UHGV virus genome: UHGV-1497419 | Length of the DNA: 64,000 nucleotides | Source: a virus | Strand: one strand, 5' to 3' | In this document: positions 1-64,000 of the stretch, one piece after another | Position numbering within the stretch: the first letter of the stretch is position 1 | How the letters are laid out: every line of letters begins with the position of its first letter | Translations under genes and position numbers: made by a program | The notes under the pieces: generated by a model | Seen by the model: only the letters and a program-made list of their open reading frames with translations | The model's database searches: none | What the model was told of the DNA's origin: nothing

Positions 1-533
1 CAACAGCACCGTAGAATAACTTGTCACCTTTGATTGTGATAGCACCCTGAGTGAAGTTTTCGATAGACTTACGAATGTTCATCAGTTCAAAGGCTTTCTT
101 GAACTCACCTTTCACAACATGAACTACAATCTCTTGATAGTTCGGATGAGTAGATTCAACAATTTCAGACTCTGAACCGTAAGTCATAATTACAGAGTCG
201 CCAGTAATCATGTACTCAATCTTGTCATCTTTCTGCATAGCTTCGTGCAGTTTATTTACCGGAGCTTTCTGTACATCCTCTTTAACAGCCTTTTTAACTG
301 GCTTGTCAGCTTTCTTTTTAAAGGTCTTAGCAACTTGCTTCAGAGTCTTCGTAGCTGGTGTAGAAGTCGCCTTCTTATTCCCTTTTAAGGTTGCTTCATG
401 ACGCTCTACGGCACGACCGACTGAACGGGTTGAGGTGTTAAATTTCTGTGCAATAGCGGTTTTAGTCAGCTTGCCCTCTTTAACCAGTTTGTAAATTTCT
501 GCGTCAATCTGTGCTTTAGTTTTAGTAGTCATC
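1..533 (-). CDS. rIIB: rIIB-like protein, N-terminal part (gene runs off the window start)
   Basis: Manual minus-strand translation from ATG at 533: MTTKTKAQIDAEIYKLVKEGKLT...ITIKGDKLFYGAV; resembles what I recall of the T4 rIIB N-terminus; sits directly downstream of rIIA as in T4. Confidence 0.55.
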
Positions 534-583
534 TTATTACTCTCTCTTGTTAGTTAATAAATCATTTTGTGATGCTATTTTAA

Positions 584-599
584 GGGGCTTTGAAGCCCC
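584..599 (-). terminator. Intergenic hairpin GGGGCTTTGAAGCCCC between rIIA and rIIB
   Basis: Perfect 6-bp GC stem; member of a recurring GGGGC-N6-GCCCC hairpin family; weak T-run. Confidence 0.35.
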
Positions 600-611
600 T
601 TGTCAAACACT

Positions 612-2978
612 TTAATCGTAAATTGTAGTCCCTTCTGGAACACATTTTACATCAAAGCCTAAGAACTTACTCACTTCGATGGGTGACACTTTATTCCAAT
701 CTAAATGAGAAAGCAAGAAGTTTTCTTGTTTTCTTTTTGAAAGGTAGTTTGTCACCTTAATGACCATACGGTCACCAGCTTTCTTAATTTTCTTGTACAG
801 CTTTGTATCATTGTCAAGGCATTCTTTCAAAGTTTGCAATCTACTAACAGTGTAAGTGTATGCAAACGGTGCAGCAACGTATTGGATTTTACCGAACATT
901 GCCTCTACAGCCTCTTCATTACCTTCTAGGAAGATAGTTTTGTTTGTATCCCGTGAATAGCAATAACCACGAGAAATCTTCCTATTATTGAATGTAAAGT
1001 TTCTGGCAATAATCCAGCTACTTGTAAGGTCAAGAACACCATTCATGTAGATGCGTGTCATATACCTGTTATGATTAATCCAATGAACATCAGTTAAGCT
1101 GTCGTTCAAGAGCTTCTCATCTACTTCAATCCAGTCTTCTGGTATCTTTTTCCAATTTGCTTTTCGGAAAACATAGACTGTCTTTCCAATAACATTAGCA
1201 ACTGACTTAGCTACATCTTCTGGGGATGAGCAAAAACATTCACCATCAACTGTGTCACCAATTGCCTTAATGTAAAGCTGAGGTTCTTCAATTGTGTCTA
1301 AGTCCTCTGACACCTCTTTGTAGGAGGCTACACCTTCTGCTGGAACAGCTTTCCAGAGTTTTACAACACCTCTTACAGCTTCTTTACGCTGGTAATGGTG
1401 TTCCTTATCAGACATTTTCACAATCTTTAACAAGCTTTTATCAAGTTTGTGTAGATTGATTAAATCATCTAACTCTTTTTCAGTCGAGAATACAAACACA
1501 ATACCATTATATCTGTGAAACAGACTGGACTCACTGGCGTAGTCTCGACATGCACCACGCAGAATCTGATTGCGTCCTACAGTCTTCTCAGTTCCGTTTT
1601 TATTGCGACGGTCATTAATCACGAACAAAAACTGTTCAATTTGGCTTTTACGCATTGCACCAAAGATATTGAACATACTTGCCTCTTGAGTGTAGGAAAG
1701 TGCTGTTGCACGAATCTTACTCTCTAAAGAGTTGAACTTAACATAAGCAACTGGGTTATAAAGATAATCTACTTTAGGAATGTTGTTTCCGTTCCTATCA
1801 ACCTTAATATTACCTTTACCGTCACGTTCATAAATAACTGAGCCGTCTTCTGCGTAGATAATCCCACGACGAATGTTTAGCAATTCTTCTTCCAGAGAAT
1901 CAAGCTTAACACCGCCCCACTCTAGCTTTGGACACACAGCATTAAACATCTCTCGTGAGTTCAAACGTAACTCAGCATAAGCCTGTGCAGCATCCATGAG
2001 TGTAGGTTGGTTATTAACTTTCTTGATAACATCCTTTGTAATGGCTTCAGTTATCTTTTTGGTAGCCTCAATGATGACATTTTTTGTCGTATCATTCATC
2101 TGCAATGCTTCACGAGAAGCTGCAATAGCAACTGAACCAATAGGCATGTAGATGTTTACAAGGTCTACGCTCCTACGGAAAAATTCTGGCAATACTTTGA
2201 AGAAATCATCACCAAGTAATGCTTCCATGTTAACAGGGTAGGCAATGTTACCCATCACCACATTAAACTCTGTCCTGTTATCACTAGAACGCCAGCTTAG
2301 CTTATGAATCATGGCATCATAAACACCCTCTTCACGGGCAATGACGTTCATATCTGCTAATACATCGTTGTACACAATATTACTTTCTGGTTTTACAGCA
2401 AAGTATGAGTATACATTACCAGCTTCTTCAAAGAACTTTGAGATACGGTGGTCAGCAACTGCCACACGTACAGCTAAACCATTAGGTTCTTTTGTTGGGT
2501 TAGTTGTCAGCTTAGTTACTTGAGGAATACCATTCTCAAGATAAACAGAGTACTTATTAACAACACCATCAACATAGCTAGATACTGTGAATGACTGAGC
2601 AATTGCAAATGGTGACTTTGAGCCGATACCCATTGCACCAATGTAATCATTAGAGTCATTCTTCGTAGAAGCTCCGTAGTTCAGATACAAACTCATTACT
2701 TTGTCATGGGTTAAACCAGTTCCAAAGTCACGGACTTCAAAGTAAGGCTCAAACCGAGTAGGTAAATGCACATGGAACGGGATGTTCTCTTTTCCAGCTT
2801 CTTTCTGAGCATCTACTGCGTTACATGACAGTTCACGAATAACTGCCCTTTCTTTAAATGTGTATACACCAGAACTCAAAAGGCTGAACATTTCAGGTGT
2901 CATTGTAATCTGTGCTTGAGACGTCTCTAAAGAAGTTGAACTCTTAATCACTTCTGCGTGGTCGTTTACCATGCGCAT
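612..2978 (-). CDS. rIIA: rIIA-like membrane-associated protein with GHKL-type ATPase N-terminus
   Basis: 788 aa; blocks ERAVIRELSCNAVDAQ, RDFGTGL, SNDYIGAMGIGSKSPF and SVAIAASREALQMND match what I recall of T4 rIIA (N-box and G-box of a histidine-kinase-like ATPase). Confidence 0.75.
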   Translation of the reverse strand: MRMVNDHAEVIKSSTSLETSQAQITMTPEMFSLLSSGVYTFKERAVIRELSCNAVDAQKEAGKENIPFHVHLPTRFEPYFEVRDFGTGLTHDKVMSLYLNYGASTKNDSNDYIGAMGIGSKSPFAIAQSFTVSSYVDGVVNKYSVYLENGIPQVTKLTTNPTKEPNGLAVRVAVADHRISKFFEEAGNVYSYFAVKPESNIVYNDVLADMNVIAREEGVYDAMIHKLSWRSSDNRTEFNVVMGNIAYPVNMEALLGDDFFKVLPEFFRRSVDLVNIYMPIGSVAIAASREALQMNDTTKNVIIEATKKITEAITKDVIKKVNNQPTLMDAAQAYAELRLNSREMFNAVCPKLEWGGVKLDSLEEELLNIRRGIIYAEDGSVIYERDGKGNIKVDRNGNNIPKVDYLYNPVAYVKFNSLESKIRATALSYTQEASMFNIFGAMRKSQIEQFLFVINDRRNKNGTEKTVGRNQILRGACRDYASESSLFHRYNGIVFVFSTEKELDDLINLHKLDKSLLKIVKMSDKEHHYQRKEAVRGVVKLWKAVPAEGVASYKEVSEDLDTIEEPQLYIKAIGDTVDGECFCSSPEDVAKSVANVIGKTVYVFRKANWKKIPEDWIEVDEKLLNDSLTDVHWINHNRYMTRIYMNGVLDLTSSWIIARNFTFNNRKISRGYCYSRDTNKTIFLEGNEEAVEAMFGKIQYVAAPFAYTYTVSRLQTLKECLDNDTKLYKKIKKAGDRMVIKVTNYLSKRKQENFLLSHLDWNKVSPIEVSKFLGFDVKCVPEGTTIYD

Positions 2979-3010
2979 AATACTTTCCTCTTAGTTTACT
3001 GTTAAATCAC

Positions 3011-3183
3011 TTATTAAACATTTTACCAGAACCACCACAAATAGGGCAACAACCTGCTCTTGTATACCCTTCTCCGTTACAGTAGTCACACTTTTTGTGT
3101 TCTGCAAAGTACTTACAAAGAAGGCAAACAAATATTGCTACACTACCAAGTGACAGTAAAATTTCTATCCAATACGCTTGCAT
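3011..3183 (-). CDS. Small membrane protein with C-terminal CxxC...CxxC zinc ribbon
   Basis: Manual translation MQAYWIEILLSLGSVAIFVCLLCKYFAEHKKCDYCNGEGYTRAGCCPICGGSGKMFNK; below the 60-aa cutoff of the ORF track. Confidence 0.3.
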
Positions 3184-3500
3184 GACTCACCTCTCATATT
3201 CTTGTAAAGGATAAAGCTTCTGTCATGGACGATACTTGTAGACACTGCAAAGTTACTTTCAAGCATCTGTTTGTTTGGATTGTAGAAGCTTTCTTTAAAC
3301 TCGTCAAGTGCAAATTGGTGATGTTGCGGAAGACCTTTTACACAGACCTTTATTGTGATTGCTGCTGCGACCTTGCCAGTCAGTTCTTCTTGAGCTGCTA
3401 CCAAGATTTTGTTAAGGAACTTATGACCATCTTCAGGCTTCTTGATGTTCTCCCAACGTTCTTCTAAGACAATGTTGATGTTCATCTCTTTGATTTTCAT
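3165..3500 (-). CDS. Hypothetical protein
   Basis: 111-aa ORF co-oriented with flanking genes. Confidence 0.4.
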   Translation of the reverse strand: MKIKEMNINIVLEERWENIKKPEDGHKFLNKILVAAQEELTGKVAAAITIKVCVKGLPQHHQFALDEFKESFYNPNKQMLESNFAVSTSIVHDRSFILYKNMRGESCKRIG

Positions 3501-3522
3501 AGTTTTCTCCAGAAATTAAAAA

Positions 3523-3538
3523 GGCTCCCGTAGGAGCC
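3523..3538 (-). terminator. Rho-independent terminator downstream of NAMPT-like gene
   Basis: GGCTCC-CGTA-GGAGCC hairpin followed by a U-run on the minus transcript. Confidence 0.55.
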
Positions 3539-3553
3539 TCTTATCATATACTT

Positions 3554-5335
3554 TTAAAGCTGCTTGTCAATATTATTTCGAATATCCCCAAGAGTTGTGT
3601 AACCGAACTGCTCAGAGTCACTAAAGACTAAACGTAAGGCACAAGCTGGGTGGTCAAGTACATCTGCAAAACTCTGGAATCCATAGCCATCTATAGCTTT
3701 CAGCTTGTCACCATCCCACATAGGTGCTACACCACCAAAGGCAGATTTCTTAACACCACTATCTGTTTTAGGGTCTTTTGCAAGCATAATCTCTTTACCA
3801 CCAATGCTTGCAAGAGTTGCTTTGACAGCAAATGCAAAGGTGTCACGAGTCATGTACTGGTAAGTGTAAGAACCTACGCCAAACACTACGTTAGAGCTTG
3901 CAAAACCCATTTCATACAGACGCTTCAGGATTTCGTTTGCACGTTCCAGTGTGATAGAGTCACCATAGATAAGGCCGATGTGCTCATCCAGTACCTTAAA
4001 CCCTTTAGAGTTAACAGTTCCCCCAAAGATGTTGTACAGCGTCTTAATAGCTCCATCAATCTCCGCTACAGGACGTGTTACAACGTTTGCAGAACCAACC
4101 ATATAAGCATTCTTCAGCAGTACTGTATCAGCAACTTCAAAGTCTTCTCTGTCAACAACCATTTCGTAGCCTTCTGACAGTAGCCATCCAGCAATACCAT
4201 AGTTAATGTTTTCAAGCTTCATGTTCAGGACAGAGTTCAGCATTGTATCACTTGCCTCCAGCTTGCTTAGGTGTTCGTAATAAGCCTTCTTAGCACACTC
4301 TAAGTGGATTGCTTTATAACCTGTGACAATATGTACAGGGTCTCCAGAGTCAGGGCGAATTACCAGTTTACCATCACGTTCCATAATTTCTTTACGGAGT
4401 GCTGGTAAGATTTCTGACACAGTTCTCCAGAAGTTATAAGTATCTGAAACAATGCTTGCAATACCAGTTGGGTAAGTTTCTGTTAAGAAACGACGGAAGG
4501 TTTGCAACTCACCTTTAAAACGTCTTTCTTCTTCAATCAATTCGTTACCGCCTTCCCAAGCAATGTTTGCACACATTACAGAGTGTTCAGTGGCTGGTAC
4601 AGAGCTACCAATATCAGAGATTGGGTAAGACTGTCCATAGATTCGTTTAGCCGTATACACAGCAGGGAAGCTATCAGTTCCTTTAAAGCTGGTTAAGTGA
4701 CCTACAGCGTTAAATGCGTCATCAGTAAAGCCGGACATACCACGCATAGCAAAGTCATGGCACTGATAAGGTAAATGTAAGTCGTTGTCGCAAGTAAGGT
4801 CAGCCCACTTCTTACAGATACGTTTATAATGCAATGCAATAGTTGCAATGGTACAAGCCTTCCAAATCTCAGCAGAGAAAGCATCCTCCAGATACCCCGC
4901 TACCCAATGGAAACCTGAAACAGTGTTCTGGAAGACAATCATTGGGACACGCATAGGGACAACTGTACCTTCTTCTACAGCGTATACTTCAACTGGTAGA
5001 TAACCTAAGTCGTGAAGTGCTTCCCAATGCTCTCGACCGATAGCATCTTTACCCAGAACACCATTCATGACTTCTAAGATTTCATCAATGGCTTCTTTTT
5101 TATCACGTTCAAAGAAAGTGGCGTTCCAGTGGTCTATCAAGTAATCTTTAACGAAACGTTGAATACCAAAAGCCACTACACCATCAATTGCTAAGGGGCT
5201 GTTAAACCATTTGTCACTACGTGGTGTCAGGTTGAACATCAAATACTCTGTTGCACTAGGATACTGGTAAACATGACCAGATTTGTAAGCATCTGCGTTT
5301 AAACCTGCTGGTACTGCATAAAGTGATTTAGTCAT
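3554..5335 (-). CDS. Nicotinamide phosphoribosyltransferase-like enzyme (NadV/NAMPT family; possibly a Namat-type nicotinamide ADP-ribose transferase)
   Basis: 593 aa; N-terminal DAYKSGHVYQYP matches the NAMPT DSYKVTHYKQYP signature; C-terminal GLIYGDSI...VVFGVGSYTYQ block. Confidence 0.8.
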   Translation of the reverse strand: MTKSLYAVPAGLNADAYKSGHVYQYPSATEYLMFNLTPRSDKWFNSPLAIDGVVAFGIQRFVKDYLIDHWNATFFERDKKEAIDEILEVMNGVLGKDAIGREHWEALHDLGYLPVEVYAVEEGTVVPMRVPMIVFQNTVSGFHWVAGYLEDAFSAEIWKACTIATIALHYKRICKKWADLTCDNDLHLPYQCHDFAMRGMSGFTDDAFNAVGHLTSFKGTDSFPAVYTAKRIYGQSYPISDIGSSVPATEHSVMCANIAWEGGNELIEEERRFKGELQTFRRFLTETYPTGIASIVSDTYNFWRTVSEILPALRKEIMERDGKLVIRPDSGDPVHIVTGYKAIHLECAKKAYYEHLSKLEASDTMLNSVLNMKLENINYGIAGWLLSEGYEMVVDREDFEVADTVLLKNAYMVGSANVVTRPVAEIDGAIKTLYNIFGGTVNSKGFKVLDEHIGLIYGDSITLERANEILKRLYEMGFASSNVVFGVGSYTYQYMTRDTFAFAVKATLASIGGKEIMLAKDPKTDSGVKKSAFGGVAPMWDGDKLKAIDGYGFQSFADVLDHPACALRLVFSDSEQFGYTTLGDIRNNIDKQL

Positions 5336-5357
5336 CTTTTAATCTCTCTCTCAAAAT

Positions 5358-5373
5358 GGGGCTTTTAAGCCCC
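5358..5373 (-). terminator. Hairpin GGGGCTTTTAAGCCCC between prs-like and NAMPT-like genes
   Basis: Perfect stem plus U-run on the minus transcript; possible attenuator inside the two-gene unit. Confidence 0.45.
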
Positions 5374-5382
5374 TATAAACTT

Positions 5383-6279
5383 TCAATCAAGGTTTGCTAC
5401 AGTAACTTGACTGTAATGTGTTAAGCCACGGTCTTTAGCTTCGCCTAAAGAGTTTGTAGTGTAAATATGGTCGATACCATTGTCAAGAAGGTTTTCAACA
5501 TCTTTAGAGAAGATACCATGTGTTACATAAAGTTCCACACGTTTTGCACCTGCTTCACGAAGATGCTTCGCTGCTTCTATGAAGGTTCGACCACCATCAC
5601 AGATATCATCCAGAATCATGACGGTTTTATCTGTCAAATCAACATCATCAAGGATTCGCATACTAGTAATTTCACCAGTCTTAAGGTTACGCACTTTAGA
5701 CATTGTGATGTATGGTTTATCCACCTCTTTAGCAGTCTCTGCAATCTTCTTAGCAGCACCTGCATCTGGGGCTACTAAGTAATCAATCAGTGGGTCATTT
5801 GCATAGTGGACTGCAATTTCCTTTTGAGGAATACTCTGGAAGCAGTTAAACAGGTTATCTGGTACATAGCTGTGAGGGTCAACTGCACAGACTGCATCAA
5901 AACCCATTGCATTAACCTGTTGTGCAAACACTTTCAAAGCTGCTGCATCACCTTTAAACATGTGACGGTCGTAACGTGCATTTGGCAAATAGTAAAAGAT
6001 AGCAGTCTTCATAGCAAACTTATGAGGTACTAAATCATCAATTGCTTCTTTAGCAAGTGCCACAGCAAACAATGTGTCCTTATCATAACCTTTTACAATC
6101 ATAATCACATTGTTGATAGATGATGCTGCATAAGCAGTAAAATCAACAAACTCTGGCGAAAAGTGTCCACCAATCTCACCAGAAGGGAATTGGACGATGT
6201 TAAACTCTTCTTCATGAGTCCCTTTAGTTGGTGAATGAACTGTAACACGGATAGATGTTTTCATAGTTTTCTCTCTCAA
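5383..6279 (-). CDS. Ribose-phosphate pyrophosphokinase-like enzyme (PRPP synthetase family; possibly an Adps-type ADP-ribose pyrophosphokinase)
   Basis: 298 aa; PRTase-type motif VMILDDICDGGRT and overall Prs-like layout. Confidence 0.7.
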   Translation of the reverse strand: MREKTMKTSIRVTVHSPTKGTHEEEFNIVQFPSGEIGGHFSPEFVDFTAYAASSINNVIMIVKGYDKDTLFAVALAKEAIDDLVPHKFAMKTAIFYYLPNARYDRHMFKGDAAALKVFAQQVNAMGFDAVCAVDPHSYVPDNLFNCFQSIPQKEIAVHYANDPLIDYLVAPDAGAAKKIAETAKEVDKPYITMSKVRNLKTGEITSMRILDDVDLTDKTVMILDDICDGGRTFIEAAKHLREAGAKRVELYVTHGIFSKDVENLLDNGIDHIYTTNSLGEAKDRGLTHYSQVTVANLD

Positions 6280-6554
6280 TCAAAAGTTACGTTTGTTACT
6301 GCCATTGCAGATTTGCATTTTGCAGGGTCTACAACGTGATAAAGTACACTACAGTTACCTGTGCTGTCTGGTACAGGCTTTACCCATTGCTGCTTTATAG
6401 TTGGCTCTCCTAAGTCTTTGTAAGAGCCATCTGTAAAGTTGTTTACCATCTCAAGTGCAATTGGTTCTGGAACATGACCGCGTATCATGTACATCTCACA
6501 ACCATTACCACATTCACTGACTAATGGTAAAATCTCCCACTTCTCTTTAGCCAT
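6276..6554 (-). CDS. Hypothetical protein
   Basis: 92-aa ORF, start overlaps upstream gene stop. Confidence 0.4.
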   Translation of the reverse strand: MAKEKWEILPLVSECGNGCEMYMIRGHVPEPIALEMVNNFTDGSYKDLGEPTIKQQWVKPVPDSTGNCSVLYHVVDPAKCKSAMAVTNVTFD

Positions 6555-7062
6555 TGTAAGTTGCCCTATAAACTGTCTCGAACTTCAACAGGAGAGATAT
6601 TGCCAAATCTGTATAGTTGTTGTCAAGCACATCTGGCATATTATTTTTGATATATTTCTCTTGCTCTTCATAGGTCATCTTAGGGATGCTTAGAAGACTA
6701 TCACCTTGATTCTGATTATCAAGTTTAGTCTGGATAAACCAGTTTGCACAGTGATGCTCACCACCCTTTGTAACAGGTTTGTGGTGGCCTAATGTGAAGG
6801 ATTGACTACCTGTGTATCTGCAAAGTTTATTGAGCACTGTAATGGTGTTCTTCACAACAAAACATTCATACAGGTTGTCTATGGTGTAGTATGGGTAATA
6901 TCGGAATAATGCTCTTTCACGAGTACTCTCACGATTCCAGAGAATCATGTGATTGGAGTTGGAAGGGTCATATTGGTGGAAGTCAATGAACTCTTGACGT
7001 TCCTCAAAGCTGAGCCTTAACACTGACATTGCAGCCGAACGTTTCAGGTTTGACAGGTACAT
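6547..7062 (-). CDS. Hypothetical protein
   Basis: 171-aa ORF, co-oriented. Confidence 0.4.
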   Translation of the reverse strand: MYLSNLKRSAAMSVLRLSFEERQEFIDFHQYDPSNSNHMILWNRESTRERALFRYYPYYTIDNLYECFVVKNTITVLNKLCRYTGSQSFTLGHHKPVTKGGEHHCANWFIQTKLDNQNQGDSLLSIPKMTYEEQEKYIKNNMPDVLDNNYTDLAISLLLKFETVYRATYNG

Positions 7063-7113
7063 ATTATCTCCAAAATAAAAAGGGAACCTTTACAGTTCCC
7101 TAATCATAGACTC

Positions 7114-7425
7114 TTACTGAACTAATTTCAATACTTTGAAGAAACCTTCTTCACCAATTGCATCATAGACCTTTTCAGTTGGCTTGATAAGGTTGTTCAA
7201 GCAGATTATTTTCTTACGTTTCTTATCATAAGAAAGTTTAAGCTGCTTCAGCTCTTTATCATCTTCAGGGTGCTCATTGTACATCTTTACAGCCTCTTTG
7301 AAGCTAATGTAACCGCCGCCAAGAGTAAGGAAACCTGTGCCACAATAATGTGAATTGTGCTTATCAGCCATAAACTGACACAGAATAGAAATCTGAATTT
7401 TACGGGTGTTATAAATCTTTTCCAT
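7114..7425 (-). CDS. Hypothetical protein
   Basis: 103-aa ORF. Confidence 0.4.
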   Translation of the reverse strand: MEKIYNTRKIQISILCQFMADKHNSHYCGTGFLTLGGGYISFKEAVKMYNEHPEDDKELKQLKLSYDKKRKKIICLNNLIKPTEKVYDAIGEEGFFKVLKLVQ

Positions 7426-7436
7426 TTTGGTTATCC

Positions 7437-7709
7437 TTACTTGTTGCGTTTACGGTTACGAGCTTTCTTAGCTGCTCGTTTAATAGCTGCTGCACCAGAC
7501 GGACGGTGGGCTTGCTTCTTACCACCTTTACCACGTCCAACATGAATGTAAGGCTGCTGTTCAATCTGGCTTGCAAGAACCTGTGCAACTGCTGAAGCAT
7601 CTACACCGACCTGCTTACCCGTCATAGAAACAATTGCTGCTGCTTTTGCCAGTGCAGCTAAGAAACCAGCTTTCATGTTACTAAAAATTCCCATTTTAAT
7701 CTCTCTCAT
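7437..7709 (-). CDS. Hypothetical protein with basic C-terminal tail
   Basis: 90-aa ORF, K/R-rich C-terminus. Confidence 0.35.
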   Translation of the reverse strand: MREIKMGIFSNMKAGFLAALAKAAAIVSMTGKQVGVDASAVAQVLASQIEQQPYIHVGRGKGGKKQAHRPSGAAAIKRAAKKARNRKRNK

Positions 7710-7964
7710 TTAAAGTTTAATACAGAACTTATTAAGTTCTTCTTCAGTAACTGTGACAACTTTATCATCAACACGTAAGTTTGTCGCGTAAAAATTTGAG
7801 AAATGTGCTTTGTATTTTACTTTAAATACTCCAGCATCCTCAATACATTTCAATGCTTCCATACCAGTGGAGTCAAACAGACTTTTAGTATAGACTTTCC
7901 ACTCTTCAATGGTTTCTGGATTTACTTTGTAGCTACCAAATAGTGACATGTTACAGTACGACAT
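7710..7964 (-). CDS. Hypothetical protein
   Basis: Track ORF 7710..8111 trimmed to an internal ATG to avoid overlap with nrdG. Confidence 0.3.
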   Translation of the reverse strand: MSYCNMSLFGSYKVNPETIEEWKVYTKSLFDSTGMEALKCIEDAGVFKVKYKAHFSNFYATNLRVDDKVVTVTEEELNKFCIKL

Positions 7965-7992
7965 AACAAACTCACCGCGTTTGAATCCACCG

Positions 7993-8478
7993 CTACTCTG
8001 CTCTCCATTGACAGTCACCTTGCCAGCCATATTCTTTTCTCCACAAGTTTTGGTTGTCTGAACCACGATATGGTTTATTCGTTGGTTTAGAAGCATCATA
8101 CTTACCATCAATCACCACGTCAACATATTTCATCACATCTAAGTGGATTTTTTCGTGCAGTTGAAAACCTGTCCAAAGCCATATAGACTTTTCTGGATAA
8201 ACAGTTTTAATACGCTTGCATATGTTGGTGACCTCTTGAATATTTCTATCATCCAGAGGCTCCCCACCAAGTATTGACAGCCCACTGATAGCGTTATCAT
8301 TCATTAGCTGAATGATTCCGTAAAGGTTTGCATAAGTAAATACTTTACCAGCATTAAACTTCCAAGACTCCCTGTTAAAGCAGCCTTCGCAGTGATGCTT
8401 ACAACCAGCTACGAAGAGGCTTACACGAACCCCTTCACCATTAGCTGTGTCAAATGGCCTAATCTCCATGTAATTCAT
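7993..8478 (-). CDS. nrdG: Anaerobic ribonucleotide reductase activating protein (radical SAM)
   Basis: 161 aa; CKHHCEGC radical-SAM cysteine cluster, GGEPL motif, close to nrdD. Confidence 0.75.
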   Translation of the reverse strand: MNYMEIRPFDTANGEGVRVSLFVAGCKHHCEGCFNRESWKFNAGKVFTYANLYGIIQLMNDNAISGLSILGGEPLDDRNIQEVTNICKRIKTVYPEKSIWLWTGFQLHEKIHLDVMKYVDVVIDGKYDASKPTNKPYRGSDNQNLWRKEYGWQGDCQWRAE

Positions 8479-8537
8479 CTAGTTACCTCACCAATAAATA
8501 TAAACGTTCTTTAAACCTTTTCTTCGAATTGTTTTAC

Positions 8538-8933
8538 TCATTCAAACACCACCTGACAAGGAACCTGTTTAGTAATAAATTCTTCACAGTGCTCTTTAAT
8601 GAAGTTTTGTAATGGTACACAATCTTGTGCGCAAGTCATTAGCATAATGTACTCTGGATTCATGATGTTTTCAAGACTGTAGAAGACAACATCATCAGAT
8701 AGTTCGTGACCATCTTCTTCAGACCAAGTTCCAGTGACTACAGCTAATTTGTCAAGCAATTCATTAGGCAATGCTACACCATCTTCTACAGAATCACTTA
8801 GAACATTGTCGCCGATATACAATGTGAAGACCGTGTGGAATGTTGAGTATCTTACGTGATTCTTTTCACAAGAGCCACACTCTGAGGCATAATCTTTAAT
8901 CCACTCTAACTGTTTTTGACTCAACTTAATCAT
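8538..8933 (-). CDS. Hypothetical protein
   Basis: 131-aa ORF. Confidence 0.4.
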   Translation of the reverse strand: MIKLSQKQLEWIKDYASECGSCEKNHVRYSTFHTVFTLYIGDNVLSDSVEDGVALPNELLDKLAVVTGTWSEEDGHELSDDVVFYSLENIMNPEYIMLMTCAQDCVPLQNFIKEHCEEFITKQVPCQVVFE

Positions 8934-9130
8934 AATTTCACCTTAGTTGGTAATGCACTGAATGCTATGACTAACCCTAAAAATGGTTTGAAGCATGACC
9001 ATAAATCCATCTGACCATGATATGAGAAACTCCATTGTGGGTCTGAAAAACCCCATACCATAACACTAACCCCAAAGAAGAAGACTAGAATATGGAGTAT
9101 GTATATCAACGCTTTTGATATCTTAAACAT
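8930..9130 (-). CDS. Small hydrophobic protein
   Basis: 66-aa ORF with a hydrophobic stretch. Confidence 0.3.
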   Translation of the reverse strand: MFKISKALIYILHILVFFFGVSVMVWGFSDPQWSFSYHGQMDLWSCFKPFLGLVIAFSALPTKVKL

Positions 9131-9284
9131 TTTAACTTACCTTTCAATTCACAATAAGAGAGTCCTAAAAAGAACCCTAGTAAGACAGAACCTATGAACA
9201 ATCCAATAATACTCTCTGCCATATCTAACATCCAATAAAAAAGGTGATGTAAGCCTATCAAGACCCACATCACCTTGTCAAGTT

Positions 9285-11429
9285 TTACATAGATACTCTA
9301 TCACGAATCTCAGCGATTTTTGCATCGTTCATTCGGGATTCACCTTTAATCTTAGTCCATCCCAGATATCCGCACACCCTGTTAATCACAGAGATATCAT
9401 GTGAATGACAAACCTCACATTCTTCAACATCAGCCTTTGGTCTGTTACCACAATGTTCACAGATTGCTAAGTCAAAGTTAAGCCCCTGATAGAAACCTTT
9501 CAACATCCCTCTTGTAATACAACTTTTAAGTGCTGTTAAGTTTTCTGGGTTAGCTACCCTGACATACTGGATTCTCCCACCTCTACAGATATGGAAGAAT
9601 GGCTCTTCTAAGTCCTGCTTCTCAAATGGTGAGATGTCTGCTGCAACATTCATATGGAAACTGTTTGTAAAGTATTCCTTATCAGAAACACCTTTGATAA
9701 CGCCAAACATATCTCTGAACTGTTTTAGCTGAGTTCCGCAAAGTGATTCTGCTGGAGTACCATAGACGGCATATAAGAAGCCATCTTCATTTTTAAACTC
9801 TTCAGTTTTCATGTTGATGTATGCCAGAACATCGTATGCAAAACTACAGCTTCCAACTTCATGAAGTCGTTTACCTTCAGCAAGAACAGATAGCTCATCA
9901 AGCGCAGTAACACCAAAAGAAGCTGTGAAGGACTTCACAATATCCCAACCAACCTTGTCAGTAGGTTTCTTAGTTCCTTTGTACAGACCACCTTGTGTAA
10001 ATGCAAGAGGGTTAGAACTTGCTGGCATATTAGCAATCATTTCGTAACGTTTCTTGTGGAAACTACGAATCATCTCTAGGTACTTATCAAGCTCTGTCCA
10101 GAAATCTAAACCATTCTCTTTAGAATACTGGTAAATCATTGGTAAGTTCAAAGATACAGCACCAATATTAGCACGACCAACGTAGAACTCTTCTCCATTC
10201 TCGTTAAGATATGGGGATAAGAAAGCTCTGCAACCCATCGGTGAAATTACCTTGCCAGAACGCTCAAAAGCCTCTGCTACAGCACCATGACCAGATACAC
10301 TTAAAAAATCTGGATACATCGCTTTAGAGCAACACTCAATAGCTTTGCTGTACAGTTGGCCTTGACAGATATTCTCATCGTGTCTCTTCTGGTCATGAAT
10401 ATAAACCAGTTTAGGGAATACAACAGGCTTCTTACTCTTACCTTGTCCATTCATGCGAACATCAAGAATGGTGTTTGCAATCATGTATTGCAGTCGGTTG
10501 TCTTCATTAGACATATCTGAGTCAAGTAATCCAAATGTCAAAGTTGTAAATGCAAAATCACCACGGCTACAAGGTACAGTATTTAGTTTCATTTCGAGTG
10601 ACTGGAAACCCTGAGTTAATTCAAGCTGTAGCTGCTCCATGACATAATTGTGGTAATGTTCTTTAGGAATACCGTAAGATGCTGCTTTCTCAGCATGGTA
10701 GCGTAGAGACTTTTTAGCATACGGTACAAGCACCTTATCAATCTCTGCTAAAGTAAATCCACCAAATTGCTGTGCAGTTGCTGAAAGAACTACATCACCA
10801 ATAACCTGTAAGGCTGACAGCACAGACTTCGGTTCACAGTATTCGATGCCAGACATCTCAAAGCCACCTTTCAGTACTTTACCAATGTCAAACAAGCAAC
10901 AGTTAATGCCGCCAAAAATCAGGTCTCTTAAATCGTGGATATAGATAAACCCTTTTTCAATGGCTTCAAGTTCCTCTGGTGTTAAATGGTACTGCTTAAA
11001 GATTTCTTTAGTCAGGTAACCACGAATAATTGAACCTTTTGTAGAAATTAAACTGCTGTCAAAGTTAGCGTTTTCACGGTCACCTAAGAAGAGCGTGTCT
11101 CTAGTCTTTTGGTAAAGCTCATCCCAATTTTGAGCAACCTCTTTCCGGTAATTTCTATATGTTGAGTAAGACTCATAAATCTCGTGATTGACTTCTGCCA
11201 AAGCACCCTCAACAATGCTGTGAATATCATTGACTGAGATGAGTAAATTATTCTGCTTAGTGGACTTTACCAGAATCCTCATAAATGCTGACTCAAGAGC
11301 TTGGGTAACATCTGGTGGGAGTTCTTTATATCCAACCCTGTTAGCTGACTTAGTTACTGCTGCTAAAACTTTTTTGATATCAGGTTCTTCAAGTGAGCCA
11401 TTCTTTTTAATAATCTGTACTTTGTTCAT
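9285..11429 (-). CDS. nrdD: Anaerobic ribonucleoside-triphosphate reductase (class III)
   Basis: 714 aa; C-terminal CEHCG...CEVC zinc site and glycine-radical motif RVCGYLG. Confidence 0.9.
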   Translation of the reverse strand: MNKVQIIKKNGSLEEPDIKKVLAAVTKSANRVGYKELPPDVTQALESAFMRILVKSTKQNNLLISVNDIHSIVEGALAEVNHEIYESYSTYRNYRKEVAQNWDELYQKTRDTLFLGDRENANFDSSLISTKGSIIRGYLTKEIFKQYHLTPEELEAIEKGFIYIHDLRDLIFGGINCCLFDIGKVLKGGFEMSGIEYCEPKSVLSALQVIGDVVLSATAQQFGGFTLAEIDKVLVPYAKKSLRYHAEKAASYGIPKEHYHNYVMEQLQLELTQGFQSLEMKLNTVPCSRGDFAFTTLTFGLLDSDMSNEDNRLQYMIANTILDVRMNGQGKSKKPVVFPKLVYIHDQKRHDENICQGQLYSKAIECCSKAMYPDFLSVSGHGAVAEAFERSGKVISPMGCRAFLSPYLNENGEEFYVGRANIGAVSLNLPMIYQYSKENGLDFWTELDKYLEMIRSFHKKRYEMIANMPASSNPLAFTQGGLYKGTKKPTDKVGWDIVKSFTASFGVTALDELSVLAEGKRLHEVGSCSFAYDVLAYINMKTEEFKNEDGFLYAVYGTPAESLCGTQLKQFRDMFGVIKGVSDKEYFTNSFHMNVAADISPFEKQDLEEPFFHICRGGRIQYVRVANPENLTALKSCITRGMLKGFYQGLNFDLAICEHCGNRPKADVEECEVCHSHDISVINRVCGYLGWTKIKGESRMNDAKIAEIRDRVSM

Positions 11430-11453
11430 TATTGCCCCTTTACATGCTAAAAA

Positions 11454-11469
11454 GGTCTCCGAAGAGACC
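11454..11469 (-). terminator. Rho-independent terminator upstream of nrdD
   Basis: GGTCTC-CGAA-GAGACC hairpin plus U-run on the minus transcript. Confidence 0.5.
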
Positions 11470-11477
11470 CTTTCATT

Positions 11478-11684
11478 TTAAATCTTTTTAGAAAACTTTG
11501 AAACGAGTTTTCTTAGTTTTTCAGTGATACCTAGCTGTATCTCTAATATTTCAAAGATAACCCATAGTAACATGGCTCCAAACAATGAACCTTGTTCAAA
11601 ATCAGTAAATAGGTTAACAACAAGCATACCAATCACAATAGCTGGTGCATCAACAACCAAACCTTCCCAAAGGCGTTTAAGCAT
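11478..11684 (-). CDS. Small membrane protein
   Basis: 68 aa with hydrophobic segments. Confidence 0.3.
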   Translation of the reverse strand: MLKRLWEGLVVDAPAIVIGMLVVNLFTDFEQGSLFGAMLLWVIFEILEIQLGITEKLRKLVSKFSKKI

Positions 11685-11919
11685 TATTCACCTCTGCCAT
11701 AAAATTCTGTAGCGTTCCAACAGGTTTTAGGTTTTGACCGTCAGTTTTCATGATGAATGGCATCTGACGAACTGGCATCTGTGCAATATCCATCAGGTCT
11801 GGCAGTTCATAATCCTGCCCTAACATTCTCACAACATGGTCAATACCACGAGCTTTCGCAAAATTCTTTGCAGTCTCACACTGAGGGCATCCAGTTTTGG
11901 AGTAAATTACATAAGTCAT
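11677..11919 (-). CDS. Glutaredoxin/NrdH-like redoxin
   Basis: 80 aa; CPQC active site near N-terminus; sits between nrdB and nrdD. Confidence 0.7.
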   Translation of the reverse strand: MTYVIYSKTGCPQCETAKNFAKARGIDHVVRMLGQDYELPDLMDIAQMPVRQMPFIMKTDGQNLKPVGTLQNFMAEVNNA

Positions 11920-12992
11920 TAAGGAACCTCTAAAAATCCACTATTCAAATCATCTACAACAGTATTCAATAAATACGCACCGTTCTGTTGCTCCTGATTA
12001 GCATTCTGCTCTTTATCAATTTCCATCTTCTTAATCATATACTTCAAAGGTGGTTCTTTAGGAGCTACAAAATCTCTGGGAATGCCAAACATATCATACA
12101 GTGGGGCAGCATTATAGTAAACCCACTCATGAAGAAGCTTTGTATTTAACCCAACTACAGCACGTCCTTCGGAGAAGATATAATACGACCATTTCTCTTC
12201 ACTTTCAACTACTTCATCTAAGATTACTTTAATCTCTGGAAGAATTTGTTGGAAAGCTTTTTGCCACTCATCATCTCTTAAAGTTTCTTTTAAAACTTCA
12301 ATATCAATTTTAGTGTGAAGGATTTCGTCAAGCATAATTTTCTGGACAGCTTGAGCAATACCTTGAAATTTATCTTGAGCATCAAGTGCAAAAGTACATG
12401 CAAAGGATGCCATAAAAGATATTCCTTCCAGCGCAGTCACTGCAAATAGACCTTTCAGAATCACTTTATGGAAGTGTAAAGGGTCTTTGTCCAGAAGTGA
12501 GTCACGCACATAACTCAGACGATAGTTTATACCTTCATCCAGTAATTCTTCAAGAACACGATTCACAGTTTTTAATCGGTCTTGCACAGCAACATTCTGG
12601 TTAATCTCATCTAAGATTGTTTCAGGGTTTTTAATACATTGTCTTACAATCTCTGAGTAAGTAAGAGCATGTAGGTTTTCAATCTCAGACTGCTTCATAA
12701 TTGTAGTTGCATAAATGTCATCAGAGATAAAAGGTGCAAAGGCAAATGCCAAGCTCTTAGCAACTTGAGTGTCTGCTTCCCATTGCCACTTAAGAATCTC
12801 AAGCATTACACCTGACATTGATGCTGGGACACTCTCAAAATCAAGACGTGATTGTTCAAAAGGGAACTCATCTTCTGACCAGTCTTGTGCTTTTTGTTGT
12901 TTATAAAGTTCAAAGATTTTTGGGTAGTGCTTATTGAGTGAGTCAAAAGTTTTTCTCTCACCACCTAAAAAGATTGGGTGCTGGTTAATCAT
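11919..12992 (-). CDS. nrdB: Ribonucleotide reductase small subunit (class Ia beta)
   Basis: Track ORF trimmed to MINQHPIFLGG start, which gives a 4-nt ATGA overlap with the upstream ORF; R2-like layout. Confidence 0.8.
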   Translation of the reverse strand: MINQHPIFLGGERKTFDSLNKHYPKIFELYKQQKAQDWSEDEFPFEQSRLDFESVPASMSGVMLEILKWQWEADTQVAKSLAFAFAPFISDDIYATTIMKQSEIENLHALTYSEIVRQCIKNPETILDEINQNVAVQDRLKTVNRVLEELLDEGINYRLSYVRDSLLDKDPLHFHKVILKGLFAVTALEGISFMASFACTFALDAQDKFQGIAQAVQKIMLDEILHTKIDIEVLKETLRDDEWQKAFQQILPEIKVILDEVVESEEKWSYYIFSEGRAVVGLNTKLLHEWVYYNAAPLYDMFGIPRDFVAPKEPPLKYMIKKMEIDKEQNANQEQQNGAYLLNTVVDDLNSGFLEVP

Positions 12993-13246
12993 AGCGTGAT
13001 TTCTCCTTTCTTTATCATTTCTAAGGCTTGTTTTCTGTCTAAAACTTCCCAATTCTCTTTGTTAAACATCTCATAAGGTCTTGCGTAGATTTTACCATCT
13101 GCTGTAGAGATGTAAGAGGCTCCAGTGACCCATAAGTCATCATTCTGCTTTATCATGATACCTGTGCTGCTCACATAGTACAATGTTTTGCGGGGTTTGT
13201 AGAGCAAGTATATTGGTCGCTCATGTTTTTCTATTAAATCTTTCAT
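12989..13246 (-). CDS. Hypothetical protein between nrdA and nrdB
   Basis: Track ORF 12989..13330 trimmed to internal ATG (MKDLIEK...). Confidence 0.3.
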   Translation of the reverse strand: MKDLIEKHERPIYLLYKPRKTLYYVSSTGIMIKQNDDLWVTGASYISTADGKIYARPYEMFNKENWEVLDRKQALEMIKKGEITL

Positions 13247-13301
13247 GGTCTCTCCAAAGTTATTTTTAGAGGGTCTTTTACGACCCTCATAGTTATTAAA
13301 A

Positions 13302-15536
13302 CTAAACACCACAACCCTCGCAATAAGCATCTTGCAGTGCAGATTTACCTACACCAATGCGACTGTTAAGGTAGTACATGGTTTTCATACCTACCGAGTT
13401 GGCATAAATCATGTACTTCAAAGCTTGAGCCAATGATACCTTCTTAGCTTTTGCGTAGTCAACATAGAAATCTGAAGAGATAGCTTGACCAGTGAACTTT
13501 TGAACAATTGCATAACAATCAATCAGGTCAAAGGTGTCAATACCCCAAGCAATTTCATATACATACTTCAACTCTTCATAATCTGGAACAATAAACAGCA
13601 CGTTACCAGTTGCAGACTTTTTAGTTAAAATAAAGTCACGAATTGGGTACAAGCCATTTGTCGTATTAGTTGCCAGTGAAGAACTCTCATTAGGCATGTA
13701 AGCTTCTAATACAGAGTTTCGGATTCCACCATTTTCTTTGATACGTTGTGCTAAGTCATCCCAATCATATCGTAGTTTTGCATCATGCTTTTCATCAATC
13801 TTCTTGTTAGCTGTCTTTGGAGGAACCCAGCCTTCAGGATACTTAGTGAACTCCATGTACTCTGGAACGCCACGCTCTTTAGCAAGTCTCAGAGAGGCTT
13901 CATGCAGATAGTAAGAGTGCATCTCTGCCAGTTCATGAAGTTTCGTTTTACCTGCTCGTGAAGAGTAGTTCACGTAGTTCTTCGCAAGGTAATGAGCCAC
14001 ATTTGTAAGGCCAATCCCAACAGAACGACGCTTCTGAACATGGTTGCGCATCGATGGATACGGATAATCCATAAGGTCAATAACGGAGTCAACCATTGCA
14101 AGAGCATAATAAGCAACGTCAGCGTATTCATCTTCTGAAATTCTCCCTGCAACCAAACTAGCTAGGAAGCAAAGAGCCACCTCACCATCCTCTTTCACAG
14201 CATCGTCTCTGTAAAGGTCTGTCTCTTTCTCAAAACCATACACTGGCAACACAATTTCCATACAAAGATTTGACATCTTCAATGGTTCTTTAAATGGTGT
14301 ATGTGTGTTTGCGTTGTTAGTGAAGAATGGATACACACGACCTGTAGCATAACGCTGTTGAATAAACAGCTTAGCAATTTCACGAGCCTTGACTCGTCTG
14401 TGCTTAACTCCTGAATGTACTGCGTGACCAACTGCCATAGCAAACTCATCAGCAGATGCTGTGTAGAACATGTCATAGAGTTTTGGTGCATCTTTGTAAG
14501 AGAATAGCAACCAATCTGTATCATACTGAACACACTGCCAGAAATAATCGTTTGTGCCGAATGAGTAGTCCATCTCATTAATACGTTTAGAAGGAACCGT
14601 TGTAGGGTGCTTCAAACGCAGTAAATCTTCAATCTGCGGGTCTAGAGCAGTGTAGAAGTTATTAGCTGAACCACCACGACTCTTCTGTTTGTTTGCCTCT
14701 ACAGATGAACGTACAAGCTTGTAATAAGGCAGTTTACCCATGTGTTCGATAGTGTTTTGACGGATACCATCACCAATAGTGCGAGTCTCCATCAGCATAC
14801 CGATACCAGCTTGCTTTGTAGTCATATCATAAGCAACCTTTGCAGCAATACCAAGTGATTCAGCAGTATCGTTTGCCTTAATCAAGCAGCATGACGCATA
14901 ACCTGATTTAGTTGCCCTCAAACCGTTTAAATAAGGCGTAGGAGCGTTAATCTTCAGGTCAGATAGGTAAGTGTACAGCTTGATAACATCTTGCAGTCTA
15001 CGGTGCTTTGGTTGCTTCTCAAAGGCTTTCATAGCCATACCCATAAACATAAATTGTGGTGACTCAAAAAGTCTTCCCGTTTTAATATCACGGATACCAT
15101 ACTTGTCTCTGAACTGTTTCAAGACTGCATAACCGTAAGAGATATCTTTTGAGTGCACGATGTAACCTTGCAGGTATTCAAGCTCTTCCTGTGAGTAATC
15201 CATCTTCTCCCAAAGTCCTGCTCTCTCCATATTTTTAACGAAGGTAATCAGCGTAGGAACCTTAGTAAAGCCTCCAAAGGCTTCTTTGTAGATAATACCC
15301 AAAAGCAGTCGTCCAGCCATATCTGAGTACTCTTGAGTTTGTTTATCAACACAAACATCAATCATGGCTTGGTGCATCTCTTTTGTAGTGCAACCCTCAT
15401 AGACACGTTTCATAGCTTCCATAGTGACTTCTGACCAGATAATTCCACGTTTATCTGCCCATGATGCCCACTTATTCAGTCTTTCTGGGTCAAAGCTTAC
15501 TACTGTACCATTTGATTTTTTAATTGTCTTAATCAT
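13302..15536 (-). CDS. nrdA: Ribonucleotide reductase large subunit (class Ia alpha)
   Basis: 744 aa; C-terminal cysteine pair (CEGCGV); adjacent to nrdB. Confidence 0.9.
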   Translation of the reverse strand: MIKTIKKSNGTVVSFDPERLNKWASWADKRGIIWSEVTMEAMKRVYEGCTTKEMHQAMIDVCVDKQTQEYSDMAGRLLLGIIYKEAFGGFTKVPTLITFVKNMERAGLWEKMDYSQEELEYLQGYIVHSKDISYGYAVLKQFRDKYGIRDIKTGRLFESPQFMFMGMAMKAFEKQPKHRRLQDVIKLYTYLSDLKINAPTPYLNGLRATKSGYASCCLIKANDTAESLGIAAKVAYDMTTKQAGIGMLMETRTIGDGIRQNTIEHMGKLPYYKLVRSSVEANKQKSRGGSANNFYTALDPQIEDLLRLKHPTTVPSKRINEMDYSFGTNDYFWQCVQYDTDWLLFSYKDAPKLYDMFYTASADEFAMAVGHAVHSGVKHRRVKAREIAKLFIQQRYATGRVYPFFTNNANTHTPFKEPLKMSNLCMEIVLPVYGFEKETDLYRDDAVKEDGEVALCFLASLVAGRISEDEYADVAYYALAMVDSVIDLMDYPYPSMRNHVQKRRSVGIGLTNVAHYLAKNYVNYSSRAGKTKLHELAEMHSYYLHEASLRLAKERGVPEYMEFTKYPEGWVPPKTANKKIDEKHDAKLRYDWDDLAQRIKENGGIRNSVLEAYMPNESSSLATNTTNGLYPIRDFILTKKSATGNVLFIVPDYEELKYVYEIAWGIDTFDLIDCYAIVQKFTGQAISSDFYVDYAKAKKVSLAQALKYMIYANSVGMKTMYYLNSRIGVGKSALQDAYCEGCGV

Positions 15537-15558
15537 TTTTGAATCCTACAGATGAAAA

Positions 15559-15576
15559 GAGCCTCCGAAGAGGCTC
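15559..15576 (-). terminator. Rho-independent terminator upstream of nrdA
   Basis: GAGCCTC-CGAA-GAGGCTC hairpin plus U-run on the minus transcript. Confidence 0.5.
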
Positions 15577-15581
15577 CTAGT

Positions 15582-15917
15582 TTAAATCTTGAAAATTTGC
15601 TCATTCTGCCACATATCGTAAAACTTATCACTTACCTTTGTGACTGAAGAAGTGTGCATACAATTCAGGAGCCATGATGATGTATTATCATCCATAATTG
15701 TTTCAAGTTTTTGTGTAACGTTCACATCCATGTCTGCAACAACGTAATTACCTCGCATCTTGCAAACAATCCTTCCAAACAAGATTGCACTTCTTCCTCT
15801 TCGGTCATCACAGTACATCACTGTGTCCCCGTGCTTAACATCTTGTCCGATACTATCAACACCTAATTTAGCACCTGATATAATGTCATCATAAGATAGC
15901 TTTTTTGCTTTAGACAC
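15582..15917 (-). CDS. Hypothetical protein
   Basis: 111-aa ORF. Confidence 0.4.
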   Translation of the reverse strand: MSKAKKLSYDDIISGAKLGVDSIGQDVKHGDTVMYCDDRRGRSAILFGRIVCKMRGNYVVADMDVNVTQKLETIMDDNTSSWLLNCMHTSSVTKVSDKFYDMWQNEQIFKI

Positions 15918-16242
15918 GGTATTTCTCCAAGTTTCTTTTTAGATATAACCAACCATAGTCAGTTCTTTCTACACCCATGAAGAGTGGAGCCATCACAACT
16001 TTCCCAAAAGTATTTCTGTGTAGGCAGATTTCAAAGGAATACTCTTTCTCGATATCAATCCCATATTTGTACAGGACTGCTTTTAAAACTTGTTCATTAT
16101 CCAGAAGTGTATCTGGAGTCTCACCATACTTCTCAAGTAACGGGTCATACATAAACACCGTCATAGAGATATTGTAGTTTGAGAAGTGGCTCTTCTGAGC
16201 CACACCTTCTTTATTAATGTTCTGTGAATCCATTATAACCAA
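15910..16242 (-). CDS. Hypothetical protein
   Basis: 110-aa ORF. Confidence 0.4.
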   Translation of the reverse strand: MVIMDSQNINKEGVAQKSHFSNYNISMTVFMYDPLLEKYGETPDTLLDNEQVLKAVLYKYGIDIEKEYSFEICLHRNTFGKVVMAPLFMGVERTDYGWLYLKRNLEKYRV

Positions 16243-16969
16243 CCCCTTTTAACCAGCACTTCAGGTTATTAGCATCATAATTCAGTTTCGGGTATGAGGT
16301 TACATGGAACTGCTCACCATCATAGTAGACAATATCTGCAATCCATAGTCCATTCTCTTTACAGAAATCTTTATCTGCTTTAGAGGTAATTGGATTAACT
16401 TCTACAAAACCATCTACACCCAAATCCTTTAAGCTACCTACAATACCTTTGCAGATAACACATGTCTCAGATACTACCACAAAAAGTTCTTGGCTTTCAA
16501 GCTCTACAATGTATTCACCAAGCTGTACTTTAGGGAGATTTGATTGCTTCATAATCTTCCCATCGGCTGCACGGACAATCGCATACCACTCTTTACCATC
16601 AACCACTGACATTCTGATGATACACTCTTGACCAGTACGCTTCTCAACATCTGCAAGACGCTTTAAAGCTTCTTCATAGTCATCTGTGTACTTCAGGTCA
16701 TTATTATGGCAAACAGCTTTCATAGCACCGTTATGGTCATGTTGTGACAGATAAATCAGACCATCAAGAACATATTGCAAATCTGCCTGAGCATCCAGTG
16801 TCTCAATGGGGTCTTTCTCTTCAATTGCTTTTACAAGCTCTTTTGCTTCTTCAAGCATACACAGAGACTGGGATTTTAAAGATTCCCAATACTCATCACT
16901 GTAAGGTTGCTTTTGAGTGTTTCCACAACGAAGATTCCAGTTTTTTACTGCTTCTCTTGAGTTAAACAT
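16214..16969 (-). CDS. Protein with possible MazG-like nucleotide pyrophosphohydrolase N-terminal domain
   Basis: 251 aa; EExxE...D-x-L pattern (LEEAKELVKAIEEKD...DLQYVLDGL) resembles MazG/HisE; C-terminal half unknown. Confidence 0.3.
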   Translation of the reverse strand: MFNSREAVKNWNLRCGNTQKQPYSDEYWESLKSQSLCMLEEAKELVKAIEEKDPIETLDAQADLQYVLDGLIYLSQHDHNGAMKAVCHNNDLKYTDDYEEALKRLADVEKRTGQECIIRMSVVDGKEWYAIVRAADGKIMKQSNLPKVQLGEYIVELESQELFVVVSETCVICKGIVGSLKDLGVDGFVEVNPITSKADKDFCKENGLWIADIVYYDGEQFHVTSYPKLNYDANNLKCWLKGVGYNGFTEH

Positions 16970-17207
16970 TTGGACTCCTTAAAAATCTGTTAACCTTTAG
17001 CTCTCGTGTTTCAATATATTCCAGATGCTCACGTAACTCTTGACGTTTAAGCATTAGGTGTTGCATTTGAGATTCAACAGCTTCAACTTCTTTAATTATT
17101 GACTCTCTGGCATTTGCAAGAATGCGCTCAAGTTCTTCAATCTTGCTGTCAACCTTTGCTACATGACTCACAGCTTTACTTTTGTTAAACATTTTATTCT
17201 CTCTCAA
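16962..17207 (-). CDS. Hypothetical coiled-coil protein
   Basis: 81-aa ORF. Confidence 0.35.
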   Translation of the reverse strand: MRENKMFNKSKAVSHVAKVDSKIEELERILANARESIIKEVEAVESQMQHLMLKRQELREHLEYIETRELKVNRFLRSPNV

Positions 17208-17213
17208 TAGTTA

Positions 17214-17711
17214 TCAAGCACAATTTGCTTTCATTACCTTATGGATTCTTTTTTCAGCATCTTCATAAGTTTCTTTAGTGATAAACTTAATTGCTGCAAT
17301 GTTGGCATTGTAGAAGAGTCTGAGCTTAGAGTCAATCCTTTTTGTCATTACATCGAATTTATGTTGGAGGTTTGCTTCACCATAAACTAGGCCACCTTTC
17401 GTGTAGTAGGTTTGGATAATGTAAAAGTCAAAAAATTCTTTTCCAAAGCTTTCAATATCTTTTTTAATATACTCAGAAGAGGTTTCGTAAGTCATCCAAT
17501 CACTCTCCTTAGTGACTACCTTCTTCCGAGTCTTCCCAGCAACTTTTCTTTTTGTCACACTGTTAAGCTGTTTCTTTCCGATATAGTATTGTCCAGTCTT
17601 CTTACAGTGCACTAAATAGACAAAGCCAAAATGTTTAGTGGGGTCAACTTCCCCACATAAAGATACCCAATGACCGTAGGTGGGGCAATTGCCAAATCCT
17701 TTAATTTTCAT
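17214..17711 (-). CDS. GIY-YIG (T5orf172-like) domain protein, possible free-standing endonuclease
   Basis: FGFVYLVHCKKTGQYYIGKK fits the GIY-(10-11)-YIG spacing; basic region follows. Confidence 0.4.
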   Translation of the reverse strand: MKIKGFGNCPTYGHWVSLCGEVDPTKHFGFVYLVHCKKTGQYYIGKKQLNSVTKRKVAGKTRKKVVTKESDWMTYETSSEYIKKDIESFGKEFFDFYIIQTYYTKGGLVYGEANLQHKFDVMTKRIDSKLRLFYNANIAAIKFITKETYEDAEKRIHKVMKANCA

Positions 17712-18741
17712 TCATACACGGCTCCCAATTATATTTCTTGAAAGAGAAATTGTCTTTTGGATTTCTCTCTTGATATGCTATCCAGAAATGCTGTTCCATT
17801 AACTCTAACGGTGTCTTTGTAACAGTTTGTCCATCCCATGACACATAGGTATAAGAGTCTTTTTTAGCATAGAGTTCATAGATAGCGTCAAGGCACTCTT
17901 TGTAGGTCTCTTTGCCATCCAAAGCATTCATCACAGCTACTTTACCAGCACCTTTTAGGCCGAAGTAGTTGTCTGCATTATCTCCAGCAACAGCCTGATA
18001 ACACAAGAATTTAAAACCTACACCAACTGTTTTTGCAGCTTTTGATTTTGATTTGATAGGACAATCCCAGATGTCACCAACATTATTGTCTGCAATAAAG
18101 ATTAGTGGTGATTTTTCATAAGTCATATCGATACAATAAGTCCCTTCAGCTTGTCGAAGGTCTTTGTCAATACTCATAAGAGCAGCTTTCTTACCCATCT
18201 TTTCAGCTTTAGCGATTACGATTGAATCGGCTTCGAAGCCACCCTTTAAGAGTTTGAACTCTGGTCTTGACAGAAGATATTCACGACAAGCAACTAAGTG
18301 TGTTGGTGTGACAGCATCTTTGCGGTTACCTTGATATTGGTGCTCAAGACCTTTAATGTCTTTATGTTTATGCACACCTTTCTCTGTTAAATAACCTACC
18401 CAAGTTCTTTCTTTACCAACAACCTTAAGCCATTCCTGAAGCACCTGTTGAGTAGCCATGATAGCTTCTTTTTCACTCTTAGCTTCTTTCCAAGTCTGTC
18501 TTTCCCATTCATCTTCATCAAATGTCAGTCCAAGCTCTTCCACAAGGATTCTCTGGTCTGCTAACCATCTTGCAGCATCTTTTGCATTATCAAATGGTTC
18601 AGATTCTTCTGCTGTGAGTTTATTGACATATTTATATTTTGCTTTCTCAACTACACAAGCACCTTTATAGGCAATGCTATCAGAGTCAATAAAGACATGT
18701 GTAACTGAATCGGGAAGTTTTTTTAATGTGTACTTCTCCAT
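17701..18741 (-). CDS. RNase H / 5'-3' flap endonuclease (FEN family)
   Basis: 346 aa; N-terminal VFIDSDSIAYKGA and later MSIDKDLRQ resemble T4 RNase H motifs. Confidence 0.55.
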   Translation of the reverse strand: MEKYTLKKLPDSVTHVFIDSDSIAYKGACVVEKAKYKYVNKLTAEESEPFDNAKDAARWLADQRILVEELGLTFDEDEWERQTWKEAKSEKEAIMATQQVLQEWLKVVGKERTWVGYLTEKGVHKHKDIKGLEHQYQGNRKDAVTPTHLVACREYLLSRPEFKLLKGGFEADSIVIAKAEKMGKKAALMSIDKDLRQAEGTYCIDMTYEKSPLIFIADNNVGDIWDCPIKSKSKAAKTVGVGFKFLCYQAVAGDNADNYFGLKGAGKVAVMNALDGKETYKECLDAIYELYAKKDSYTYVSWDGQTVTKTPLELMEQHFWIAYQERNPKDNFSFKKYNWEPCMNEN

Positions 18742-18803
18742 TGTGACTCTCCATATGAAAAAGCCCCATACTAAGTACAGGGCTTTAAAGTAACTTTTAG
18801 AGA

Positions 18804-19661
18804 TTAGTCTTCTGTATCGAAGTCTTCATCTTCTTCGTCATCTGGGTCTGGCAAGTCTTCATCGTCACCATCATCAGAGTTATTCGAAGGTTTGTGGTCT
18901 GTTGTGTCTTCTTCAGTGATTTCACCGTTATCTTCAACACCATCAAGACCAAGCATAGCCAGTTCGTCTTCATCCAGTTCAGGTTCACCATTAGCACCAT
19001 TACCACCAGTGTAAGGTACAAGAGTATCGATGATAAACTGTTCCTGAATAGGTTTTGTCAGAACATTGTTCTCAAAAGTGTAGAAGTGAGTAGAAAGAAT
19101 CACACTACCAAAAGAACCGTTACCAACTGCAATATCTGGATGAATTACATCATAGTTCTTGTCATCTTCATGTTTGTCAGATGCTTGAGCTTTGATTTTC
19201 TTCATCGGCTGTTTAACAGCTACACGCTTACCATTTACTTCTTCAATCAGCATTACAGGGAATGACTGTTTAGCTGTCCACACAGCACCATCTTTATAAG
19301 CTGCTGCACGACTTACTTTCAAGATGTAGTAAGTGTCTGCTTCAAAAGGTGGTTTACAACCAAACTTCTCTTCGAAGTCATCTGCATCAACTGCTTCAGT
19401 AGTAACTTTATCCCAGCCTTCTGGGTTTTTCTTAGACTTAGTAAACTCTTTAAAGAGCTTGTTACCGTCTTCTGCCAGAATTGAAACACTGTAGTTACAA
19501 TCTTTTCCTGGGAATTTCTTGTCAATAGATTTACCTTTTCCCGGACGTGGTGAAGTGTTCAGGTAATAAAACCAGACATCTTTCAGAAGGTAACGCAGAG
19601 TTTGACGTTCAGTGCCGTTGTACTTCTCTACCGGAGCTTTCATTTTAACAACTTTAGACAT
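18804..19661 (-). CDS. Putative single-stranded DNA-binding protein with acidic C-terminal tail
   Basis: 285 aa; strongly acidic C-terminus (DDGDDEDLPDPDDEEDEDFDTED); replication-module context. Confidence 0.35.
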   Translation of the reverse strand: MSKVVKMKAPVEKYNGTERQTLRYLLKDVWFYYLNTSPRPGKGKSIDKKFPGKDCNYSVSILAEDGNKLFKEFTKSKKNPEGWDKVTTEAVDADDFEEKFGCKPPFEADTYYILKVSRAAAYKDGAVWTAKQSFPVMLIEEVNGKRVAVKQPMKKIKAQASDKHEDDKNYDVIHPDIAVGNGSFGSVILSTHFYTFENNVLTKPIQEQFIIDTLVPYTGGNGANGEPELDEDELAMLGLDGVEDNGEITEEDTTDHKPSNNSDDGDDEDLPDPDDEEDEDFDTED

Positions 19662-19698
19662 TATTTAAACCTCTATCTCAATTTATGAAGAGTACCAA

Positions 19699-19726
19699 TT
19701 CTAATTTGTTGATACTCTATTGTCAA
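19699..19726 (-). promoter_or_regulatory. Sigma70-like promoter upstream of SSB-like gene
   Basis: Minus strand reads TTGACA - 17 nt - TAGAAT. Confidence 0.5.
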
Positions 19727-19879
19727 ACATTAATTACTGGAAGTTGTGCTTATCTTTAGAAGCTGCTTTACGTGCAGTTTTTCCAGTTCTTACACGCTTC
19801 TCTTCATAGTATTTTGCTGGTTTACCAGCAGTGGCTTTTAAGGAATCCCCAAAAACTTTTTCAAATGCTTTAGAGTGTT

Positions 19880-20161
19880 TCATGATATTCTCCGATATAC
19901 TTGATATTCAAACACATTTTCTTTAATTATAAACAGCCAACCAATATTATGTTTAGGTATAGTAATGGTGACTGTGATTATGCTGTGATGGAACTTTTCT
20001 TCTGCCTCAACACCTCCATCACATTTCATGTAGAGCATTCTATAGAACCTATCAATCTTTGTCAAACACTCTTCCTGAAATTTATTTAAACTTTTTTCTT
20101 CAAAGAAGGGTGTGAACCCCTCTCTTTTATAACTATCACTCAGTTTCGAATTGGCAGTCAT
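19880..20161 (-). CDS. Hypothetical protein
   Basis: Track ORF trimmed to internal ATG. Confidence 0.3.
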   Translation of the reverse strand: MTANSKLSDSYKREGFTPFFEEKSLNKFQEECLTKIDRFYRMLYMKCDGGVEAEEKFHHSIITVTITIPKHNIGWLFIIKENVFEYQVYRRIS

Positions 20162-22127
20162 CTGCATCCTCACTTAATACAGGTGGAATCGTTGAGCTTT
20201 GACGCTGCTCTTCAGTATAGACTTCACCAGTCTCACGGTCAAACACTTCATCCTCATAATGTGGCAAAGAGTCATCATAATGGTCTTCAGCTTCACCAAT
20301 ACCAAACTGTTGGCGAATATTTTCTGCTGCGCCATCAATGTCAACTCCACAACCAGATGCTTTGATAAGACGCCCTGTATCTGGATTGTACCAAGTATGA
20401 CCAGCAATACCAGTTGACTTACCATGACGACGACATTTAGTTAACTTGATTTTTGTCAAGTTTTTCTTAACAGGGTCTGGGTCAACCTTGTTACGCATTA
20501 ACAGAATGTTGTTCATAGAAATCTGGAAATACGCACCAGAGCCTTTAATATCCTCTTCAGAGATATCTCCACCTTCGGAGTTAGCCTTCTGACCACCTGC
20601 ACTTTTACGAACGTGACAGACGTTAACCTGTGCATACTGGTAGCGTTTGCAACGGCGCAATAGCTCAGACAAAACTTCCTCTTCATCCGTATCTGAACGT
20701 GACAGAGCCAACGTAATAGGGTCAAGAATAATAATCTTACAGTCTAAACTATTAACAAGATAGTCAACAAACTCCAGCAAGTTATCTTGGTCAATTGCCC
20801 CTTGATGGTCTACGATGTGGATACGACGACCTTTAGATAGTTCTGCATGTGCTTCCTTCAATTCATCCCAATCACGTTCGTCATAAGGAATCTCAGAAAT
20901 CTGCTTGCTCAGGTGGATTGCACAAAGCATCTCCATCAACTCTTCATAGGTATCTTCTACAGGAATTACACCAATATTGTAATCGGTATCTTTCCAAGCT
21001 GTGTAAATCATTTCACGAGTGTATGCTGATTTACCCACTGAAGATGGTGCTGCCAGAGTTGTAATCTCACCTAGACCATAACCACCATAAGTCAGTCTGT
21101 TCAAATCTCCGAAAGATTCTGGGAAAGGAATCAATGGAATCTGACCACGATTCTTCATTGCCTCAAAACCATCTGCGAAGTTCTTGATACCAGCAGGACA
21201 GTAACGGGGCGCATTGTAGATACGCTGCTTAAACCCTTCAAGAACTGTGTCTTTCTCTTTATAGAACTTTGTCCACCATTCGTTAAGGTCTTTTACACCC
21301 TCTGGATACTGGAATAAACGAACCTTCTCAATAGGTAGGATACCAGCAGCCTCTTTGGTAGCTTTAGCACCTGCTTCATCGTTATCAAAGCACAAGTAAA
21401 TCTCATCAAATGATGTGATGTACTGATAGTTGTCTTTGATAGACTTAATGTTTGCACCTGACGGAACAGATACGTGACAGTAATTCTTACGACGAGACTT
21501 ATCTTTAATCGCCAAAGAAGTCATGTAGATTGCTGTCGCACATTCCATCTCACCTTCCCAGATGAATAGACGGTTACCACCTTCTGGAGCAATCCATGAG
21601 CCGAACATTGCCAGTTCACCTTTAATGTCTCCAACACCACCAGAAAAGTCTTTTAGCTTACCACGTAGGTGCTCTTTTGGATGGTCTTCTGGGTAACGGT
21701 GACGAACACGGTAGCCAACATGTTCTAGCTTACCATCTTCATTACGTTTGTAAGTTGGATAGAAGTGCGCATCAATTTCACCGTCACTGTCAATGTCAAC
21801 CTTGATACCTAAGCGTTCAAGGACTTTTGCAGGAATCTTCCTATCTTTCAAGTCCATTGCTTCTAGGTTTTCTTTTACATCGTCTAAATCCATTCCACGG
21901 AAAGTACGGTTTTTATTGTCTGAACCAGTAGAATAAGTGCTCACGATTTGTCCTTTATCAAAATCCCACTCTGGGAAACCTTTGTTACAGCTAAAGCAAG
22001 TCATCGAATAAGAATCATCGTCATGATGATAGATTGAACCAGCATCTGATGAACCACAACGTGGACATGCACAATGACCAATAAACTGACCAGCCTCTTT
22101 CAATTTACGACCTTTAGACATTAGCAC
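20136..22127 (-). CDS. Bifunctional DNA primase-helicase (T7 gp4-like)
   Basis: 663 aa; N-terminal CPRCGSS...CFSCNKGF zinc-binding domain; C-terminal DnaB-like Walker A (PSSVGKSAYT). Confidence 0.8.
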   Translation of the reverse strand: MLMSKGRKLKEAGQFIGHCACPRCGSSDAGSIYHHDDDSYSMTCFSCNKGFPEWDFDKGQIVSTYSTGSDNKNRTFRGMDLDDVKENLEAMDLKDRKIPAKVLERLGIKVDIDSDGEIDAHFYPTYKRNEDGKLEHVGYRVRHRYPEDHPKEHLRGKLKDFSGGVGDIKGELAMFGSWIAPEGGNRLFIWEGEMECATAIYMTSLAIKDKSRRKNYCHVSVPSGANIKSIKDNYQYITSFDEIYLCFDNDEAGAKATKEAAGILPIEKVRLFQYPEGVKDLNEWWTKFYKEKDTVLEGFKQRIYNAPRYCPAGIKNFADGFEAMKNRGQIPLIPFPESFGDLNRLTYGGYGLGEITTLAAPSSVGKSAYTREMIYTAWKDTDYNIGVIPVEDTYEELMEMLCAIHLSKQISEIPYDERDWDELKEAHAELSKGRRIHIVDHQGAIDQDNLLEFVDYLVNSLDCKIIILDPITLALSRSDTDEEEVLSELLRRCKRYQYAQVNVCHVRKSAGGQKANSEGGDISEEDIKGSGAYFQISMNNILLMRNKVDPDPVKKNLTKIKLTKCRRHGKSTGIAGHTWYNPDTGRLIKASGCGVDIDGAAENIRQQFGIGEAEDHYDDSLPHYEDEVFDRETGEVYTEEQRQSSTIPPVLSEDADDCQFETE

Positions 22128-22314
22128 CTCTTCGTTGTAGTTCTGCCTTCAATCCATTTTCAATCTTGTCCAGTTCATGAATTTCATCTGCAATCTCTTT
22201 CCTTCGTGATTCAACTCTCTTAAGACGTTCAATCATTACCTCATTGGAAAGAGATGAGAGTTCCACTAAACGGTGGTCAATAACTTTAAAATTGTCTTTT
22301 ACTCTCATCTTCAT
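22114..22314 (-). CDS. Hypothetical protein
   Basis: 66-aa ORF. Confidence 0.3.
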   Translation of the reverse strand: MKMRVKDNFKVIDHRLVELSSLSNEVMIERLKRVESRRKEIADEIHELDKIENGLKAELQRRGANV

Positions 22315-22322
22315 TCTCTCTT

Positions 22323-23066
22323 TTAAACTTTAATGATGGCTCTTAGCTTGTTCTCAAGGTCTGTAAGAGTACCATTATTATGAATAATGTCACGCTCATA
22401 TTTGGTGGATAGCCCATTTTCTGAAACGTGTGATGAAATCTTATCCACATTGTCTCTTTTTACTTCAATAGTTTGGTGTGCAAATCTACTCAGCCACTCA
22501 GCTTCAGAGTCAAATCTTAAATCACTGATTAAGACAAAACCATATTGATTTCTAAGTGAGCAACTTTCATAGAATCTAACCATTCTTTTTTCAAGGTCTT
22601 TAGACCAGAACTTGTCGCCCATTACTTTACGGACAACTTCAGTACCCCAAATCTGTTGAATTTGTCTTGATGAGAATTTATACTTTTTGCTAAACCCCAG
22701 ACGTGTCAATAGAGTCGGTTTAGCAACCTTCTTAAGCTCCATGATTAATCGTCCGGTTAACTCTGATATAAGCTTGAAGTCCATATGGTAACGTTCATCT
22801 CTGAAGGTGAACTCCATAGCTTCCGTAACTTTAAACATCAGTTCAGGATATGATAAGTCAAATACCTGCGGAGTCTCTTTAGTTTCACCGTACAGGTCAT
22901 TCCAAGTCAAGTCAAATATCTTTGATGCAGATAGTTTAAGGTTGTCTGCAAAGGCCATTATTGCAACATTGTAGCCGTGCTCATCCTCTAAGATATTCTT
23001 CACAATAGAACATGAGGTGTCTTTTCCAGAACGTGCCTTTCCAGTAAATGCGATAATATTACTCAT
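22323..23066 (-). CDS. Deoxynucleoside monophosphate kinase (T4 gp1-like)
   Basis: 247 aa; P-loop GKARSGKDT near N-terminus and C-terminal NGTLTDLENKL resemble T4 dNMP kinase. Confidence 0.65.
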   Translation of the reverse strand: MSNIIAFTGKARSGKDTSCSIVKNILEDEHGYNVAIMAFADNLKLSASKIFDLTWNDLYGETKETPQVFDLSYPELMFKVTEAMEFTFRDERYHMDFKLISELTGRLIMELKKVAKPTLLTRLGFSKKYKFSSRQIQQIWGTEVVRKVMGDKFWSKDLEKRMVRFYESCSLRNQYGFVLISDLRFDSEAEWLSRFAHQTIEVKRDNVDKISSHVSENGLSTKYERDIIHNNGTLTDLENKLRAIIKV

Positions 23067-23127
23067 TTTATCTCCATTAATTACTAAAAAGCCCCCAACT
23101 AAGGAGGCTTGTAAGATTTATAAAGAC

Positions 23128-23928
23128 TTATTGCAGTTGCTCAGCATACTCTTTTTCAGCCATAGCTGAGATTTGCTTCACAAAATCATCACCGAAGTTA
23201 ATGCGTAGTTTCTCTTCAATGATTGAAGCACCAATGTTCACCAAAACATCATTGATTGCTTGCATACTAACGCCACCAGTCATCTCTTCAATGAACTCAA
23301 TACTTACACCCATCATCTGTGACAGTTGGATTAGTGCAACGATATTCATCATCGTAGAGATAGCTGGAATCATCAGTGCAACTTTCACCTGAAGTGGTTC
23401 AATGTCAGCTACAGAGTCATTTTCAACAGCTTCTTCCAAAGACTCTTTAGTTTGCTGGATAATCTCTTTGATTCGTGGGTTTAATTCTTCTACGCCCCAA
23501 TCAAGTTTTTCATATCGTGAAAGTTTCTCTTCCATACGCTTCTCAAGAACAGCCATAACAGCACTCGTTGATGAGATAAGCGTATCAATAATGAAATCAG
23601 TGTCCTTAGTCAGCAACAGTTCCTTATCTTCGTCTGACATCCTGATATAGTCATTCTTTTGCATTTCATAAAAAATGAACTCAGCAAGTGCATCAACACC
23701 AACCGCAATAGATGCCAGAGCAAGTGTAGTGTCTGTTAACATCATGTTGACCTGTTCTGCAAAAGCACCGTTATCAGACTTGTCTTCAGGCAAGTTATAG
23801 CTTGCAGGCATAAACTGTTCTGTGTAGTTGTTACCACGAAGAATCATAGCCATGCTTTCTACGGCATTGATTAAGAATGCTTCATCAACACCTTTCTCTT
23901 CAAGCATCTTTTCTACATCGATATTCAT
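23128..23928 (-). CDS. Hypothetical protein
   Basis: 266-aa ORF. Confidence 0.4.
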   Translation of the reverse strand: MNIDVEKMLEEKGVDEAFLINAVESMAMILRGNNYTEQFMPASYNLPEDKSDNGAFAEQVNMMLTDTTLALASIAVGVDALAEFIFYEMQKNDYIRMSDEDKELLLTKDTDFIIDTLISSTSAVMAVLEKRMEEKLSRYEKLDWGVEELNPRIKEIIQQTKESLEEAVENDSVADIEPLQVKVALMIPAISTMMNIVALIQLSQMMGVSIEFIEEMTGGVSMQAINDVLVNIGASIIEEKLRINFGDDFVKQISAMAEKEYAEQLQ

Positions 23929-23929
23929 A

Positions 23930-24352
23930 TTATTTCTCTCTCAGTTGGTTAAGTTTCTTTCTAGAACATTTTAAGTTTTCGGATGAAGAAAAGTCAAGTG
24001 TCTTTTCAGAACGTGGATAATAGTGCCTATCCCAAGAAGTTTCAACATCGTTAATCAGTGACGCTAGATTACACAGGTCTGTACCACTTTGCAACCTCTT
24101 TTTAAGAGAATCTAGTAAAGCAACTGTGTCTTTAGCTTTACGTCTCGCTGTAGCAACATCTTTCATATGCTCAAATACAGAGCATTTTAAGTCATCTTCA
24201 TAGTTTTCAGACAACTCTATTTCATGTTGTATATCAACCATTCTCCTGTGATGGTGAGCATATTCCCGTTGAGCAGCAATGTCAAGTTCTTCCAACTTCT
24301 GCAAAGCTCTAACAAAGTCAGCTATGTCTGGGTGAACAAACATTTTCTGCAT
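23930..24352 (-). CDS. Hypothetical protein
   Basis: 140-aa ORF, first gene of the minus-strand early block. Confidence 0.4.
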   Translation of the reverse strand: MQKMFVHPDIADFVRALQKLEELDIAAQREYAHHHRRMVDIQHEIELSENYEDDLKCSVFEHMKDVATARRKAKDTVALLDSLKKRLQSGTDLCNLASLINDVETSWDRHYYPRSEKTLDFSSSENLKCSRKKLNQLREK

Positions 24353-24609
24353 GTAAGCCTCTTTTAAGTAACTATTAAGTTTTAATCTTTTATCTTAACG
24401 TATTCTATACGTTATACTTTAAAGCTTTTTAAAAGCTATTAAATAATCTTTTAAGAATTTTAAAGTATCTGTATAGTTAAACTGTTAAGTAACCTTTTAA
24501 GTAAAAACCCACTTCGCAAAGATTAACACCTTGTCAAGTGCATTGTCAACTTGCTTTTTATAATTTTTTGCAGTAATGTATGAGGTTAATGATTTTAGAG
24601 GGAGTAAAA

Positions 24610-27309
24610 ATGGAAAACGTAGATTTTAAAAACTTACATTTAGTTGGTGATACAGAAACTGATGGTTTACTCCTTGAGTTCACTAAAGTGCACGTAATGG
24701 CTTTCGCAGACTATAAATCTGATGATGAAGAGCCGCCTGTATGGGTCTTTACAGATGAGCCTATCCTCGGTCACAAGTATACCAAGTACATTAAGGGTGG
24801 CTTACGTGAAGGTATTGAGTTTGCGTTAAAGGCAAAACGTCTTTGCATCCATAATGGTCTCGGTTATGACTGGTGGGTTTTCAATCACATTGCACCTGAT
24901 TTATGGAACTTTGATAATCCAAAGTGTAAACCGTGGAGTAATTTCTTTCAGGATTCTCTTATCCAGTCTCGTGTTCAGTGGATGGATAGACCAACTCCAA
25001 AGGGCTATAAAGGTGCTCATGGTTTGGCTGCATGGGGTGCTCGTGTTGGTGTTCGTAAACCAGAGATTGAGCATTGGGGTGTGTGGAATGCAGAAATCTT
25101 CACTCGTGTTGTAGAAGATATACGTATTAACGCCAAAACTAAACGGGCACTTGATAACGAGTATCTCAAGCTTAAGAAGTGTGGTATAGACACTTATGAA
25201 ACTTACATGCGAGCTAAAGAAACATCTTTCTGGATGAGTCAACAAGCTATCAATGGTTGGAAAGCTGATAAAGAGCTTATGGAGTTCCATGTAAAGGAGC
25301 TTGACAAGTTGACTAATGAGCTTGCTTCAGAGGTTGAACCACATCTACCTCCAACTATTAAGACCAAAGGTAAAGTCACTGGAGAAGAGTTTGCAAAAGC
25401 TTGGAATGAGTATGTTGAAACATTTGGTCATGCAGATGGACTGAAAAGAATTACCAAGTACCCTAAGACAAAGTATCGTCAGCAGGTACGTAATGGTGAG
25501 ATGCAGACATACGAAATCAAACCATTTGGTAAGCCAACTACAAAGATTTTTAACATTGAAAAGAGAAATTGCTATACACCAACCAACTCTGTAACTGGTG
25601 AAGAGTACAAGGAAGGCTTTGTAGCAATGAAGGATGCTCGTGCAATTTGCAATGAGTTGAACGCAAAGATTGGTAAGAAATGCAAAGACTGGAAGCCAGT
25701 AAAAACAGTCAAAACTGTGAAGTACTATAACAGCCACGTTGTTAACCACTTTGAACTTGAGTCAAGTCGCTACACAGGTTTGATTGATGCACCATATACA
25801 CCAATTGAGTTTGAAGTTTCTCGTATGACTCAGGTAGCAGTTGTTAAAGACTACTTGAAATCAGTTGGTTGGATTCCAGATGACTGGAACTACAAGAAAG
25901 ACTCAGATGGTCGCCCTGTCAAAGTTTGTCGTTTCAAAGACAATAAAAAGATGATTACAAAACATCCTAAGTGGCAGGAGATGGTGGAACGATGTGGTTT
26001 AAGTTATGTTGAACATGAAGGTGTCCAGTACATTGAGCATAACTGGTCTGTGAAGAAGTACACAGATTTGCTTGAGCCTTGCTTAATCCGTACTTCACCA
26101 AAACTTACTGAATCATCTTATGATACGATTGAAGGTGAGCTTGGACAGAAGATTGCTAAGTACTATACTTTGATGCACCGACGCAGAACTATTGAGAACT
26201 CAAAGGATGATGAAAAAGGTTGGTTGAACCAGATTCGTCCTGATGGTCGCCTTAGTGCTGGTGCAATGGTGTTCGGTACTTCAACTGGACGTATGACGCA
26301 ATATGGTATTGTAAACGTACCGTCTGGTGCTGCTGTCTATGGGGAACCAATGAGGGCAGTGTGGATTTGTGAGGAAGGTACTAACGTTGTCTCTGTAGAT
26401 ATGAACTCGGCCCAGCTAGTTCTGCTTTGTAACTTTATGGGTGATAAAGACTTCACCAAAGCGGTAACACAAGGTAAAGAAGAAATTGAGTTCATTCGTC
26501 AAGAAGATGGACGCTATTACTGCAAACATTTTGATGAGTACCTAAACCCAGAAATTGATAAGTACCTTCGCTATGACTCTGAGAATGACCTGTACGTTGT
26601 CTATTCAGGGACTGATGCACATACACTGAACAGTATTTACTTTAGCTTGAATGATGAGCAGGATATCTTGACTTGTCGAGCTACTCAGGATGAGAATCTT
26701 CTTCATGAGATTAGCAAAGGTCGTAAGAAAGCTAAGAATGGTATCTATGCACTGCTGTTCGGTGCAGGTGATGAGAAGTTTGCTAAGACGATTAAAGCTG
26801 CAACTACTCAGGAAGGTGCGCTGACTAAACAGACTTACTTTATTCGTTTGCCTAAAATTAAGAAGCTGCTAGATGACTTGGAAGCTGACTACAAAGCAAC
26901 TAAAAAGGCACTTGAAGAGGTGTTTGGTAAGACTGCTGCAATCTCTAAAGGAGGTTTTGTAAAGGTTGCTGGAGCTTGGTTGTGGTGTAAATCTCCACAC
27001 AAACTGTTGAACTATCTTTTGATGGGTTCAGAGGCTCAGATTCAAAATGAGGCAATTAACCTTGCTTGTCGTCGTATGATTGACGAAGGTTTGATGAAGT
27101 TGAATGGTCGTAAACCAGCTATTGGTGCTCGCTTACTCTGCGCATATCACGATGAGACAAGCTGGGAATGCCCAGAAAGTATGACGGCAGAGGTGAAAGC
27201 AGTTACTGACTGGTATTATGGGCAAGCTTCTAAGAACTTAGGTCTTAAGAAAGAAACACTTGTTACAGGTACTGGTAAGGTTGGTAAAAGCTGGCTTGAG
27301 GTTCACTAA
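24610..27309 (+). CDS. DNA polymerase, family A, with 3'-5' exonuclease domain
   Basis: Exo I motif DTETDG; motif B RKKAKNGIYALLFGAG; motif C YHDE; start set at MENV behind a GAGGGAG ribosome-binding site. Confidence 0.9.
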   Translation: MENVDFKNLHLVGDTETDGLLLEFTKVHVMAFADYKSDDEEPPVWVFTDEPILGHKYTKYIKGGLREGIEFALKAKRLCIHNGLGYDWWVFNHIAPDLWNFDNPKCKPWSNFFQDSLIQSRVQWMDRPTPKGYKGAHGLAAWGARVGVRKPEIEHWGVWNAEIFTRVVEDIRINAKTKRALDNEYLKLKKCGIDTYETYMRAKETSFWMSQQAINGWKADKELMEFHVKELDKLTNELASEVEPHLPPTIKTKGKVTGEEFAKAWNEYVETFGHADGLKRITKYPKTKYRQQVRNGEMQTYEIKPFGKPTTKIFNIEKRNCYTPTNSVTGEEYKEGFVAMKDARAICNELNAKIGKKCKDWKPVKTVKTVKYYNSHVVNHFELESSRYTGLIDAPYTPIEFEVSRMTQVAVVKDYLKSVGWIPDDWNYKKDSDGRPVKVCRFKDNKKMITKHPKWQEMVERCGLSYVEHEGVQYIEHNWSVKKYTDLLEPCLIRTSPKLTESSYDTIEGELGQKIAKYYTLMHRRRTIENSKDDEKGWLNQIRPDGRLSAGAMVFGTSTGRMTQYGIVNVPSGAAVYGEPMRAVWICEEGTNVVSVDMNSAQLVLLCNFMGDKDFTKAVTQGKEEIEFIRQEDGRYYCKHFDEYLNPEIDKYLRYDSENDLYVVYSGTDAHTLNSIYFSLNDEQDILTCRATQDENLLHEISKGRKKAKNGIYALLFGAGDEKFAKTIKAATTQEGALTKQTYFIRLPKIKKLLDDLEADYKATKKALEEVFGKTAAISKGGFVKVAGAWLWCKSPHKLLNYLLMGSEAQIQNEAINLACRRMIDEGLMKLNGRKPAIGARLLCAYHDETSWECPESMTAEVKAVTDWYYGQASKNLGLKKETLVTGTGKVGKSWLEVH

Positions 27310-27370
27310 TTAGTGTTGACAAGGTGCTCATGGAAGAGTACCTTATACTATATCTTATATAGGAGGGCTT

Positions 27371-27580
27371 ATGAGCCATCGTGGAAGAACCCATGCAGCG
27401 ATGATGAAAGGTGCTTCAAAGGAGACTATCAAAAATCGTAAGCAGAAGTTGTTTGAGAGAATGAACAGGTTAATTGACAACTCATCTCTTTCAGGTTCTG
27501 AGAAGGTTTTCTTGAAAGGTAATCTGAAAAGCATTGCACGAGAACTTATTGACATTGAGTATTGGAGACATCAAAAATGA
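27371..27580 (+). CDS. Hypothetical protein
   Basis: 69-aa ORF behind a TAGGAGGG ribosome-binding site. Confidence 0.35.
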   Translation: MSHRGRTHAAMMKGASKETIKNRKQKLFERMNRLIDNSSLSGSEKVFLKGNLKSIARELIDIEYWRHQK

Positions 27581-27795
27581 CACTTGCAGACGTTATTCAG
27601 CAACTTCACGACAACTGCTATACCCCAGAGTTGATTCAGGAGATGTGTATTGTAGTGATGCCTAGCAAGTTCGTAAAAGCCTTTAACAGTGACACTTTAA
27701 GGTCTGCACACATTCTTATTGTTGAAGGTAAGATTGCAAAAGACCGTACAGGTGTTCTTAAGGGTGAACGTATTGATATCTTGGAATTGTTATGA
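27577..27795 (+). CDS. Hypothetical protein
   Basis: ATGA-coupled start to the upstream ORF. Confidence 0.3.
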   Translation: MTLADVIQQLHDNCYTPELIQEMCIVVMPSKFVKAFNSDTLRSAHILIVEGKIAKDRTGVLKGERIDILELL

Positions 27796-27952
27796 ATAAG
27801 TTATATAGTCTCTGGGGAAGGATGGGTAAAGATTCTGACTGGAATCTGCTCAAAACAAATGTAAAAAGTAATGAGATAGCGTACTACAAAATTCATTACT
27901 ACAAAACTTTCAGAGAGTTTGAGTATCGTGAACAACAGACAGGAGAAGTATT

Positions 27953-28189
27953 ATGTGGAAATCAGTAATTGTGCTTGGTGTTATTTTTCTATCTGGCTGC
28001 AACCCTTCTTATGAAGATAAAAATGCTTCTTATAGTCTCCCACCAGAGATGCAAGATTGTAAAGTCTATAAGCTGAATGGGGATGCAATAAGCACAGATA
28101 TTGTTGTTGTAAGATGTCCAAACTCTCAAACGACAACATCTTATCGTTATGGTAAAAATAGTCAATCACACACTACTGTTATTGAGTGA
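27953..28189 (+). CDS. Small lipoprotein (signal peptide with lipobox)
   Basis: MWKSVIVLGVIFLSGC: hydrophobic signal peptide ending in an L-S-G-C lipobox; 78 aa. Confidence 0.5.
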   Translation: MWKSVIVLGVIFLSGCNPSYEDKNASYSLPPEMQDCKVYKLNGDAISTDIVVVRCPNSQTTTSYRYGKNSQSHTTVIE

Positions 28190-28407
28190 GGTTTTTCAAG
28201 ATGCAAGTCTTAGTAAACTATATCTACCGTTATGATACTGTTCACTCCACTACAAACATAGCTCAACGTAACCCAATCGTACCGCGAGAAGGTGAATTGG
28301 TTCGCATTGAGGGTTGGACTTACACTGTGGAAAACATCATTCATAAGTTTGATGTTGCTGGTGATGTTCAAGTTATTGACGTAGAGATTGGTGGTAAGAG
28401 AAAATGA
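28186..28407 (+). CDS. Hypothetical protein
   Basis: 73-aa ORF. Confidence 0.35.
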   Translation: MRFFKMQVLVNYIYRYDTVHSTTNIAQRNPIVPREGELVRIEGWTYTVENIIHKFDVAGDVQVIDVEIGGKRK

Positions 28408-28595
28408 ACAAAGAAGATAAGCATAAAAATGCTGTACGAACTCCTGATGGGAAGATTCAATCATTCACCCTGACAGTTGGTGGAAAGCCATTCCGTTGCC
28501 ACTGCGGAGCAAACTGCTTTCATAAACCAGATAAAAATGACTTAGAGCTTTACGCATGTAATGCTTGCAATACTTGGTATCATTCAGAGGAATAA
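28404..28595 (+). CDS. Small zinc-ribbon protein
   Basis: 63 aa; CHCG...CNACN cysteine pairs. Confidence 0.35.
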   Translation: MNKEDKHKNAVRTPDGKIQSFTLTVGGKPFRCHCGANCFHKPDKNDLELYACNACNTWYHSEE

Positions 28596-28596
28596 A

Positions 28597-29697
28597 ATGA
28601 CAATTCTGTACAAACAAAATAAAGATGGTTCCTTCAACGTCTGGTCATGTGTTGCTGTAGGTGACAAAGTTATTACAACCTACGGTAAAGAAAATGGCAA
28701 GATGATGTTTGAAGAGTACACAGCAGAGCCTAAAAACATCGGTAAAAAGAATGAGCGTAACGCTGAACAACAAGCTCTCTTTGAAGTTGCTGCTAAGTAT
28801 AAAAAGCAAGTAGACCGCAAAGGTTATGCTTACACAAAAGAGTCTGCACAGAATACTGAGAAGGTAGGTGTACAGCTTGCTCATGATGCTGCAAAGGTTA
28901 GCCATGCAAAGTATCTGAAGTTCCCTGCTGATGCTCAACCAAAACTTGATGGTGTCCGTTGTAGGATTTCAAGAGATGCTGATTTAGTTAGTTTTACGGC
29001 TTATTCTCGTGAGAATACTGTTTACAACGTTCCAGCAGAACTAATTCCAGATTTGCTTTTGTTGCTTAAATTACATCCACAAGTTGAAGACTTTGATGGT
29101 GAGATTTATGCTCATGGTTGGGACTTAGAAGATATTGTATCTATGATTAAGAATGCTGACAATCCAGACCGTCACCTTCTTAAATTCTACTGGTATGATA
29201 TCTGCGACAATTCAAAATCTTGGCCTGAGCGTCGTGAAGTTATTGATAACTCACCTATTGTTGAGCTTGGGGATACCTGTAGAGTTGTTCCTGTGCAGAC
29301 TATCCGTGTAAATTCTTGGGAAGAGTTTGATGAAGCTCATGATAAGTGGGTTGAAGCTAAGTTTGAAGGTGCAATGTACCGTTCAATCTCTGAAGACTCC
29401 TTCTACGAGTGTTGTCACCGTTCATACTTCTTGATTAAGCACAAGAAGATGCACACTGAAGAGTTTAAAGTAACTGGTGTAAAGACTGATAAACGTGGTC
29501 ATGGTAAGTTCGTTGTAGAGACTCTTCCTAACGTCTTTGTAGATGTCTCATGGAAAACCACTCATGAGAAAAAGCAGTATCTGGCTGAGCATCCTGAAGA
29601 GTTTATCGGGAAGCCTTTAACGGTTCAGTTCCAGAAGATGACTCGTAAGGGGTCTTTACAGTTCCCTGTTGGGTTAGTTATTAGGGATTATGAGTAA
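28597..29697 (+). CDS. ATP-dependent DNA ligase
   Basis: Motif I KLDGVRC, motif III DFDGEIYA, motif IV EGAMYR, motif V FLIKHKK. Confidence 0.85.
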   Translation: MTILYKQNKDGSFNVWSCVAVGDKVITTYGKENGKMMFEEYTAEPKNIGKKNERNAEQQALFEVAAKYKKQVDRKGYAYTKESAQNTEKVGVQLAHDAAKVSHAKYLKFPADAQPKLDGVRCRISRDADLVSFTAYSRENTVYNVPAELIPDLLLLLKLHPQVEDFDGEIYAHGWDLEDIVSMIKNADNPDRHLLKFYWYDICDNSKSWPERREVIDNSPIVELGDTCRVVPVQTIRVNSWEEFDEAHDKWVEAKFEGAMYRSISEDSFYECCHRSYFLIKHKKMHTEEFKVTGVKTDKRGHGKFVVETLPNVFVDVSWKTTHEKKQYLAEHPEEFIGKPLTVQFQKMTRKGSLQFPVGLVIRDYE

Positions 29698-29704
29698 AAA
29701 GTTG

Positions 29705-29732
29705 TTGACATAGAAAATTTGGTGAGTATACT
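29705..29732 (+). promoter_or_regulatory. Sigma70-like promoter reading into repeat array A
   Basis: TTGACA - 16 nt - TATACT. Confidence 0.55.
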
Positions 29733-29769
29733 GAGCAGCATAAACCAACGGGTACTCACCAACACCCCT

Positions 29770-30078
29770 TAAGAGTCTTTGAAAAGGGTTTTTAAGTGAT
29801 GTGGGGCGAGGCTCGGTGAGGTGGGGTAAGGCATAGTGCGGTGCTGTTTGGTATGGGTAGTTAGTCTCAGCTACATTAAAATGAGACTTACCTTTTTAAA
29901 GGGTCTTTAAACAGGGTCTTTTAATAAGGTTGTGTGATGTGATGTATGGTGCTGTGGAGTTTGGTTAGGTCCGGTCAGGTATGGTATGGTGATGTGAGGT
30001 ATGGGTGGATGGTAGTAGCCACGTTAAAAATCTACCAAGTTTCTAAAGAGTCTTCTGTTGAGGGTTCTTTATAAACAA
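29770..30078. repeat. Composite repeat array A: GGTCTTT-type direct repeats, two GT-rich tracts with 5-nt GG periodicity, conserved hairpins
   Basis: Order is Y-like / GT tract 1 / hairpin X (GTAGTTAGTCTCAGCTACATTAAAATGAGACTTACC) / Y (GGGTCTTTAAACAGGGTCTTTT) / GT tract 2 / hairpin X' / Y-like; no ORF on either strand. Confidence 0.6.
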
Positions 30079-30094
30079 CTTAACAATCAATTAA

Positions 30095-30700
<606 letters not shown>

Positions 30701-30702
30701 TT

Positions 30703-31143
30703 ATGAATACAAAAGCATTAGCAGCAAAGTTTAGTTACGGTGACACTGTATCACACTCTGAGATGGATACCTTCTTAGGTATTGTGAAGCCAACTTATCA
30801 AGGTGACATTGTTAAGTACGAAGATGAAATGAAGGCTTATGCACTTACACGTCTAAACCGACTTGAGAAGTTTATTGAAAAGCTTCTTAAAGAAGAGAAG
30901 ATTTATCTGGTTGCTTCAATGGGTGTTGGTTATCGTGTTGTTGAACCTAAGCATCAAGCAACTATTGCAAAACGTAAAATGTCTGGTAAGATTGGTCGAG
31001 CTTTAAAGCAAGCCACTCAAGCGATTGAGAATGTGAACACTATGGCACTTAGCCATCAAGAACGTTCACGACTGATTGAACAGCAAAACCACTTAGCTGC
31101 TATGAAAGCTAACATTAACAAGCAACGTAGAAAACCTTTCTAA
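30703..31143 (+). CDS. Hypothetical protein (second gene of repeat-flanked cassette)
   Basis: 146-aa ORF, translationally coupled; basic C-terminus. Confidence 0.45.
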   Translation: MNTKALAAKFSYGDTVSHSEMDTFLGIVKPTYQGDIVKYEDEMKAYALTRLNRLEKFIEKLLKEEKIYLVASMGVGYRVVEPKHQATIAKRKMSGKIGRALKQATQAIENVNTMALSHQERSRLIEQQNHLAAMKANINKQRRKPF

Positions 31144-31153
31144 GTTGACTAGG

Positions 31154-31177
31154 TAGCCTCTTCGGAGGCTCCTTTTT
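31154..31177 (+). terminator. Rho-independent terminator after cassette
   Basis: AGCCTC-TTCG-GAGGCT hairpin followed by TTTTT. Confidence 0.6.
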
Positions 31178-31440
31178 AAAAGGTCTTTAAACAGGGTCTT
31201 TTAATGAGGTTATGTATGGTTTGGTTGGGTGTGGTGGTGTAAGGTGTAGTCAGGCTTGGTGAGGGTAGTTAGTCTCAGCTACATTAAAATGAGACTTACC
31301 TTTTTAAAAGGTCTTTAAGAGGGTCTTTTAACAAGGTTAGGTTAGGTCTGGTGTGGTAGGGTTAGGTGGGGTTAGGTTTGGTGTGGTATGGAAGGATGGC
31401 AGTAGCCTTATAAAAAATCTGCCAAATAAGCTATAAAGTC
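31176..31440. repeat. Composite repeat array B (paralogue of array A)
   Basis: Same Y / GT tract / hairpin X / Y / GT tract / hairpin X' order; hairpin X is identical to the array A copy; GT tract 2 reads (GGTNN) about 12 times. Confidence 0.6.
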
Positions 31441-31442
31441 TG

Positions 31443-31477
31443 TTGACAAGTCAGGTGTTATAGCTTATTTTTATACT
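31443..31477 (+). promoter_or_regulatory. Sigma70-like promoter upstream of secreted-protein gene
   Basis: TTGACA - 17 nt - TATTTT, with TATACT immediately after. Confidence 0.45.
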
Positions 31478-31515
31478 CAATGTAATACAAAATTTAATAT
31501 AACTTTGAGGTCATT

Positions 31516-31899
31516 ATGAAAAAGATTTTATTAGCTGCTGCAATGGTTATGGCAATGAATTTACCAGTCAATGCAACAGAACTTCCAAATGTGGACTTAT
31601 CAGGTGTTCCAGAAGACACTTGCCAGATTGTAAAAGGTGTTGCTCTAGCTAATGGTGAGTTACTTAAACCCATCTCTGAAGAGTCTTTGACAGAGATGAC
31701 TGATAAGGTGACTGACTACCAGTATCGTGTTCTTGCAGAGTATTTCCTGCAATCTGCAAACATTAAAGAGAAACACCATGACGATATTGATGTACAGGCG
31801 ATGCTCAACCACCGTATCCAGTTTAAAGAAGATTTGATGCAAAAAGCTATGTATGGTGTGGAGTATTTCTTAGAAAACAGAAGCTGCACAGGTATTTGA
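31516..31899 (+). CDS. Secreted/periplasmic protein with Sec signal peptide
   Basis: MKKILLAAAMVMAMNLPVNA followed by a likely cleavage site; 127 aa. Confidence 0.5.
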   Translation: MKKILLAAAMVMAMNLPVNATELPNVDLSGVPEDTCQIVKGVALANGELLKPISEESLTEMTDKVTDYQYRVLAEYFLQSANIKEKHHDDIDVQAMLNHRIQFKEDLMQKAMYGVEYFLENRSCTGI

Positions 31900-31900
31900 T

Positions 31901-32113
31901 ATGGCTCTTAAAAAGTTACATCCCAGAAGCGGTTATGGTAAGATAATTGACGATACAGACGGATTTACAGTCTTTACAGTTATCTGTCAAGATGATTCAC
32001 AGATTGAAAAGGCTCTTGATGATTATCTTAATGATGAACGTGAAAAGGTTAGGGCTACAAACATAGATTCATTGATTGACACTTCACGCAAACGGAAGAA
32101 GAAAGATGAATGA
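31901..32113 (+). CDS. Hypothetical protein
   Basis: 70-aa ORF. Confidence 0.3.
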   Translation: MALKKLHPRSGYGKIIDDTDGFTVFTVICQDDSQIEKALDDYLNDEREKVRATNIDSLIDTSRKRKKKDE

Positions 32114-32405
32114 GGTTTTTGACCCTTATGCCCCACAAGATGATTGGGAGGCTGATAGAGAGGCTGAAATGGAGAGTTATATTTGTCCAATGGATGTAAA
32201 CGAAATGAGAGACTTCGTTGCACATCGTTTTAAGAGAGAGATTAAATCCAGAGGTCTTTCTCAAGAGCAAGTTGCTAAAATTTGTGGTATCTCTCAGGCT
32301 CGTGTATCCAACATAATCCATCTCACTGGTAACGTCTCCCTTGAGTATATGTTGGAAGTATGTGAAAAATTTGGTGTTAATTTCAATTTAAGGTTGGCAG
32401 ATTAA
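32109..32405 (+). CDS. Helix-turn-helix (XRE-like) DNA-binding protein
   Basis: LSQEQVAKICGISQARVSNI matches an HTH pattern; start set at MNEVFD. Confidence 0.45.
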   Translation, partial: NEVFDPYAPQDDWEADREAEMESYICPMDVNEMRDFVAHRFKREIKSRGLSQEQVAKICGISQARVSNIIHLTGNVSLEYMLEVCEKFGVNFNLRLAD

Positions 32406-32406
32406 T

Positions 32407-32766
32407 ATGAAACGTGAAAACATTATCCACTCTGAAAACTTCGCATTAGGCTTTTATGGCGTACCAACTCACCTTGAAAAGTATTATGGTGTGAAGATTC
32501 TCTCCAATCTCATTATGGCTTACAAAGATGGTAAGATTAAGCACACTGAGAAGAAACGTGTCATGGGCTATATGGCTGTAGGTTCAGCAATCTCAAACAT
32601 CAAGCTGGAAACCACTAGTAGCCAGATTGTGAAAGACCACTTCATCAAAGAGCTTTACCAGAATCTTGATGGTGTAGATGTTCAGGCTGTTTGGTTGGAT
32701 GTTGATGGTCATAACTACACAAGTTTCGTTTTCAAAAACGATGACATTAAGTGTTTGTTCCCATAA
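32407..32766 (+). CDS. Hypothetical protein
   Basis: 119-aa ORF. Confidence 0.35.
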   Translation: MKRENIIHSENFALGFYGVPTHLEKYYGVKILSNLIMAYKDGKIKHTEKKRVMGYMAVGSAISNIKLETTSSQIVKDHFIKELYQNLDGVDVQAVWLDVDGHNYTSFVFKNDDIKCLFP

Positions 32767-32779
32767 TAGGTGATTAACT

Positions 32780-33295
32780 ATGATTGATATCTACTTACAA
32801 GATGCTCATGCAGATTTCCTTAAAGAGATGCTTAAAAAGTTTATGGCTTCACAGTATGAGAATGAAGCATCTTTTAAAATAGTTACATGTGGCGACGAAG
32901 CTGGTTTTGTTGAGATTGAACATGAAGGTACTGGAAAGAGTGTTTGTAAGTTACCTGATAGTATGTTCTCTAACACGTTCTTAACAAAGACTAGTATAAA
33001 TGTTAAGCTTGTGCCTCAGATTGAAACATACTCTGGTACAGATTATCCTAAAGGTTTTAAGTCACTGATGAAGTACTTCTTAGATGACTTTGTGGGTAAT
33101 CTTCTGAGGGAGGTAAAAGAAAGTCGTACAGTGTTAACTGTAGAGAATATCGGAGGAACTATCAGGATTACTTCTGACCGCTACTCTATGAGTCTCTTCG
33201 ACTTCGTTCCTAAGAACTTTGATGGTATTCTGGATGAAGAAGATGACTGTGTAGACTTTATATTGGTTCTTGAACCAGTTTTTGAGGTTAAATAA
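32780..33295 (+). CDS. Hypothetical protein
   Basis: 171-aa ORF. Confidence 0.35.
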   Translation: MIDIYLQDAHADFLKEMLKKFMASQYENEASFKIVTCGDEAGFVEIEHEGTGKSVCKLPDSMFSNTFLTKTSINVKLVPQIETYSGTDYPKGFKSLMKYFLDDFVGNLLREVKESRTVLTVENIGGTIRITSDRYSMSLFDFVPKNFDGILDEEDDCVDFILVLEPVFEVK

Positions 33296-33556
33296 ATGAA
33301 AATTGAACACTGCTATGAGTCTGACGGAACACCTATCCGTTGTCCACATTGTGGGTGTACAGACTTGCAAGGTGAAGTTCATGTGATTGTTAATGGTCAT
33401 ATAGCTGAAGAAAGTACTACATGTGTTGGTTGTGGTGAGCAACTATCATTCTGGGCTTATGGTTCATACCAACCTGCACCACACTTAATCTACCATAGCA
33501 ATAAAGCTGTGAAGAATGTTATCAACTGGTTTATTAAGAAAGGATTTACAAAATGA
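33296..33556 (+). CDS. Small zinc-ribbon protein
   Basis: CPHCGC...CVGCGE cysteine pairs; 86 aa. Confidence 0.35.
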   Translation: MKIEHCYESDGTPIRCPHCGCTDLQGEVHVIVNGHIAEESTTCVGCGEQLSFWAYGSYQPAPHLIYHSNKAVKNVINWFIKKGFTK

Positions 33557-34098
33557 TTAAATTAATCTTTGCAAGTGGTGAAAATGGTGAGTTTGGTACT
33601 CCAACTGGTATGCCGTGGCCTCGACATAAACAGGACATGCAAGAGTTTAAGAGACTCACTAAAAACAACTTAGTAGTGATGGGTAACGAGACTTTCAAGA
33701 CTCTGGGGGGTAAACCTTTACCAGAACGTGCAAATCTCATCTTAACAAATTCTGTACCATATCTAGGCATAGATTTTGGCAAAGATGATGTGATGTATGC
33801 TAAGGCCAGCAAAGAATCCTTTGGAGCATTTTTGAATTATCTTGATAGCTCTATTGATGAAGATGTCTTTGTAATTGGTGGTGCAGGTGTCCTTGTCAAT
33901 GCTTTACCATATGCTGGTGTAGTTTTCCATACAGTTTTCCATAAAGTTACTGAAGAGGCCACTGTGCATTTACCTTTTGAAAACTTCTTTGAGAAGCTGT
34001 ATGATAACCGTGTATTTACAAAGGTACAGTCAAAACCATCAGATGATGGTAAAGCAACCTTTGAAATTTATGTTCCACAAGCAAAAGGACACTTTTGA
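33553..34098 (+). CDS. frd: Dihydrofolate reductase
   Basis: MIKLIFASGENGEFGTPTGMPWP and VVMGNETFKTLG match DHFR signatures; sits directly upstream of thymidylate synthase as in T4 frd-td. Confidence 0.8.
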   Translation: MIKLIFASGENGEFGTPTGMPWPRHKQDMQEFKRLTKNNLVVMGNETFKTLGGKPLPERANLILTNSVPYLGIDFGKDDVMYAKASKESFGAFLNYLDSSIDEDVFVIGGAGVLVNALPYAGVVFHTVFHKVTEEATVHLPFENFFEKLYDNRVFTKVQSKPSDDGKATFEIYVPQAKGHF

Positions 34099-34099
34099 T

Positions 34100-34999
34100 A
34101 TGTCACAAGCAGATACAAGTTACAAAAATATCCTGAACCATGTTTTATCAGTTGGTGAACTGCGTACTACACGAACTGGAGATGTTATCTCTGCATTTGC
34201 TCCACCTAAGTTTCGTTTTGATATGCGAACTGGTTTCCCACTCTTAACATCTAAACAGGTGTTTACACGGCAAGTTATTGGGGAAGCTTTATGGTTCCTG
34301 AATGGTGAGAATAAGCTTGGTGAACTTCGTTACCGTACTTGGGGTGAAAATGACGGAGAACGCTGGACTATCTGGTCAGATGATTTTAAACGCTGGTTAA
34401 GCTCTAATTATTCTTCTGAACAAGATTGGTTAGAGGATGCAGGTGGAAGAATCTATGGGGTTCAGTGGAGAAACTTTGAAGGTCATAATGGTTGTGTTGT
34501 AGACCAACTAGAGACCTTAGTAGCGAAGATGAAGGGTGATATCACAGACCGCTACATGCTTGTTAATGCTTGGAATGCAGCAGATATTGCAGCTAACTCT
34601 ATGGCTTTAGCACCTTGCCATGTACTGTTTCAGATTTATATCACTAACGAAGGTGAAGTTGACTTACAATGGTATCAACGTTCTGTAGACACCTTTTTAG
34701 GACTTCCGTTTAACATTGCATCTTATGGTTTTATTCTGGAAGTTCTTTGCAAGATGACTGGATACACTCCACGGTACTTGATAGGTGTCTTTGGAGATAC
34801 TCAGATTTATCAGAACCATATGAAGCAGGTTTATGAACTGATGAACAATGAAGAGTTCCATGCACCTACTTTTGAGATTGGGCTACCACTTAACACTTTA
34901 AGTGACTTAAAACATCTTACTGCAAGTGATTTTATTGGTGGCATTAACAACTACCAACATGCAGGGAAGATTGAAGCACCTCTGTCAGTAGGTAAGTAA
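34100..34999 (+). CDS. td: Thymidylate synthase (ThyA type)
   Basis: Active-site region LAPCHVLFQIYI and RTGDV substrate-binding motif; start trimmed to MSQADT; uninterrupted, no intron. Confidence 0.85.
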   Translation: MSQADTSYKNILNHVLSVGELRTTRTGDVISAFAPPKFRFDMRTGFPLLTSKQVFTRQVIGEALWFLNGENKLGELRYRTWGENDGERWTIWSDDFKRWLSSNYSSEQDWLEDAGGRIYGVQWRNFEGHNGCVVDQLETLVAKMKGDITDRYMLVNAWNAADIAANSMALAPCHVLFQIYITNEGEVDLQWYQRSVDTFLGLPFNIASYGFILEVLCKMTGYTPRYLIGVFGDTQIYQNHMKQVYELMNNEEFHAPTFEIGLPLNTLSDLKHLTASDFIGGINNYQHAGKIEAPLSVGK

Positions 35000-35008
35000 A
35001 ACAAAAAA

Positions 35009-35028
35009 GGCTCCCGTAAAAAGGAGCC
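35009..35028. terminator. Bidirectional terminator between convergent td and minus-strand genes
   Basis: GGCTCC-N8-GGAGCC hairpin flanked by A/T runs on both sides. Confidence 0.55.
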
Positions 35029-35035
35029 TTAAATT

Positions 35036-35407
35036 TTATCTTTCAGTATTCTTTGTGTTCTTTTCAGTAATAGCTTGCAAGGCTGATACTGATTGAGCCA
35101 GATTGTTCACACTGTCAGAGAATTTATCGAGAGTCTTAGTAAGTTTTGCGTTTTCACCCTTAACATTCTCTAACTGAACTTTCTGGTTCTCCATCCCTAG
35201 CTGAATCAGTCTCATGTCAGACTGTAAATCACGAATAGCTGAGTAATTAGATTTGCTATAATTATCTAGCTGCTGTAACTTTGTTGTGACAGACACTTCT
35301 TGCTTACCATCCGAAACTTGCATGGTGGTATACATCCCAATAACACTAAAAATACCAACTACAATTGCACCAATATTATTTTTAAAAGCTTCCTCTAGCC
35401 ACTTCAT
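35036..35407 (-). CDS. Membrane-anchored coiled-coil protein (possible spanin-like or tail-associated)
   Basis: N-terminal transmembrane segment, then coiled-coil-like sequence; 123 aa; no endolysin identified nearby. Confidence 0.3.
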   Translation of the reverse strand: MKWLEEAFKNNIGAIVVGIFSVIGMYTTMQVSDGKQEVSVTTKLQQLDNYSKSNYSAIRDLQSDMRLIQLGMENQKVQLENVKGENAKLTKTLDKFSDSVNNLAQSVSALQAITEKNTKNTER

Positions 35408-35602
35408 TTATTTCTCCCCCTTAAAAGCTTTTTCTAAGTTATCTACGAACTCATCATCAATAGGTGTGTCTGTTTTACTCGCAAGGTATCTTGCAAGCTT
35501 AAAGAACACTTTCTCAATCATGTATTCACTTAGAAGGGATAAAATGAGTTTCCAGAAGAAGCTACCTAGATTTTTTAGAAGAATTGCTAGGATTGTAGGC
35601 AT
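35408..35602 (-). CDS. Small single-pass membrane protein (possible holin-like)
   Basis: 64 aa; one hydrophobic helix with a charged C-terminus. Confidence 0.25.
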   Translation of the reverse strand: MPTILAILLKNLGSFFWKLILSLLSEYMIEKVFFKLARYLASKTDTPIDDEFVDNLEKAFKGEK

Positions 35603-35681
35603 TTAATCACCTCATCAGCCAAGATGGTGAGAATACCCATAAAGAATATTAACACCATCTTAACAATCAGTCAATAAGTGA

Positions 35682-38066
35682 TTAAGCAGTTCTTACCCAA
35701 GCCATTAACTTATAGAACTGGTTAGTAACACTAAATGCTGAACCAGAACCAGTACCACCTGTGTTACCACTAACTGTATGGGTGTGAGCACCAATACCTA
35801 CAGAGTGGGTGTGAGCACCAGTGTTACTTGTAGTACCAGACCATGTGTGTGTATGGTTACCAGTTGTGTTAGTGTTAGGGAACTTGTTATCAGTTCTGTC
35901 AAGCCAGTCAAGAGTTCTCGTCTTGTTATTGCTAACAGTTGTATAACCGTACTGAGCATCACCACCATTAACCAATAGCAGACCTAAGTGGTGAGCGTGG
36001 TTACCAGCAGCACTTGTTGTGCCACTTACAGAGTGAGTATGACCACCAGTGCTATTAGTGCTCTTCGTACCATAATCGAAAGACGAAGTGGTAGCAGAGA
36101 AACTATGGGTGTGTGATGGTAAGTTACCAACAGCTAACGTCACAGAGTCTGAACCGCCTGTTGTAGCAACATCTGAACCATTTGCTGCTGCAATTCTGAT
36201 AGTTCTACCAACACCATTGTTCAGGTACGTCCAAGTTAACCCAGGAAGTGCTGTATTAGGGTCAACATTACTGTTAAACCACGTTACAATACCTACTGGA
36301 TAGATTTTATTAAGGTCTGTAGAGTCACTTACTGCCTGTGCAATCTTCTGGTCAGTTTCAGCTTTAGTGTATGCACCAATCTCTGAAGGGTTTGGTCTCT
36401 GAGCTTCAGTGTAAACCTTAGACCATTCAGCCTCAAAACCCTGCCTATCTCTGGCTGTTCTATACCATAAACCACTATTCCTGTAATCAAACCTTAATTG
36501 TGCAGTTGGTGTTGATGCTAACATATTAGCGAATAGGTGTAAGACTAAACGGCTTGAACCACCACCCTTGATAGTCTCTACATAAATTCCTGAAGGTTGG
36601 TTCCAAGCCACACCACCATCAGACTCCTCCACTAAAGCTCTGGATGCTGACCATAAGTACTTTGCATCGGTTGCAGATTTAACGTAGTATCTATCATCTA
36701 AGTTAGACCAATCAGATGGTTGTACCTGACCAGTGATTCTAACAGTTTTATTCAGTAAGAAATCACTCCCCATGTAAATGGTGGTAGCAGTCCTGTCATT
36801 GTGAATAATGAGTCTGGTCGGGTCTGCTGTTTCTCCATTCCCAATATACCACCTTCTCACATCGTCAGCATTATGGGCAGAGAGATACACCTCTTTATCC
36901 TGAATAGTATTCCTTAGTTGCAATAATGGGCCATTCTGTTTAATAACCTGTGCAGACCTGAAAGTGTTTACATCACTTAGCTTAGCAAGATTACTCAAAG
37001 TTCCTGCTGGAATATATCTAGAGTCGATGTTAGTCCAATCAGAAGGTTGAACTTGACCAGTGATTTGGACTGTTCTGCTCATGGCAATGGTGTTACCTAG
37101 TGAGATTTGTGTATTTGCTAAGTAGTTATAGATGTTTACAGTGTTTTCATCGGTATCATTACCAATATACCACTTACGAGTTCCATCTGATTTTTTTGCT
37201 TGGATATACAAAGCAGCAGTTGTATCTACATTTTGCAGAGTGATAGCATTAGCATTCTTCTTAACAACAAAGTTAGTGAAAATATTAGAGCCACTAAAAG
37301 TATTATCACCAGCTAACTGTGCAAATCTCTGATTAGCTACTGTCTGAGTAAAGTATCTAGCATCTAAGTTAGAGAAGTCAGAAGGTTGAACTTGACCCAT
37401 GACTCTTAGTGTCTTGTTAAATGACGCTGTTGCGTCAAGGGTTAACATTGAGCCAGTGGCATGATTGTACAGATAAACATTAGTGTTGTTTGCATTTCCC
37501 TGTCCAACATACCACGTTTGCTGGTTATTAGCATCTCTACCCTGAATATATGAAGCTCCTGCATTAGTTGCTTTCTTAAGGGTTAACTGCTCACCATCAG
37601 TTACAATTGCTTGCCTAATGTTGAAGTTATTTGTTACAGCCAGCCTTGCATATCTTGCATCATTCTCTTCATTAGTTCTCATCCCAAGTTCATTAGGGCT
37701 TGGTTTATTCAGAGTATGATAAACAGTTGCCGACCTTGAAGCATCTGCAATAGTTAGCTTAAGACCGTTTGCGTTAATTTTAAAAGTCTTTAAAACATCC
37801 CCGATAGTAATCTCAGAAGAACCTGTTGGGTCAAATACTGCCTTACCGCCATAGAGTAACTTAACAATCCCTAAGTCACCTGTCATAGTACTACCAGCAA
37901 TCTGAACAAATCTCTCAAGTTTAAAAGATGCTAAGAAGTCTTGATAGGTCATTCGACGGTCTTCATCACCCAGCATTTCAGGTCTCTTTTTAACTCTGAC
38001 ATGAAGAAGGTCATCTGAACGGATTGTATCGATTGAGTTTAATTCACTCAATTTGTAATCTGCCAT
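35682..38066 (-). CDS. Long tail fibre protein with His-rich C-terminal tip domain
   Basis: Three internal QVQPSD(F/W)(S/T)N(L/I)D(A/S/D)RY repeats; C-terminal HTHS...GNHAHH...GNHTHTW...[18 protein letters not shown] repeats like the T4 gp37 tip; track start is TTG, trimmed to ATG behind GAGAGG. Confidence 0.8.
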
Positions 38067-38086
38067 TATAAATTTTCCTCTCAAAA

Positions 38087-38102
38087 GGGGCTATAAAGCC
38101 CC
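38087..38102 (-). terminator. Hairpin GGGGCTATAAAGCCCC between the two tail fibre genes
   Basis: Perfect stem plus U-run on the minus transcript. Confidence 0.45.
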
Positions 38103-38112
38103 TGTAAAGAAA

Positions 38113-39300
38113 TTAAGCTGTTCTCTGCCATACATACAGTACGAAGGATGGCTGCTCAATGTTGAAAGCTTGTCCACCACCAACACTATTCGTGTTTCCA
38201 CTATGTGTATGCTCAGAAGAAGAAACTGTCACAGTACCGTTGTGTGTATGTGAACCAATACCAACTGTATGGCTATGAGCACCAATACCCACTGTGTGAT
38301 TGTGGTTACCAGTTGTGTTAGTGGTAACGCTAAAAGAGTGGGTGTGCGAACCAGCGACTTCGCAGACAGCATCTGCTGAGTACCACGATTGGTCATTCCT
38401 TGTAGACCAAACCATTGCAGGTCTTTCCGACAGACCACCACCTGCTTCATAAGTCAATCTGTGGTTGTGAGCACCAGCAGCACTTGTTGACCCACTACCA
38501 ACGTGATTGTGGTTACCAGTTGTGTTAGTGGTCTTTGTTCCATAGTCAAAAGAGTTGGTAGTCTTAGTTCCATAGTCAAAAGCTGAGATTGAAACAGTTG
38601 CATTATGAGTGTGACCACCACCACTGAGAGACACAGAGTGTGAGTGTTGAGGCATATTATTAACTGACAAAGTGACAGTTGAAGCACCAAATACAGAACC
38701 TGCTGGCCTTGTATCAGAGTCATAACCAACCAACGCCATACCTTTTGAAACTAACTCCCAAGTACCTCCACAAATTAAGTATGTAGAGGGGTTTGCAGAG
38801 TTCATCGAAAGATGGATAGTACCTACTGGATAAGAAGCCTGAACAGCCTTGTACAAGTTATTTACTGCTCTTGCTGTAGCATACTTATCTGCATCCTCGT
38901 TATACAGGTTAGATGTTGTCCAGTTCTGAACATTACTTAAACCAACCTGTGCCTTAGTTGTATTGTGTGGGTTACTCTTGTCCTTGATATGTTGCTGGAC
39001 AAGGCTATTAACCTCTTCTGAAGACATAATCTGTAGATTTGCTCTTGCCTCAGCTACATTAACAATATCTGATAAGTTATTTGCAGCAACTAACTGAAGA
39101 GCATTAATAACATTATCTAAACCAATTTGTGTTTTAGTAACACCATGAGGGTTATTTTTTAGGCTTGCGTGTGGAGCAAGTAATTGCTCAAGAGTACACC
39201 TCTTATCCTCAATACCCTGCTTAAGATGGAAGATATCACTAAGGTCAATTGGTAAGGCTGCTTGAGGCAAGGCACTAATTTGAATTTCACCTACTGCCAT
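38113..39300 (-). CDS. Tail fibre protein (paralogue sharing the His-rich C-terminal domain)
   Basis: C-terminal GSHTHSFSVTTNTTGNHNHTVGIGAHSHTVGIGSHTHNG...; both fibres end in ...W(V/Q)RTA. Confidence 0.75.
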   Translation of the reverse strand: MAVGEIQISALPQAALPIDLSDIFHLKQGIEDKRCTLEQLLAPHASLKNNPHGVTKTQIGLDNVINALQLVAANNLSDIVNVAEARANLQIMSSEEVNSLVQQHIKDKSNPHNTTKAQVGLSNVQNWTTSNLYNEDADKYATARAVNNLYKAVQASYPVGTIHLSMNSANPSTYLICGGTWELVSKGMALVGYDSDTRPAGSVFGASTVTLSVNNMPQHSHSVSLSGGGHTHNATVSISAFDYGTKTTNSFDYGTKTTNTTGNHNHVGSGSTSAAGAHNHRLTYEAGGGLSERPAMVWSTRNDQSWYSADAVCEVAGSHTHSFSVTTNTTGNHNHTVGIGAHSHTVGIGSHTHNGTVTVSSSEHTHSGNTNSVGGGQAFNIEQPSFVLYVWQRTA

Positions 39301-39302
39301 TA

Positions 39303-47318
<8,016 letters not shown>

Positions 47319-47319
<1 letters not shown>

Positions 47320-47558
47320 TACATTTTTCCTGCTCTTCTAAGTTCGTTGTAAGCAATTTCCTCTTTATACGACCTCTGAATCTCAAGAAATTGTCTCAAT
47401 GATAATAAATCAGAGAATGTCATAGCAAAGAGTTGGTCAAGTGTTTCTTTACACCCTTCCATACCATAAATAGCAAGCACAAATTTCATCTCGTCTGCTT
47501 CTTCATAGGTTGCCTCTACAGCAGCATCAGTTAGTGGTGTCTGTAGAGTGTTACCCAT
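47319..47558 (-). CDS. Tail assembly chaperone, frameshift extension ORF
   Basis: 79-aa ORF in the -1 frame relative to the upstream chaperone. Confidence 0.45.
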
Positions 47559-47560
47559 GT

Positions 47561-47959
47561 TTACTGAGAAGTTAGGCTTTTGAAAATGCTTGCTTCGAAA
47601 AAACTTCCGAAGTTTGCCTCCAGCGCAAATGCTAAGTAATCAATAAACTCACCGTAGTTTGCTTGGAAGTACGTATCAATATTAAGTGGGAAGTCGTCAA
47701 CAGTTGCCCCTTGAAATAATAAGGTAGCCATCTCTTCAAGGTTAATTTCTTCAATTCTGTCAAAACAAGCTTCAACAAGTTCTTTAAATGGAACCATTGG
47801 AGCTTCTTTCTTACCCTTGTCAGTCAGACTTGATAGCATCTGTGCAAAAGTTGGAACAACAATTTTACCCAACTTCATAGACATCTTAATACCATCTCTT
47901 GCCCCAAGCAGAATGATATTCACTTTCTTACCGTTAATTACTCTAGATTCTGTTTTCAT
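47561..47959 (-). CDS. Tail assembly chaperone
   Basis: 132 aa; position between tube and tape measure; slippery heptamer near 3' end. Confidence 0.5.
   Translation of the reverse strand: MKTESRVINGKKVNIILLGARDGIKMSMKLGKIVVPTFAQMLSSLTDKGKKEAPMVPFKELVEACFDRIEEINLEEMATLLFQGATVDDFPLNIDTYFQANYGEFIDYLAFALEANFGSFFEASIFKSLTSQ
47597..47603 (-). promoter_or_regulatory. Candidate -1 programmed ribosomal frameshift site T_TTT_TTC
   Basis: On the minus strand the codons read AGT TTT TTC (S F F) about 60 nt before the chaperone stop; a -1 slip runs without a stop into ORF 47319..47558. Confidence 0.45.
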
Positions 47960-48032
47960 TGTGATTCCTTAATACTTTTAAAAGAAACAAAAAAGGGGAA
48001 GACCTTTTAAAGTCTCCCCCTTATAGGATTTA

Positions 48033-48479
48033 TTAAACACTTGACGCTGGAATTGTAGAAGTGTAGTCTAACTTCTCACAACCAAAAATCCAAGTTTTAG
48101 AGTTCTGGTCACGACCAAGTTCAATCTGCGGTAATTCCTGCAACCAAGCATTAATACCAGTTGCCAGAACAGAGCCTGATGGGTCGTAGATTACGAAGTT
48201 AGAAGAGATATCTTCTTCAAGTTCCATATTGTCTTGTTTAGCTTGAATTGCAGAAAGCATCTGGTTAGAGAGAGAAGTCTGCATTAACTCAATCTCAATA
48301 GTACCTGTCTTGTCTGCATTTCTTGTCAGAGCAACTTGACCACCTGCACCAACAACTGGTGTCACAAGTGGTGATGTTCTCTGTAGACGCAAGAATGAAT
48401 CTGGGGCAAAGCCTTCAATGGCAATACCATTCCAGCTACATACAACGTCTTTAGGGGAATATTGCTGATACATAGCCAT
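48033..48479 (-). CDS. Tail tube protein
   Basis: 148 aa; between sheath and chaperones. Confidence 0.5.
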   Translation of the reverse strand: MAMYQQYSPKDVVCSWNGIAIEGFAPDSFLRLQRTSPLVTPVVGAGGQVALTRNADKTGTIEIELMQTSLSNQMLSAIQAKQDNMELEEDISSNFVIYDPSGSVLATGINAWLQELPQIELGRDQNSKTWIFGCEKLDYTSTIPASSV

Positions 48480-48494
48480 TCCAATTTACCTCTA

Positions 48495-49847
48495 TTATTC
48501 GTAAGCCACTGTACCTTTCAAGTCAACATCCAAGATAGCCCCTGCTAAGATACCTGCGAAGGTAACATCTTTCAGGATACGAGCTTTCTTGTCTGCCAAA
48601 GCAACTTGAGAGGCTTTAGGAACATTAACTGTGTAAGATGACAGGAAGTTTCTGTTGACTGCTCTTTGTAGAGAGGTTTCAATGACTTGACGAATACGGG
48701 TAATACCAGTATCATCATAAGTAATCTTACCACCCTTCTGGTTAATTAGCAAGTCTCTCAGAGAAGTTTTCAGGTCTGATTCTAACCAGTCAACGCCACG
48801 GACGATATCAATCCATTCCCCACCAGAAGTAATCCCTCTACGAACCACTGGAACACCACCATCAAGGTCAATAAAGTTACAGTGACGTACATCTAAAGCA
48901 GACTTCTGAATACTTGTCAGAGGTCTCTGATTAGATGGTTGTAGAGAAGCTGCTACACCAGTTAGCTGAGCATTACCCCAAGCAATTGAACCTGCATCAT
49001 ATGGAGCACCATAAGCAATGTATGCCATCTCTGGATAGTCTTCTGCTGCTGCGTGATGCCACAAGCAAACTGTACGAGTGTACATATTCTTAGCAAGCTG
49101 TGCTGGAACATCATTTGCACTGGCTAATTCTGTACCTTGCAGGGCTGTTACATCGGAGTTAGCTGTAAAGAAGATTTTCTTGCGAGCCTGAATCTCAGAA
49201 GCCATTGCTAAGACAAACTGTTGAGTTCTGTCTTCTGCTGCAATGAAATACCAGTCATTAGAGTAAGCTTCGATAGCTGCCAGAGCAGTTGATGCTGTAT
49301 CGGCAGTTGTACTTGCAATATACACAGTCTGTGCTGTAGTTGTTACTTTCACAAAGTCATTATCACCAGCTTTGGTAATAATCATTGTGGCAGAGCCATT
49401 GCTACCAGTTACGTTCACAGAAACCTTATCTTTGATTGTTGGGTCAGCTTCAATCTGTGTTTTAAACTGTTGCAACACGTTTTCAGCAGTGTCTTCAGCT
49501 TGTGCTGTATACTGATATGGTTGAGAAATTCCACCGCCAGCAGCTACAGTAATTGAGTAGTCTGTACTTTCAGCAACGGCATTAGGAATTGATACAGTGT
49601 ACTGCATAGCACGTCTACCAATATAAAGCTGAGTTACTTTAGGAGTCTGACTCCAAAGTTGTTTAGCAGCCTTATATGCAGCAGTATTCTCATCGAAATC
49701 TTCAGCAACTTCAGTTAAGGAAGTGTAACCACGTACTCTTTCTTCAAAATTATCTGTTGAAGCTAAGAATAGTGGCAAACCAAAACCTTCTCTTGTAGTT
49801 CCTGCGGTGTTCAATGTAATATCTACATTAACAATTGGATTCCACAT
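48495..49847 (-). CDS. Tail sheath protein
   Basis: 450 aa; upstream of tube. Confidence 0.5.
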   Translation of the reverse strand: MWNPIVNVDITLNTAGTTREGFGLPLFLASTDNFEERVRGYTSLTEVAEDFDENTAAYKAAKQLWSQTPKVTQLYIGRRAMQYTVSIPNAVAESTDYSITVAAGGGISQPYQYTAQAEDTAENVLQQFKTQIEADPTIKDKVSVNVTGSNGSATMIITKAGDNDFVKVTTTAQTVYIASTTADTASTALAAIEAYSNDWYFIAAEDRTQQFVLAMASEIQARKKIFFTANSDVTALQGTELASANDVPAQLAKNMYTRTVCLWHHAAAEDYPEMAYIAYGAPYDAGSIAWGNAQLTGVAASLQPSNQRPLTSIQKSALDVRHCNFIDLDGGVPVVRRGITSGGEWIDIVRGVDWLESDLKTSLRDLLINQKGGKITYDDTGITRIRQVIETSLQRAVNRNFLSSYTVNVPKASQVALADKKARILKDVTFAGILAGAILDVDLKGTVAYE

Positions 49848-50447
49848 TTATTTTACCCCTTTGGAGTCTACATCTAGATGGATAGTATATTCTGGTGGCT
49901 CTTGTCCTTCTTCATAAACCAACTCACCATCAACAATGACACGCTCAATAATACTTCCACGTTCATCTTTCAGGACTGAGTTTTTTACAAGAGTTACAAC
50001 AAGAGGTGCAGAATTTTCGAAATCTGTATTGAGATAAGTGTAATCATTTGGGATTGCTCCAGTGTCTAGTACTGTAGCTCCTGTTTCTTCAAGGATTAAA
50101 TCTCTGACTGAACTCATCTCTAATCTTTGTTTAAGCTCAAGCATAATACTGTGAGCACCTTTACCATTTACCGTAATTAATACAGGAATCTGAAAAGCAA
50201 TTCTGTAGCAAACTACATCATCCTCAACAAACTTATCAAGAACCCAACCATAAGGTGTTGCGGCATCTTGACAATATACGGTAATAAATGGCTGGTCAGG
50301 TTTTAAACCTTTGTCATTTGAGTTATCAGAAGGGTAAGCTCTAATTACGTTTGGTCTATTATTTTTATCACGAGCTAATCTGTGACCAATAACATCCACT
50401 AAGGTTCTAACTAGACCTTTTTCAAGTTCTGCTGTTTCTAACTGCAT
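49848..50447 (-). CDS. Head-tail joining / neck protein (by position)
   Basis: 199 aa. Confidence 0.3.
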   Translation of the reverse strand: MQLETAELEKGLVRTLVDVIGHRLARDKNNRPNVIRAYPSDNSNDKGLKPDQPFITVYCQDAATPYGWVLDKFVEDDVVCYRIAFQIPVLITVNGKGAHSIMLELKQRLEMSSVRDLILEETGATVLDTGAIPNDYTYLNTDFENSAPLVVTLVKNSVLKDERGSIIERVIVDGELVYEEGQEPPEYTIHLDVDSKGVK

Positions 50448-50823
50448 TCATTTTATCCCTTCTAATAATGATATATTCATAATGGGACGTATGGGCTAAT
50501 TGCTGTGACCAATCCATAGTCATAAATACTTCATACTCATGACCATCAATCATAACAATATCAGACTCATTCCACTCTACATCATCTGAAGTTCTAAGTT
50601 TATATGTGGTATACAGGATTCTTGTATCGGTAAGCCTAATACCTTCCGGTAAAGCAATCTGTGTACCATTCTTTACAGAACCTTTGATATATGGCTGGAT
50701 ATTACCTTTACAGTTAACCTCTACAATATCTTGTGAAGCTACCCAATCACCATCATCATTATAATAACCGTCTTCAGAGACTTTACGCTTTACTACAAAG
50801 CTGTGTCTGTTTAAGAGTCTCAT
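50422..50823 (-). CDS. Head-tail joining protein (by position)
   Basis: 133 aa. Confidence 0.3.
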   Translation of the reverse strand: MRLLNRHSFVVKRKVSEDGYYNDDGDWVASQDIVEVNCKGNIQPYIKGSVKNGTQIALPEGIRLTDTRILYTTYKLRTSDDVEWNESDIVMIDGHEYEVFMTMDWSQQLAHTSHYEYIIIRRDKMNAVRNSRT

Positions 50824-51302
50824 TTTTTAATACCCTTCTTAGTAGAAATTTTATAAGCAAGGTTATCCCTTAAGTCACCTGTCTCAACAAGAGGTGCATT
50901 AAAGCCTTTTTTCTTGACTGTGGAAGGTGCGTTAGGAGGGAGGATAGCAGAATTACCAAAACCCCTTTTAATTACCTTTTGAGTATTCTTTGCAAATGCT
51001 TCTAAGGTATTTGAAGGGTCTGTGTTGAGACTGCTAAGTTGCTTATATAGATTCTTCTTAGTCTGCTCTAACAAGGTCTGTTTGTTTAGCATCATAGTGA
51101 TTTCAAACAACCTACGATATACTTTACCAGAAGCTGAAGGAACCCCAATAACTTCTTGCAAATACATTAAAGCAGGATAAGAAAAACCAGAGCTATGTTG
51201 ACCTTGTTCTTGAAAATACCCAACTTGAGCATTAGCCGTTTGCAAGTTCTTCATAGCCCCGACTAATTTTGCTCTAGCGGGGTGAATAACCCTTTTAACC
51301 AT
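50820..51302 (-). CDS. Head-tail joining protein (by position)
   Basis: 160 aa. Confidence 0.3.
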   Translation of the reverse strand: MVKRVIHPARAKLVGAMKNLQTANAQVGYFQEQGQHSSGFSYPALMYLQEVIGVPSASGKVYRRLFEITMMLNKQTLLEQTKKNLYKQLSSLNTDPSNTLEAFAKNTQKVIKRGFGNSAILPPNAPSTVKKKGFNAPLVETGDLRDNLAYKISTKKGIKK

Positions 51303-51751
51303 TATTCATCTCGCTCGATAATAAATACGCCATTAACACGGTTGCAGTAATCTCTGCCTTCGTATCTGGCAGCATCACCATATTCTGTGTATTTCTTGAC
51401 AGAGCAAGGATTCTGACGACGCATGTCAATATCACACTGATTAATACCACCTGCATAGGGTAGTCCTGAAACAGAGCTTTTAACAAGGTCATCATAAACA
51501 GCTTTCAGAGATTTGAATCTGGAAGAGTTACGTAAATAAACACCACCAACCTTCTCATCTCCCATCTTGGCTACTTGAAAGAGTAAATATTTAAGAGCTT
51601 TGATGGCTGCTTTCTTTTCATCCTTTCCAGATTCTAGATAGAACCACTCTAGCACAGACTGCTCAATAAGAATTTCATCATTATTAGTGTCTGTGCAGAG
51701 GATTCTTACTCTATCAAGAGGGTTATTGGCTGGGTCGCCTGTATAGCACAT
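51302..51751 (-). CDS. Head completion/connector protein (by position)
   Basis: 149 aa. Confidence 0.3.
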   Translation of the reverse strand: MCYTGDPANNPLDRVRILCTDTNNDEILIEQSVLEWFYLESGKDEKKAAIKALKYLLFQVAKMGDEKVGGVYLRNSSRFKSLKAVYDDLVKSSVSGLPYAGGINQCDIDMRRQNPCSVKKYTEYGDAARYEGRDYCNRVNGVFIIERDE

Positions 51752-51772
51752 TCATAACCCTCCTTAAGAATA

Positions 51773-52879
51773 TTAGTCTGGTTTAGCGTCAGAACGAACG
51801 TCTACCAGCAACTGAGGACGTGTGCAGTATGGCAGCATGTAAGAGTGAGCTTCAAAGTCAATACCTTCGTCACGGTCTTTTTCGTATTCGAATACGTACA
51901 GTTCCTGACCAAGTGTATTTGCATAACCCATCTTAGGACATGGACCATATGCCACTTCGAAGATGTTGTTTGCTTCACCCAGCATAGAAACGTTAGGGAA
52001 AGCATGACCTACACCAACAGTTGCTGCTACACTATCAATACTCACCAGAGTGTGAACCTTACCACGCTTGTCTTTGAACTTACCGTTGTACTGGACAAAC
52101 TTAACACCACCGTAGTAGAAAGTGTTCATGTGAGCCTGAACGCCGTCAGTACCACCAGTTCTCAGAGAACCAGTAATCTGTTGCCAAGCCAGCGGAGTCT
52201 GCTGTGCAAGATAAGCGTCACGAATCTTAGGGTGTTTAACCAGTTTGCTGAAGAATAAGCGGTCAACAACTACGTGAATTTCTTCACCGTTGATTACAGT
52301 GCCAGTCTTAGCTTCGTCTTCCATGTGCATACGCAGTTCTTCAATAGCAGCGTCAATGTCAGCATTAGGGTTGTCAAGGTCGAAGTAAACAGTCTTCTTC
52401 TGAACGTCGAACTGCTGGTACAGGTCAGCATACAGAGTACCACGAGCATCAACAACTTTACCCTTCAGAGCTTGCATAAACAGGAACTCACGAGTAATAT
52501 CGAACTTGGTACGAATCTTCATCAGCTTCTTAGCACGTACTACAGCTTCAGTAGTTAGTTCGTTTGCAGTGCCTGGCTGACGTACACCCTGAATCTCATC
52601 AGGAGTAATGCTTTCAACTTCTTTGAAGTACATCATTGGGAAGCTGATTTGACGAACACGCTCAGGTGCGCTAGTCTCTGCTTTACGGCTATCACGGTCT
52701 ACCGCATCAAGCAAGCTAACATCCCAATCAGTCAAGTCCATAAGGAAAGTAGTTTGGGTGATTGGTGCTGAACGGAACAGACCTAAGTTGGAAATATACC
52801 CATAAGTATTAGGGATAGACTGGACTTCACCAGTCAGGTCAGCAAGGAAAAATCTGCTTTTTTCAGAATTAGTCAACAT
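51773..52879 (-). CDS. Major capsid protein
   Basis: 368 aa; directly downstream of protease-scaffold and decoration-like gene. Confidence 0.55.
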   Translation of the reverse strand: MLTNSEKSRFFLADLTGEVQSIPNTYGYISNLGLFRSAPITQTTFLMDLTDWDVSLLDAVDRDSRKAETSAPERVRQISFPMMYFKEVESITPDEIQGVRQPGTANELTTEAVVRAKKLMKIRTKFDITREFLFMQALKGKVVDARGTLYADLYQQFDVQKKTVYFDLDNPNADIDAAIEELRMHMEDEAKTGTVINGEEIHVVVDRLFFSKLVKHPKIRDAYLAQQTPLAWQQITGSLRTGGTDGVQAHMNTFYYGGVKFVQYNGKFKDKRGKVHTLVSIDSVAATVGVGHAFPNVSMLGEANNIFEVAYGPCPKMGYANTLGQELYVFEYEKDRDEGIDFEAHSYMLPYCTRPQLLVDVRSDAKPD

Positions 52880-52912
52880 TGTAAAATTCTCCAGAATGTC
52901 TTATTATTGTTA

Positions 52913-53290
52913 TTACAGGCCAGTTGGTACGAAATCAATACCTTTAGCAGCCAGAGCTGCCTTAACACTATCAGCATTAACACTTGCTTCAAGAGTAAGC
53001 ATGTCTTTCAGTTCTGCATCGCGGTAGATGCCTACCACTTTCAACTGACCATGATAAGACAGTTGTGAGTCTGCGTAGAAGTTAACGATACATACAGAGT
53101 CAGCCTGAGCTTCTTCCCCTGCTGCAACTTTAGTACCGTCTGCTTTCAGAACTTCACCTACACGGTATTCTGTTGAAGCAACTGGAGTGTACTCTTTACG
53201 AGAGTGACCTGTTGGGGTAATCTGTTCCCAAAGAATGATATCATTCAGAGGTTCTCTGTTACCTAACTTAGTAAAACCTTGATATGCCAT
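52913..53290 (-). CDS. Head decoration or accessory head protein
   Basis: 125 aa between protease and capsid genes. Confidence 0.3.
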   Translation of the reverse strand: MAYQGFTKLGNREPLNDIILWEQITPTGHSRKEYTPVASTEYRVGEVLKADGTKVAAGEEAQADSVCIVNFYADSQLSYHGQLKVVGIYRDAELKDMLTLEASVNADSVKAALAAKGIDFVPTGL

Positions 53291-53301
53291 TATTGTGTTC
53301 C

Positions 53302-54648
53302 TTATTTGATAAGAGATTTTAGAGCATTCTGGAGAGCCAGTTTGCGTTGTTCAGCGGTGTCTTCGGAAGCATTCTTAGCTGGTTCTTTTTCTTCTTCAAC
53401 CAAATCAGCTTCGCCGTCATTACCCATTTCTTCCATAGCGTTGGAATGCTCAAGAACAGCACCAGCAGTTTCTTTCAGCTTGGTAATTTCTGATTCTTTT
53501 TCTTCCATTGCAGAAGCATGGGACGCGATAGTTTCATTAAGTTTCTGGTTAGCACCTTCCATAGCATTCATAAACAGAACACTCAGAGGGTTATCAAGAC
53601 CAGCACCTAAAATAGTCGTTGCAGCTTCTTTTGCATCAAATCCAAAAGCTTCAGCAGAAGCAGAAATCTTATTAGTCAAATCTGACAAAGCAGCTTCCTG
53701 TTCTTTAGCTTTCATTTGAGCAACCTGAAGACGCAAAGCTTCTAGTTCTTGCTTTTCTTGTTCAGTCATTTCTTCACCTGAATTGTTAACGTTTAAACTT
53801 ACAGGAGCCTCTTCAGAACCTTGTAAGTAATTTAAGAAATCATCTTGAGACATGATTGAGTTAATTAAACCAAGTTCAAGAGCTTCCTGAGCAGAATAAA
53901 CATTCGCCTCAGTATTCTTTACAGCTTCTTCAGAGAGATTACGAGATTCGGCTACAAAACCTGTAAAGGTTGCGTAGGTATCATTAATTCTCTTTTGAAG
54001 TCTTTCTTTGCTTTCTTCTGAGAGTGCTTGGAATGGTGAACCCATACCTTTAAACTCACCAGCTTTGATGACGTTAATTGTTACGCCATTCTTTTCAAAT
54101 GCCTTAGTTAATTCCTGATGAACCATAATTACACCAATAGAACCAACATCTGCATCTGGTGATGCAATAATTTCTTCAGCAGAAGATGCAAGAGCGTATG
54201 CAGCGGAACAAGCGAACTCATCTACATAAGCAATAATTTTCTTTTGGCCTCTTGAAGCCATAATGTGACGTGCTAATTCAAAGCAACCTGAAGCTTCACC
54301 ACCACCAGAATCGATGTGCAGAACAATAGTCTTGATTGACTCATCTGCTAAAGCTTCGTCAAAGCCTCTACGCAAACCTTCATAAGAGCTTAATCCACCT
54401 GTACACATTGCATCAATGAATGTCATACGATGGGTTAAACCACCCATAATAGGAATAATAGCAATGTCATCTTTTACTTTTAAAAGACTTCTTGCTTCAC
54501 CTTTGGGTTTATCAAAGTTTACTGCTGCTTGGACATCACCCAGCAATCTGTTATTCACATAAGTTGCTGCTGAGTGAGCTAATGATTCAGTGGCTAGTAA
54601 AGGTTGGTTGAATAATCTATCAGCAAGTCTGAAGATATTCGAACTCAT
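53302..54648 (-). CDS. Prohead protease (S49/ClpP-like) fused to scaffold-like C-terminal region
   Basis: GGGEASGCFELARHI...YVDEFACSAAYALASSAEEIIASPDADVGSIGV resembles an SppA/ClpP-type protease core; C-terminal half coiled-coil and acidic. Confidence 0.65.
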   Translation of the reverse strand: MSSNIFRLADRLFNQPLLATESLAHSAATYVNNRLLGDVQAAVNFDKPKGEARSLLKVKDDIAIIPIMGGLTHRMTFIDAMCTGGLSSYEGLRRGFDEALADESIKTIVLHIDSGGGEASGCFELARHIMASRGQKKIIAYVDEFACSAAYALASSAEEIIASPDADVGSIGVIMVHQELTKAFEKNGVTINVIKAGEFKGMGSPFQALSEESKERLQKRINDTYATFTGFVAESRNLSEEAVKNTEANVYSAQEALELGLINSIMSQDDFLNYLQGSEEAPVSLNVNNSGEEMTEQEKQELEALRLQVAQMKAKEQEAALSDLTNKISASAEAFGFDAKEAATTILGAGLDNPLSVLFMNAMEGANQKLNETIASHASAMEEKESEITKLKETAGAVLEHSNAMEEMGNDGEADLVEEEKEPAKNASEDTAEQRKLALQNALKSLIK

Positions 54649-54659
54649 TTTTACTCACC

Positions 54660-54992
54660 CTATTTGTTTAAATCTACAGAGACTGAAGAGATAACATAGA
54701 TACCTTCTTCAGCAAAGAATTGAGGTTTGCTAAGAGCACCAGTTGCCACGCATTTATCGTTAGCATCCCACAAGCTATAGTGTGAGACCGTTGCAGAAGC
54801 TGGAACAGTAATATTAACTGTATCTTCTGAGGCAATTAAGCCATTATCCGGTTCAGAAAAATAAATAGCCACTGGCTGAGTAACCTTATTTGCTGTAGGG
54901 TCTGCCGTTGGGTCTACATTGTGTAAAATAATAGTCGTTGGGGTTAGCGTGGCGAGGATTTTATTCTTACCATCAATAGTTAATGTTCCCAT
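54660..54992 (-). CDS. Hypothetical head protein
   Basis: 110 aa. Confidence 0.3.
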   Translation of the reverse strand: MGTLTIDGKNKILATLTPTTIILHNVDPTADPTANKVTQPVAIYFSEPDNGLIASEDTVNITVPASATVSHYSLWDANDKCVATGALSKPQFFAEEGIYVISSVSVDLNK

Positions 54993-55492
54993 TAATTAAA
55001 CCTTACTTTTTGTTTAAGGACTGTTGAATGGTTACCAGATTCATCTACCACATTTACAATCATATCATATACTTTACCTTTGACAAGTACTTTGTAATCA
55101 TTTTGTGAAAAAATGTATTCAAGTCTGTTTGTTTCTTTATTAACTGTCATTGGAGATTGAAATGCAGTGTCGAGGGTAATGAAAGCGGCTTCAATGCTAT
55201 TAACATTGATACGTTTATTCTCGCAGTTATATAACTTTACACCCAAAAGGCATGAACTGTCAAATGGAATTTTAACAATTTCACTACAATTTCCTGAAAT
55301 AAACGGTTTTCCACTCATTGGTGCATCAAGTAACCTACAAATAGTGAAAACGTCAGAGATTCCACCATCACTAACATAACCTGAAAGGCTGACCCTTGAG
55401 CCAGCCTCTACAGATAGCCTATCAGTAATGATAAGAACACCTCTATACGAATGCACTCGTGCAGCATTTGAAATAGAGATAACTTCAGCCAT
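54992..55492 (-). CDS. Hypothetical head morphogenesis protein
   Basis: 166 aa. Confidence 0.3.
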   Translation of the reverse strand: MAEVISISNAARVHSYRGVLIITDRLSVEAGSRVSLSGYVSDGGISDVFTICRLLDAPMSGKPFISGNCSEIVKIPFDSSCLLGVKLYNCENKRINVNSIEAAFITLDTAFQSPMTVNKETNRLEYIFSQNDYKVLVKGKVYDMIVNVVDESGNHSTVLKQKVRFN

Positions 55493-56958
55493 TATTTATT
55501 TGCCTTATTTGCTGTGCTTGGGTCTTTCGCTGAAGGTGTCTTTGCAGTACCTTCTCCAGCGGTCTTATAACCATCTCCTGAACGGCTTTGGCTATTCGGA
55601 GAAAGCTTTTCAGATACTGGCTGAGACTCATCAGCAGGAGGAAGACCAATATGCTCTCTAAGTTTGTTAGATAGCTCTTTGTCAACTTCCAAAGCACCTA
55701 CTGCAACAGTCTTCTGAATATAAGAACCAATTGCTTCAAGGTCTGGAGTTTCGATATCATCATATGTGATTTGTACATGTTCTTCATCATCCCACATATT
55801 AAGAGCATAAGTCTGTGCAACTAAGTCACGGTTAATTACGTTCTTAATTTGCTTCAGCAGAATATCTACTGACATTGCTAATAGACTTGTCTTAGAATCT
55901 GCAAGAGAGAATGAACCGTACTTTGACTGACCCATAGCAAGAACATCTGACATAAATGCCATCATAATCTGCTTAGAATATCTGTCAATGATAGAGCCTG
56001 TGTCATATGCTTTAGCACCCTGTCTAGAAACTAATGAGAACTCAAAGATATCCTCTTTAGTTTCTGGGTCGATATATCTAGGCCAGATTAAACCTGCTCT
56101 GTCATTAGCAATCATATCATTAACAACAGTTTTGCAGTATTGTACGAAAGCTTTCTTTTCAGGTTCTGCATTTTCATCCAGATAATCTGGTGGTAAACCA
56201 ATCTTTGGCATACCTACTAAGTCTCTTGAAACACCAACAGCTTCGTACTCTTCAATCTGTACTTTATACTTCCACGGTACATAAGCATTAAGTAATGGTG
56301 AACGACCTTCTGGATTTCCATATTCATCGTCATACTTAAACAGCATGAATTTAGCTCGTGGAAGTTTTCTTGTCAGTGGTCTTTCTCCGAGATTAATTGC
56401 TCCAGCAATATGTGAAACATTTCTCAGATTTTGTCTGACACCAGTAACTTTTCTAAAGTCTTCGTCAAAATACCACTTATCAAGTGTTGATTGGTTTCTG
56501 ATTGGTAATTTAGCCCATCCAATTAAACCGTCATCAAATTTTGACTGGTACTTTCCTTTCTTACCCTGACGTTTCTTATAAACCTTTTCATTAACACAGA
56601 ACCCATAAGTGCAGAATGACATTACAGAATTAATAAAATCTGCCCAATCATGCTCCATGTCATCCATTAAAGAATTAAAGAAGTCTGCTCTTTCAAGCAT
56701 TTTAGGGTCTTGCTCTTTTCCCTTTGGAGGTACGAATCTCCAGTTGACTTTTCTGACAAACATCTTAATAATATTTACAGATGCTGCTACAGCAGGGTCA
56801 CGCATCATTAATTGGAAAGTTTTAATACTTTCAGGGAACCTTAGTGCCTGACGAGGTTCTTCATAGATTCTTCCATTCTTAACCTTCAGACCCAAAGAAC
56901 CTACTTCACCCATTCTAAATGGTGGTAAGCTTTCTTGTGTTTCTGTAATATCTGCCAT
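55492..56958 (-). CDS. Portal protein
   Basis: 488 aa; immediately downstream of large terminase. Confidence 0.6.
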   Translation of the reverse strand: MADITETQESLPPFRMGEVGSLGLKVKNGRIYEEPRQALRFPESIKTFQLMMRDPAVAASVNIIKMFVRKVNWRFVPPKGKEQDPKMLERADFFNSLMDDMEHDWADFINSVMSFCTYGFCVNEKVYKKRQGKKGKYQSKFDDGLIGWAKLPIRNQSTLDKWYFDEDFRKVTGVRQNLRNVSHIAGAINLGERPLTRKLPRAKFMLFKYDDEYGNPEGRSPLLNAYVPWKYKVQIEEYEAVGVSRDLVGMPKIGLPPDYLDENAEPEKKAFVQYCKTVVNDMIANDRAGLIWPRYIDPETKEDIFEFSLVSRQGAKAYDTGSIIDRYSKQIMMAFMSDVLAMGQSKYGSFSLADSKTSLLAMSVDILLKQIKNVINRDLVAQTYALNMWDDEEHVQITYDDIETPDLEAIGSYIQKTVAVGALEVDKELSNKLREHIGLPPADESQPVSEKLSPNSQSRSGDGYKTAGEGTAKTPSAKDPSTANKANK

Positions 56959-56975
56959 TCTTCTTCACCTAGCTA

Positions 56976-58592
56976 TCAACGTCTAAGCCCCTCATATGGG
57001 TTTCCTCTCACTAAGTCTGTGTGAGCACCCATTGATGGTGGCTTGAATAATTTAACTTCGTTAAGACTGTTGAAAGCATCACTGGTAGCATCCACTTGGT
57101 CATCTTTAGTTTTGCCATCACCACAAAAGCCTTCAAGCTCTTGAAAGTAAGCTTCGTTCCAACTACCTCTCAAGACTTTTACAAGTCCAGCTTCAGAAGC
57201 AGCAGAAAATCCCGCAAAGCGGGTAACTTTATCTTTATTTGTTGGTTTAGCTCTTGCACGATAGCCTTTCTCGGCAAGTTTCCTGATGAGGGATGTTGCG
57301 TAGGATTTACCAGCAGCGCCTGGGTCTTGAGGGATAAAAATACCAGTTCGCTTACCGTCACTTTCAGCAGTCAAATTAATTTGTGTTTCGACTCCAGAGG
57401 GTCTATCTCTAAATCTTACTACATCAATGATATAATAGCAACCGTCTTTTTTAGATTTACCCATCTTAACACCTGCTGTCCAGTCTGGATTAGGGTTAAC
57501 CTCAGATGGTAAAGTTGCTGCTAAGTCCCATGCTCTAACATCAAATACATCTTCTGGGAGTGAATCAACAATCTCACACCATTGTCTTTGCCAATAGTTT
57601 GAACCTTCTGCACGAGCCTTCCAGTTACCGAAACGAAGTCTTGCAACGTTTACAGGGGTGTTGTTTTCCAACTTACCACGGTACTTAGGTTCTAAGAAGT
57701 CAAGGATTGGGTTATCATCAATCGTACCAGAGATAAAGGTGTATGTTTGAGGAATCTCAAGAGGGAACATTTCAAGAATCTTGTCTCTCTCCCAATCAGA
57801 AACCATCACACCATCATTCATTACATACCAACGAATACGACCACACTTTTCAGGGTCTGGATAACCTTCTTCATCTAAGAAAGGTTCTACCCAATCGTAA
57901 ATAAAGTGGTCTCTGTCTGGGTTCATAGAAATCTTCATGTATGAATCACCTTCAGCACCAGAACGTAGACGGGTTTGTAGGTATGAAATCTGTGAAGCAG
58001 AGAAGTGTGTACCTTCGTCAAAGTAAATAGCTGAGTATTCAATACCCTGATGACCTTCAGCGTGTTTTTCAAGTTCTAAATAAGTAAACTTGATAGTTGC
58101 CCCAGAAGGGAATGTGATAGTCATCTTCTGCTCGTGAGGAACCCCACCAAACTTACCAAATAGTTTCTTTGCAGCAGGCCATAAACCACCTTGTAACTGT
58201 GTTGTATTTCGACGGAAATATACAGCATTATAGTTAGGGTCTTCAATAAACCTTAAAGAGTCCATTAACAATGCAGCAGTTTTACCAGCACCAGCAGCAC
58301 CACCATAGAGAACCAAGTCAGCATTAGTATTTAAAAAGACCTCTTGAGAACCCGGCTGAGGGGCTACATAGTTCTTATCAGTCATCAATTTAAAGATAAG
58401 GCGAACTTGGTCTGGTGTGTATCTTAATAAAGTCAGAATTTGAGTTGGAAGGAATTTAGAGGGGTCTTTACCGAATGATTTGATAATTTCTTTTACTTCA
58501 TCAGAAAGCCCCAACTCTCCAGCTAGGACTTTCCTAACATCTTCCACTCGCTTCTGCTTAACAGCATTTAAGTCCATTAAGCACCTCCGCAA
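56976..58592 (-). CDS. Terminase large subunit
   Basis: 538 aa; Walker A LYGGAAGAGKT; typical size. Confidence 0.85.
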   Translation of the reverse strand: MRRCLMDLNAVKQKRVEDVRKVLAGELGLSDEVKEIIKSFGKDPSKFLPTQILTLLRYTPDQVRLIFKLMTDKNYVAPQPGSQEVFLNTNADLVLYGGAAGAGKTAALLMDSLRFIEDPNYNAVYFRRNTTQLQGGLWPAAKKLFGKFGGVPHEQKMTITFPSGATIKFTYLELEKHAEGHQGIEYSAIYFDEGTHFSASQISYLQTRLRSGAEGDSYMKISMNPDRDHFIYDWVEPFLDEEGYPDPEKCGRIRWYVMNDGVMVSDWERDKILEMFPLEIPQTYTFISGTIDDNPILDFLEPKYRGKLENNTPVNVARLRFGNWKARAEGSNYWQRQWCEIVDSLPEDVFDVRAWDLAATLPSEVNPNPDWTAGVKMGKSKKDGCYYIIDVVRFRDRPSGVETQINLTAESDGKRTGIFIPQDPGAAGKSYATSLIRKLAEKGYRARAKPTNKDKVTRFAGFSAASEAGLVKVLRGSWNEAYFQELEGFCGDGKTKDDQVDATSDAFNSLNEVKLFKPPSMGAHTDLVRGNPYEGLRR

Positions 58593-58598
58593 ATAGAA

Positions 58599-58799
58599 TT
58601 ATTCAGAGTCTGTAGCAGTCTCTTCTTTCTTAACTTCGAACTTTGCATCAACAGCATCAAGAAGTGCATCCATAGATGCTTCTTTAATATCAATACCTGT
58701 TGCTACAGACAATCTGTCTGCAATTGCCATGATAGTATTCTGCATAAATTCTAGCTTTTTGTTAGCTTCATAAAGTTCTTTATAAACGGTCTCACTCAT
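58599..58799 (-). CDS. Hypothetical small acidic protein upstream of terminase
   Basis: 66 aa behind a GGAG ribosome-binding site. Confidence 0.3.
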   Translation of the reverse strand: MSETVYKELYEANKKLEFMQNTIMAIADRLSVATGIDIKEASMDALLDAVDAKFEVKKEETATDSE

Positions 58800-58835
58800 T
58801 ATGTTTTCTCCAAATAATTAACCATGTTTCTCCTT

Positions 58836-58859
58836 AAAAAAGACGGCACAGAGACCGTC
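58836..58859 (-). terminator. Rho-independent terminator between tRNA cluster and structural genes
   Basis: GACGG-N7-GCCGTC hairpin followed by UUUUUU on the minus transcript. Confidence 0.5.
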
Positions 58860-59021
58860 AAGGAGAAACCACAATGTACGTCAGAGACATACTGTATAAG
58901 CCTTCTTATAAAGTATAACTCTGTAAAAAAGCCCTGTCTAAAAATACTCTTCGGTAGCGAAAGGAAGAATACTTATAGCAGGGCATTATTATTATTTTAA
59001 TTGAGAGAGAGTAAAATAACT

Positions 59022-59097
59022 TGGAGAATCCGAAGGGACTCGAACCCTTATAAACCTGTTTTGCAGACAGGCACATAGCCATTTCTGTCACGGATTC
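59022..59097 (-). tRNA. tRNA-Cys (anticodon GCA)
   Basis: Manual cloverleaf: acceptor GAAUCCG/CGGAUUC, anticodon loop CUGCAAA, T-arm AAGGG-UUCGAGU-CCCUU, CCA encoded. Confidence 0.7.
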
Positions 59098-59101
59098 AAA
59101 T

Positions 59102-59194
59102 TGGAGGAAGATACCAGACTTGAACTGGTACACCGATTTCTCAGCTACTGGCAGTTTAGCAAACTGCTCCCTTACCTTTTAGGGTTAATCTTCC
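59102..59194 (-). tRNA. tRNA-Ser (anticodon GCU), long variable arm
   Basis: Acceptor GGAAGAU/AUCUUCC, anticodon loop UUGCUAA, long variable arm, T-loop UUCAAGU; 93 nt. Confidence 0.65.
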
Positions 59195-59196
59195 AT

Positions 59197-59931
59197 TTAT
59201 TTCTGTAATGCGCTCTTCATTTCTGGTGTTGCAATAGTGTCAATCACACCAGTTTTACAGGCATCATCAAACCAGTCTGGTAAGATACCTGCTAAGAACC
59301 CATTGATATTCGTTTTAAGGTACTCTGCAATAAGGGCAGCTTCTTCTTCAATCATCTGCACAACTTCATCTGCATAAGCTGTAATCTTTGAAATACCTTC
59401 ATTAATCTTACTAACAGCCTGATTAGCTAAATCAGAAACAGTATCAAGACCCTTATCAATAGCATCTTGCAAGTCACTTAACACACCATTAACACTATCT
59501 AGTGTACTGTTCATCATGTCAATAGCTTTTTGACCATACTCTGTAGCAACACCCATGATACCACTGAATGGTGTACAACCAACTTGTTCTCCTGCTGCAC
59601 CCATAACATTGGAATACCCCTTTGCTACCTGCATACGTGATGAAAACTCATCAATAGACTTTTGACCGTAGTCTGTCAGAGTTTTAGTAGTTGCTGTAGT
59701 GCTTGTAAGGCTTGTTGTAAAGCTGTTTAGAAGGACTGTTGTAAGTCCAGCAGCAACAAGTTTCTCCTTCATTGTAGGGTCTGTTACAGAACTAATAGAG
59801 CTTACAAGTGATGTAGAAGCAGCTACGGTTCCACCGAGAACTGCTGCACCAGTAATAAGTGGGTTAGAGAACCCTTTACCGGTTTTTAAGAGATTAAAAA
59901 TCTCCTTACCTTGTTCTGTCATCTCTTTCAT
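59197..59931 (-). CDS. Hypothetical Ser/Thr/Ala-rich protein embedded in tRNA cluster
   Basis: Track ORF trimmed to the ATG behind AAGGTG so it does not overlap tRNA-Phe. Confidence 0.35.
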   Translation of the reverse strand: MKEMTEQGKEIFNLLKTGKGFSNPLITGAAVLGGTVAASTSLVSSISSVTDPTMKEKLVAAGLTTVLLNSFTTSLTSTTATTKTLTDYGQKSIDEFSSRMQVAKGYSNVMGAAGEQVGCTPFSGIMGVATEYGQKAIDMMNSTLDSVNGVLSDLQDAIDKGLDTVSDLANQAVSKINEGISKITAYADEVVQMIEEEAALIAEYLKTNINGFLAGILPDWFDDACKTGVIDTIATPEMKSALQK

Positions 59932-59947
59932 TAAGCACCTTTGAAAT

Positions 59948-60024
59948 TGGTAGTCCAGTGGGATTTGAACCCTCTTCTCATGTTTTTCAGACACGCGCTT
60001 TAACCATATAAGCTACTTGGACTA
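59948..60024 (-). tRNA. tRNA-Phe (anticodon GAA)
   Basis: Acceptor UAGUCCA/UGGACUA, anticodon loop CUGAAAA, T-loop UUCAAAU. Confidence 0.65.
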
Positions 60025-60029
60025 TAAAT

Positions 60030-60105
60030 TGGGGTGACCTACGGGATTTGAACCCGTATAGACCATGTTCACAGCATGGGTCATTACCATTTATGATAAG
60101 GCCAC
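60030..60105 (-). tRNA. tRNA-His (anticodon GUG)
   Basis: Acceptor GUGGCCU/AGGUCAC, anticodon stem CCAUG/CAUGG, loop CUGUGAA. Confidence 0.7.
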
Positions 60106-60136
60106 ATTTAAGGACTCTCGCAAGAATCCTTAGAAG

Positions 60137-60212
60137 TGGCAGCGGCATAAGGATTTGAACCTTAATAGGACAGCTTCAGAGGCTGCTGCATTGCCAGTTA
60201 TGCTATACCGCT
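60137..60212 (-). tRNA. tRNA-Gln (anticodon CUG)
   Basis: Standard 76-nt cloverleaf; anticodon loop UCUGAAG gives CUG at positions 34-36. Confidence 0.6.
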
Positions 60213-60217
60213 AAATT

Positions 60218-60296
60218 TGGTACTCCATATCGGATTCGAACCGATACATAACACAGATTTTAAGTCTGGCCTCTCTGCCAATTGGAGTAATGGAGC
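60218..60296 (-). tRNA. tRNA, class I length, anticodon read as UAA (isotype uncertain)
   Basis: Clear acceptor stem and T-arm (AUCGG-UUCGAAU-CCGAU); best anticodon loop CUUAAAA; no long variable arm expected of tRNA-Leu. Confidence 0.45.
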
Positions 60297-60298
60297 AT

Positions 60299-60374
60299 TG
60301 GCGGGGGATGTTGGAATTGAACCAACTTCTTCGATTTCAAAGACCGAGGTTTTAACCTTGTAAACTAATCCCCT
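60299..60374 (-). tRNA. tRNA-Gln (anticodon UUG), with A1-C72 mismatch
   Basis: Anticodon stem UCGGU/AUCGA, loop CUUUGAA, T-loop UUCAAUU. Confidence 0.55.
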
Positions 60375-60382
60375 TTAAATCT

Positions 60383-60940
60383 TTACTTTCTCAGTGGATG
60401 AATAAAGAATGCCAACATAACTCTTTCCCTTGAGAATGCTCTTTCTTCTGGGACAACACTTTTTAGTTTCCATCCAATATAAATTCTCCAGTAAAATTGT
60501 TTACCAAAGATTTTAATTGATGGGATAAAAGCGAATAATCCCCAAGCATTACTGTTCCACATTAGGAGATAACCTGTCTGATTATCTTCGGGGTCAGAAC
60601 TTACGTTGATATTACCTTTCCACTTAGTAACATCTTTTACATCTCTTCCTAATACATGGTAAGAGAAGTTATAAGCTTTGTTTCTCCAGAGCCATCCAAC
60701 TCTCTGCATGTAGACACCTAGCTTACCAATCTTTCTAATCTTAGCCCATCTTTTAACGTGGCCTTCATCACCATCAATCGGGTTGTCATAGGTCTCCATC
60801 CATCTGAATCCAAAAGGTAGATGTCCTTTCTTCTCACTGTAGAATGGAACTACGAAAGGTGCTAAGATGACTGCTATGGTTGCTGCAAATGGTTCTAACA
60901 AAGCTAAGAAAATCCATGAAACATATTTTAAGTATCTCAT
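60383..60940 (-). CDS. Hypothetical membrane protein within tRNA cluster
   Basis: 185 aa; hydrophobic N-terminal segments; GAGGG ribosome-binding site. Confidence 0.35.
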   Translation of the reverse strand: MRYLKYVSWIFLALLEPFAATIAVILAPFVVPFYSEKKGHLPFGFRWMETYDNPIDGDEGHVKRWAKIRKIGKLGVYMQRVGWLWRNKAYNFSYHVLGRDVKDVTKWKGNINVSSDPEDNQTGYLLMWNSNAWGLFAFIPSIKIFGKQFYWRIYIGWKLKSVVPEERAFSRERVMLAFFIHPLRK

Positions 60941-61179
60941 TGTCTAACCCTCGTAAGGAGGTAAGCATTATTATTTGTTTCTGAGCTTTCTGGTAACATT
61001 GTCTCAAAATTGATGCTTTTAAGTTGTCTTCCACCAAAGCAATGACCAATAAATCTTTCTACTTTTATTGGGTCGCATTCCCATCCGACTTTCAAGAAAA
61101 TGTGGGTATCTATAGTGGGAACCCTTACAAACTCAATACTATTGGGATTTTCATGTTCAACGACGATTAATGTTTGCAT
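60937..61179 (-). CDS. Hypothetical protein within tRNA cluster
   Basis: 80 aa; AAGAGGAA ribosome-binding site. Confidence 0.3.
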   Translation of the reverse strand: MQTLIVVEHENPNSIEFVRVPTIDTHIFLKVGWECDPIKVERFIGHCFGGRQLKSINFETMLPESSETNNNAYLLTRVRQ

Positions 61180-61197
61180 AAATTCCTCTTGCTTATC

Positions 61198-61273
61198 TGG
61201 CGCAGGATAAGGGATTCGAACCCCTATTAACAGCTTCGTAGACTGTTGCTCTATCCATTTGAACTAATCCTGC
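61198..61273 (-). tRNA. tRNA-Arg (anticodon ACG)
   Basis: Acceptor GCAGGAU/AUCCUGC, anticodon stem ACAGU/GCUGU, loop CUACGAA. Confidence 0.7.
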
Positions 61274-61278
61274 AAAAT

Positions 61279-61356
61279 TGGTGTTCCAAGACGGATTCGA
61301 ACCGTCACTAGTACAAGGTTTGAGCTTGCATCCTCTGCCAATTGGGATACTGGAAC
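61279..61356 (-). tRNA. tRNA, class I length, anticodon read as CAA (isotype uncertain)
   Basis: Acceptor and T-arm (GACGG-UUCGAAU-CCGUC) are clear; anticodon stem GCAAG/CUUGU with loop CUCAAAC. Confidence 0.45.
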
Positions 61357-61357
61357 A

Positions 61358-61432
61358 TGGTACTCACTAAAGGACTTGAACCTTTTTCTTCATCTTGTAA
61401 GGGTGATGTTTTACCATATAAACTAAGCGAGT
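61358..61432 (-). tRNA. tRNA-Val (anticodon UAC)
   Basis: Standard cloverleaf: D-stem GUUU/AAAC, anticodon loop CUUACAA, T-arm AAAGG-UUCAAGU-CCUUU. Confidence 0.6.
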
Positions 61433-61528
61433 ATGAAAGAGGTCTGAAGTTGTGCCGCTAACTCAACTCCGTGGAATTTGTTACGGTCTTCAGTTGACTC
61501 AAAGCGGTCTTTCACTTGACCTCTGAAT

Positions 61529-61605
61529 TGGTGCTGCTCACAGGACTCGAACCTGCATTTCCATCCTTACAAGGGATGTGTAATAGCCAATTATACGAAA
61601 GCAGC
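61529..61605 (-). tRNA. tRNA-Thr (anticodon UGU)
   Basis: Acceptor GCUGCUU/GAGCAGC, anticodon stem CAUCC/GGAUG, loop CUUGUAA. Confidence 0.7.
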
Positions 61606-61611
61606 ATTGTT

Positions 61612-61686
61612 TGGAGCATCCAGAGGGAATCGAACCCTCAACCTCAGTTTGGAAGACTGTAATTTTCCCGTTTAAACTATGGATGC
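61612..61686 (-). tRNA. tRNA-Gly (anticodon UCC)
   Basis: Acceptor GCAUCCA/UGGAUGC, anticodon loop CUUCCAA, T-arm GAGGG-UUCGAUU-CCCUC. Confidence 0.6.
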
Positions 61687-61692
61687 ACTAAT

Positions 61693-61768
61693 TGGTGGAG
61701 AAGCAGGGAATTGAACCCTGTACTTAAGTTTGCAAAACTTATGTTTTAACCATGTAAACTACATCCCC
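61693..61768 (-). tRNA. tRNA-Ala (anticodon UGC)
   Basis: Anticodon stem UAAGU/ACUUA, loop UUUGCAA; G3-U70 wobble pair in the acceptor stem, the Ala identity element. Confidence 0.65.
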
Positions 61769-61774
61769 AATGTT

Positions 61775-61850
61775 TGGTACAGGTGGAGGGAATTGAACCC
61801 ATCGTCTTACTGATTAAGAGTCAGCCGCATAACCATTTTGCTACACCTGC
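61775..61850 (-). tRNA. tRNA-Lys (anticodon CUU)
   Basis: Anticodon stem GCUGA/UCAGU, loop CUCUUAA. Confidence 0.6.
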
Positions 61851-61857
61851 ATTAATT

Positions 61858-61935
61858 TGGTAGGAGACAAGGGATTCGAACCCTCAAACACCAACTTCTA
61901 AGGATGGTAGGTTTACCAATTACCGTCAATCTCCC
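61858..61935 (-). tRNA. tRNA, class I length, anticodon read as UAG (isotype uncertain)
   Basis: Acceptor GGGAGAU/GUCUCCU, T-loop UUCGAAU, anticodon loop CUUAGAA; D-arm irregular. Confidence 0.4.
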
Positions 61936-62190
61936 ATTAAATCTTTTTAGAGAACTTCTAAGAACCTAAGCAACAAGGTTCCACAACAAGCTGTAATAAC
62001 CTTAGAAGCCCTCTAAAAAGACCTAAAAAGGTCTTTGCATAGTCTTGTTTAATCCGGTGACTAGAACCTTTGGAGAGCTTGATATTATCTCTTCTCCGTG
62101 ACACCTACTAGGTGCTTTATCAGTGTGTACGACAATACACGCGGGATACCAAAGCGACATCCGAATGAAGCTTGGCTTTAAATCTTATTA

Positions 62191-62280
62191 GGCGGTAAGT
62201 AAAGGAGTCGAACCCTCACCGTATCTCTACAGTGGCAACAGTTTTCAAGACTGTTTGGCTGCCATTAGCCGCTACCTACC
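62191..62280 (-). tRNA. tRNA-Ser (anticodon UGA), long variable arm, CCA not fully encoded
   Basis: Acceptor GGUAGGU/ACUUACC, anticodon stem ACAGU/ACUGU, loop CUUGAAA, long variable arm, T-loop UUCGACU. Confidence 0.55.
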
Positions 62281-62293
62281 CCTAATAAGACTT

Positions 62294-62376
62294 TGGCATG
62301 GGACGGAGGAGTTGAACCCCTTTGAAACGGTTTTGGAGGCCGTTGCTCATGCCTTAGAGTCTTAACATCGTCCCAT
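62294..62376 (-). tRNA. tRNA-like gene, possibly tRNA-Trp (anticodon CCA) with expanded D-loop
   Basis: Acceptor AUGGGAC/GUCCCAU and CCA end are clear; best anticodon loop CUCCAAA; D region about 7 nt longer than canonical. Confidence 0.4.
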
Positions 62377-62518
62377 ACTATAATTCGAAGCTTACCGTAT
62401 TATCTCAACACTGTAAAGCCCCTTCTCAGATTATTTACATGTTCTGGAAAACATGAGATACAGACCACCTCCCTACACGGAGACCCACTAAGGTCGTCTA
62501 AGTAATCTGCTAACTAAT

Positions 62519-62595
62519 TGGCACACCCTACAGGATTCGAACCTGTAACTAACGATTTAGAAGACCGTTGCTCTATCCAATTGAACTAAGGGTGC
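62519..62595 (-). tRNA. tRNA-Arg (anticodon UCU)
   Basis: Acceptor GCACCCU/AGGGUGU, anticodon stem ACGGU/AUCGU, loop CUUCUAA. Confidence 0.7.
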
Positions 62596-62887
62596 ATTAA
62601 TCTTTAAAGACTCTCTTAGAAAGCCCTTAAAGATGCCCACCTTATTAATCATACCGTGGGCTAGTACGCCAAATTCTTTGATGAGGGATTGGAAGACCTC
62701 ACTGGTGTTTAGCCTATCAAGCTACTGCCAGAAAAACATTGTCGTTTGCATTTATTTTAAATTTGCAAAATAGACGCTACGCAACGAAAACTATTCAGAA
62801 TATGTACAACAAATTTCCCCACATTGTGTTACGTCTAACGCTCATGTATTGGTGTTTGAATTATACATATTATGAAGTATTTTAGTT

Positions 62888-62916
62888 ACTATAAAATAGT
62901 CACATCTCAGTGTCAA
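62888..62916 (-). promoter_or_regulatory. Sigma70-like promoter inside tRNA cluster
   Basis: Minus strand reads TTGACA - 17 nt - TATAGT; transcript would include a ~280-nt leader and tRNA-Arg(UCU). Confidence 0.5.
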
Positions 62917-62931
62917 CAACTTTATTGAAAT

Positions 62932-63007
62932 TGGTACTGGTAGGTGGAATCGAACCACCGATGTTCCCTTATCAGGGGAGTGTTATAACCTTCTTAACTA
63001 TACCAGC
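62932..63007 (-). tRNA. tRNA-Ile (anticodon GAU)
   Basis: Acceptor GCUGGUA/UACCAGU, anticodon loop CUGAUAA, T-arm GGUGG-UUCGAUU-CCACC. Confidence 0.65.
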
Positions 63008-63008
63008 T

Positions 63009-63085
63009 TGGAGGTTCAGATGGGAATCGAACCCACATTCATAGGGCTTATGAGACCCTTGCATTACCTTATCTGCGACTGAACC
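63009..63085 (-). tRNA. tRNA-Met (anticodon CAU; initiator, elongator or Ile-lysidine not distinguished)
   Basis: Acceptor GGUUCAG/CUGAACC, anticodon stem AGGGU/GCCCU, loop CUCAUAA. Confidence 0.65.
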
Positions 63086-63089
63086 ATTT

Positions 63090-63165
63090 TGGTAGAAGTG
63101 GAGGGATTCGAACCCATCGCCTGTCAGATTAAAAGTCTGCCGCATCACCATTCTGCTACACTTCC
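63090..63165 (-). tRNA. tRNA-Lys (anticodon UUU)
   Basis: Acceptor GGAAGUG/CACUUCU, anticodon loop CUUUUAA. Confidence 0.65.
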
Positions 63166-63172
63166 ATTAAAT

Positions 63173-63307
63173 TATCTTTGTAGATAAGCTACCCAGACTT
63201 GCTTAAGGTCTGTAGCGATGTGTCTTTTCGGGTTAAATCTAGAATCCACCCTTCACCTTTGTGGTCGCATACTCACAGGGAAGCTTAATAACTTATCTAC
63301 AAAGATA
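63173..63307. repeat. Perfect 16-bp inverted repeat pair (TATCTTTGTAGATAAG / CTTATCTACAAAGATA) separated by 103 bp
   Basis: Exact reverse complements at 63173-63188 and 63292-63307, each followed by CCAGAC; no ORF or tRNA between them. Confidence 0.6.
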
Positions 63308-63360
63308 ATTACCAGACCGTTGTTTATCATCTTAAGTGCTACCATTACACCAACTCGACA

Positions 63361-63404
63361 TCTGCCGAGTGAAGGAATCGAACCTTCGCCTTTTCTTTAC
63401 CGAG
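63361..63404 (-). pseudogene. tRNA 3'-half remnant (T-arm plus acceptor 3' strand without matching 5' half)
   Basis: Perfect T-arm GAAGG-UUCGAUU-CCUUC then ACUCGGC, but no complementary 5' acceptor strand or anticodon arm upstream. Confidence 0.35.
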
Positions 63405-63422
63405 AAATATATTGTTTAAGTT

Positions 63423-63450
63423 TTGCTGTAAACGGTCTTCTGTAAATTTG
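63423..63450. repeat. 28-nt motif TTGCTGTAAACGGTCTTCTGTAAATTTG, copy 1
   Basis: Identical to 63965-63992; a partial variant lies at 63507-63531. Confidence 0.6.
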
Positions 63451-63590
63451 TTGAGCCAGACCAAGTTTTAAATTTTTCAAAATTAAATTGGCTTGAAATT
63501 TTAAGTAACTTGCTGTATTTGGTCTTCTGCTCCTTTAAAGAATACTCGTAAGAACTCTTTAAGGGAGGGGCTAAATAGCCCTCTCAAAAT

Positions 63591-63668
63591 TGGCGGTTAC
63601 GAAGGGATTTGAACCCTCATCATCTCCCGTGACAGGGGAGTATTTTAACCAAATTAAACTACATAACC
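63591..63668 (-). tRNA. tRNA-Asp (anticodon GUC)
   Basis: Acceptor GGUUAUG/CGUAACC, anticodon stem CUCCC/GGGAG, loop CUGUCAC. Confidence 0.7.
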
Positions 63669-63673
63669 TTTAT

Positions 63674-63761
63674 TGGTGTGCCGTGTAGGAGTCGAACCTA
63701 CCGAGTCTCAATGACAAGGGATTTACAGTCCCCACCGCTACCATCTACGGGATAACGACAC
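63674..63761 (-). tRNA. tRNA-Tyr (anticodon GUA), long variable arm
   Basis: Anticodon stem GGGGA/UCCCU, loop CUGUAAA, long variable arm, T-arm GUAGG-UUCGACU-CCUAC. Confidence 0.6.
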
Positions 63762-63830
63762 ATTTAATTTCTATTCAGGCTAAGGACTTGCACCTTACAA
63801 ATCGGTGAGCAATCGCTTCTCTCCTAAATT

Positions 63831-63907
63831 TGGCGGTTAGTCAGGGATTCGAACCCTGTGCCATTCGCTTAACAGGCGACCGCACATACCTTATGTGCTT
63901 CCTAACC
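63831..63907 (-). tRNA. tRNA-Asn (anticodon GUU)
   Basis: D-stem GCAC/GUGC, anticodon loop CUGUUAA, T-arm CAGGG-UUCGAAU-CCCUG. Confidence 0.6.
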
Positions 63908-63964
63908 ATGTTTAGTATTACCAGACCGTATCTTTCAATTTTTCCGCTAAAAATTTAATAAATG

Positions 63965-63992
63965 TTGCTGTAAACGGTCTTCTGTAAATTTG
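63965..63992. repeat. 28-nt motif TTGCTGTAAACGGTCTTCTGTAAATTTG, copy 2
   Basis: Exact copy of 63423-63450, about 58 nt upstream (minus sense) of tRNA-Asn. Confidence 0.6.
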
Positions 63993-64000
63993 GAGGCGGG
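63991..64000 (-). tRNA. Possible 3' end of a further tRNA truncated by the window edge
   Basis: TGGAGGCGGG is the reverse complement of ...CCCGCC-U-CCA; too short to confirm. Confidence 0.25.

Follow-up and report, generated by a model that had tools for sequence, protein, structure and literature searches.

The tail assembly chaperone locus on the minus strand of the analysed viral sequence (a single stretch of 64,000 nt, hereafter the window) very probably encodes a chaperone of the G/GT type, in which ORF1 and the adjacent ORF2 would be joined by a −1 ribosomal frameshift to give a short G form and a long GT form. The assignment draws on the anatomy, protein family and gene order of the locus, on the conservation of a slippery heptamer and of both reading frames around it, and on the lack of an independent start signal for ORF2. 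A −1 frameshift of the tail chaperone is already known in Felix O1-like phages and, judged from sequence comparison, the chaperone frameshift described here is a real, strongly selected and known instance of a textbook mechanism. What is new, in a modest way, is a candidate family-wide cassette composed of a Shine-Dalgarno (SD)-like element, a spacer of 13 nt, and U_UUU_UUY.

Anatomy and gene order of the chaperone locus

A megablast comparison of positions 45000-50000 of the window matched 298 phage records, nearly all of them Felixounavirus or other Ounavirinae, with Escherichia phage ECML-1 as the closest match (99.0% over the full length). On the basis of these matches, the source of the window is assigned to Felixounavirus, as a virulent, Felix O1-like myovirus with E. 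coli or Salmonella as its host. Profile matches (Pfam and PHROG) give the minus-strand gene order sheath, tube, ORF1, ORF2, and tape measure, and the presence of the sheath gene indicates that the tail is contractile. The features of the locus are as follows.

48495..49847, minus strand: tail sheath gene, 450 aa (Pfam DUF3383, E=1.1e-21; phrog_205 tail sheath, E=1.2e-123)
48033..48479, minus strand: tail tube gene, 148 aa (Pfam KPP10_Orf10, E=3.2e-7; phrog_280)
47561..47959, minus strand: ORF1 (132 aa, 14.8 kDa), from which standard decoding yields the 'G' form of the chaperone
47617..47621, minus strand: SD-like GGAGG within the codons CTG GAG GCA, 13 nt 5' of the heptamer, proposed stimulator
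47597..47603, minus strand: slippery heptamer T_TTT_TTC, 0-frame AGT TTT TTC (S119 F120 F121)
47561..47603, minus strand: dual-coding overlap, with the 0-frame G tail FFEASIFKSLTSQ up to its stop and the −1 frame T start FFRSKHFQKPNFSVN
47319..47597, minus strand: 'T' extension of 92 codons in the −1 frame, starting with CGA (47597-47595), ending with TAA (47321-47319), and including ORF2
47319..47558, minus strand: ORF2, 79 aa, with its ATG 2 nt after the ORF1 stop (TAA-AC-ATG)
45091..47319, minus strand: tape measure gene, 742 aa (Pfam TMP_3, E=2e-17; phrog_4036)

ORF1 is preceded by the SD sequence AAGGA (47970-47966, dG −6.1), and its C-terminal end is ...LEANFGSFFEASIFKSLTSQ, followed by the stop. 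Its residues 9-124 of 132 match positions 1-124 of the 127 in the Pfam profile PF21822, Phage_TAC_15 (full name 'Phage tail assembly chaperone protein, TAC'), with E=2.8e-19 and 70.3 bits against a gathering cut-off of 22; it also matches the tail assembly chaperone family phrog_1613 (E=2.6e-48). The T extension, represented by ORF2, matches the tail assembly chaperone family phrog_4963 (E=2.8e-55). A profile search for solved-structure homologues of the chaperone gave only chance-level matches (E at least 0.06). The counterpart of the tube gene is labelled 'tail tube protein' in the record of Erwinia phage Harbringer.

The third base of codon 119 is the first of the heptamer, and the 0-frame codons AGT TTT TTC thus set it in the X_XXY_YYZ phase, which is the correct one for tandem tRNA slippage. 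The earlier note had placed U_UUU_UUC inside the 132-aa chaperone ORF about 60 nt before its stop, had read the −1 frame without a stop into the 79-aa ORF (47319-47558), and had recognized the G/GT arrangement found upstream of tape measure genes. The heptamer is indeed there and in phase (47603-47597), the −1 frame stays open through the ORF2 ATG to the TAA, and both ORFs sit between the tube and tape measure genes; the distance, however, is 40 nt when counted from the heptamer start to where the ORF1 stop codon begins, and 33 nt lie between the two. The −1 frame is closed upstream by a TGA (47642-47640) and is open from 47639, i.e., 76 nt before the ORF1 stop.

After a slip, the ribosome would read CGA first, then RSKHFQKPNFSVN, the ORF2 ATG and its 79 codons, and the final TAA, which overlaps the tape measure ATG (47319-47317) as TAATG. 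The predicted GT fusion consists of ORF1 residues 1-121 and 92 further residues, giving 213 aa and 24.2 kDa, and at the predicted junction ...EANFGSFF is continued by RSKHFQKP.... The predicted GluC peptide across this junction is ANFGSFFRSKHFQKPNFSVNMGNTLQTPLTDAAVE. A +1 frameshift was considered and rejected, since the +1 frame closes after 6 codons.

In the window ORFs of at least 100 aa, 66 in-phase X_XXY_YYZ heptamers were counted in ~17,700 codons (0.0037 per codon), which corresponds to ~0.09 in-phase heptamers expected by chance in the 25-codon overlap. In only 1 of the 66, the chaperone site with its 92 codons, is the −1 frame longer than 35 codons or does it pass the 0-frame stop by more than 5 nt; the −1 frames of nearly all other heptamers in the window end within about a dozen codons. 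The rarity of such a heptamer and open frame in a single sequence is suggestive, and the comparative data appear decisive.

Heptamer and reading frames across relatives

The locus was compared with 12 GenBank loci of cultured phages, which represent five Ounavirinae lineages, one unclassified Ounavirinae phage, and two Vequintavirinae. These include Felixounavirus (UAB_Phi87, finno, and Mushroom), Mooglevirus (Maleficent), Suspvirus (SUSP1), Kolesnikvirus (phiEa21-4 and Harbringer), Yersinia phage P778 (not assigned to a subfamily in its record), Pectobacterium phage Arno162, and, with an ORF1 identity of 26%, the Vequintavirinae Av-05 and phiTE. An in-phase T_TTT_TTC is found at the aligned position in all 12 relatives, and the −1 frame opens shortly before the heptamer and runs 92-124 codons past it. 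The chaperone alignment has only eight invariant columns, and the two Phe residues encoded by the heptamer belong to them.

At the nucleotide level, the stretch 47614-47574, comprising the heptamer and the next 23 nt, is the only one that blastn aligns between the window and the Erwinia phages. A variability scan over 28 distinct Felixouna-, Susp- and Mooglevirus sequences has its minimum for the locus at 47614-47570, with 1-2 variable columns per 30 nt vs. 9-14 elsewhere. We read this dip as the signature of a dual-coding stretch with a recoding signal.

Two sets of loci from uncultivated phages were collected from IMG/VR. The first (80 loci, 23-100% identity) was obtained by a motif-based scan via the FF peptide, and the second (69 loci) was ascertained by a narrow T-domain motif alone; ascertainment by the FF peptide thus applies to the first set and not to those derived by tblastn or from the T domain. 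NNT TTT TTY is present in each of the 80 first-set loci, ending in TTC in 73 cases and in TTT in 7. Before the Phe codons stands a Ser or Cys codon, variously AGT, TCT, or TGT, which is T-final in 80/80 loci, and in each of them the −1 frame continues past the 0-frame stop, with 76-123 open codons. The IMG/VR loci, the cultured phages, and the window together form 25 clusters at 70% identity, among them contigs of 62-65% GC in which TTT accounts for only 10-35% of Phe codons. Given the codon usage of each locus, the joint probability of the heptamer over the 25 clusters is ~1e-21, a value that treats lineages as independent and so somewhat overstates significance. In the T-domain set, T_TTT_TTN occurs in 64 of the 69 loci, A_AAT_TTT in 2, and a U_UUU tetramer (a run of T5) at the homologous spot in 3; none of the 69 loci is without a slippery motif. 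The earlier note also called the G/GT arrangement conserved, and two phage subfamilies together with dozens of uncultivated lineages indeed retain its heptamer and open −1 frame.

The form of the heptamer agrees with what is known of slippage in E. coli, where H_HH.U_UU.Y heptamers are among the efficient ones (Sharma et al., PMC4066793) and U_UU.U_UU.C is used in IS elements (PMC4066793). In the A site, U_UUC ranks above U_UUU in E. coli, a ranking that the retention of TTC fits (PMC4066793).

The flanking stops of both frames tightly bracket the shift site: some lineages have a −1 stop 0-9 nt ahead of the heptamer, and others have the 0-frame stop only 27 nt behind it. The −1 peptide immediately after the site is kept as RSKHFQKP in Ounavirinae, as HERRFRKP in Av-05 and, in many of the uncultivated lineages, as RxxRYWxP. 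Across the family the C-terminal T module is homologous, MTFSDLLSLRQFLEIQ aligning with WSLDDVxRANALLDM. By these comparisons, both frames are under protein-level constraint, and since −1 residues are conserved upstream of any start codon, translation must enter the −1 frame at the heptamer.

Candidate stimulatory elements and the probable route into the −1 frame

The GGAGG element would form an anti-SD duplex with a dG of −9.3 kcal/mol, a value that only 3 of the 63 window start sites surpass. Within CTG GAG GCA, the Glu codon is GAG and not GAA in 20 of 25 clusters vs. 10.1 expected (P ~2.5e-5), and in the T-ascertained set GAG is present in 27 of 28 clusters vs. 10.7 expected, often as GGAGGUGA; the two counts are partly dependent, as ~7 clusters are common to both sets, and lineages are treated as independent. 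An internal SD sequence stimulates −1 shifts from 9-14 nt upstream in dnaX and in about 56% of IS elements (Atkins et al., PMC5009743), and the 13-nt spacer of GGAGG falls inside this range. As far as sequence can tell, GGAGG therefore probably stimulates the −1 shift from the 5' side, as in dnaX.

A search for a downstream stimulatory structure, which the earlier note had also proposed, was run by folding, RNAalifold, and Rfam, and gave no stable conserved structure after the heptamer. The 50 nt that follow it fold at only −3.2 kcal/mol, 94% of windows across the locus being at least as stable, and the median percentile of folding stability downstream of the heptamer is 0.32 across 27 lineages. 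No Rfam match near significance was obtained at the locus. A hairpin at 47559-47504 (97 nt folded; z −2.8) was rejected as a stimulator because it lies 37 nt downstream, which is too far, and RNAalifold gave no consensus structure for it across Ounavirinae. A 'terminator-like' hairpin with a T-run at 47623-47607 was likewise dismissed as a chance feature: it has 6 pairs including G-U, such hairpins are as numerous as expected from shuffled sequences, and it is not kept in relatives. Strong hairpins after the heptamer do exist in some high-GC relatives. As no 3' structure was found, a low frameshift efficiency is expected.

We therefore put forward, with the balance about even, that the PF21822 family shares an ancient fixed cassette, in which an SD-like GAGG(U), 13 nt, and U_UUU_UUY are embedded in the peptide E-[AV]-N-[FY]-x-x-F-F, and in which the SD-like element, not a 3' structure, would set the G:GT ratio. 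The family takes in phages of the Felix O1-like and rV5-like types as well as dozens of uncultivated lineages, ranging from 35% to 66% GC. In the literature searched, we found no defined stimulator reported for a tail-chaperone frameshift. The cassette signal is only ~27 nt long, which suits it to dissection.

The occurrence of the shift, its low efficiency, the role of GGAGG, and the binding partners of the chaperone are what we infer for the following scheme. Most ribosomes would end at the ORF1 TAA and produce the 132-aa chaperone G. With tRNA-Phe on UUU in the P site and on UUC in the A site (47602-47597), a minority would slip one base back to UUU UUU, take CGA as the next codon, and read on through ORF2 to give the 213-aa GT; by analogy with lambda and P2, their share may be a few percent. 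Pairing of the 16S rRNA 3' end with GGAGG 13 nt upstream, rather than a downstream RNA structure, probably aids the shift. By analogy with lambda G/GT and P2 E/E+E', the tape measure protein would acquire a coat made up of many copies of G and few of GT. The T domain would then recruit the tube protein (the tail tube protein is its likely partner, like lambda gpV), and the tube followed by the sheath would polymerise to the length set by the tape measure. Both chaperone forms would subsequently leave the structure, so that neither is expected in the finished virion. Our literature search found no experimental demonstration of the fusion in Felix O1-like or rV5-like phages.

ORF2 could instead be an independent gene, translated by reinitiation at the 47558 ATG after the ORF1 TAA to yield a free 79-aa T, the heptamer being a by-product of the Phe-Phe motif. 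The TAA-AC-ATG junction favours translational coupling and may permit some termination-reinitiation in the phage of the window; two separate genes are annotated in most GenBank records, and the Mooglevirus ATG has a usable SD (dG −7.2). However, that Mooglevirus start is the only one with a reasonable SD. The 47558 ATG of the window has none (dG +0.7, the median of 63 window ORF starts being −6.0) and is the weakest start of the structural block, from 58577 down to 35036, in which all genes have an SD of −3.7 or better. No ATG precedes the conserved T residues in Kolesnikvirus, phiTE, L040, and Arno162; the first ATG, GTG, or TTG is T-codon 56 of 94 in Kolesnikvirus and T-codon 64 in phiTE, and P778 has only a TTG. 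Nor does a by-product of Phe-Phe account for a codon choice that keeps T_TTT_TTY even in high-GC genomes, for a conserved −1 peptide between the heptamer and the ATG, or for a −1 frame that is always open from the heptamer on. Independent expression of ORF2 is thus most unlikely.

Transcriptional slippage, in which RNA polymerase would add one U in the U6 run so that a fraction of the mRNA encodes the 213-aa fusion in a single frame, leads to an identical protein product, and the homopolymeric T6 run, extended to T7 or T8 in many relatives, is compatible with it; the GenBank genome CL1 (OK040806) even has T7 and a fused ORF. The documented cases in bacteria, though, involve about 9 A or T in a row (PMC5009743), compared with which T6 is short. 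A change of TTC to TTT would lengthen the run, yet 73 of the 80 loci keep TTC, in line with the ribosomal preference for U_UUC over U_UUU. The run is, moreover, always in the X_XXY_YYZ phase, its extra T being supplied by a preceding AGT, TCT, or TGT, and the conserved SD-like element lies within the 9-14 nt spacing that is specific to ribosomal −1 shifts. We regard slippage of the polymerase as very unlikely to be the main route. Mere coincidence, with a functionless heptamer and open −1 frame and with ORF2 unexpressed or irrelevant, might be entertained given the ~0.09 heptamers expected in the 25-codon overlap, but it is effectively refuted by the conservation of the heptamer, the frames, and the low-variability stretch, as well as by the membership of ORF2 in a conserved PHROG family, and its probability is negligible.

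Relation to known frameshifting systems

The combination of an X_XXY_YYZ heptamer with an SD-like sequence 9-14 nt upstream is shared by the locus with E. coli dnaX and the cassettes of IS elements. In contrast to the window, where no 3' structure was found, dnaX has a strong 3' stem-loop and an efficiency of about 50%.

The locus resembles lambda G/GT (Levin, 1993; Xu, Hendrix and Duda, 2004, 2013, 2014) in where it lies with respect to the genes for the major tail and tape measure proteins, and in a −1 shift close to the 3' end of G. The division of labour proposed for the window is likewise that of lambda, with the tape measure as the binding partner of G and the tube or major tail protein as that of T, a G:GT ratio of ~30:1, and gpG and gpGT absent from mature virions (PMC5009743). 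The differences are that lambda is a siphovirus with a G_GGA_AAG site, that its proteins are not detectably related in sequence to those of the window, and that the window has an SD-like element 13 nt upstream.

The E / E+E' system of P2 resembles the locus in its contractile tail and in a chaperone gene just upstream of the tape measure gene. According to a published account of P2 (PMC3931495, citing Christie et al., 2002), the likeness extends to a second ORF in an overlapping −1 frame with no ribosome binding site of its own, and to a run of six T. The P2 site is T6G, whereas that of the window is T6C; the proteins have no detectable sequence similarity and belong to different Pfam families; and the shift of P2 was demonstrated experimentally, whereas that of the window is predicted from sequence.

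The closest parallels are found in the Felix O1-like phages themselves. According to the genome announcements of Michonne and Moogle, which cite Xu et al. 2004, the tail assembly protein is made with a −1 translational frameshift (PMC4591319, PMC4319497). The fusion predicted for the Citrobacter phages Maleficent, Michonne, and Mordin (Mooglevirus) is exactly the deposited 212-aa protein AYR00813.1/YP_009177317.1, annotated as a joined CDS, and an equivalent fusion is deposited for Citrobacter phage Moogle (YP_009145710.1, Mooglevirus). The 213-aa fusion sequence of the window itself was absent from the protein collection searched. In its nearest relatives, ECML-1, UAB_Phi87, and finno, two genes or a 'hypothetical protein' are annotated, which we take as an annotation gap and not as a biological difference. 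The same applies more widely: most of the ~300 Felix O1-like GenBank genomes list two genes or 'hypothetical proteins' where one frameshifted chaperone belongs, and in Erwinia-phage records the T region is blank or split into spurious ORFs. The locus reinforces the view that the G/GT strategy extends to a large group of therapeutically used myoviruses, and it offers a clean example of a recoding site that is frozen at both the nucleotide and peptide levels over a great evolutionary distance and accompanied by a probable SD-type stimulator. The nearest known counterpart is that of Salmonella phage Mushroom (Felixounavirus), whose joined CDS 'tape measure chaperone' (AJF40599.1/YP_009600435.1, 213 aa) is reproduced letter for letter by the site-specific fusion prediction; gene, heptamer, junction, and the length of 213 aa are all the same as in the window, the protein sequence is nearly identical, and the fusion of the window matches Mushroom DNA at ~96% (tblastn).

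Gene junctions flanking the chaperone and its neighbours

Three features lie on either side of the chaperone locus and inside the tape measure gene that follows it:
47983-48022, minus strand: strong intrinsic terminator in the gap separating the tube and chaperone genes, with a 13-bp stem, AAGGGGGAGACTTTAAAAGGTCTTCCCCTT, then TTTTTGTTTCT
47317-47321, minus strand: TAATG, where the T (-1) frame ends and the tape measure ATG overlaps its stop codon
47026-47032, minus strand: A_AAA_AAG within the tape measure gene, spanning codons 96-98 (GCA AAA AAG) in phase

A "terminator" feature is annotated at the tube-chaperone gap in some GenBank relatives. If termination at this site is partial, the chaperone and tape measure would be expressed at a lower level than the sheath and tube. 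The stop codon overlapped by the tape measure ATG is that of the T frame and not that of G, and the same 2-nt offset between T stop and tape measure ATG is found in Susp-, Moogle-, and Yersinia-phage relatives. In E. coli, no heptamer is more prone to shifting than A_AAA_AAG. Within the tape measure gene it is followed by a stop in the -1 frame after 5 codons, and it is not retained in Suspvirus, Mooglevirus, Kolesnikvirus, and others (e.g., GGT AAG AAG or AGG GCT). The occurrence of this heptamer in the tape measure gene is probably incidental.

Fused, split, and probably misassigned chaperone records

The slippery site of the Felixounavirus Escherichia phage CL1 (OK040806.1, positions 420-1061) contains T7 rather than T6, and G and T consequently form a single 213-aa ORF, which is annotated as one ordinary CDS. 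The T7 run is either an error in sequencing the homopolymer or natural; in the latter case CL1 would be a GT-only variant devoid of free G. A tblastn search with the 213-aa fusion as a query matched Salmonella phage GE_vB_BS (MG969407.1) in one unbroken piece at only 65% identity, with three places in this record, which may contain a further copy of the chaperone locus that is fused or rich in errors.

The region of the T domain (1270-1505 in both loci) is left without annotation in Erwinia phage phiEa21-4 and is cut into two short spurious CDSs in Erwinia phage Harbringer, since it lacks a start codon; both records need a joined frameshift CDS. The 132-aa chaperone WP_252560994.1, which belongs to the Felixounavirus cluster of the window, was deposited as a Staphylococcus hyicus protein from a 47.6-kb contig, and most likely is a contaminant from an enterobacterial phage in the S. 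hyicus assembly.

RNA hairpins in the vicinity of the shift site

One further element is located downstream of G:
47504-47559, minus strand: hairpin CUCUACAG...CUGUAGAG with flanking pairs, sequestering the ORF2 ATG

The 97-nt segment containing this hairpin folds at -24.5 kcal/mol (z -2.8), and a comparison across Ounavirinae with RNAalifold gave no consensus structure for the hairpin. Four high-GC IMG/VR loci from distant members of the family (L072, L062, L081, and L051) have very stable hairpins (-20 to -27 kcal/mol) that begin 0-7 nt after the heptamer, whereas the window has no such hairpin; therefore, the stimulators may differ between lineages within one chaperone family.

What the first reader, a model, noticed from the sequence alone, without database searches (positions are those of the whole stretch)
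59022..64000. Large minus-strand tRNA cluster including several non-canonical members
About 25 tRNA genes are packed in 5 kb with 2-6 nt spacers in places. Manual folding gives Cys, Ser(GCU), Phe, His, Gln(CUG), Gln(UUG), Arg(ACG), Val, Thr, Gly, Ala, Lys(CUU), Ser(UGA), Arg(UCU), Ile, Met, Lys(UUU), Asp, Tyr and Asn. Three genes (60218-60296, 61279-61356, 61858-61935) read as leucine anticodons (UAA, CAA, UAG) but have class I length with no long variable arm. One (62294-62376) has a D region about 7 nt too long with a CCA anticodon. One Gln gene has an A1-C72 mismatch. These are either mis-folds on my part or genuinely aberrant tRNAs.
Basis: seen in the sequence. Interest (0 to 1): 0.55.

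Follow-up and report, generated by a model that had tools for sequence, protein, structure and literature searches.

The report
Phage tRNA array hiding other RNAs
This is the known tRNA gene array of a Felix O1-like phage; its three short leucine tRNAs and odd tryptophan-like RNA are real and conserved, and the gaps hold unannotated small RNAs: likely partners of the phage's Ro60-like protein, and a tmRNA-like tag element.

Summary
Window 59022-64000 (minus strand) is most of the tRNA array of a Felixounavirus, 94-97% identical to over 200 phage genomes.

The three Leu-anticodon genes really lack the long variable arm (5-7 nt loops). They are not mis-folds or pseudogenes. They keep a Leu-type D arm, U8, A15, U48 and A73 (A14 in two of the three). 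Short Leu tRNAs are common in viral tRNA arrays, whereas Ser and Tyr keep long arms.

The CCA-anticodon gene is a conserved tRNA-like RNA with an invariant 10-nt linker before a 3-bp D stem. The A1·C72 mismatch in one Gln tRNA is real.

The "spacers" are more interesting:
- Three small RNAs (63310-63444, 63455-63535, 63919-63986) share AAG, a terminal stem, UACAGCAA, an insert, the stem's return strand and CUGG.
- One of them carries a permuted tRNA mimic laid out like bacterial YrlA Y RNAs.
- The same design sits beside Ro60-like (DUF2828) genes in nine phage lineages, and it resembles Dictyostelium Class I RNAs.
- 62596-62795 encodes a tmRNA-like tag, ANDNVFLAVA**. The element occurs in 625 phage records and is unannotated in every record I inspected.

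No RNA, charging or binding data were available.

The parts
59022..59097 (-). tRNA-Cys(GCA)
   Evidence: ARAGORN; Rfam tRNA 56.4 bits
59102..59194 (-). tRNA-Ser(GCU), with a long variable arm
   Evidence: ARAGORN; Rfam 46.2 bits
59197..59994 (-). ORF of 265 aa inside the array (DUF7217, PHROG 2114), function unknown
59948..60023 (-). tRNA-Phe(GAA)
60030..60105 (-). tRNA-His(GUG)
60137..60212 (-). tRNA-Gln(CUG), with A1-U72 and G73
60218..60296 (-). Type-I tRNA-Leu(UAA). It has a 7-nt variable loop, a 3-bp D stem (CUC/GAG) with loop CAAUUGGCAGA, U8, A14, A15, U48, A73 and G1·U72.
   Evidence: ARAGORN; Rfam 47.5 bits. At least 99% identical in 206 of 269 phage records. Positions read.
60299..60374 (-). 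tRNA-Gln(UUG), with an A1·C72 mismatch and G73
   Evidence: Rfam 56.6 bits
60383..61179 (-). Two ORFs, 185 aa (DUF7338) and 80 aa, function unknown
61198..61273 (-). tRNA-Arg(ACG)
61279..61356 (-). Type-I tRNA-Leu(CAA). It has a 6-nt variable loop, D stem UCC/GGA, U8, A14, A15, U48 and A73.
   Evidence: Rfam 43.6 bits. No blastn match in 5,426 E. coli genomes.
61358..61432 (-). tRNA-Val(UAC)
61433..61528 (-). Conserved structured spacer with outer stem AGAGGUC/GACCUCU. It is 91-99% identical in Moogle and SUSP1, more than the neighbouring ORF.
61529..61850 (-). tRNA-Thr(UGU), Gly(UCC), Ala(UGC) and Lys(CUU)
61858..61935 (-). Type-I tRNA-Leu(UAG). It has a 5-nt variable loop, a weaker D stem, U8, A15, U48 and A73; position 14 as indexed is U. 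A homologue is found in T5-like phages.
   Evidence: Rfam 40.0 bits. The 77-nt tRNA-Leu(UAG) of DT571/2 is.
62015..62118 (-). Block of about 85 nt that is invariant across three phage genera, followed by a terminator-like hairpin AAAGACC-UUUUUA-GGUCUUUUU
62191..62280 (-). tRNA-Ser(UGA), with a long variable arm
62294..62376 (-). Trp-like non-canonical tRNA. It has a CCA anticodon, G73, an encoded CCA end, an invariant 10-nt linker GAUGUUAAGA, a 3-bp D stem and a 31·39 mismatch.
   Evidence: Rfam 23 bits on the tRNA-Sec model only. Compensatory changes in Moogle and in Yersinia phage P778.
62519..62595 (-). tRNA-Arg(UCU)
62596..62795 (-). tmRNA-like element. The resume-like sequence AAUAAAU is followed by a tag frame at 62749-62714 that reads ANDNVFLAVA** and has no start codon.
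   Evidence: Rfam tmRNA 15.2 bits and tmRNA_permuted 20.3 bits. ARAGORN -m at relaxed threshold. Peptide-level conservation. Found in 625 phage records and 338 E. coli genomes; no annotation in any listed row.
62888..62916 (-). Sigma-70-like promoter TTGACA-17-TATAGT, in an insert present here and in FM4b
62932..63165 (-). tRNA-Ile(GAU), a CAU-anticodon tRNA (Met or Ile2) and Lys(UUU)
63310..63444 (-). Small RNA with a terminal stem (AGACCGUU/AACGGUCU), the UACAGCAA motif and a permuted tRNA mimic. The mimic has a V hairpin at 63407-63391, a T arm at 63387-63371, a closed acceptor-like hairpin at 63370-63353 and a D arm at 63351-63335.
63455..63535 (-). Short sibling RNA with stem GACCAA/UUGGUC, the UACAGCAA motif and a CUGG end
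63591..63907 (-). tRNA-Asp(GUC), Tyr(GUA, with a long arm) and Asn(GUU)
63919..63986 (-). Short sibling RNA with stem GACCGU/ACGGUC, the UACAGCAA motif and a CUGG end
   Evidence: (47.3 bits with model R1)

Best explanation
The region is the larger part of the tRNA array of a Felix O1-like (Felixounavirus) phage, read from the minus strand as polycistronic transcripts.

Shown:
- There are 23 cloverleaf tRNA genes.
- Three are type-I (short variable loop) leucine tRNAs with anticodons UAA, CAA and UAG.
- One is a conserved Trp-like RNA with an 8-nt surplus between the acceptor and D stems.

Inferred:
- The Leu tRNAs are charged by host LeuRS. They keep the elements E. coli LeuRS reads (A73 and the U8-A14, A15-U48, G18/G19-T-loop core), and that enzyme does not need the long arm.
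- Phages can therefore lose the Leu arm, but not the Ser or Tyr arm, which those synthetases use.
- The array supplies decoders for an AT-rich codon set (UUA 27%, UUG 14%, CUA 10% of Leu codons).

The array also carries non-tRNA genes.

Shown:
- There are three small RNAs built as AAG, a terminal stem, UACAGCAA, an insert, the stem's return strand and CUGG.
- One of them has a permuted tRNA mimic as its insert.
- The same design recurs next to Ro60-like (DUF2828) genes in nine phage lineages.

Inferred:
- These are the Y-RNA-like ligands of the Ro60-like protein encoded just upstream of the array, outside this window.

A tmRNA-like tag-coding element lies 5' of tRNA-Arg(UCU). How it works is not known.
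For: Identity of the region:
- Megablast gives 94-97% identity to over 200 Felixounavirus genomes.
- The annotated KhF1 array matches gene for gene.

Leu tRNAs:
- ARAGORN and Rfam both call them.
- All 93 distinct short Leu-anticodon tRNAs from the fetched viral loci have U8, U48 and A73. A14 is present in 91 and A15 in 92. Among non-Leu tRNAs of the same loci, 44% have A73.
- In an alignment of 38 of them, 20 of 21 cloverleaf pairs show compensatory changes.
- In loci where the search pattern had hit a non-Leu tRNA, the count is 35 short to 24 long Leu. Ser is 93 long to 2 short and Tyr 29 long to 4 short.
- The E. coli tRNALeu identity set is stated in PMC2377443 and PMC6614811.

Trp-like RNA:
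- Compensatory changes are seen in the T stem (Moogle) and in the acceptor, anticodon and D stems (P778). The linker is invariant.

Small RNAs:
- The motif occurs three times in 64 kb, all in the array.
- The acceptor-like hairpin covaries: 3 pairs have double changes, and 98.9% of cells are paired against about 40% when the partners are slid.
- A strict descriptor finds 28 hits in 26.8 kb flanking Ro60-like genes, against 2 in the other 95 kb, 1 on opposite strands and 0.02-0.28 per shuffled locus. It finds none in the two fetched loci with no Ro60-like gene.
- The upstream protein models as Ro60. The model has mean pLDDT 87, and the top 12 PDB hits are all Ro60/TROVE, with E-values from 6e-9 to 1e-6.
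- The YrlA layout V-T-AS-D is described in PMC4201824.
- Bas63 gp130 is Ro60-like and counters the Ppl defence system. Its authors only guessed that Y RNAs sit among the annotated tRNAs (bioRxiv 10.1101/2024.10.10.617714).
Against: - No expression, charging or binding data exist here.
- E. coli LeuRS did not charge the type-I tRNALeu(CAA) of S. coelicolor (PMC6614811), so charging of the phage Leu tRNAs is not guaranteed. That tRNA ends its variable loop in C48, whereas the phage ones have U48.
- Leu(UAG) has a weak D stem with one mismatch, lacks A14 as indexed, and has the lowest Rfam score of the three (40 bits).
- The Trp-like RNA fails every tRNA caller at default thresholds and is absent from SUSP1.
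- The Rfam YrlA model does not hit the window's tRNA mimic.
- The RNA motif differs from the GNCGAA motif of known YrlA RNAs.
- The Ro60-like gene itself lies outside the window.
- The viral sample of short Leu tRNAs was drawn with a pattern that favours them. Only the 67-locus subset is unbiased.
Confidence: 0.8

Rival explanations
1. The three Leu-anticodon genes are decaying or mis-assigned. Either they are pseudogenes that lost their variable arm, or they are class I tRNAs of another isotype whose anticodon mutated, so that they are uncharged or insert another amino acid at Leu codons.
For: They have class I length. E. coli LeuRS failed on a natural type-I tRNALeu from Streptomyces (PMC6614811). 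tRNAscan-SE annotation of an Erwinia relative labels one homologue 'Undet'. Leu(UAG) scores only 40 bits.
Against: The D arm is the Leu kind, with a 3-bp stem and an 11-nt loop AAUUGGYAGA. A73 is present in 93 of 93 and A15-U48 in 92 of 93 short viral Leu tRNAs. Compensatory changes occur at 20 of 21 pairs. The genes are nearly invariant across more than 250 genomes. All three score above the Rfam gathering score.
Confidence: 0.1
2. The short variable arm is a selected adaptation rather than a tolerated loss. It would let phage Leu tRNAs escape a host or phage nuclease that recognises the long arm of class II tRNAs, or prevent mischarging by SerRS.
For: [quoted passage not shown] Short Leu tRNAs are frequent in unrelated viral arrays.
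Against: No nuclease specific for the tRNALeu long arm was identified here. Tyr, which is a known target, keeps its long arm in these arrays (29 long to 4 short). The pattern Ser and Tyr long, Leu short is what synthetase requirements alone predict.
Confidence: 0.2
3. The Trp-like gene at 62294-62376 is a non-functional relic of a tRNA-Trp that suffered an insertion.
For: It is not called by ARAGORN at default settings. Rfam gives 23 bits, below threshold. It is missing from SUSP1. It has a 31·39 mismatch. The Erwinia relative has a canonical tRNA-Trp instead.
Against: The inserted linker GAUGUUAAGA is invariant. The stems show compensatory double changes in Moogle and in P778, whose Ro60-like protein is only 53% identical. 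The CCA anticodon, G73 and the CCA end are kept.
Confidence: 0.2
4. The repeated stem-plus-UACAGCAA elements are DNA or processing signals, such as phage promoters, terminators or RNase sites, and not stable ligands of the Ro60-like protein.
For: They sit between tRNA genes, where processing signals are expected. Folding energies are not unusual (z-scores of -1.4 to +0.2). No expression data exist.
Against: The same design occurs beside Ro60-like genes in phages of Listeria, Mycobacterium, Campylobacter, Vibrio, Aeromonas and enterobacteria, whose promoters differ. The stems covary while the single-stranded motif is fixed. All copies are on the gene's strand. None is found in the two loci lacking the gene. 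Some copies carry YrlA-like tRNA mimics.
Confidence: 0.12

Closest known systems
Felix O1 / Felixounavirus tRNA array (GenBank annotation, e.g. phage KhF1 KT184313)
   Same: Same genes, order, strand and spacing. The region is 94-97% identical at the nucleotide level, and the three short genes are annotated tRNA-Leu in many records.
   Different: In the records I inspected, the annotations do not remark on the missing variable arm, omit the Trp-like gene, and leave the small RNAs and the tmRNA-like element unannotated.
Type-I tRNALeu(CAA) of Streptomyces coelicolor (PMC6614811) and mitochondrial tRNALeu
   Same: A leucine tRNA with a 5-nt variable loop that coexists with type-II tRNALeu and a single LeuRS.
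   Different: The phage tRNAs carry A15-U48 and A73, the E. coli-type identity set. The Streptomyces tRNA ends its loop in C48, does not use A73, and was not charged by E. coli LeuRS. That paper treats the case as exceptional, whereas here the form is common in viral arrays.
Bacterial YrlA Y RNAs bound by Ro60/Rsr (Rfam RF02553; PMC4201824)
   Same: [quoted passage not shown] Shorter sibling RNAs lie nearby, and the genes sit next to a Ro60-fold protein gene. The YrlA model hits the equivalent element of Mycobacterium phage Lolly9 at 37.7 bits.
   Different: The partner protein belongs to Pfam DUF2828+DUF7788, not TROVE. The conserved single-stranded motif is (U)UACAGCAA, not GNCGAA. The Rfam model gives no hit in the window. 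The genes are embedded in a tRNA array.
Dictyostelium Class I RNAs (Rfam RF01414; PMC7919456)
   Same: They start with AAG, have a 6-7-bp terminal stem whose sequence varies while pairing is kept, carry the motif (CC)UUACAGCAA right after the 5' strand, have a variable interior, end in CUGU or CUGG, and occur in many copies. Among non-tRNA-type families, RF01414 is the one that repeatedly aligns full length: 13-17 bits here, 19-30 bits in Aeromonas and Listeria phages.
   Different: All scores are below the gathering score of 41.5 bits. The phage RNAs can carry large inserts, including tRNA mimics. Class I RNAs are eukaryotic, have their own promoter element and a known RRM partner (Rnp1A), and were reported as unique to Dictyostelia. 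No protein link was tested.
tmRNA (SsrA; Rfam RF00023)
   Same: An A-rich resume-like sequence is followed by a start-less frame that begins AND and ends LAVA plus stop(s). It compares with the E. coli tag ANDENYALAA (from my own knowledge). Substitutions fall at wobble positions of that frame.
   Different: No tRNA-like domain could be identified. The element is about 200 nt. It sits directly 5' of a complete tRNA-Arg(UCU) in this window and in Klebsiella phage MK54. Rfam gives only 15-20 bits.

Membership tests
tRNA (Rfam RF00005 / ARAGORN cloverleaf) | The covariance-model score reaches the gathering score of 29 bits and a cloverleaf is called | tested here: met
   22 genes score 31-65 bits, including the three Leu genes at 47.5, 43.6 and 40.0. 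ARAGORN.
tRNA (Rfam RF00005 / ARAGORN cloverleaf), applied to the Trp-like gene | The same thresholds applied to 62294-62376 | tested here: not met
   No ARAGORN call at default settings. The best Rfam score is 23 bits on the tRNA-Sec model, whose gathering score is 47.
Class II (type II) bacterial tRNALeu | A variable arm of more than 10 nt forming a stem-loop | tested here: not met
   The variable loops are 7, 6 and 5 nt.
E. coli-type tRNALeu identity set | A73 discriminator | tested here: met
   All three window genes and 93 of 93 short viral Leu tRNAs have A73.
E. coli-type tRNALeu identity set | Tertiary core: U8-A14, A15-U48, G18G19 with the T loop, U54-A58 | tested here: met
   U8, A15, U48, GG in the D loop and T loop UUCGAAU are present in all three genes. 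A14 is present in two of the three; Leu(UAG) has U at position 14 as indexed. This is sequence-level evidence only.
E. coli-type tRNALeu identity set | Aminoacylation with leucine by host LeuRS | not testable with these tools
   This needs a charging assay. One natural type-I tRNALeu was not charged by E. coli LeuRS (PMC6614811).
E. coli tRNATrp identity (from my own knowledge: CCA anticodon, G73, A1-U72) | CCA anticodon, G73 and A1-U72 | tested here: met
   All three are present in the window gene. The P778 homologue has G1-C72, so that element is not conserved.
YrlA Y RNA (RF02553) | A tRNA mimic ordered V, T, closed acceptor-like stem, D, enclosed by a 5'/3' terminal stem | tested here: met
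   The layout is as described in PMC4201824.
YrlA Y RNA (RF02553) | Rfam model at the gathering score of 69 bits; GNCGAA motif in the Ro-binding module | tested here: not met
   No hit at E of 10 or better in the window. The sister element in phage Lolly9 reaches 37.7 bits, on the tRNA-like core only. The motif here is UACAGCAA.
YrlA Y RNA (RF02553) | Encoded next to a Ro60 orthologue and bound by it | tested here: inconclusive
   Adjacency holds, and the neighbouring protein has the Ro60 fold. However, it is a DUF2828-family protein, it lies outside the window, and binding is untested.
Dictyostelium Class I RNA (RF01414) | AAG start, 6-bp terminal stem, 11-nt motif CCUUACAGCAA, CUGU end | tested here: inconclusive
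   The window copies have AAG, a 6-8-bp stem, UUUACAGCAA or AAUACAGCAA, and CUGG. Rfam scores are 13-17 bits here and up to 29.6 bits in an Aeromonas phage, all below 41.5.
tmRNA (RF00023) | Tag reading frame with a resume codon and no initiation codon, conserved as a peptide | tested here: met
   Tags ANDNVFLAVA**, ANDNAFLAVA**, ANDAQFLAVA**, ANDNTFLAVA* and ANEEMYLAVA* are found, with changes at wobble positions.
tmRNA (RF00023) | An alanine-accepting tRNA-like domain formed by the 5' and 3' ends | tested here: not met
   ARAGORN finds nothing at default settings. At a relaxed threshold it borrows halves of the neighbouring true tRNAs. A search for complementary ends was unconvincing.

The most novel reading that the evidence does not exclude
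The terminal-stem plus UACAGCAA RNAs may be the cognate ligands of a second, DUF2828-type branch of the Ro60 family that runs through phages of Gram-negative, Gram-positive and actinobacterial hosts. If so, dictyostelid Class I RNAs share the same start, stem, motif and end, and would be eukaryotic members of this Y-RNA-like family. Their unknown function would then be tied to a Ro60-like protein rather than being an invention unique to Dictyostelia.

A second unexcluded reading concerns the tag-coding element 5' of tRNA-Arg(UCU). It may be a new, very widespread kind of phage trans-translation RNA that works without a conventional tRNA-like domain.
Probability: 0.3. Interest if true: 0.85.

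Novelty: new variant of a known kind. Interest (0 to 1): 0.62.

Why it matters
For the finding as written, phage genome annotation and textbooks treat bacterial tRNALeu as always long-armed. In the viral tRNA arrays sampled here the short form is as common as the long one, or more so, and it keeps the E. coli-type identity positions. That fits what is known of synthetase recognition. It matters for tRNA callers, for codon-supply models and for work on tRNA-targeting defence systems.

For what the array hides, a 2024 genetic screen showed that the Ro60-like protein of a Felixounavirus counters the Ppl defence system. Its authors could only guess that Y RNAs lie among the annotated tRNAs. The candidates named here have exact coordinates, a conserved motif and a tRNA-mimic member, which makes that system directly testable.

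The resemblance to Dictyostelium Class I RNAs gives a testable lead on RNAs whose function has been open since 2004. The tag-coding element occurs in 625 phage records and 338 of 5,426 complete E. coli genomes. None of the records I inspected annotates it.

Tried and rejected
- Isotype-specific covariance models (tRNAscan-SE) are not available. I substituted Rfam, ARAGORN, identity-position counts and covariation.
- blastn of Leu(CAA) against 5,426 E. coli genomes found nothing, so no host donor gene could be named.
- Literature searches for a prior description of short-arm Leu tRNAs in phages found only the Streptomyces case. The paper on minimal E. coli tRNALeu substrates that I recalled is not held in the library.
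- The bacterial Schlafen nucleases (PMC13056530) were checked as a possible long-arm-specific nuclease. The cleavage enrichments quoted in the passages returned were for Lys, Met, Ala, Val, Phe and Ile tRNAs, and tRNALeu was not mentioned there, so this idea was dropped.
- Sequence and profile searches of the Ro60-like protein against PDB found nothing. Only the fold search did.
- The AlphaFold-database fold search, meant to ask whether Dictyostelium has a DUF2828 protein, was unavailable. The paper naming the other Class I RNA-binding proteins is not held.
- A covariance model of the short RNAs was abandoned because MAFFT could not keep the 3' stem strands in register. A strict descriptor with shuffle, opposite-strand and distance controls was used instead.
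- A permuted or split functional tRNA gene was considered for 63310-63444 and rejected. The element has no CCA end, the acceptor-like hairpin is closed, and the element is enclosed by the family's terminal stem.
- A promoter reading of the repeated motif was rejected on cross-host conservation.
- For the tmRNA-like element, an ATG-initiated 9-codon frame (MQTTMFFWQ*) was considered. It fits the substitution pattern worse than the tag frame.
- The three ORFs inside the array gave only domains of unknown function.

Full report
**What the region is.** Megablast of 59000-64000 finds 352 phage records. In 215 of them one place covers at least 80% of the query, and the best are 94-97% identical. All of the best are Felix O1-like phages of Escherichia, Salmonella and Shigella. 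The annotated array of phage KhF1 matches gene for gene and shows that the array runs on past the window end with Met, Glu and Pro. The cluster itself is therefore already known.

**Checking the observation.**
It calls none in the other 55 kb.
- Rfam's tRNA model passes its gathering score for 22 of them.
- Spacers of 1-6 nt are real.
- An encoded CCA end is seen in nearly all the printed ARAGORN sequences; Ser(UGA) ends ..GCC.
- The A1·C72 mismatch in Gln(UUG) is real. From my own knowledge of the GlnRS-tRNA complex, the enzyme opens the 1-72 pair, and a weak pair plus G73 belong to Gln identity. A mismatch there is thus not a defect.

**The three leucine tRNAs.** They are 78-79 nt with CCA and have variable loops of 7, 6 and 5 nt. 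They are not ordinary class I tRNAs with a Leu anticodon:
- The D arm is the leucine kind. It has a 3-bp stem and an 11-nt loop, CAAUUGGCAGA. The UAA and CAA genes differ by compensatory changes in that stem (CUC/GAG against UCC/GGA).
- All three have U8, A15, U48, a UUCGAAU T loop and A73. A14 is present in the UAA and CAA genes; Leu(UAG) has U at that position as indexed.
- These are the elements listed for E. coli tRNALeu identity: A73, A14, A15-U48, G18/G19-U55/C56 and U54-A58 (introduction of PMC6614811; PMC2377443).

**How common the short form is.** I scanned IMG/VR with a D-loop-to-T-loop pattern that allows only short spacing and ran ARAGORN on the 120 loci returned.
- Leu-anticodon tRNAs were 110 short and 27 long. 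Ser was 93 long to 2 short, and Tyr 29 long to 4 short.
- In the 67 loci where the pattern had hit some other isotype, so that Leu is sampled without bias, the count is 35 short to 24 long.
- After correcting a one-base ARAGORN offset, all 93 distinct short sequences have A73, against 44% A among non-Leu tRNAs of the same loci. All have U8 and U48, and 92 have A15.
- In an alignment of 38 of them, RNAalifold recovers a cloverleaf with a 5-nt variable loop. Twenty of its 21 pairs show compensatory double changes.
- Relatives include a 77-nt tRNA-Leu(UAG) in T5-like phages and three short Leu genes in an Erwinia phage.
- The same pattern in bacterial genome contigs finds 40 short Leu tRNAs, many of them in loci holding 9-30 tRNA genes.

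The window genes themselves are almost frozen. Leu(UAA) is at least 99% identical in 206 of 269 records.

**Most likely mechanism for the Leu tRNAs (inferred).** Host LeuRS charges them through A73 and the tertiary core. Because that enzyme does not read the long arm, the arm can be lost, whereas SerRS and bacterial TyrRS use theirs. The window's ORFs use UUA 27%, CUU 27%, CUG 17%, UUG 14%, CUA 10% and CUC 6% of Leu codons. The three anticodons therefore cover codons that are frequent in the phage.

The main caveat is that E. coli LeuRS did not charge the natural type-I tRNALeu(CAA) of S. coelicolor (PMC6614811). That tRNA has C48 and does not use A73, but the result means charging must be shown, not assumed. 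A selective reason for losing the arm, such as escape from a nuclease, is possible but has no support here.

**The Trp-like gene (62294-62376).** Default callers reject it. Comparison rescues it as a conserved RNA:
- Moogle has a double change that keeps the T stem (G50-C64 to U50-A64).
- Yersinia phage P778 has a homologue at the same place, just before tRNA-Ser(UGA). Its Ro60-like protein is only 53% identical. The homologue has compensatory changes in the first two acceptor pairs, two anticodon-stem pairs and the D stem (CUC/GAG, CAC/GUG, ACAC/GUGU).
- The linker GAUGUUAAGA, the CCA anticodon, G73 and the CCA end are unchanged.
- The surplus therefore lies between the acceptor and D stems, and positions 31 and 39 never pair.
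- It is absent from SUSP1.

Whether it is charged with Trp or does something else is open.

**The gaps are not spacers.** Several are 91-99% identical between Felixounavirus, Mooglevirus and Suspvirus, where a neighbouring ORF is about 80% identical.

**A family of small RNAs.** By eye, 63310-63444 shows a T arm, then a hairpin whose two strands are the 3' and 5' acceptor strands of a tRNA, then a D arm. All of this is enclosed by an 8-bp stem.
- The 19-nt start of the element, AGAAGACC-NNN-UACAGCAA, occurs three times in the window, all within the array. Relatives have a fourth copy past the window end.
- The acceptor-like hairpin covaries: ACUCGGC/GUCGAGU here, ACCCUUC/GAAGGGU in Moogle, ACACG/CGUGU in SUSP1.
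- On an 8-sequence alignment, 98.9% of cells pair against about 40% when the partners are slid by one to three columns. Three pairs carry double changes.
- This V-T-AS-D order inside a terminal stem is exactly the layout of bacterial YrlA Y RNAs (PMC4201824). However, the Rfam YrlA model does not hit the window element.

**The protein partner.** In relatives, the gene just upstream of the array encodes a 471-aa protein (Pfam DUF2828 + DUF7788; PHROG 850, 'RNA-binding protein'). Sequence and profile searches against PDB find nothing. An AlphaFold model has mean pLDDT 87, and its top 12 Foldseek hits are all Ro60/TROVE proteins, including the Ro60 of Thermus phage phiLo. This is already in the literature for Bas63: gp130 is Ro60-like and counters the Ppl defence system. 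The authors suggest that 'some tRNA genes ... are possibly Y RNAs' (bioRxiv 10.1101/2024.10.10.617714). The candidates found here are not among the annotated tRNAs.

**The RNA design follows the protein across phages.** tblastn finds the protein in 710 phage records. I fetched seven distant loci.
- A covariance model of the tRNA-mimic element finds copies downstream of the gene in Yersinia P778. There the stem has changed compensatorily (GGACUGU/ACAGUCC) and the motif is kept.
- A strict descriptor was defined as: G, a 6-8-bp stem closed by G-C, 0-2 nt, NNC[AU]GCAA, an insert, the return strand, then [ACU]?G. It finds 28 hits in the 26.8 kb flanking the gene in nine phage lineages: two Ounavirinae genera (Felixounavirus and Mooglevirus), P778, Aeromonas 4_4572, Vibrio ValKK3, Cronobacter S13, Campylobacter F360, Mycobacterium Lolly9 and Listeria WIL-1.
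- The same descriptor finds 2 hits in the other 95 kb, 1 on opposite strands in total, and 0.02-0.28 per shuffled locus.
- It finds none in the Erwinia and T5-like loci fetched, neither of which contains the gene.
- Lolly9 and S13 have versions with T, acceptor-like and D arms. The Rfam YrlA model hits the Lolly9 core at 37.7 bits.
- In ValKK3 the element overlaps the ribosome-binding site and start of the Ro60-like gene.

**Resemblance to Dictyostelium Class I RNAs.** Among non-tRNA-type Rfam families, Dicty_Class_I_RNA is the one that repeatedly aligns to these RNAs full length. It scores 13-17 bits in the window, 19-30 bits for seven tandem copies in the Aeromonas phage, and 19-23 bits in Listeria. 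All are below the gathering score of 41.5 bits.

The published description of Class I RNAs (PMC7919456) lists an AAG start, a 6-bp terminal stem with compensatory variation, the motif CCUUACAGCAA next to the 5' strand, a variable interior and a CUGU end. It matches the phage RNAs feature by feature. That paper found no such RNAs outside Dictyostelia. I could not test whether Dictyostelium has a DUF2828 protein. This stays a hypothesis.

**A tmRNA-like element.** The conserved part of the gap 5' of tRNA-Arg(UCU), 62596-62795, gave weak Rfam tmRNA hits.
- It contains AAAAUAAAU followed by GCA AAC GAC AAU GUU UUU CUG GCA GUA GCU UGA UAG, which reads ANDNVFLAVA**. There is no in-frame start codon.
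- The frame is kept in four Ounavirinae genera. In the Erwinia phage, four of six changed codons are synonymous or stop-to-stop.
- ARAGORN recognises the resume sequence and the tag only at a relaxed threshold, and it borrows tRNA-like halves from the neighbouring true tRNAs.
- The element is in 625 phage records, including Kuttervirus and Klebsiella siphoviruses, and in 338 of 5,426 complete E. coli genomes. No listed row shows an annotated RNA feature under the match; a few rows show a 'hypothetical protein' CDS.
- Tags elsewhere read ANDNTFLAVA and ANEEMYLAVA. In a lambdoid prophage the element lies between the antiterminator and holin genes. In Klebsiella phage MK54 it is again followed by tRNA-Arg(UCU).
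- I found no convincing tRNA-like domain, so the mechanism is unknown.

**Verdict.** Its 'aberrant tRNA' reading is right for the Trp-like RNA and too strong for the Leu genes. Those belong to a common, functional-looking and little-noted form. The array itself is known. What appears to be new is the concrete set of Ro60-partner RNA candidates, their possible kinship with Class I RNAs, and the tag-coding element. All functional statements are inferences from sequence, structure prediction and comparative data.

Noticed in passing
window 63310-63444, 63455-63535, 63919-63986 (minus strand): Three unannotated small RNAs share AAG, a terminal stem, UACAGCAA, an insert, the stem's return strand and CUGG. 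The first carries a permuted tRNA mimic (V hairpin, T arm, closed acceptor-like hairpin, D arm) laid out like bacterial YrlA Y RNAs. The same design flanks Ro60-like (DUF2828) genes in nine phage lineages.
   Followed up: yes
L126:950-2365 and L124:515-1930 (just beyond the window's 64000 end in relatives): The 471-aa protein encoded upstream of the array (DUF2828 + DUF7788) has a predicted Ro60 fold. The literature reports that the Bas63 homologue gp130 counters the Ppl defence system. Across phages the gene often sits near tRNA genes or RNA ligase, RtcB and CCA-adding enzyme genes.
   Followed up: yes
L368 5984-6961 (Aeromonas phage 4_4572); L373 5624-5883 (Listeria phage WIL-1); window copies: Rfam's Dictyostelium Class I RNA model aligns full length to these phage RNAs at 13-30 bits, below its threshold. 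The published Class I features (AAG start, 6-bp stem, CCUUACAGCAA, CUGU end) match them. Class I RNAs were reported as unique to Dictyostelia.
   Followed up: partly
window 62596-62795, with the tag frame at 62749-62714 (minus strand): A tmRNA-like element lies directly 5' of tRNA-Arg(UCU). It has a resume-like sequence and a start-less frame reading ANDNVFLAVA**, conserved as a peptide. It occurs in 625 phage records and 338 E. coli genomes (prophages and plasmids), with no RNA annotation in any listed record. No tRNA-like domain was found.
   Followed up: partly
window 62888-62916 (minus strand): A near-consensus sigma-70 promoter, TTGACA-17-TATAGT, lies in an insert present here and in phage FM4b but not in KhF1, Moogle or SUSP1. 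It is followed by a 16-codon ORF (MSVRRNTMWGNLLYIF).
   Followed up: no
window 62015-62118 (minus strand): A block of about 85 nt is identical in Felixounavirus, Mooglevirus and Suspvirus, which makes it more conserved than most of the tRNAs. It contains two hairpins and ends in a terminator-like hairpin, AAAGACC-UUUUUA-GGUCUUUUU. A long hairpin follows at 61937-62030.
   Followed up: partly
window 61433-61528 and 62377-62518 (minus strand): Two more gaps are 91-99% identical across three genera and are predicted to form stable structures. In the second, Moogle and SUSP1 carry a 23-nt insertion. Their function is unknown.
   Followed up: partly
L003 8472-13679 (T5-like phage DT571/2): The T5-like tRNA region is annotated with five 'stable RNAs with unknown functions'. 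One of them, RNAX (636 nt), lies directly 5' of tRNA-Arg(UCU), the same position as the tag-coding element here. No sequence similarity was found between them.
   Followed up: partly
L370 7896-8138 (Cronobacter phage S13): Two oversized 'tRNAs' (121 and 113 nt, annotated tRNA-Ser and tRNA-OTHER) lie just downstream of that phage's Ro60-like gene, next to a 133-nt stem + UACAGCAA RNA that carries a tRNA mimic. They may be further tRNA-mimic RNAs.
   Followed up: no
window 63009-63085 (minus strand): The CAU-anticodon tRNA has a U73 discriminator. ARAGORN calls it Met, while the KhF1 GenBank record calls it Ile (CAU), so its isotype (Met or Ile2) is unresolved.
   Followed up: no

Follow-up and report, generated by a model that had tools for sequence, protein, structure and literature searches.

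A candidate non-coding RNA element between tRNA-Ser and tRNA-Leu in the tRNA cluster of Felix O1-like phages

The spacer between tRNA-Ser(tga) and tRNA-Leu(tag) in the tRNA cluster of Felix O1-like phages is occupied by a new RNA element that is limited to these phages and is unannotated or, in part, mis-annotated. The spacer is a mosaic. Read in the direction of the tRNAs, it consists of a hypervariable hairpin (P1), a small hairpin (P2), a near-invariant core, the hairpin that was first noticed in this DNA (P6) and a long stem (P7) adjoining tRNA-Leu. With moderate confidence we read the whole as a non-coding, structured module of an early tRNA operon, in which P7 would be a processing stem and from which a candidate RNA bearing the core would be released.

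Results

Position, transcription and annotation of the spacer

The 64-kb window, as we call the whole stretch of DNA that was analysed, comes from a Felix O1-like phage (Ounavirinae) and contains 23 tRNA genes called by ARAGORN, every one on the minus strand. The bounds originally given for the spacer, 61936-62190 (255 bases), proved exact. Both of its neighbours are on the minus strand: tRNA-Ser(tga) (62191-62280) lies upstream in transcription and tRNA-Leu(tag) (61858-61935) lies downstream. The description of the spacer as non-tRNA sequence was upheld, neither ARAGORN nor Rfam giving any tRNA-like match within it. The Rfam scan that had been proposed as a check was run, and at the gathering thresholds of Rfam 15 the tRNAs alone pass, with no family assigned to the spacer. 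At E-values up to 10, the only spacer matches are to plant microRNA-precursor models at 61931-62030, the best of which (MIR473) scores 32.7 bits against a gathering score of 52. These matches only reflect the presence of a long hairpin.

A sigma-70-type promoter on the minus strand (TTGACA-17-TATAGT, 62888-62916; 11 of 12 matches) is located about 700 nt upstream of the element, and the transcript carrying the element likely originates there. Felix O1 promoter P45 has identical hexamers and spacing and is also found directly after tRNA-Ile (PMC3185647), from which we infer that the promoter in the window corresponds to P45. The Felix O1 "ORF46" (26690-26887) overlaps the element, and RT-PCR for it was positive with a peak at 5 min post infection, an assay that was not strand-specific and shows transcription rather than accumulation (PMC3185647). 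Because of this positive signal and its 5-min maximum, the element region is regarded as early-transcribed.

Two further observations concern this part of the genome. Immediately downstream of the promoter, a stretch of about 90 bp (~62795-62885) is found in one of eight relatives (alignment coverage 0.12); it folds into a long hairpin and may be a small insertion element. Phage UAB_Phi87 has 608-bp direct terminal repeats (PMC4837284), and the core is found at 1846-1945 in JN225449.1. If JN225449.1 begins at the physical end, the tRNA cluster and the element lie no more than about 2 kb from the left genome end and are transcribed towards that end.

Distribution and conservation

Matches to the spacer were found in 254 phage records, essentially all of them Felix O1-like myoviruses, with E. 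coli, Salmonella, Shigella and Citrobacter as hosts. The genera represented among the records that were taxonomically checked are Felixounavirus, Suspvirus and Mooglevirus. A blastn search with the 106-nt core, at E-values up to 10, brought up no records beyond these 254; identity is 90% or higher in every one and 99% or higher in 103. There is one copy of the element in the window, and no paralogue was found in the other spacers of the cluster. No match to the element was found in 5,426 complete E. coli genomes or in a scan of 185,579 species genomes. Two pattern scans of IMG/VR and one metagenome scan returned only ~88-kb Felix-like contigs and two chance matches. The search for a homologue in the tRNA cluster of a more distant member of the Ounavirinae, Erwinia phage phiEa21-4, was likewise negative. 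One metagenome contig (CYGL01000008.1, L042/L043; 102,764 bp) has the element three times, with two of the copies inverted relative to each other at a distance of about 800 bp; misassembly or a concatemer junction is the likely cause.

Identity was calculated from a whole-cluster alignment of the window with eight relatives. The core (62037-62115) is 0.97-1.00 identical across three genera, which makes it the best conserved stretch of the entire tRNA cluster, exceeding each tRNA block (0.85-0.95 between genera). P7 is at ~0.62 between genera, and P1 is at 0.29-0.46, low even against phages of the same genus. Conservation extending past the flanking tRNAs had been named at the outset as a sign to look for in a small RNA gene; it was found here, with the core standing above the tRNA blocks.

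Coding potential

The original statement that the spacer holds no ORF of 60 aa or more was confirmed. The longest ORF has 48 aa and a GTG start (61958-62104), and another of 45 aa has an ATG start (62023-62160), both on the minus strand. One frame is open across the whole core in nearly all genomes, and for this reason a CDS of ~65 aa has been annotated in several records, under the names ORF46 in Felix O1, gp51 in wV8 and "hypothetical protein" elsewhere. The uninterrupted frame and the annotations that follow from it are what can be said for a small protein gene at this locus, a reading that we find barely credible. The annotated ORFs of Felix O1 and wV8 begin within tRNA-Ser, and the reading frame and the first start codon 5′ of the core vary from phage to phage. 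Three phages (L004, L009 and L026) have no start codon ahead of the core, the putative ORF of ESh22 is cut by an early stop and a metagenomic genome (L036) carries a 1-nt deletion that shifts the frame. Start codon, frame and length are not kept across homologues, as they should be in a small protein. Third-codon positions are as invariant as the others, in contrast to the ORF segment at 59440-59930, where identity is 0.73-0.92 where aligned. The authors of the Felix O1 paper likewise came upon no homologue (PMC3185647). With neither start nor frame conserved, and given the startless phages, the frameshift and the early stop, a coding reading of the spacer was rejected.

Anatomy of the 5′ part and of the core

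All features described from here on are read on minus-strand RNA. The spacer opens with the tRNA-Ser 3′ trailer UAAUAAGAUUUAA (62178-62190), which is AU-rich and invariant in the alignments. It contains AAGAUUUAA, a motif that returns at the opposite border of the spacer and that, by analogy, is a candidate RNase E-type site. AAGATTTAA is found six times in the window, always on the minus strand, where chance would give 1.6 copies.

The trailer is followed by P1 (62148-62176), a two-tier hypervariable hairpin. Its sequence is replaced between phages, within one genus too, and the hairpin is always kept. Analysed allele by allele, all 20 distinct P1 alleles fold, at -7.2 to -13.7 kcal/mol and a mean z of -1.56. 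P1 has been swapped or diversified between near-identical phages and across genera, and one allele is common to EC6 (Felixounavirus) and ESh22 (Mooglevirus). A pyrimidine-rich linker (62141-62147) precedes P2 (62125-62140; GUGUA-UUGUCG-UACAC, RNAalifold pairs 62-77), of which a variant, GUGUU-GUCG-AACAC, retains 5 bp. A promoter within the element itself was considered and rejected: TTGKCG of the P2 loop stands at a variable distance from -10-like hexamers, and a promoter scan was negative.

The near-invariant core of ~80 nt (62037-62118) contains three modest hairpins, namely P3 (CACCU-AGU-AGGUG, 62102-62114), P4 (GGAGA...UCUCC, 62072-62097) and P5 (UAGUC, a 14-nt loop and GACUA, 62040-62063). 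The single-stranded joiners between them are likewise invariant, and the z-score of the core fold is only -1.05, which corresponds to an ordinary folding energy. The few variable positions of the core are mostly in predicted loops or joiners; the one stem change (L004) turns a G-C pair at the base of P4 into G-U. Covariation analysis, which the original prediction had suggested, gave a divided answer. It revealed the strand-specific pairing of P6 and P7 described below, with two compensatory pairs, whereas the core is so nearly free of variation that its fold cannot be judged in this way; the effective sequence number is ~2.

No target emerged when the other parts of the 64-kb window were scanned for complementarity: the longest match, 12 nt, is what chance would give, as shuffles reach 11-14 nt. 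CsrA-type binding was rejected, as there are only two to three GGA motifs and they are not conserved in P1. Kissing of two loops, AAACAAG of P5 and UUGUUGCUU of P7, is compatible with the variants seen, but both loops are of low complexity and the P7 loop never varies.

P6, the hairpin first noticed

The hairpin that drew attention to this spacer is present, with AGACC at 62019-62023, TAAAAA and GGTCT at 62030-62034 in plus-strand letters. On the minus strand it is P6 (AAAGACC-UUUUUA-GGUCUUU, 62017-62036), followed by UUUUU at 62015-62019. The proposal that it is a terminator working in both directions, flanked by T-runs, did not hold. Five U follow the stem on the minus strand only, the plus strand continuing with TTT and then GCATAG; a consensus terminator scan calls nothing on either strand; and the G+C-rich stem with a U-tract on both strands that defines a bidirectional intrinsic terminator is not seen. 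P6 is a weak, terminator-like hairpin on the minus strand alone, with 3 G-C pairs and a stability of -5.3 to -9.3 kcal/mol depending on the phage. Among 26 distinct sequences its cells are paired in 100% of cases, all changes being A-U to G-U or C-G to U-G, and its variation is confined to the 5′ arm.

It is possible to picture P6 and its U-run as an intrinsic terminator or attenuator that tunes transcription of the operon, with the core as a sensor choosing between P6 and alternative structures. The UUUUU that follows P6 on the transcribed strand agrees with such a role, and P6 does compete with an extended form of P7 and with a pairing of AAAGGUU (62064-62070, between P4 and P5) and GACCUUU, the alternative fold having -44.7 against -38.7 kcal/mol. 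We nevertheless hold a terminator or attenuator to be improbable. The hairpin is weak and escapes the terminator scan, and it is missing from the published list of Felix O1 terminators (PMC3185647). Five tRNA genes lie downstream with no promoter in between, and the competing extended P7 arises only once the polymerase has passed. The anti-terminator AAAGGUU:GACCUUU was itself not supported, as it relies on P6 loop bases that lack conservation.

The original remark on motifs shared with the repeat arrays was substantiated: the AAAGACC 7-mer of the hairpin is enriched, with 35 copies in the window against 9.9 expected, 27 of the 35 on the minus strand. Elsewhere in the window, a cassette TTAAAAGACCCTnTTTAAAGACC(T/C)TTTAAAAAGG is found three times on the minus strand (~29900-29925, 31180-31205 and 31305-31330). 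Its copies sit after C/A-rich, G-poor tracts and before another hairpin, and the cassette and AAAGACC may be phage regulatory or promoter cassettes.

P7 and strand-specific pairing

Besides the conserved core, the first inspection missed the strongest feature of the locality, a 26-nt inverted repeat, I1 (61937-61962 / 62001-62026). It forms P7, a stem of 17 bp (61947-62016), and the P6-P7 part has a fold z-score of -5.48. At its apex is a hairpin (61963-61980) with an invariant loop UGUUGCUU. The tRNA-Leu(tag) 5′ leader AAAGAUUUAAU (61936-61946) is unpaired when P6 is formed. At the expense of P6, P7 can be extended to 61937-62026, giving 28-30 bp in which the leader is paired.

Pairing is well kept in this part. 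Among 26 distinct P6-P7 sequences, 97.5% of the P7 cells are paired, and for P6 and P7 together 98.2% of 624 cells are in standard pairs. No column shuffle out of 500 attains this pairing fraction or the covariation score, and when the partners are slid by 1-3 columns, pairing falls to 30-67%. Two P7 pairs are altered in both partners, one from U-A to G-C (six sequences) and the other from U-A to C-G (one sequence), and nine P6/P7 pairs vary on one side with pairing never lost. These figures are to be read with the knowledge that the sequences are closely related, that most one-sided changes are transitions which keep a wobble pair almost automatically and that only the two pairs are truly compensatory. 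Because 86 of the paired cells are G-U, only 84.5% stay intact when the same pairs are read on the plus strand. The difference between 98.2% and 84.5% argues for selection on RNA of the tRNA-encoding strand rather than on DNA or on an antisense RNA, and the pairing of P6 and P7 accordingly points to an RNA that is read together with the tRNAs.

The same comparison bears on the idea that the spacer acts as DNA, for instance as the binding site of a factor that recognizes AAAGACC, as the target of a homing endonuclease or, near the genome end, as a signal for packaging or replication. The enrichment of AAAGACC and its tandem cassettes in other parts of the window, the make-up of P6 from two inverted copies of this 7-mer, the HNH genes inserted beside the element in some relatives and the unremarkable fold of the core would all suit a DNA element. 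We still rate it as very unlikely. Pairing is strand-specific and P6 varies in its 5′ arm only, the 80 invariant bases far exceed a typical binding or cleavage site and conservation is lowest (in P7) closest to the HNH insertion point, the reverse of a co-conversion gradient.

In each of the 28 distinct 3′ halves, the fold of lowest energy is the extended P7. It pairs the 3′ arm of P6 (UAGGUCUUUUU) with the leader (AAAAAGAUUUA) and beats P6 plus P7 by 1.5-7.8 kcal/mol, the two folds of the window having -44.7 and -38.7 kcal/mol. From these energies, P6 is predicted to be formable first during transcription and to yield when synthesis of the 3′ arm of P7 is complete; removal of that arm by cleavage could let P6 form again.

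Leader cassettes of the tRNA cluster

P7 is one of four similar structures. A cassette in which the 3′ arm of a hairpin runs into AAAGAU(N)UUAAU, with the 5′ end of a tRNA at once thereafter, heads four sub-clusters of tRNAs, all on the minus strand. It is found before tRNA-Gln(ttg) (60375-60420), before tRNA-Leu(tag), where the hairpin is P7, before tRNA-Arg(tct) (62596-62640) and before tRNA-Lys(ttt) (63166-63310), where a stem of 22-29 bp encloses 97 nt. The tRNA-Lys(ttt) leader stem (63170-63191 / 63289-63310) shows compensatory T-A to C-G changes in both arms between genera. Spacers of phiEa21-4 likewise contain stems that end a few bases ahead of a tRNA.

This shared layout speaks for taking the spacer as a purely cis-acting processing spacer, the hairpins of which insulate or guide tRNA maturation by RNases III, E and P while the excised RNA is degraded and has no function. 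That P7 is the most structured part (z = -5.5), and that a target of the core was not found within the 64-kb window, would agree with it. A purely cis-acting spacer is in our view rather unlikely. It leaves unexplained why ~80 nt of weakly structured RNA, at least 100 nt from either tRNA, should surpass the tRNAs in conservation, and P7 and P1 vary freely while the core does not.

Discussion

A proposed course of processing

RNase III cleaves T7 early RNA and rRNA precursors in stems some two helical turns long. In tRNA precursors, RNase E attacks unpaired AU-rich stretches, and RNase P generates the 5′ ends of tRNAs. An RNase III stem is expected to have a largely unbroken double helix of about 20 bp or more; P7, at 17 bp or, in its extended form, 28-30 bp, resembles such substrates and, by analogy, is a candidate RNase III-type processing stem. 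In the module that we favour, the spacer would be read off the minus strand jointly with tRNA-Ser and tRNA-Leu, and its 3′ third (P7, 61937-62026) would serve as a processing and leader stem that ends just ahead of tRNA-Leu. An RNase III cut of the extended P7 would free the downstream tRNA-Leu-Lys-Ala-Gly-Thr block for RNase P, and the AU-rich AAGAUUUAA at both borders would likely act as RNase E-type sites. Cleavage could then release an RNA of ~150-200 nt with P1, P2, the core and P6, and, the 3′ arm of P7 being gone, P6 might fold again and, with its U-rich tail, protect the 3′ end as a hairpin.

Since the core is almost invariant yet weakly structured, it probably contacts a conserved partner in a sequence-specific manner, be it a host protein, a phage protein or an RNA. 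The RNA that bears it is a candidate small stable or regulatory RNA. Going further, one could imagine the core as a trans-acting early RNA, a decoy or regulator of a conserved host factor, with P1 as an arms-race or specificity module; this is a speculative proposal that we think doubtful. The host factors envisaged have the same tentative standing; examples would be an RNA chaperone, a nuclease and a defence protein directed against tRNAs.

Relation to known RNAs

The element is comparable with rnaC (species 1) and rnaD (species 2) of T4, which are also non-tRNA RNAs, are encoded beside tRNA genes and on their strand within the tRNA cluster of the phage, and are excised from the tRNA precursor. 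To our knowledge, the function of rnaC and rnaD is still unknown. The element shares with these RNAs a place in the tRNA cluster and on the tRNA strand, the strand in this case following from wobble pairs. The T4 cluster carries a homing-endonuclease gene, segB, and HNH genes are found near the element in some relatives. There are differences as well. In T4, rnaC bears a T-arm like that of a tRNA (CCGGGTTCGAATCCCGG) and the last bases of rnaD are CACCA, whereas the element has neither a T-arm nor an acceptor-like end and, unlike the T4 RNAs, is bounded by a long stem and a hypervariable hairpin. Local alignment of the element with rnaC and rnaD gave z-scores of -0.7 and -0.4, and nhmmer found nothing in the T4 locus. 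The T4 RNAs are absent from Rfam 15 too. T4 rnaC and rnaD come closest to the element in kind, but it does not belong to their family. The original suggestion of a small RNA gene among the tRNAs, after the T4 example, was in this way supported in part: conservation, the lack of a conserved frame, strand-specific pairing and RT-PCR speak for it, while an Rfam family and similarity to the T4 RNAs were not found.

In mechanism, the element may be likened to two other systems. RNase III processing stems are known from T7 early RNA and bacterial rRNA operons; like P7, they have at least two helical turns, lie between the RNAs of a polycistronic transcript and end by a mature end. P7, a candidate stem, differs from them in that it competes with P6 and precedes a tRNA rather than an mRNA or rRNA. 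The second system is the 3′ external transcribed spacer of E. coli glyW-cysT-leuZ, which is a sponge for RyhB and RybB. Like the element, it comes from a stretch of a tRNA transcript outside the tRNAs themselves; both have an AU-rich border, in the element a candidate RNase E-type site, and a 3′ hairpin that resembles a terminator. The element, however, is internal, between two tRNAs rather than at the end of an operon, and is of phage origin with no host homologue. On the strength of these analogies, the element would resemble RNase III stems and E. coli tRNA-spacer RNAs.

Felix O1-like phages have a classic role in the typing of Salmonella and have been proposed for food biocontrol and phage therapy, and at present the locus is either unannotated or carries a spurious "hypothetical protein". 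If our reading is true, an unannotated RNA gene is added to a well-used phage family, probably with several more in adjacent spacers, and a mis-annotation in many GenBank records is corrected. It would also constitute a second, unrelated case of T4-style non-tRNA RNAs in phage tRNA operons. The invariant core beside a hypervariable hairpin offers a clear genetic handle for functional work.

Other features of the tRNA cluster

Several other parts of the cluster merit description in their own right. Four non-tRNA blocks on the minus strand (61433-61528, 62380-62518, 62640-62780 and 63440-63590) are conserved at about the level of tRNAs (0.89-1.00 across genera) and may be further unannotated RNAs. 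One of them, the 96-nt spacer 61433-61528, folds into a single closed hairpin bearing AAAGACCG, GAAGACCG and CAGACCUC motifs. At 62596-62785 (minus), there is a weak tmRNA match (15.2 bits, where the gathering score is 47; E = 0.004 for a search of 5.5 kb) and a permuted-tmRNA match of 20.3 bits; ARAGORN calls no tmRNA, and the match is probably due to chance. An exact 20-nt repeat, ACAGAAGACCGTTTACAGCA, is present on the minus strand in two spacers of the cluster (63424-63443 and 63966-63985), with 0 expected by chance, and a looser third copy is found near 63500-63529.

Traces of tRNAs are present as well. At 62296-62376 (minus), a tRNA-like cloverleaf that ARAGORN does not call gives a weak match to the tRNA-Sec model (23 bits) and is annotated as a pseudo-tRNA in some relatives. 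Its counterpart in wV8 and phiSUSP1 is only ~50% identical and is occupied by an ORF, which in wV8 is gp50, similar to the HNH endonuclease ORF47 of Felix O1. A truncated tRNA T-arm fragment is located at 63361-63395 (minus).

Phage mistaenkt (L002, 2035-2500) carries an inserted HNH endonuclease gene that separates the element from tRNA-Leu(tag), as do L027, L029 and L037. The start codon of this gene comes after a duplicated GGGAGATTGAC, the first 11 nt of tRNA-Leu(tag), and the duplication seems to provide its ribosome-binding site. There are two alleles of tRNA-Leu(tag), with 5′ ends GGGAGATTGACGG and GCACCTATAGCCC, and they are spread over the genera regardless of taxonomy, which indicates cassette exchange inside the cluster.

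What the first reader, a model, noticed from the sequence alone, without database searches (positions are those of the whole stretch)
63166..63590. Perfect 16-bp inverted repeats, a tRNA 3'-half remnant and a duplicated 28-nt motif in one tRNA-cluster gap
TATCTTTGTAGATAAG (63173-63188) and its exact reverse complement (63292-63307) lie 103 bp apart, each followed by CCAGAC. That is a potential long hairpin RNA, a miniature inverted-repeat element or a recombination site. Nearby, 63361-63404 carries a perfect T-arm and acceptor 3' strand with no 5' half, which looks like a truncated tRNA. The 28-nt sequence TTGCTGTAAACGGTCTTCTGTAAATTTG occurs identically at 63423-63450 and 63965-63992, with a variant at 63507-63531. 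Together these suggest past rearrangement or insertion in the cluster, or shared promoter or processing signals.
Basis: seen in the sequence. Interest (0 to 1): 0.6.

Follow-up and report, generated by a model that had tools for sequence, protein, structure and literature searches.

The report
Phage Y-RNA-like genes with tRNA mimic
The "gap" in this Felix-O1-type phage tRNA cluster is packed with conserved structured RNA genes, one of them a tRNA look-alike with a closed acceptor stem. All carry a shared sequence "handle" that, across very different phages, sits next to a Ro60-like RNA-binding protein gene, so they are probably that protein's long-suspected partner RNAs.

Summary
All features lie on the minus strand, the strand of the tRNAs.

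- **The 28-nt motif** is the 5' half of a "handle". A 7-8 bp helix begins AGR on its 5' strand, which is followed at once by U(U/A)CAGCAA. The 3' strand ends YCU and is followed by G.
- **Three strict handle units** lie in the window: A, C and B. A fourth lies just beyond the window end in close relatives.
- **The "tRNA 3' half"** belongs to unit B. Its order is handle, V hairpin, T arm, closed 7-bp acceptor hairpin, D arm, handle. This is the topology of bacterial YrlA, a Y RNA that mimics tRNA.
- **The inverted repeat** is a 24-bp terminal stem with strand-specific G·U pairs. It encloses a roughly 140-nt RNA that holds a minimal handle hairpin.

In near-identical relatives, a 471-aa DUF2828 protein is encoded directly upstream of the cluster. 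Its predicted structure matches Ro60. In 80 phage loci encoding homologues, strict handle units number 97 on the gene strand and 0 on the other. In the 75 distant loci, 63 of 78 units lie within 700 nt of the gene. No Rfam family matches the gap, and YrlA's GNCGAA motif is absent. I rate this a new variant of the Ro60/Y RNA kind. Binding to the protein is inferred, not shown.

The parts
63918..63987 (-). Unit A, a small handle RNA of about 70 nt. Outer helix UUAC/GUAA; internal loop AGA/G; inner helix AGACCGU (63974-63980) with ACGGUCU (63923-63929); handle motif UUACAGCAA (63965-63973); A/U-rich loop.
   Evidence: Repeat families D7 and D13. Strict unit scan. Model R1 hit at 63917-63992, 54.7 bits. 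Lies between tRNA-Met and tRNA-Asn.
63565..63585 (-). Conserved hairpin just 3' of tRNA-Asp (GAGAGGGCU-AUUU-AGCCCCUC). A second hairpin follows at about 63530-63567.
   Evidence: RNAfold. Conserved in all relatives aligned. Role not determined.
63453..63532 (-). Unit C, a small handle RNA of about 80 nt. Outer helix GAGC/GCUC (GUUC in Mooglevirus, giving a G.U pair); loop AGA/G; inner helix AGACCAA (63519-63525) with UUGGUCU (63458-63464); motif AUACAGCAA; internal A/U hairpin.
   Evidence: (family D6). Both helices differ from units A and B by compensatory changes.
63309..63445 (-). Unit B, a YrlA-type tRNA mimic of 137 nt. The handle is UUAC-AGA-AGACCGU-UUACAGCAA at 63423-63445 with ACGGUCU-G-GUAA at 63309-63320. 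The short stem CUUA (63417-63420) pairs with UAAG (63331-63334).
   Evidence: RNAfold alone recovers every helix. Model R1 scores 162 bits. Pair counts.
63392..63407 (-). Variable-arm-like hairpin of unit B (UUUCU-CGGUAA-AGAAA).
   Evidence: This helix is 80% paired across the Ounavirinae and is less conserved than the others.
63371..63387 (-). T arm of unit B: GAAGG-UUCGAUU-CCUUC, with canonical G53, U54, U55, C56, A58 and C61.
   Evidence: Read from the sequence. Rfam tRNA fragment hit at 63371-63391. 98.9% paired, with 4 of 5 pairs changed on both sides, in alignment A4.
63353..63370 (-). Closed acceptor-stem hairpin of unit B: ACUCGGC-AGAU-GUCGAGU, 7 bp with a 4-nt loop and no free CCA end.
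   Evidence: 100% paired, with 3 pairs changed on both sides among three genera. All 7 pairs changed on both sides in A4.
63336..63352 (-). U8-G9 plus the D arm of unit B: GUGU-AAUGGUA-GCAC, with A14, G18, G19 and A21.
   Evidence: Read from the sequence..
63170..63310 (-). Inverted-repeat element, a 141-nt structured RNA closed by a 24-bp terminal stem (5' arm 63287-63310, 3' arm 63170-63193). It ends 4 nt before tRNA-Lys(UUU).
   Evidence: (pair I2). RNAalifold predicts 23 stem pairs. Four of them keep pairing after changes on both sides, and U.G pairs are invariant. Two sequence versions exist among relatives.
63230..63251 (-). Inner hairpin of the inverted-repeat element, with the invariant loop segment GAUUCUAGAUU (a T-loop-like UUCUAGA).
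   Evidence: Alignment: the loop is invariant in both versions while the stem sequence differs.
63194..63212 (-). Unit D, a minimal handle hairpin inside the inverted-repeat element: CAGAC-CUUAAGCAA-GUCUG. Version 2 has CAAACC-CUUUAGCAA-GGUUUG.
   Evidence: a G-C pair replaced by A-U in 4 of 8 sequences. The loop resembles the handle motif UWCAGCAA.

Best explanation
The gap between tRNA-Asp and tRNA-Lys of this Felixounavirus tRNA cluster encodes a set of small structured non-coding RNAs, together with unit A between tRNA-Met and tRNA-Asn. They are co-transcribed with the tRNAs on the minus strand and built on one common handle. The handle is a 7-8 bp helix whose 5' strand starts AGR and is followed by single-stranded U(U/A)CAGCAA. 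Its 3' strand ends YCU and is followed by G.

Units A and C are short versions of about 70-80 nt. Unit B carries a complete tRNA-like domain (V hairpin, T arm, closed 7-bp acceptor hairpin, D arm) where the loop would be. That is the architecture of YrlA, the bacterial Y RNA that mimics tRNA. The inverted-repeat element is a fifth, larger RNA. Its ends form a 24-bp stem, and it contains a minimal handle hairpin.

Inferred mechanism. After the flanking tRNAs are excised, these RNAs persist and are bound through the handle by the phage's Ro60-like protein. That protein is the homologue of Bas63 gp130 (DUF2828 plus a vWA domain), encoded just upstream of the cluster. The variable modules then act as tethers or decoys; the tRNA mimic would do so for tRNA-recognising enzymes or nucleases. 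This is how Y RNAs work with Ro60.

What is shown: the structures, their strand, their conservation and covariation, the Ro60-like fold of the neighbouring protein, and the strand-specific co-location of handle units with that gene family across phages. What is inferred: expression as stable RNAs, binding to the protein, and the downstream function.
For: 1. Structure. RNAfold of the minus strand recovers all helices unaided, with z = -4.4.

2. Covariation among paralogues. The outer helix is UUAC/GUAA in A and B, GAGC/GCUC in C, and UGAC/GUCA in unit E of relatives. The inner helix is AGACCGU/ACGGUCU or AGACCAA/UUGGUCU.

3. Covariation among orthologues of unit B. The acceptor hairpin is ACUCGGC/GUCGAGU in the window, ACACGUU/GGCGUGU in Suspvirus, and ACCCUUC/GAAGGGU in Mooglevirus. 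It is 100% paired, with 3 pairs changed on both sides.

4. Distant homologues. Model R1 finds full-length matches in distant phage loci, all on the gene strand. In the 23-sequence alignment, 91.4% of cells pair against about 40% when the partners are slid. 34 of 36 pairs change on both sides. The covariation score is 0.526 against 0.05-0.09.

5. Strand. G.U pairs occur in the 24-bp stem and in the Mooglevirus outer helix.

6. Neighbouring protein. It carries Pfam DUF2828 and DUF7788. The AF2 model has pLDDT 88.9. The top 11 Foldseek hits in the PDB are all Ro60 or TROVE, with TM up to 0.65. PhageMaP independently calls gp130 Ro60-like and suspects Y RNAs among the neighbouring tRNAs. GenBank names homologues 'Ro-like RNA binding protein'.

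7. Association.
- Strict handle units number 97 on the gene strand and 0 on the opposite strand in 80 loci, and occur in 47 of the 80.
- In the 75 distant loci, the 5' motif alone occurs 70 times against 2. 59 of the 70 have a 7-bp partner, against 2 after shuffling. 63 of 78 units lie within 700 nt of the gene, where 13% is expected.
- The same layout is seen in Mycobacterium phage Faith1, Listeria phage P100, Campylobacter phage CPX and a Staphylococcus phage.

8. Specificity in the window. There are exactly three strict units, all in the last 700 nt and all on the minus strand.
Against: - No expression or binding data exist for these RNAs.
- The Ro60-like gene is not in the window. Its adjacency is inferred from relatives that are 98-99% identical over the last 1.1 kb.
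- YrlA's proposed Ro-binding motif GNCGAAN0-1G is absent from the handle. No Rfam family matches.
- In Felixounavirus the units sit among tRNAs, 0.3-1.3 kb from the gene, so a role in tRNA precursor processing cannot be excluded.
- Vibrio phage V09 has the gene but no unit within 2.5 kb. 33 of 80 loci had no strict unit.
- Two sequenced isolates have lost part of the region: SP116 lacks the 3' part of unit B, the inverted-repeat element and most of tRNA-Lys, and ESCO49 lacks tRNA-Asp, unit C and the 5' part of unit B. The elements are therefore accessory.
- The covariation alignment A4 was fitted to the model and leans towards its structure.
Confidence: 0.65

Rival explanations
1. The elements are cis-acting processing or stability signals of the polycistronic tRNA precursor. 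The long duplex would be an RNase III site and the closed acceptor hairpin an RNase P site. There would be no dedicated protein partner and no function as free RNAs.
For: In the window and its relatives the units are interleaved with tRNAs on one strand. The 24-bp stem ends 4 nt before tRNA-Lys. A 13-bp extension helix also flanks tRNA-Ser. A 7-bp acceptor stem is a known RNase P determinant (Chen 2014).
Against: In distant phages the same handle units abut the Ro60-like gene where no tRNA is nearby. Examples are Faith1, Staphylococcus phage S-CoN_Ph8, L074 and L082. The conserved single-stranded UWCAGCAA is not a known RNase III, E or P signal. A full tRNA-like domain is more than a cleavage site needs.
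Confidence: 0.15
2. The RNAs are real, but the handle is recognised by some factor other than the Ro60-like protein. Candidates are a host protein such as PNPase or Hfq, or another phage protein. The gene adjacency would then reflect only a shared transcription unit.
For: Binding is not shown. The handle lacks the CGAA-type motif used by canonical Ro60 partners. V09 has the gene without nearby units.
Against: The units track the gene in phages of four bacterial phyla whose surrounding gene content is otherwise unrelated. No other gene was seen to be shared by these neighbourhoods in the annotated loci.
Confidence: 0.12
3. One reading: decayed remnants of tRNA genes and duplication scars left by past rearrangement, with no present function.
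For: T and D arms plainly derive from tRNA. The motif is duplicated. Deletions between T loops do occur, as in SP116.
Against: The region is 95-99% conserved in 181 records, and unit B is kept in three genera. Compensatory changes keep every helix. Independent occurrences of the same architecture exist in distant phages. No matching 5' or 3' half-tRNA flanks the region.
Confidence: 0.04
4. DNA-level elements: a miniature inverted-repeat transposable element or recombination site (the inverted repeat), and promoters (the 28-nt motif).
For: A perfect 19-bp inverted repeat. The motif contains TTTACA.
Against: The arms are single-copy in 64 kb. U.G pairs in the stem would be A.C mismatches on the other strand. 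Two versions of the element keep the stem, with no empty site seen. No sigma-70-type site lies at the motif, and the only strong one in the region is at 62916-62888. Handle units are 97 to 0 strand-specific.
Confidence: 0.03

Closest known systems
YrlA and YrlB, the bacterial Y RNAs partnered with Ro60 (Rsr) (Chen et al. 2014, PMC4201824; Wang et al. 2018, bioRxiv 312249)
   Same: Unit B has the YrlA order: 5' stem strand, V, T arm, closed acceptor-like stem-loop, D arm, 3' stem strand. It has tRNA-type T- and D-loop nucleotides and no anticodon loop or free CCA. It is accompanied by shorter RNAs that share the protein-binding end but lack the tRNA-like part, as YrlB does. It is encoded beside a Ro60-fold protein. 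Some distant members carry NCCA right after the acceptor 3' strand. This recalls M. smegmatis YrlA, which is cut by RNase P and receives CCA.
   Different: The conserved end motif is an AGR helix plus UWCAGCAA, not GNCGAAN0-1G. The partner protein scores as Pfam DUF2828/DUF7788, not TROVE. No Rfam family matches. The RNAs are embedded in a phage tRNA cluster. There are four to five handle RNAs rather than two.
Phage Ro60 with Y-RNA-like Yrl1 and Yrl2 of Thermus phage phiLo (PMC12135203; PDB 9KOP, 9L5Y)
   Same: A phage-encoded Ro60-fold protein with small stem-bulge-stem RNAs encoded next to it. The phiLo protein is among the structural matches of the Felixounavirus protein model.
   Different: The phiLo RNAs were picked by the CGAA motif and are not described as tRNA mimics. 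The proteins are only fold-level relatives, at about 15% identity.
Bas63 (JohannRWettstein) gp130, reported as Ro60-like and as a counter to the ppl defence system (PhageMaP preprint, PMC11482910)
   Same: Same gene family and the same genomic context. Bas63 matches the window at 98.8% over the last 1.1 kb. The authors suggested that Y RNAs might hide among the annotated tRNAs.
   Different: They named no RNA. The candidates found here are not annotated tRNAs but lie in the unannotated gaps. Those gaps are partly overlaid by tiny plus-strand 'hypothetical protein' calls.
Permuted tRNA genes (Cyanidioschyzon) and two-piece tmRNA
   Same: The T arm and acceptor 3' strand are encoded upstream of the acceptor 5' strand and D arm.
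   Different: There is no anticodon loop, no tag reading frame, and no tmRNA match from Rfam or ARAGORN in the gap. The 'anticodon stem' continues into the handle helix.

Membership tests
YrlA (tRNA-mimic Y RNA) | Order V, T stem-loop, closed acceptor-like stem-loop, D stem-loop, enclosed by pairing of the 5' and 3' ends | tested here: met
   RNAfold. Hand structure 94.8% paired in 7 Ounavirinae sequences. 91.4% paired with 34 of 36 pairs changed on both sides in 23 sequences.
YrlA (tRNA-mimic Y RNA) | tRNA-type conserved nucleotides in the T and D loops that allow tRNA tertiary contacts | tested here: met
   The sequence shows U8, A14, G18, G19, A21, G53, U54, U55, C56, A58 and C61. The Levitt 15:48 pair is not conserved: position 48 varies among C, A and U.
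YrlA (tRNA-mimic Y RNA) | GNCGAAN0-1G motif near the 5' end (proposed Ro60 contact) | tested here: not met
   The handle carries UWCAGCAA instead. The only GGCGAAG in the window lies at the T stem and is not conserved; relatives have GGAGAAG or GGTGAAG.
YrlA (tRNA-mimic Y RNA) | Encoded next to a Ro60 (TROVE) orthologue | tested here: inconclusive
   The gene lies outside the window. In 98-99% identical relatives it is about 1.0 kb upstream of unit B (the units span 0.3-1.3 kb from it), on the same strand. Pfam gives DUF2828/DUF7788, not TROVE. The fold is Ro60-like.
YrlA (tRNA-mimic Y RNA) | Bound by Ro60 in vivo and modified by TruB and DusA | not testable with these tools
   Needs immunoprecipitation and modification mapping.
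Any Rfam family (including Y_RNA, tRNA, tmRNA) | Covariance-model match | tested here: not met
   Nothing in 63166-63590 except a 14.9-bit tRNA T-arm fragment and chance-level hits. None at the Faith1 unit either.
Ordinary tRNA gene or tRNA pseudogene | Cloverleaf with 5' and 3' ends in the acceptor stem, and a 7-nt anticodon loop | tested here: not met
   ARAGORN tRNAs and none in the gap. The acceptor stem is closed by a 4-nt loop and there is no anticodon loop.
Miniature inverted-repeat or insertion element | Several copies, presence/absence polymorphism, target-site duplication | tested here: not met
   The arms are single-copy in the window. The element is present in two versions with a covarying stem. 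It is missing only in SP116, through a T-loop to T-loop deletion that also removes part of tRNA-Lys.
Sigma-70 promoter (28-nt motif) | -35 and -10 hexamers at 16-18 nt spacing | tested here: not met
   No site at any copy of the motif.
Ro60 / TROVE protein (neighbouring gene, outside the window) | HEAT-repeat ring plus a vWA domain with a MIDAS motif | tested here: met
   Model pLDDT 88.9, pTM 0.88. The top 11 PDB matches are Ro60 over the full length. D279-x-S281-x-S283, T349 and D381 are invariant in 40 homologues. There is no sequence-level PDB hit.

The most novel reading that the evidence does not exclude
The handle (an AGR helix plus UWCAGCAA) defines a large, so far undescribed family of phage non-coding RNAs that are the obligate partners of DUF2828-type Ro60-like proteins. 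It occurs in phages of Proteobacteria, Firmicutes, Actinobacteria and Campylobacterota. The handle would carry interchangeable effector modules: tRNA mimics, short A/U-rich loops, and 200-250-nt ornate domains. The resulting RNPs would be an anti-defence or RNA-surveillance device, for example the activity by which Bas63 gp130 counters ppl.
Probability: 0.45. Interest if true: 0.8.

Novelty: new variant of a known kind. Interest (0 to 1): 0.68.

Why it matters
Ro60-like proteins of the DUF2828 type occur in at least 693 GenBank phage records, including Felix O1-type therapy phages, Listeria phage P100 and mycobacteriophages. One of them has been reported to counter a bacterial defence system. 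Their RNA partners have only been guessed at.

This analysis gives concrete, coordinate-level candidates, a conserved binding-site motif to mutate, and a search pattern that finds them in many phages. That makes the question of what phage Ro60-like proteins do, and with which RNA, directly testable.

It also has two practical consequences for annotation. "Gaps" in phage tRNA clusters, and the tiny ORFs called in them, may be mis-annotated RNA genes. tRNA mimicry of the YrlA type also appears to be much more widespread in viruses than the TROVE-based surveys showed.

Tried and rejected
- **Rfam.** Searches in E-value mode on 5.5 kb and on 851 nt around the gap found no family. A gathering-threshold search on 11 distant loci and an E-value search on 5 named phage loci found no Y-RNA family.
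- **Sequence search against the PDB.** The neighbouring protein had no hit. Only the fold search worked.
- **Literature.** A search for DUF2828 gave nothing relevant. The supplements of Chen 2014 are not held, so I could not check which phages they listed. One search term was rejected by the tool.
- **First loose handle scan (6-bp helices).** It gave equal counts on both strands (356 against 327). I discarded it and replaced it with the strict pattern (97 against 0).
- **GGCGAAG at the unit B T stem as YrlA's GNCGAA motif.** Rejected because it is not conserved in relatives.
- **Small plus-strand ORFs in the gap**. Relatives differ here by 1-5-nt indels, and the inverted-repeat element exists in two unrelated sequence versions. 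I did not pursue them as genes.
- **GATTCTAGATT loop of the inverted-repeat element in distant loci.** No consistent occurrence near the handle units.
- **A TACAGCAA at 59698 (-).** It has no AGR helix or partner and is taken as chance.
- **Alignment A4.** One of its 23 rows (L015:11274-11409) lacks the handle motif and may be a tandem-tRNA false positive.
Full report
**Context.** The last 5 kb of the window is a cluster of 23 tRNA genes, all on the minus strand. The last 1.1 kb matches 304 phage records, at 98.8% identity to Escherichia phage JohannRWettstein (Bas63), a Felixounavirus. The finding covers the 425-nt gap between tRNA-Asp (63591-63668) and tRNA-Lys(UUU) (63090-63165). No ARAGORN tRNA and no Rfam family lie in it. 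Some relatives annotate tiny plus-strand "hypothetical proteins" there.

**The observation.** All three observations are correct.
- The inverted repeat is longer than stated: 19 perfect bp, and 24 bp as minus-strand RNA once U.G pairs are counted.
- The "tRNA 3' half" is followed directly by the complementary acceptor 5' strand and a D arm.

**Anatomy on the minus strand.** Read 5' to 3', the motif and its partner form one structure. This is written here for unit B; unit A is the same.
- An outer 4-bp helix, UUAC/GUAA.
- An internal loop, AGA opposite G.
- An inner helix, AGACCGU/ACGGUCU.
- The single-stranded sequence UUACAGCAA directly after the 5' strand.

Unit C (63453-63532) has the same design with different letters: GAGC/GCUC and AGACCAA/UUGGUCU. 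Both helices are therefore kept by compensatory changes. In Mooglevirus the unit C outer helix reads GAGC/GUUC. That G.U pair works only on this strand. A close relative (L010) shows a fourth unit just beyond the window end, with UGAC/GUCA and AGACCAA/UUGGUCU. There the order downstream of two sigma-70-like promoters is Pro, Glu, unit E, Met, unit A, Asn, Tyr, Asp, two hairpins, unit C, unit B, inverted-repeat element, Lys, Met, Ile.

**Unit B is a tRNA mimic.** Inside the unit B handle, RNAfold on its own predicts five elements:
- a short stem, CUUA/UAAG;
- a hairpin in the variable-arm position;
- a T arm, GAAGG-UUCGAUU-CCUUC;
- a 7-bp acceptor hairpin closed by AGAU, ACUCGGC/GUCGAGU;
- U8-G9 and a D arm, GUGU-AAUGGUA-GCAC.

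The canonical tRNA nucleotides are all present. There is no anticodon loop and no free 3' end. This order is the one that defines YrlA (Chen et al. 2014).

**Conservation of the gap.** The gap is conserved in 252 phage records, 181 of them over 80% or more of its length at 95-99% identity. Across three genera the T arm, D arm and handle are invariant, while the acceptor hairpin changes completely and stays paired:
- ACUCGGC/GUCGAGU in the window (Felixounavirus);
- ACACGUU/GGCGUGU in Suspvirus and in ESh22;
- ACCCUUC/GAAGGGU in Mooglevirus.

Pairing is 100%, with 3 pairs changed on both sides. In Mooglevirus the acceptor 3' strand is followed by GCCA. Several distant members also have NCCA there. 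This recalls M. smegmatis YrlA, which RNase P cuts and which then receives CCA.

**The inverted-repeat element.** It exists in two sequence versions among relatives. Both keep three features:
- a terminal stem of 22-24 bp (RNAalifold: 23 pairs, four of them kept after changes on both sides, with invariant U.G pairs);
- an inner hairpin with the invariant loop GAUUCUAGAUU;
- a 3' hairpin, CAGAC-CUUAAGCAA-GUCUG, or CAAACC-CUUUAGCAA-GGUUUG in the second version.

The loop of that 3' hairpin is a minimal form of the handle motif. The arms occur only once in the window. I saw no empty site and no target duplication. The element is a structured RNA, not a mobile element.

**The neighbouring gene.** In relatives, the first gene upstream of the cluster on the same strand encodes a 471-aa protein with Pfam DUF2828 and DUF7788.
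- It has no sequence match in the PDB.
- An AlphaFold model built from 40 homologues (pLDDT 88.9, pTM 0.88) matches Ro60 structures as its top 11 PDB hits over the full length. These include Xenopus Ro, Deinococcus Rsr and Thermus phage phiLo Ro60, with TM up to 0.65. The next hits are isolated vWA domains.
- A MIDAS motif is invariant.
- The PhageMaP preprint independently describes this very protein, Bas63 gp130, as Ro60-like and as a counter to the ppl defence system. It speculates that some neighbouring "tRNAs" may be Y RNAs but names none.
- GenBank annotators call homologues "Ro-like RNA binding protein".

**Association across phages.** I fetched 80 IMG/VR loci encoding homologues at 38-98% identity.
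- *tRNA-like modules.* A script looking only for a T arm, a closed 7-bp hairpin and a D arm found standalone modules in nine distant loci. All were on the gene strand and none overlapped a called tRNA.
- *Flanking handle.* In each case the module was flanked by a helix X...X'. X was followed by (U)UUCAGCAA or UACAGCAA, and X' by G. This is the same handle as in the window.
- *Strict scan.* The pattern was an AGR helix of 7-8 bp, then W-[U/A/C]-C-[A/C/G]-GCA, then a perfect partner with at most one G.U, followed by G, within 260 nt. It gave 97 units on the gene strand and 0 on the other, in 47 of 80 loci.
- *Distant loci only.* In the 75 distant loci the 5' motif alone is 70 against 2. 59 of the 70 have the partner, against 2 after shuffling the downstream sequence. 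63 of 78 units lie within 700 nt of the gene, where 13% is expected.
- *Sizes.* Lengths are bimodal, about 55-65 nt and 95-250 nt. The large ones hold tRNA-like modules or other complex domains.
- *Covariance model.* A model built from seven Ounavirinae unit B sequences finds full-length matches in distant loci, all on the gene strand. In the resulting 23-sequence alignment 91.4% of cells pair, against about 40% for slid partners. 34 of 36 pairs change on both sides. That alignment is fitted to the model, and at least one row may be a tandem-tRNA false positive.
- *Named phages.* Mycobacterium phage Faith1 has three units right after its "Ro-like" gene, the middle one a tRNA mimic (41.7 bits). 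Listeria phage P100 has three right before its gene. Campylobacter phage CPX has two, and a Staphylococcus phage three. Several of these neighbourhoods have no tRNA nearby, so the units follow the gene, not tRNAs. Vibrio phage V09 has the gene but no unit within 2.5 kb.

**Interpretation.** The most economical reading is that the window encodes four or five Y-RNA-like RNAs: units A, C and B, the inverted-repeat element with unit D, and unit E outside the window. The handle would be the binding site of the Ro60-like protein. Unit B is the YrlA-type tRNA mimic, and units A and C are YrlB-like. By analogy with Ro60/Y RNA systems, the modules would tether the protein to other factors or act as decoys. 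The structures, strand, conservation, protein fold and co-location are shown. Expression, binding and function are inferred.

**Rivals.** The alternatives considered are:
- pure precursor-processing signals;
- a different binding factor;
- decay products of tRNA genes;
- DNA-level elements.

The last two are contradicted by covariation, strand-specific G.U pairs, single-copy arms and the lack of a promoter match.

**Known versus new.**
- *Known:* phage Ro60 proteins with Y-like RNAs (TROVE type, CGAA motif), and bacterial YrlA and YrlB.
- *Different here:* the handle motif, the DUF2828-type partner, the location inside a tRNA cluster, and the number of paralogues. No Rfam family and no paper in the searchable library describes these RNAs.
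- *Not checked:* the supplementary phage list of Chen 2014, so the mycobacteriophage members may already be listed as YrlA.

**Verdict.** This is a new variant of a known kind, with a substantial chance of being a large undescribed RNA family.

Noticed in passing
window 62300-62374 (-): A tRNA-like gene missed by ARAGORN. It has a 7-bp acceptor stem, a T arm, and an anticodon stem AACGG/CCGUU with a 9-nt loop CCUCCAAAA and an unusually long D region. Rfam gives only tRNA-Sec at 23 bits, E = 0.39. It is conserved in relative L010 (9452-9532).
   Followed up: partly
window 62180-62293 (-): tRNA-Ser(UGA) is flanked by a 13-bp helix (62180-62192 with 62281-62293) that extends the acceptor stem in the RNAfold prediction. 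This may be a processing signal.
   Followed up: partly
window 62888-62916 (-): A strong sigma-70-like promoter (TTGACA, 17 nt, TATAGT; 11 of 12) lies inside the tRNA cluster, downstream of tRNA-Ile. The cluster therefore probably has internal promoters.
   Followed up: no
window 63530-63585 (-): Two conserved hairpins lie directly 3' of tRNA-Asp. The base of the second competes with the outer helix of unit C. Their function is unknown, and neither is followed by a U-run.
   Followed up: no
L091 (Listeria phage P100) 926-1477 and 5238-6455: A ROOL RNA match (86 bits, E = 4e-16, below the gathering score of 99.1) lies 1 kb upstream of the Ro60-like gene. An RtcB 'tRNA splicing ligase' lies 1.3 kb downstream. 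This echoes the bacterial rsr-yrlBA-rtcBA arrangement.
   Followed up: no
L016:4840, L024:628, L034:5409, L053:5652, L066:5653, L073:1891, L074:5435, L081:5625: RNAs of 200-250 nt are enclosed by the same handle next to DUF2828 genes. They fall into at least two conserved sequence classes and are not tRNA-like.
   Followed up: partly
L007 (Salmonella phage SP116) and L008 (Escherichia phage ESCO49): Natural deletions. SP116 fuses the T loop of unit B to the T loop of tRNA-Lys, losing the inverted-repeat element. ESCO49 lacks tRNA-Asp, unit C and the 5' part of unit B. The elements are therefore dispensable for propagation.
   Followed up: partly
L009 (Escherichia phage REP5) 901-1031: The GenBank record annotates a 131-nt 'tRNA-Thr GGT' across unit B. 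This is a mis-annotation of the tRNA mimic.
   Followed up: partly
L033 11696-11922; L042 12119-12481: A group I intron (71.5 bits) and a tmRNA gene (61.1 bits) occur in other phage contigs that carry the Ro60-like gene.
   Followed up: no
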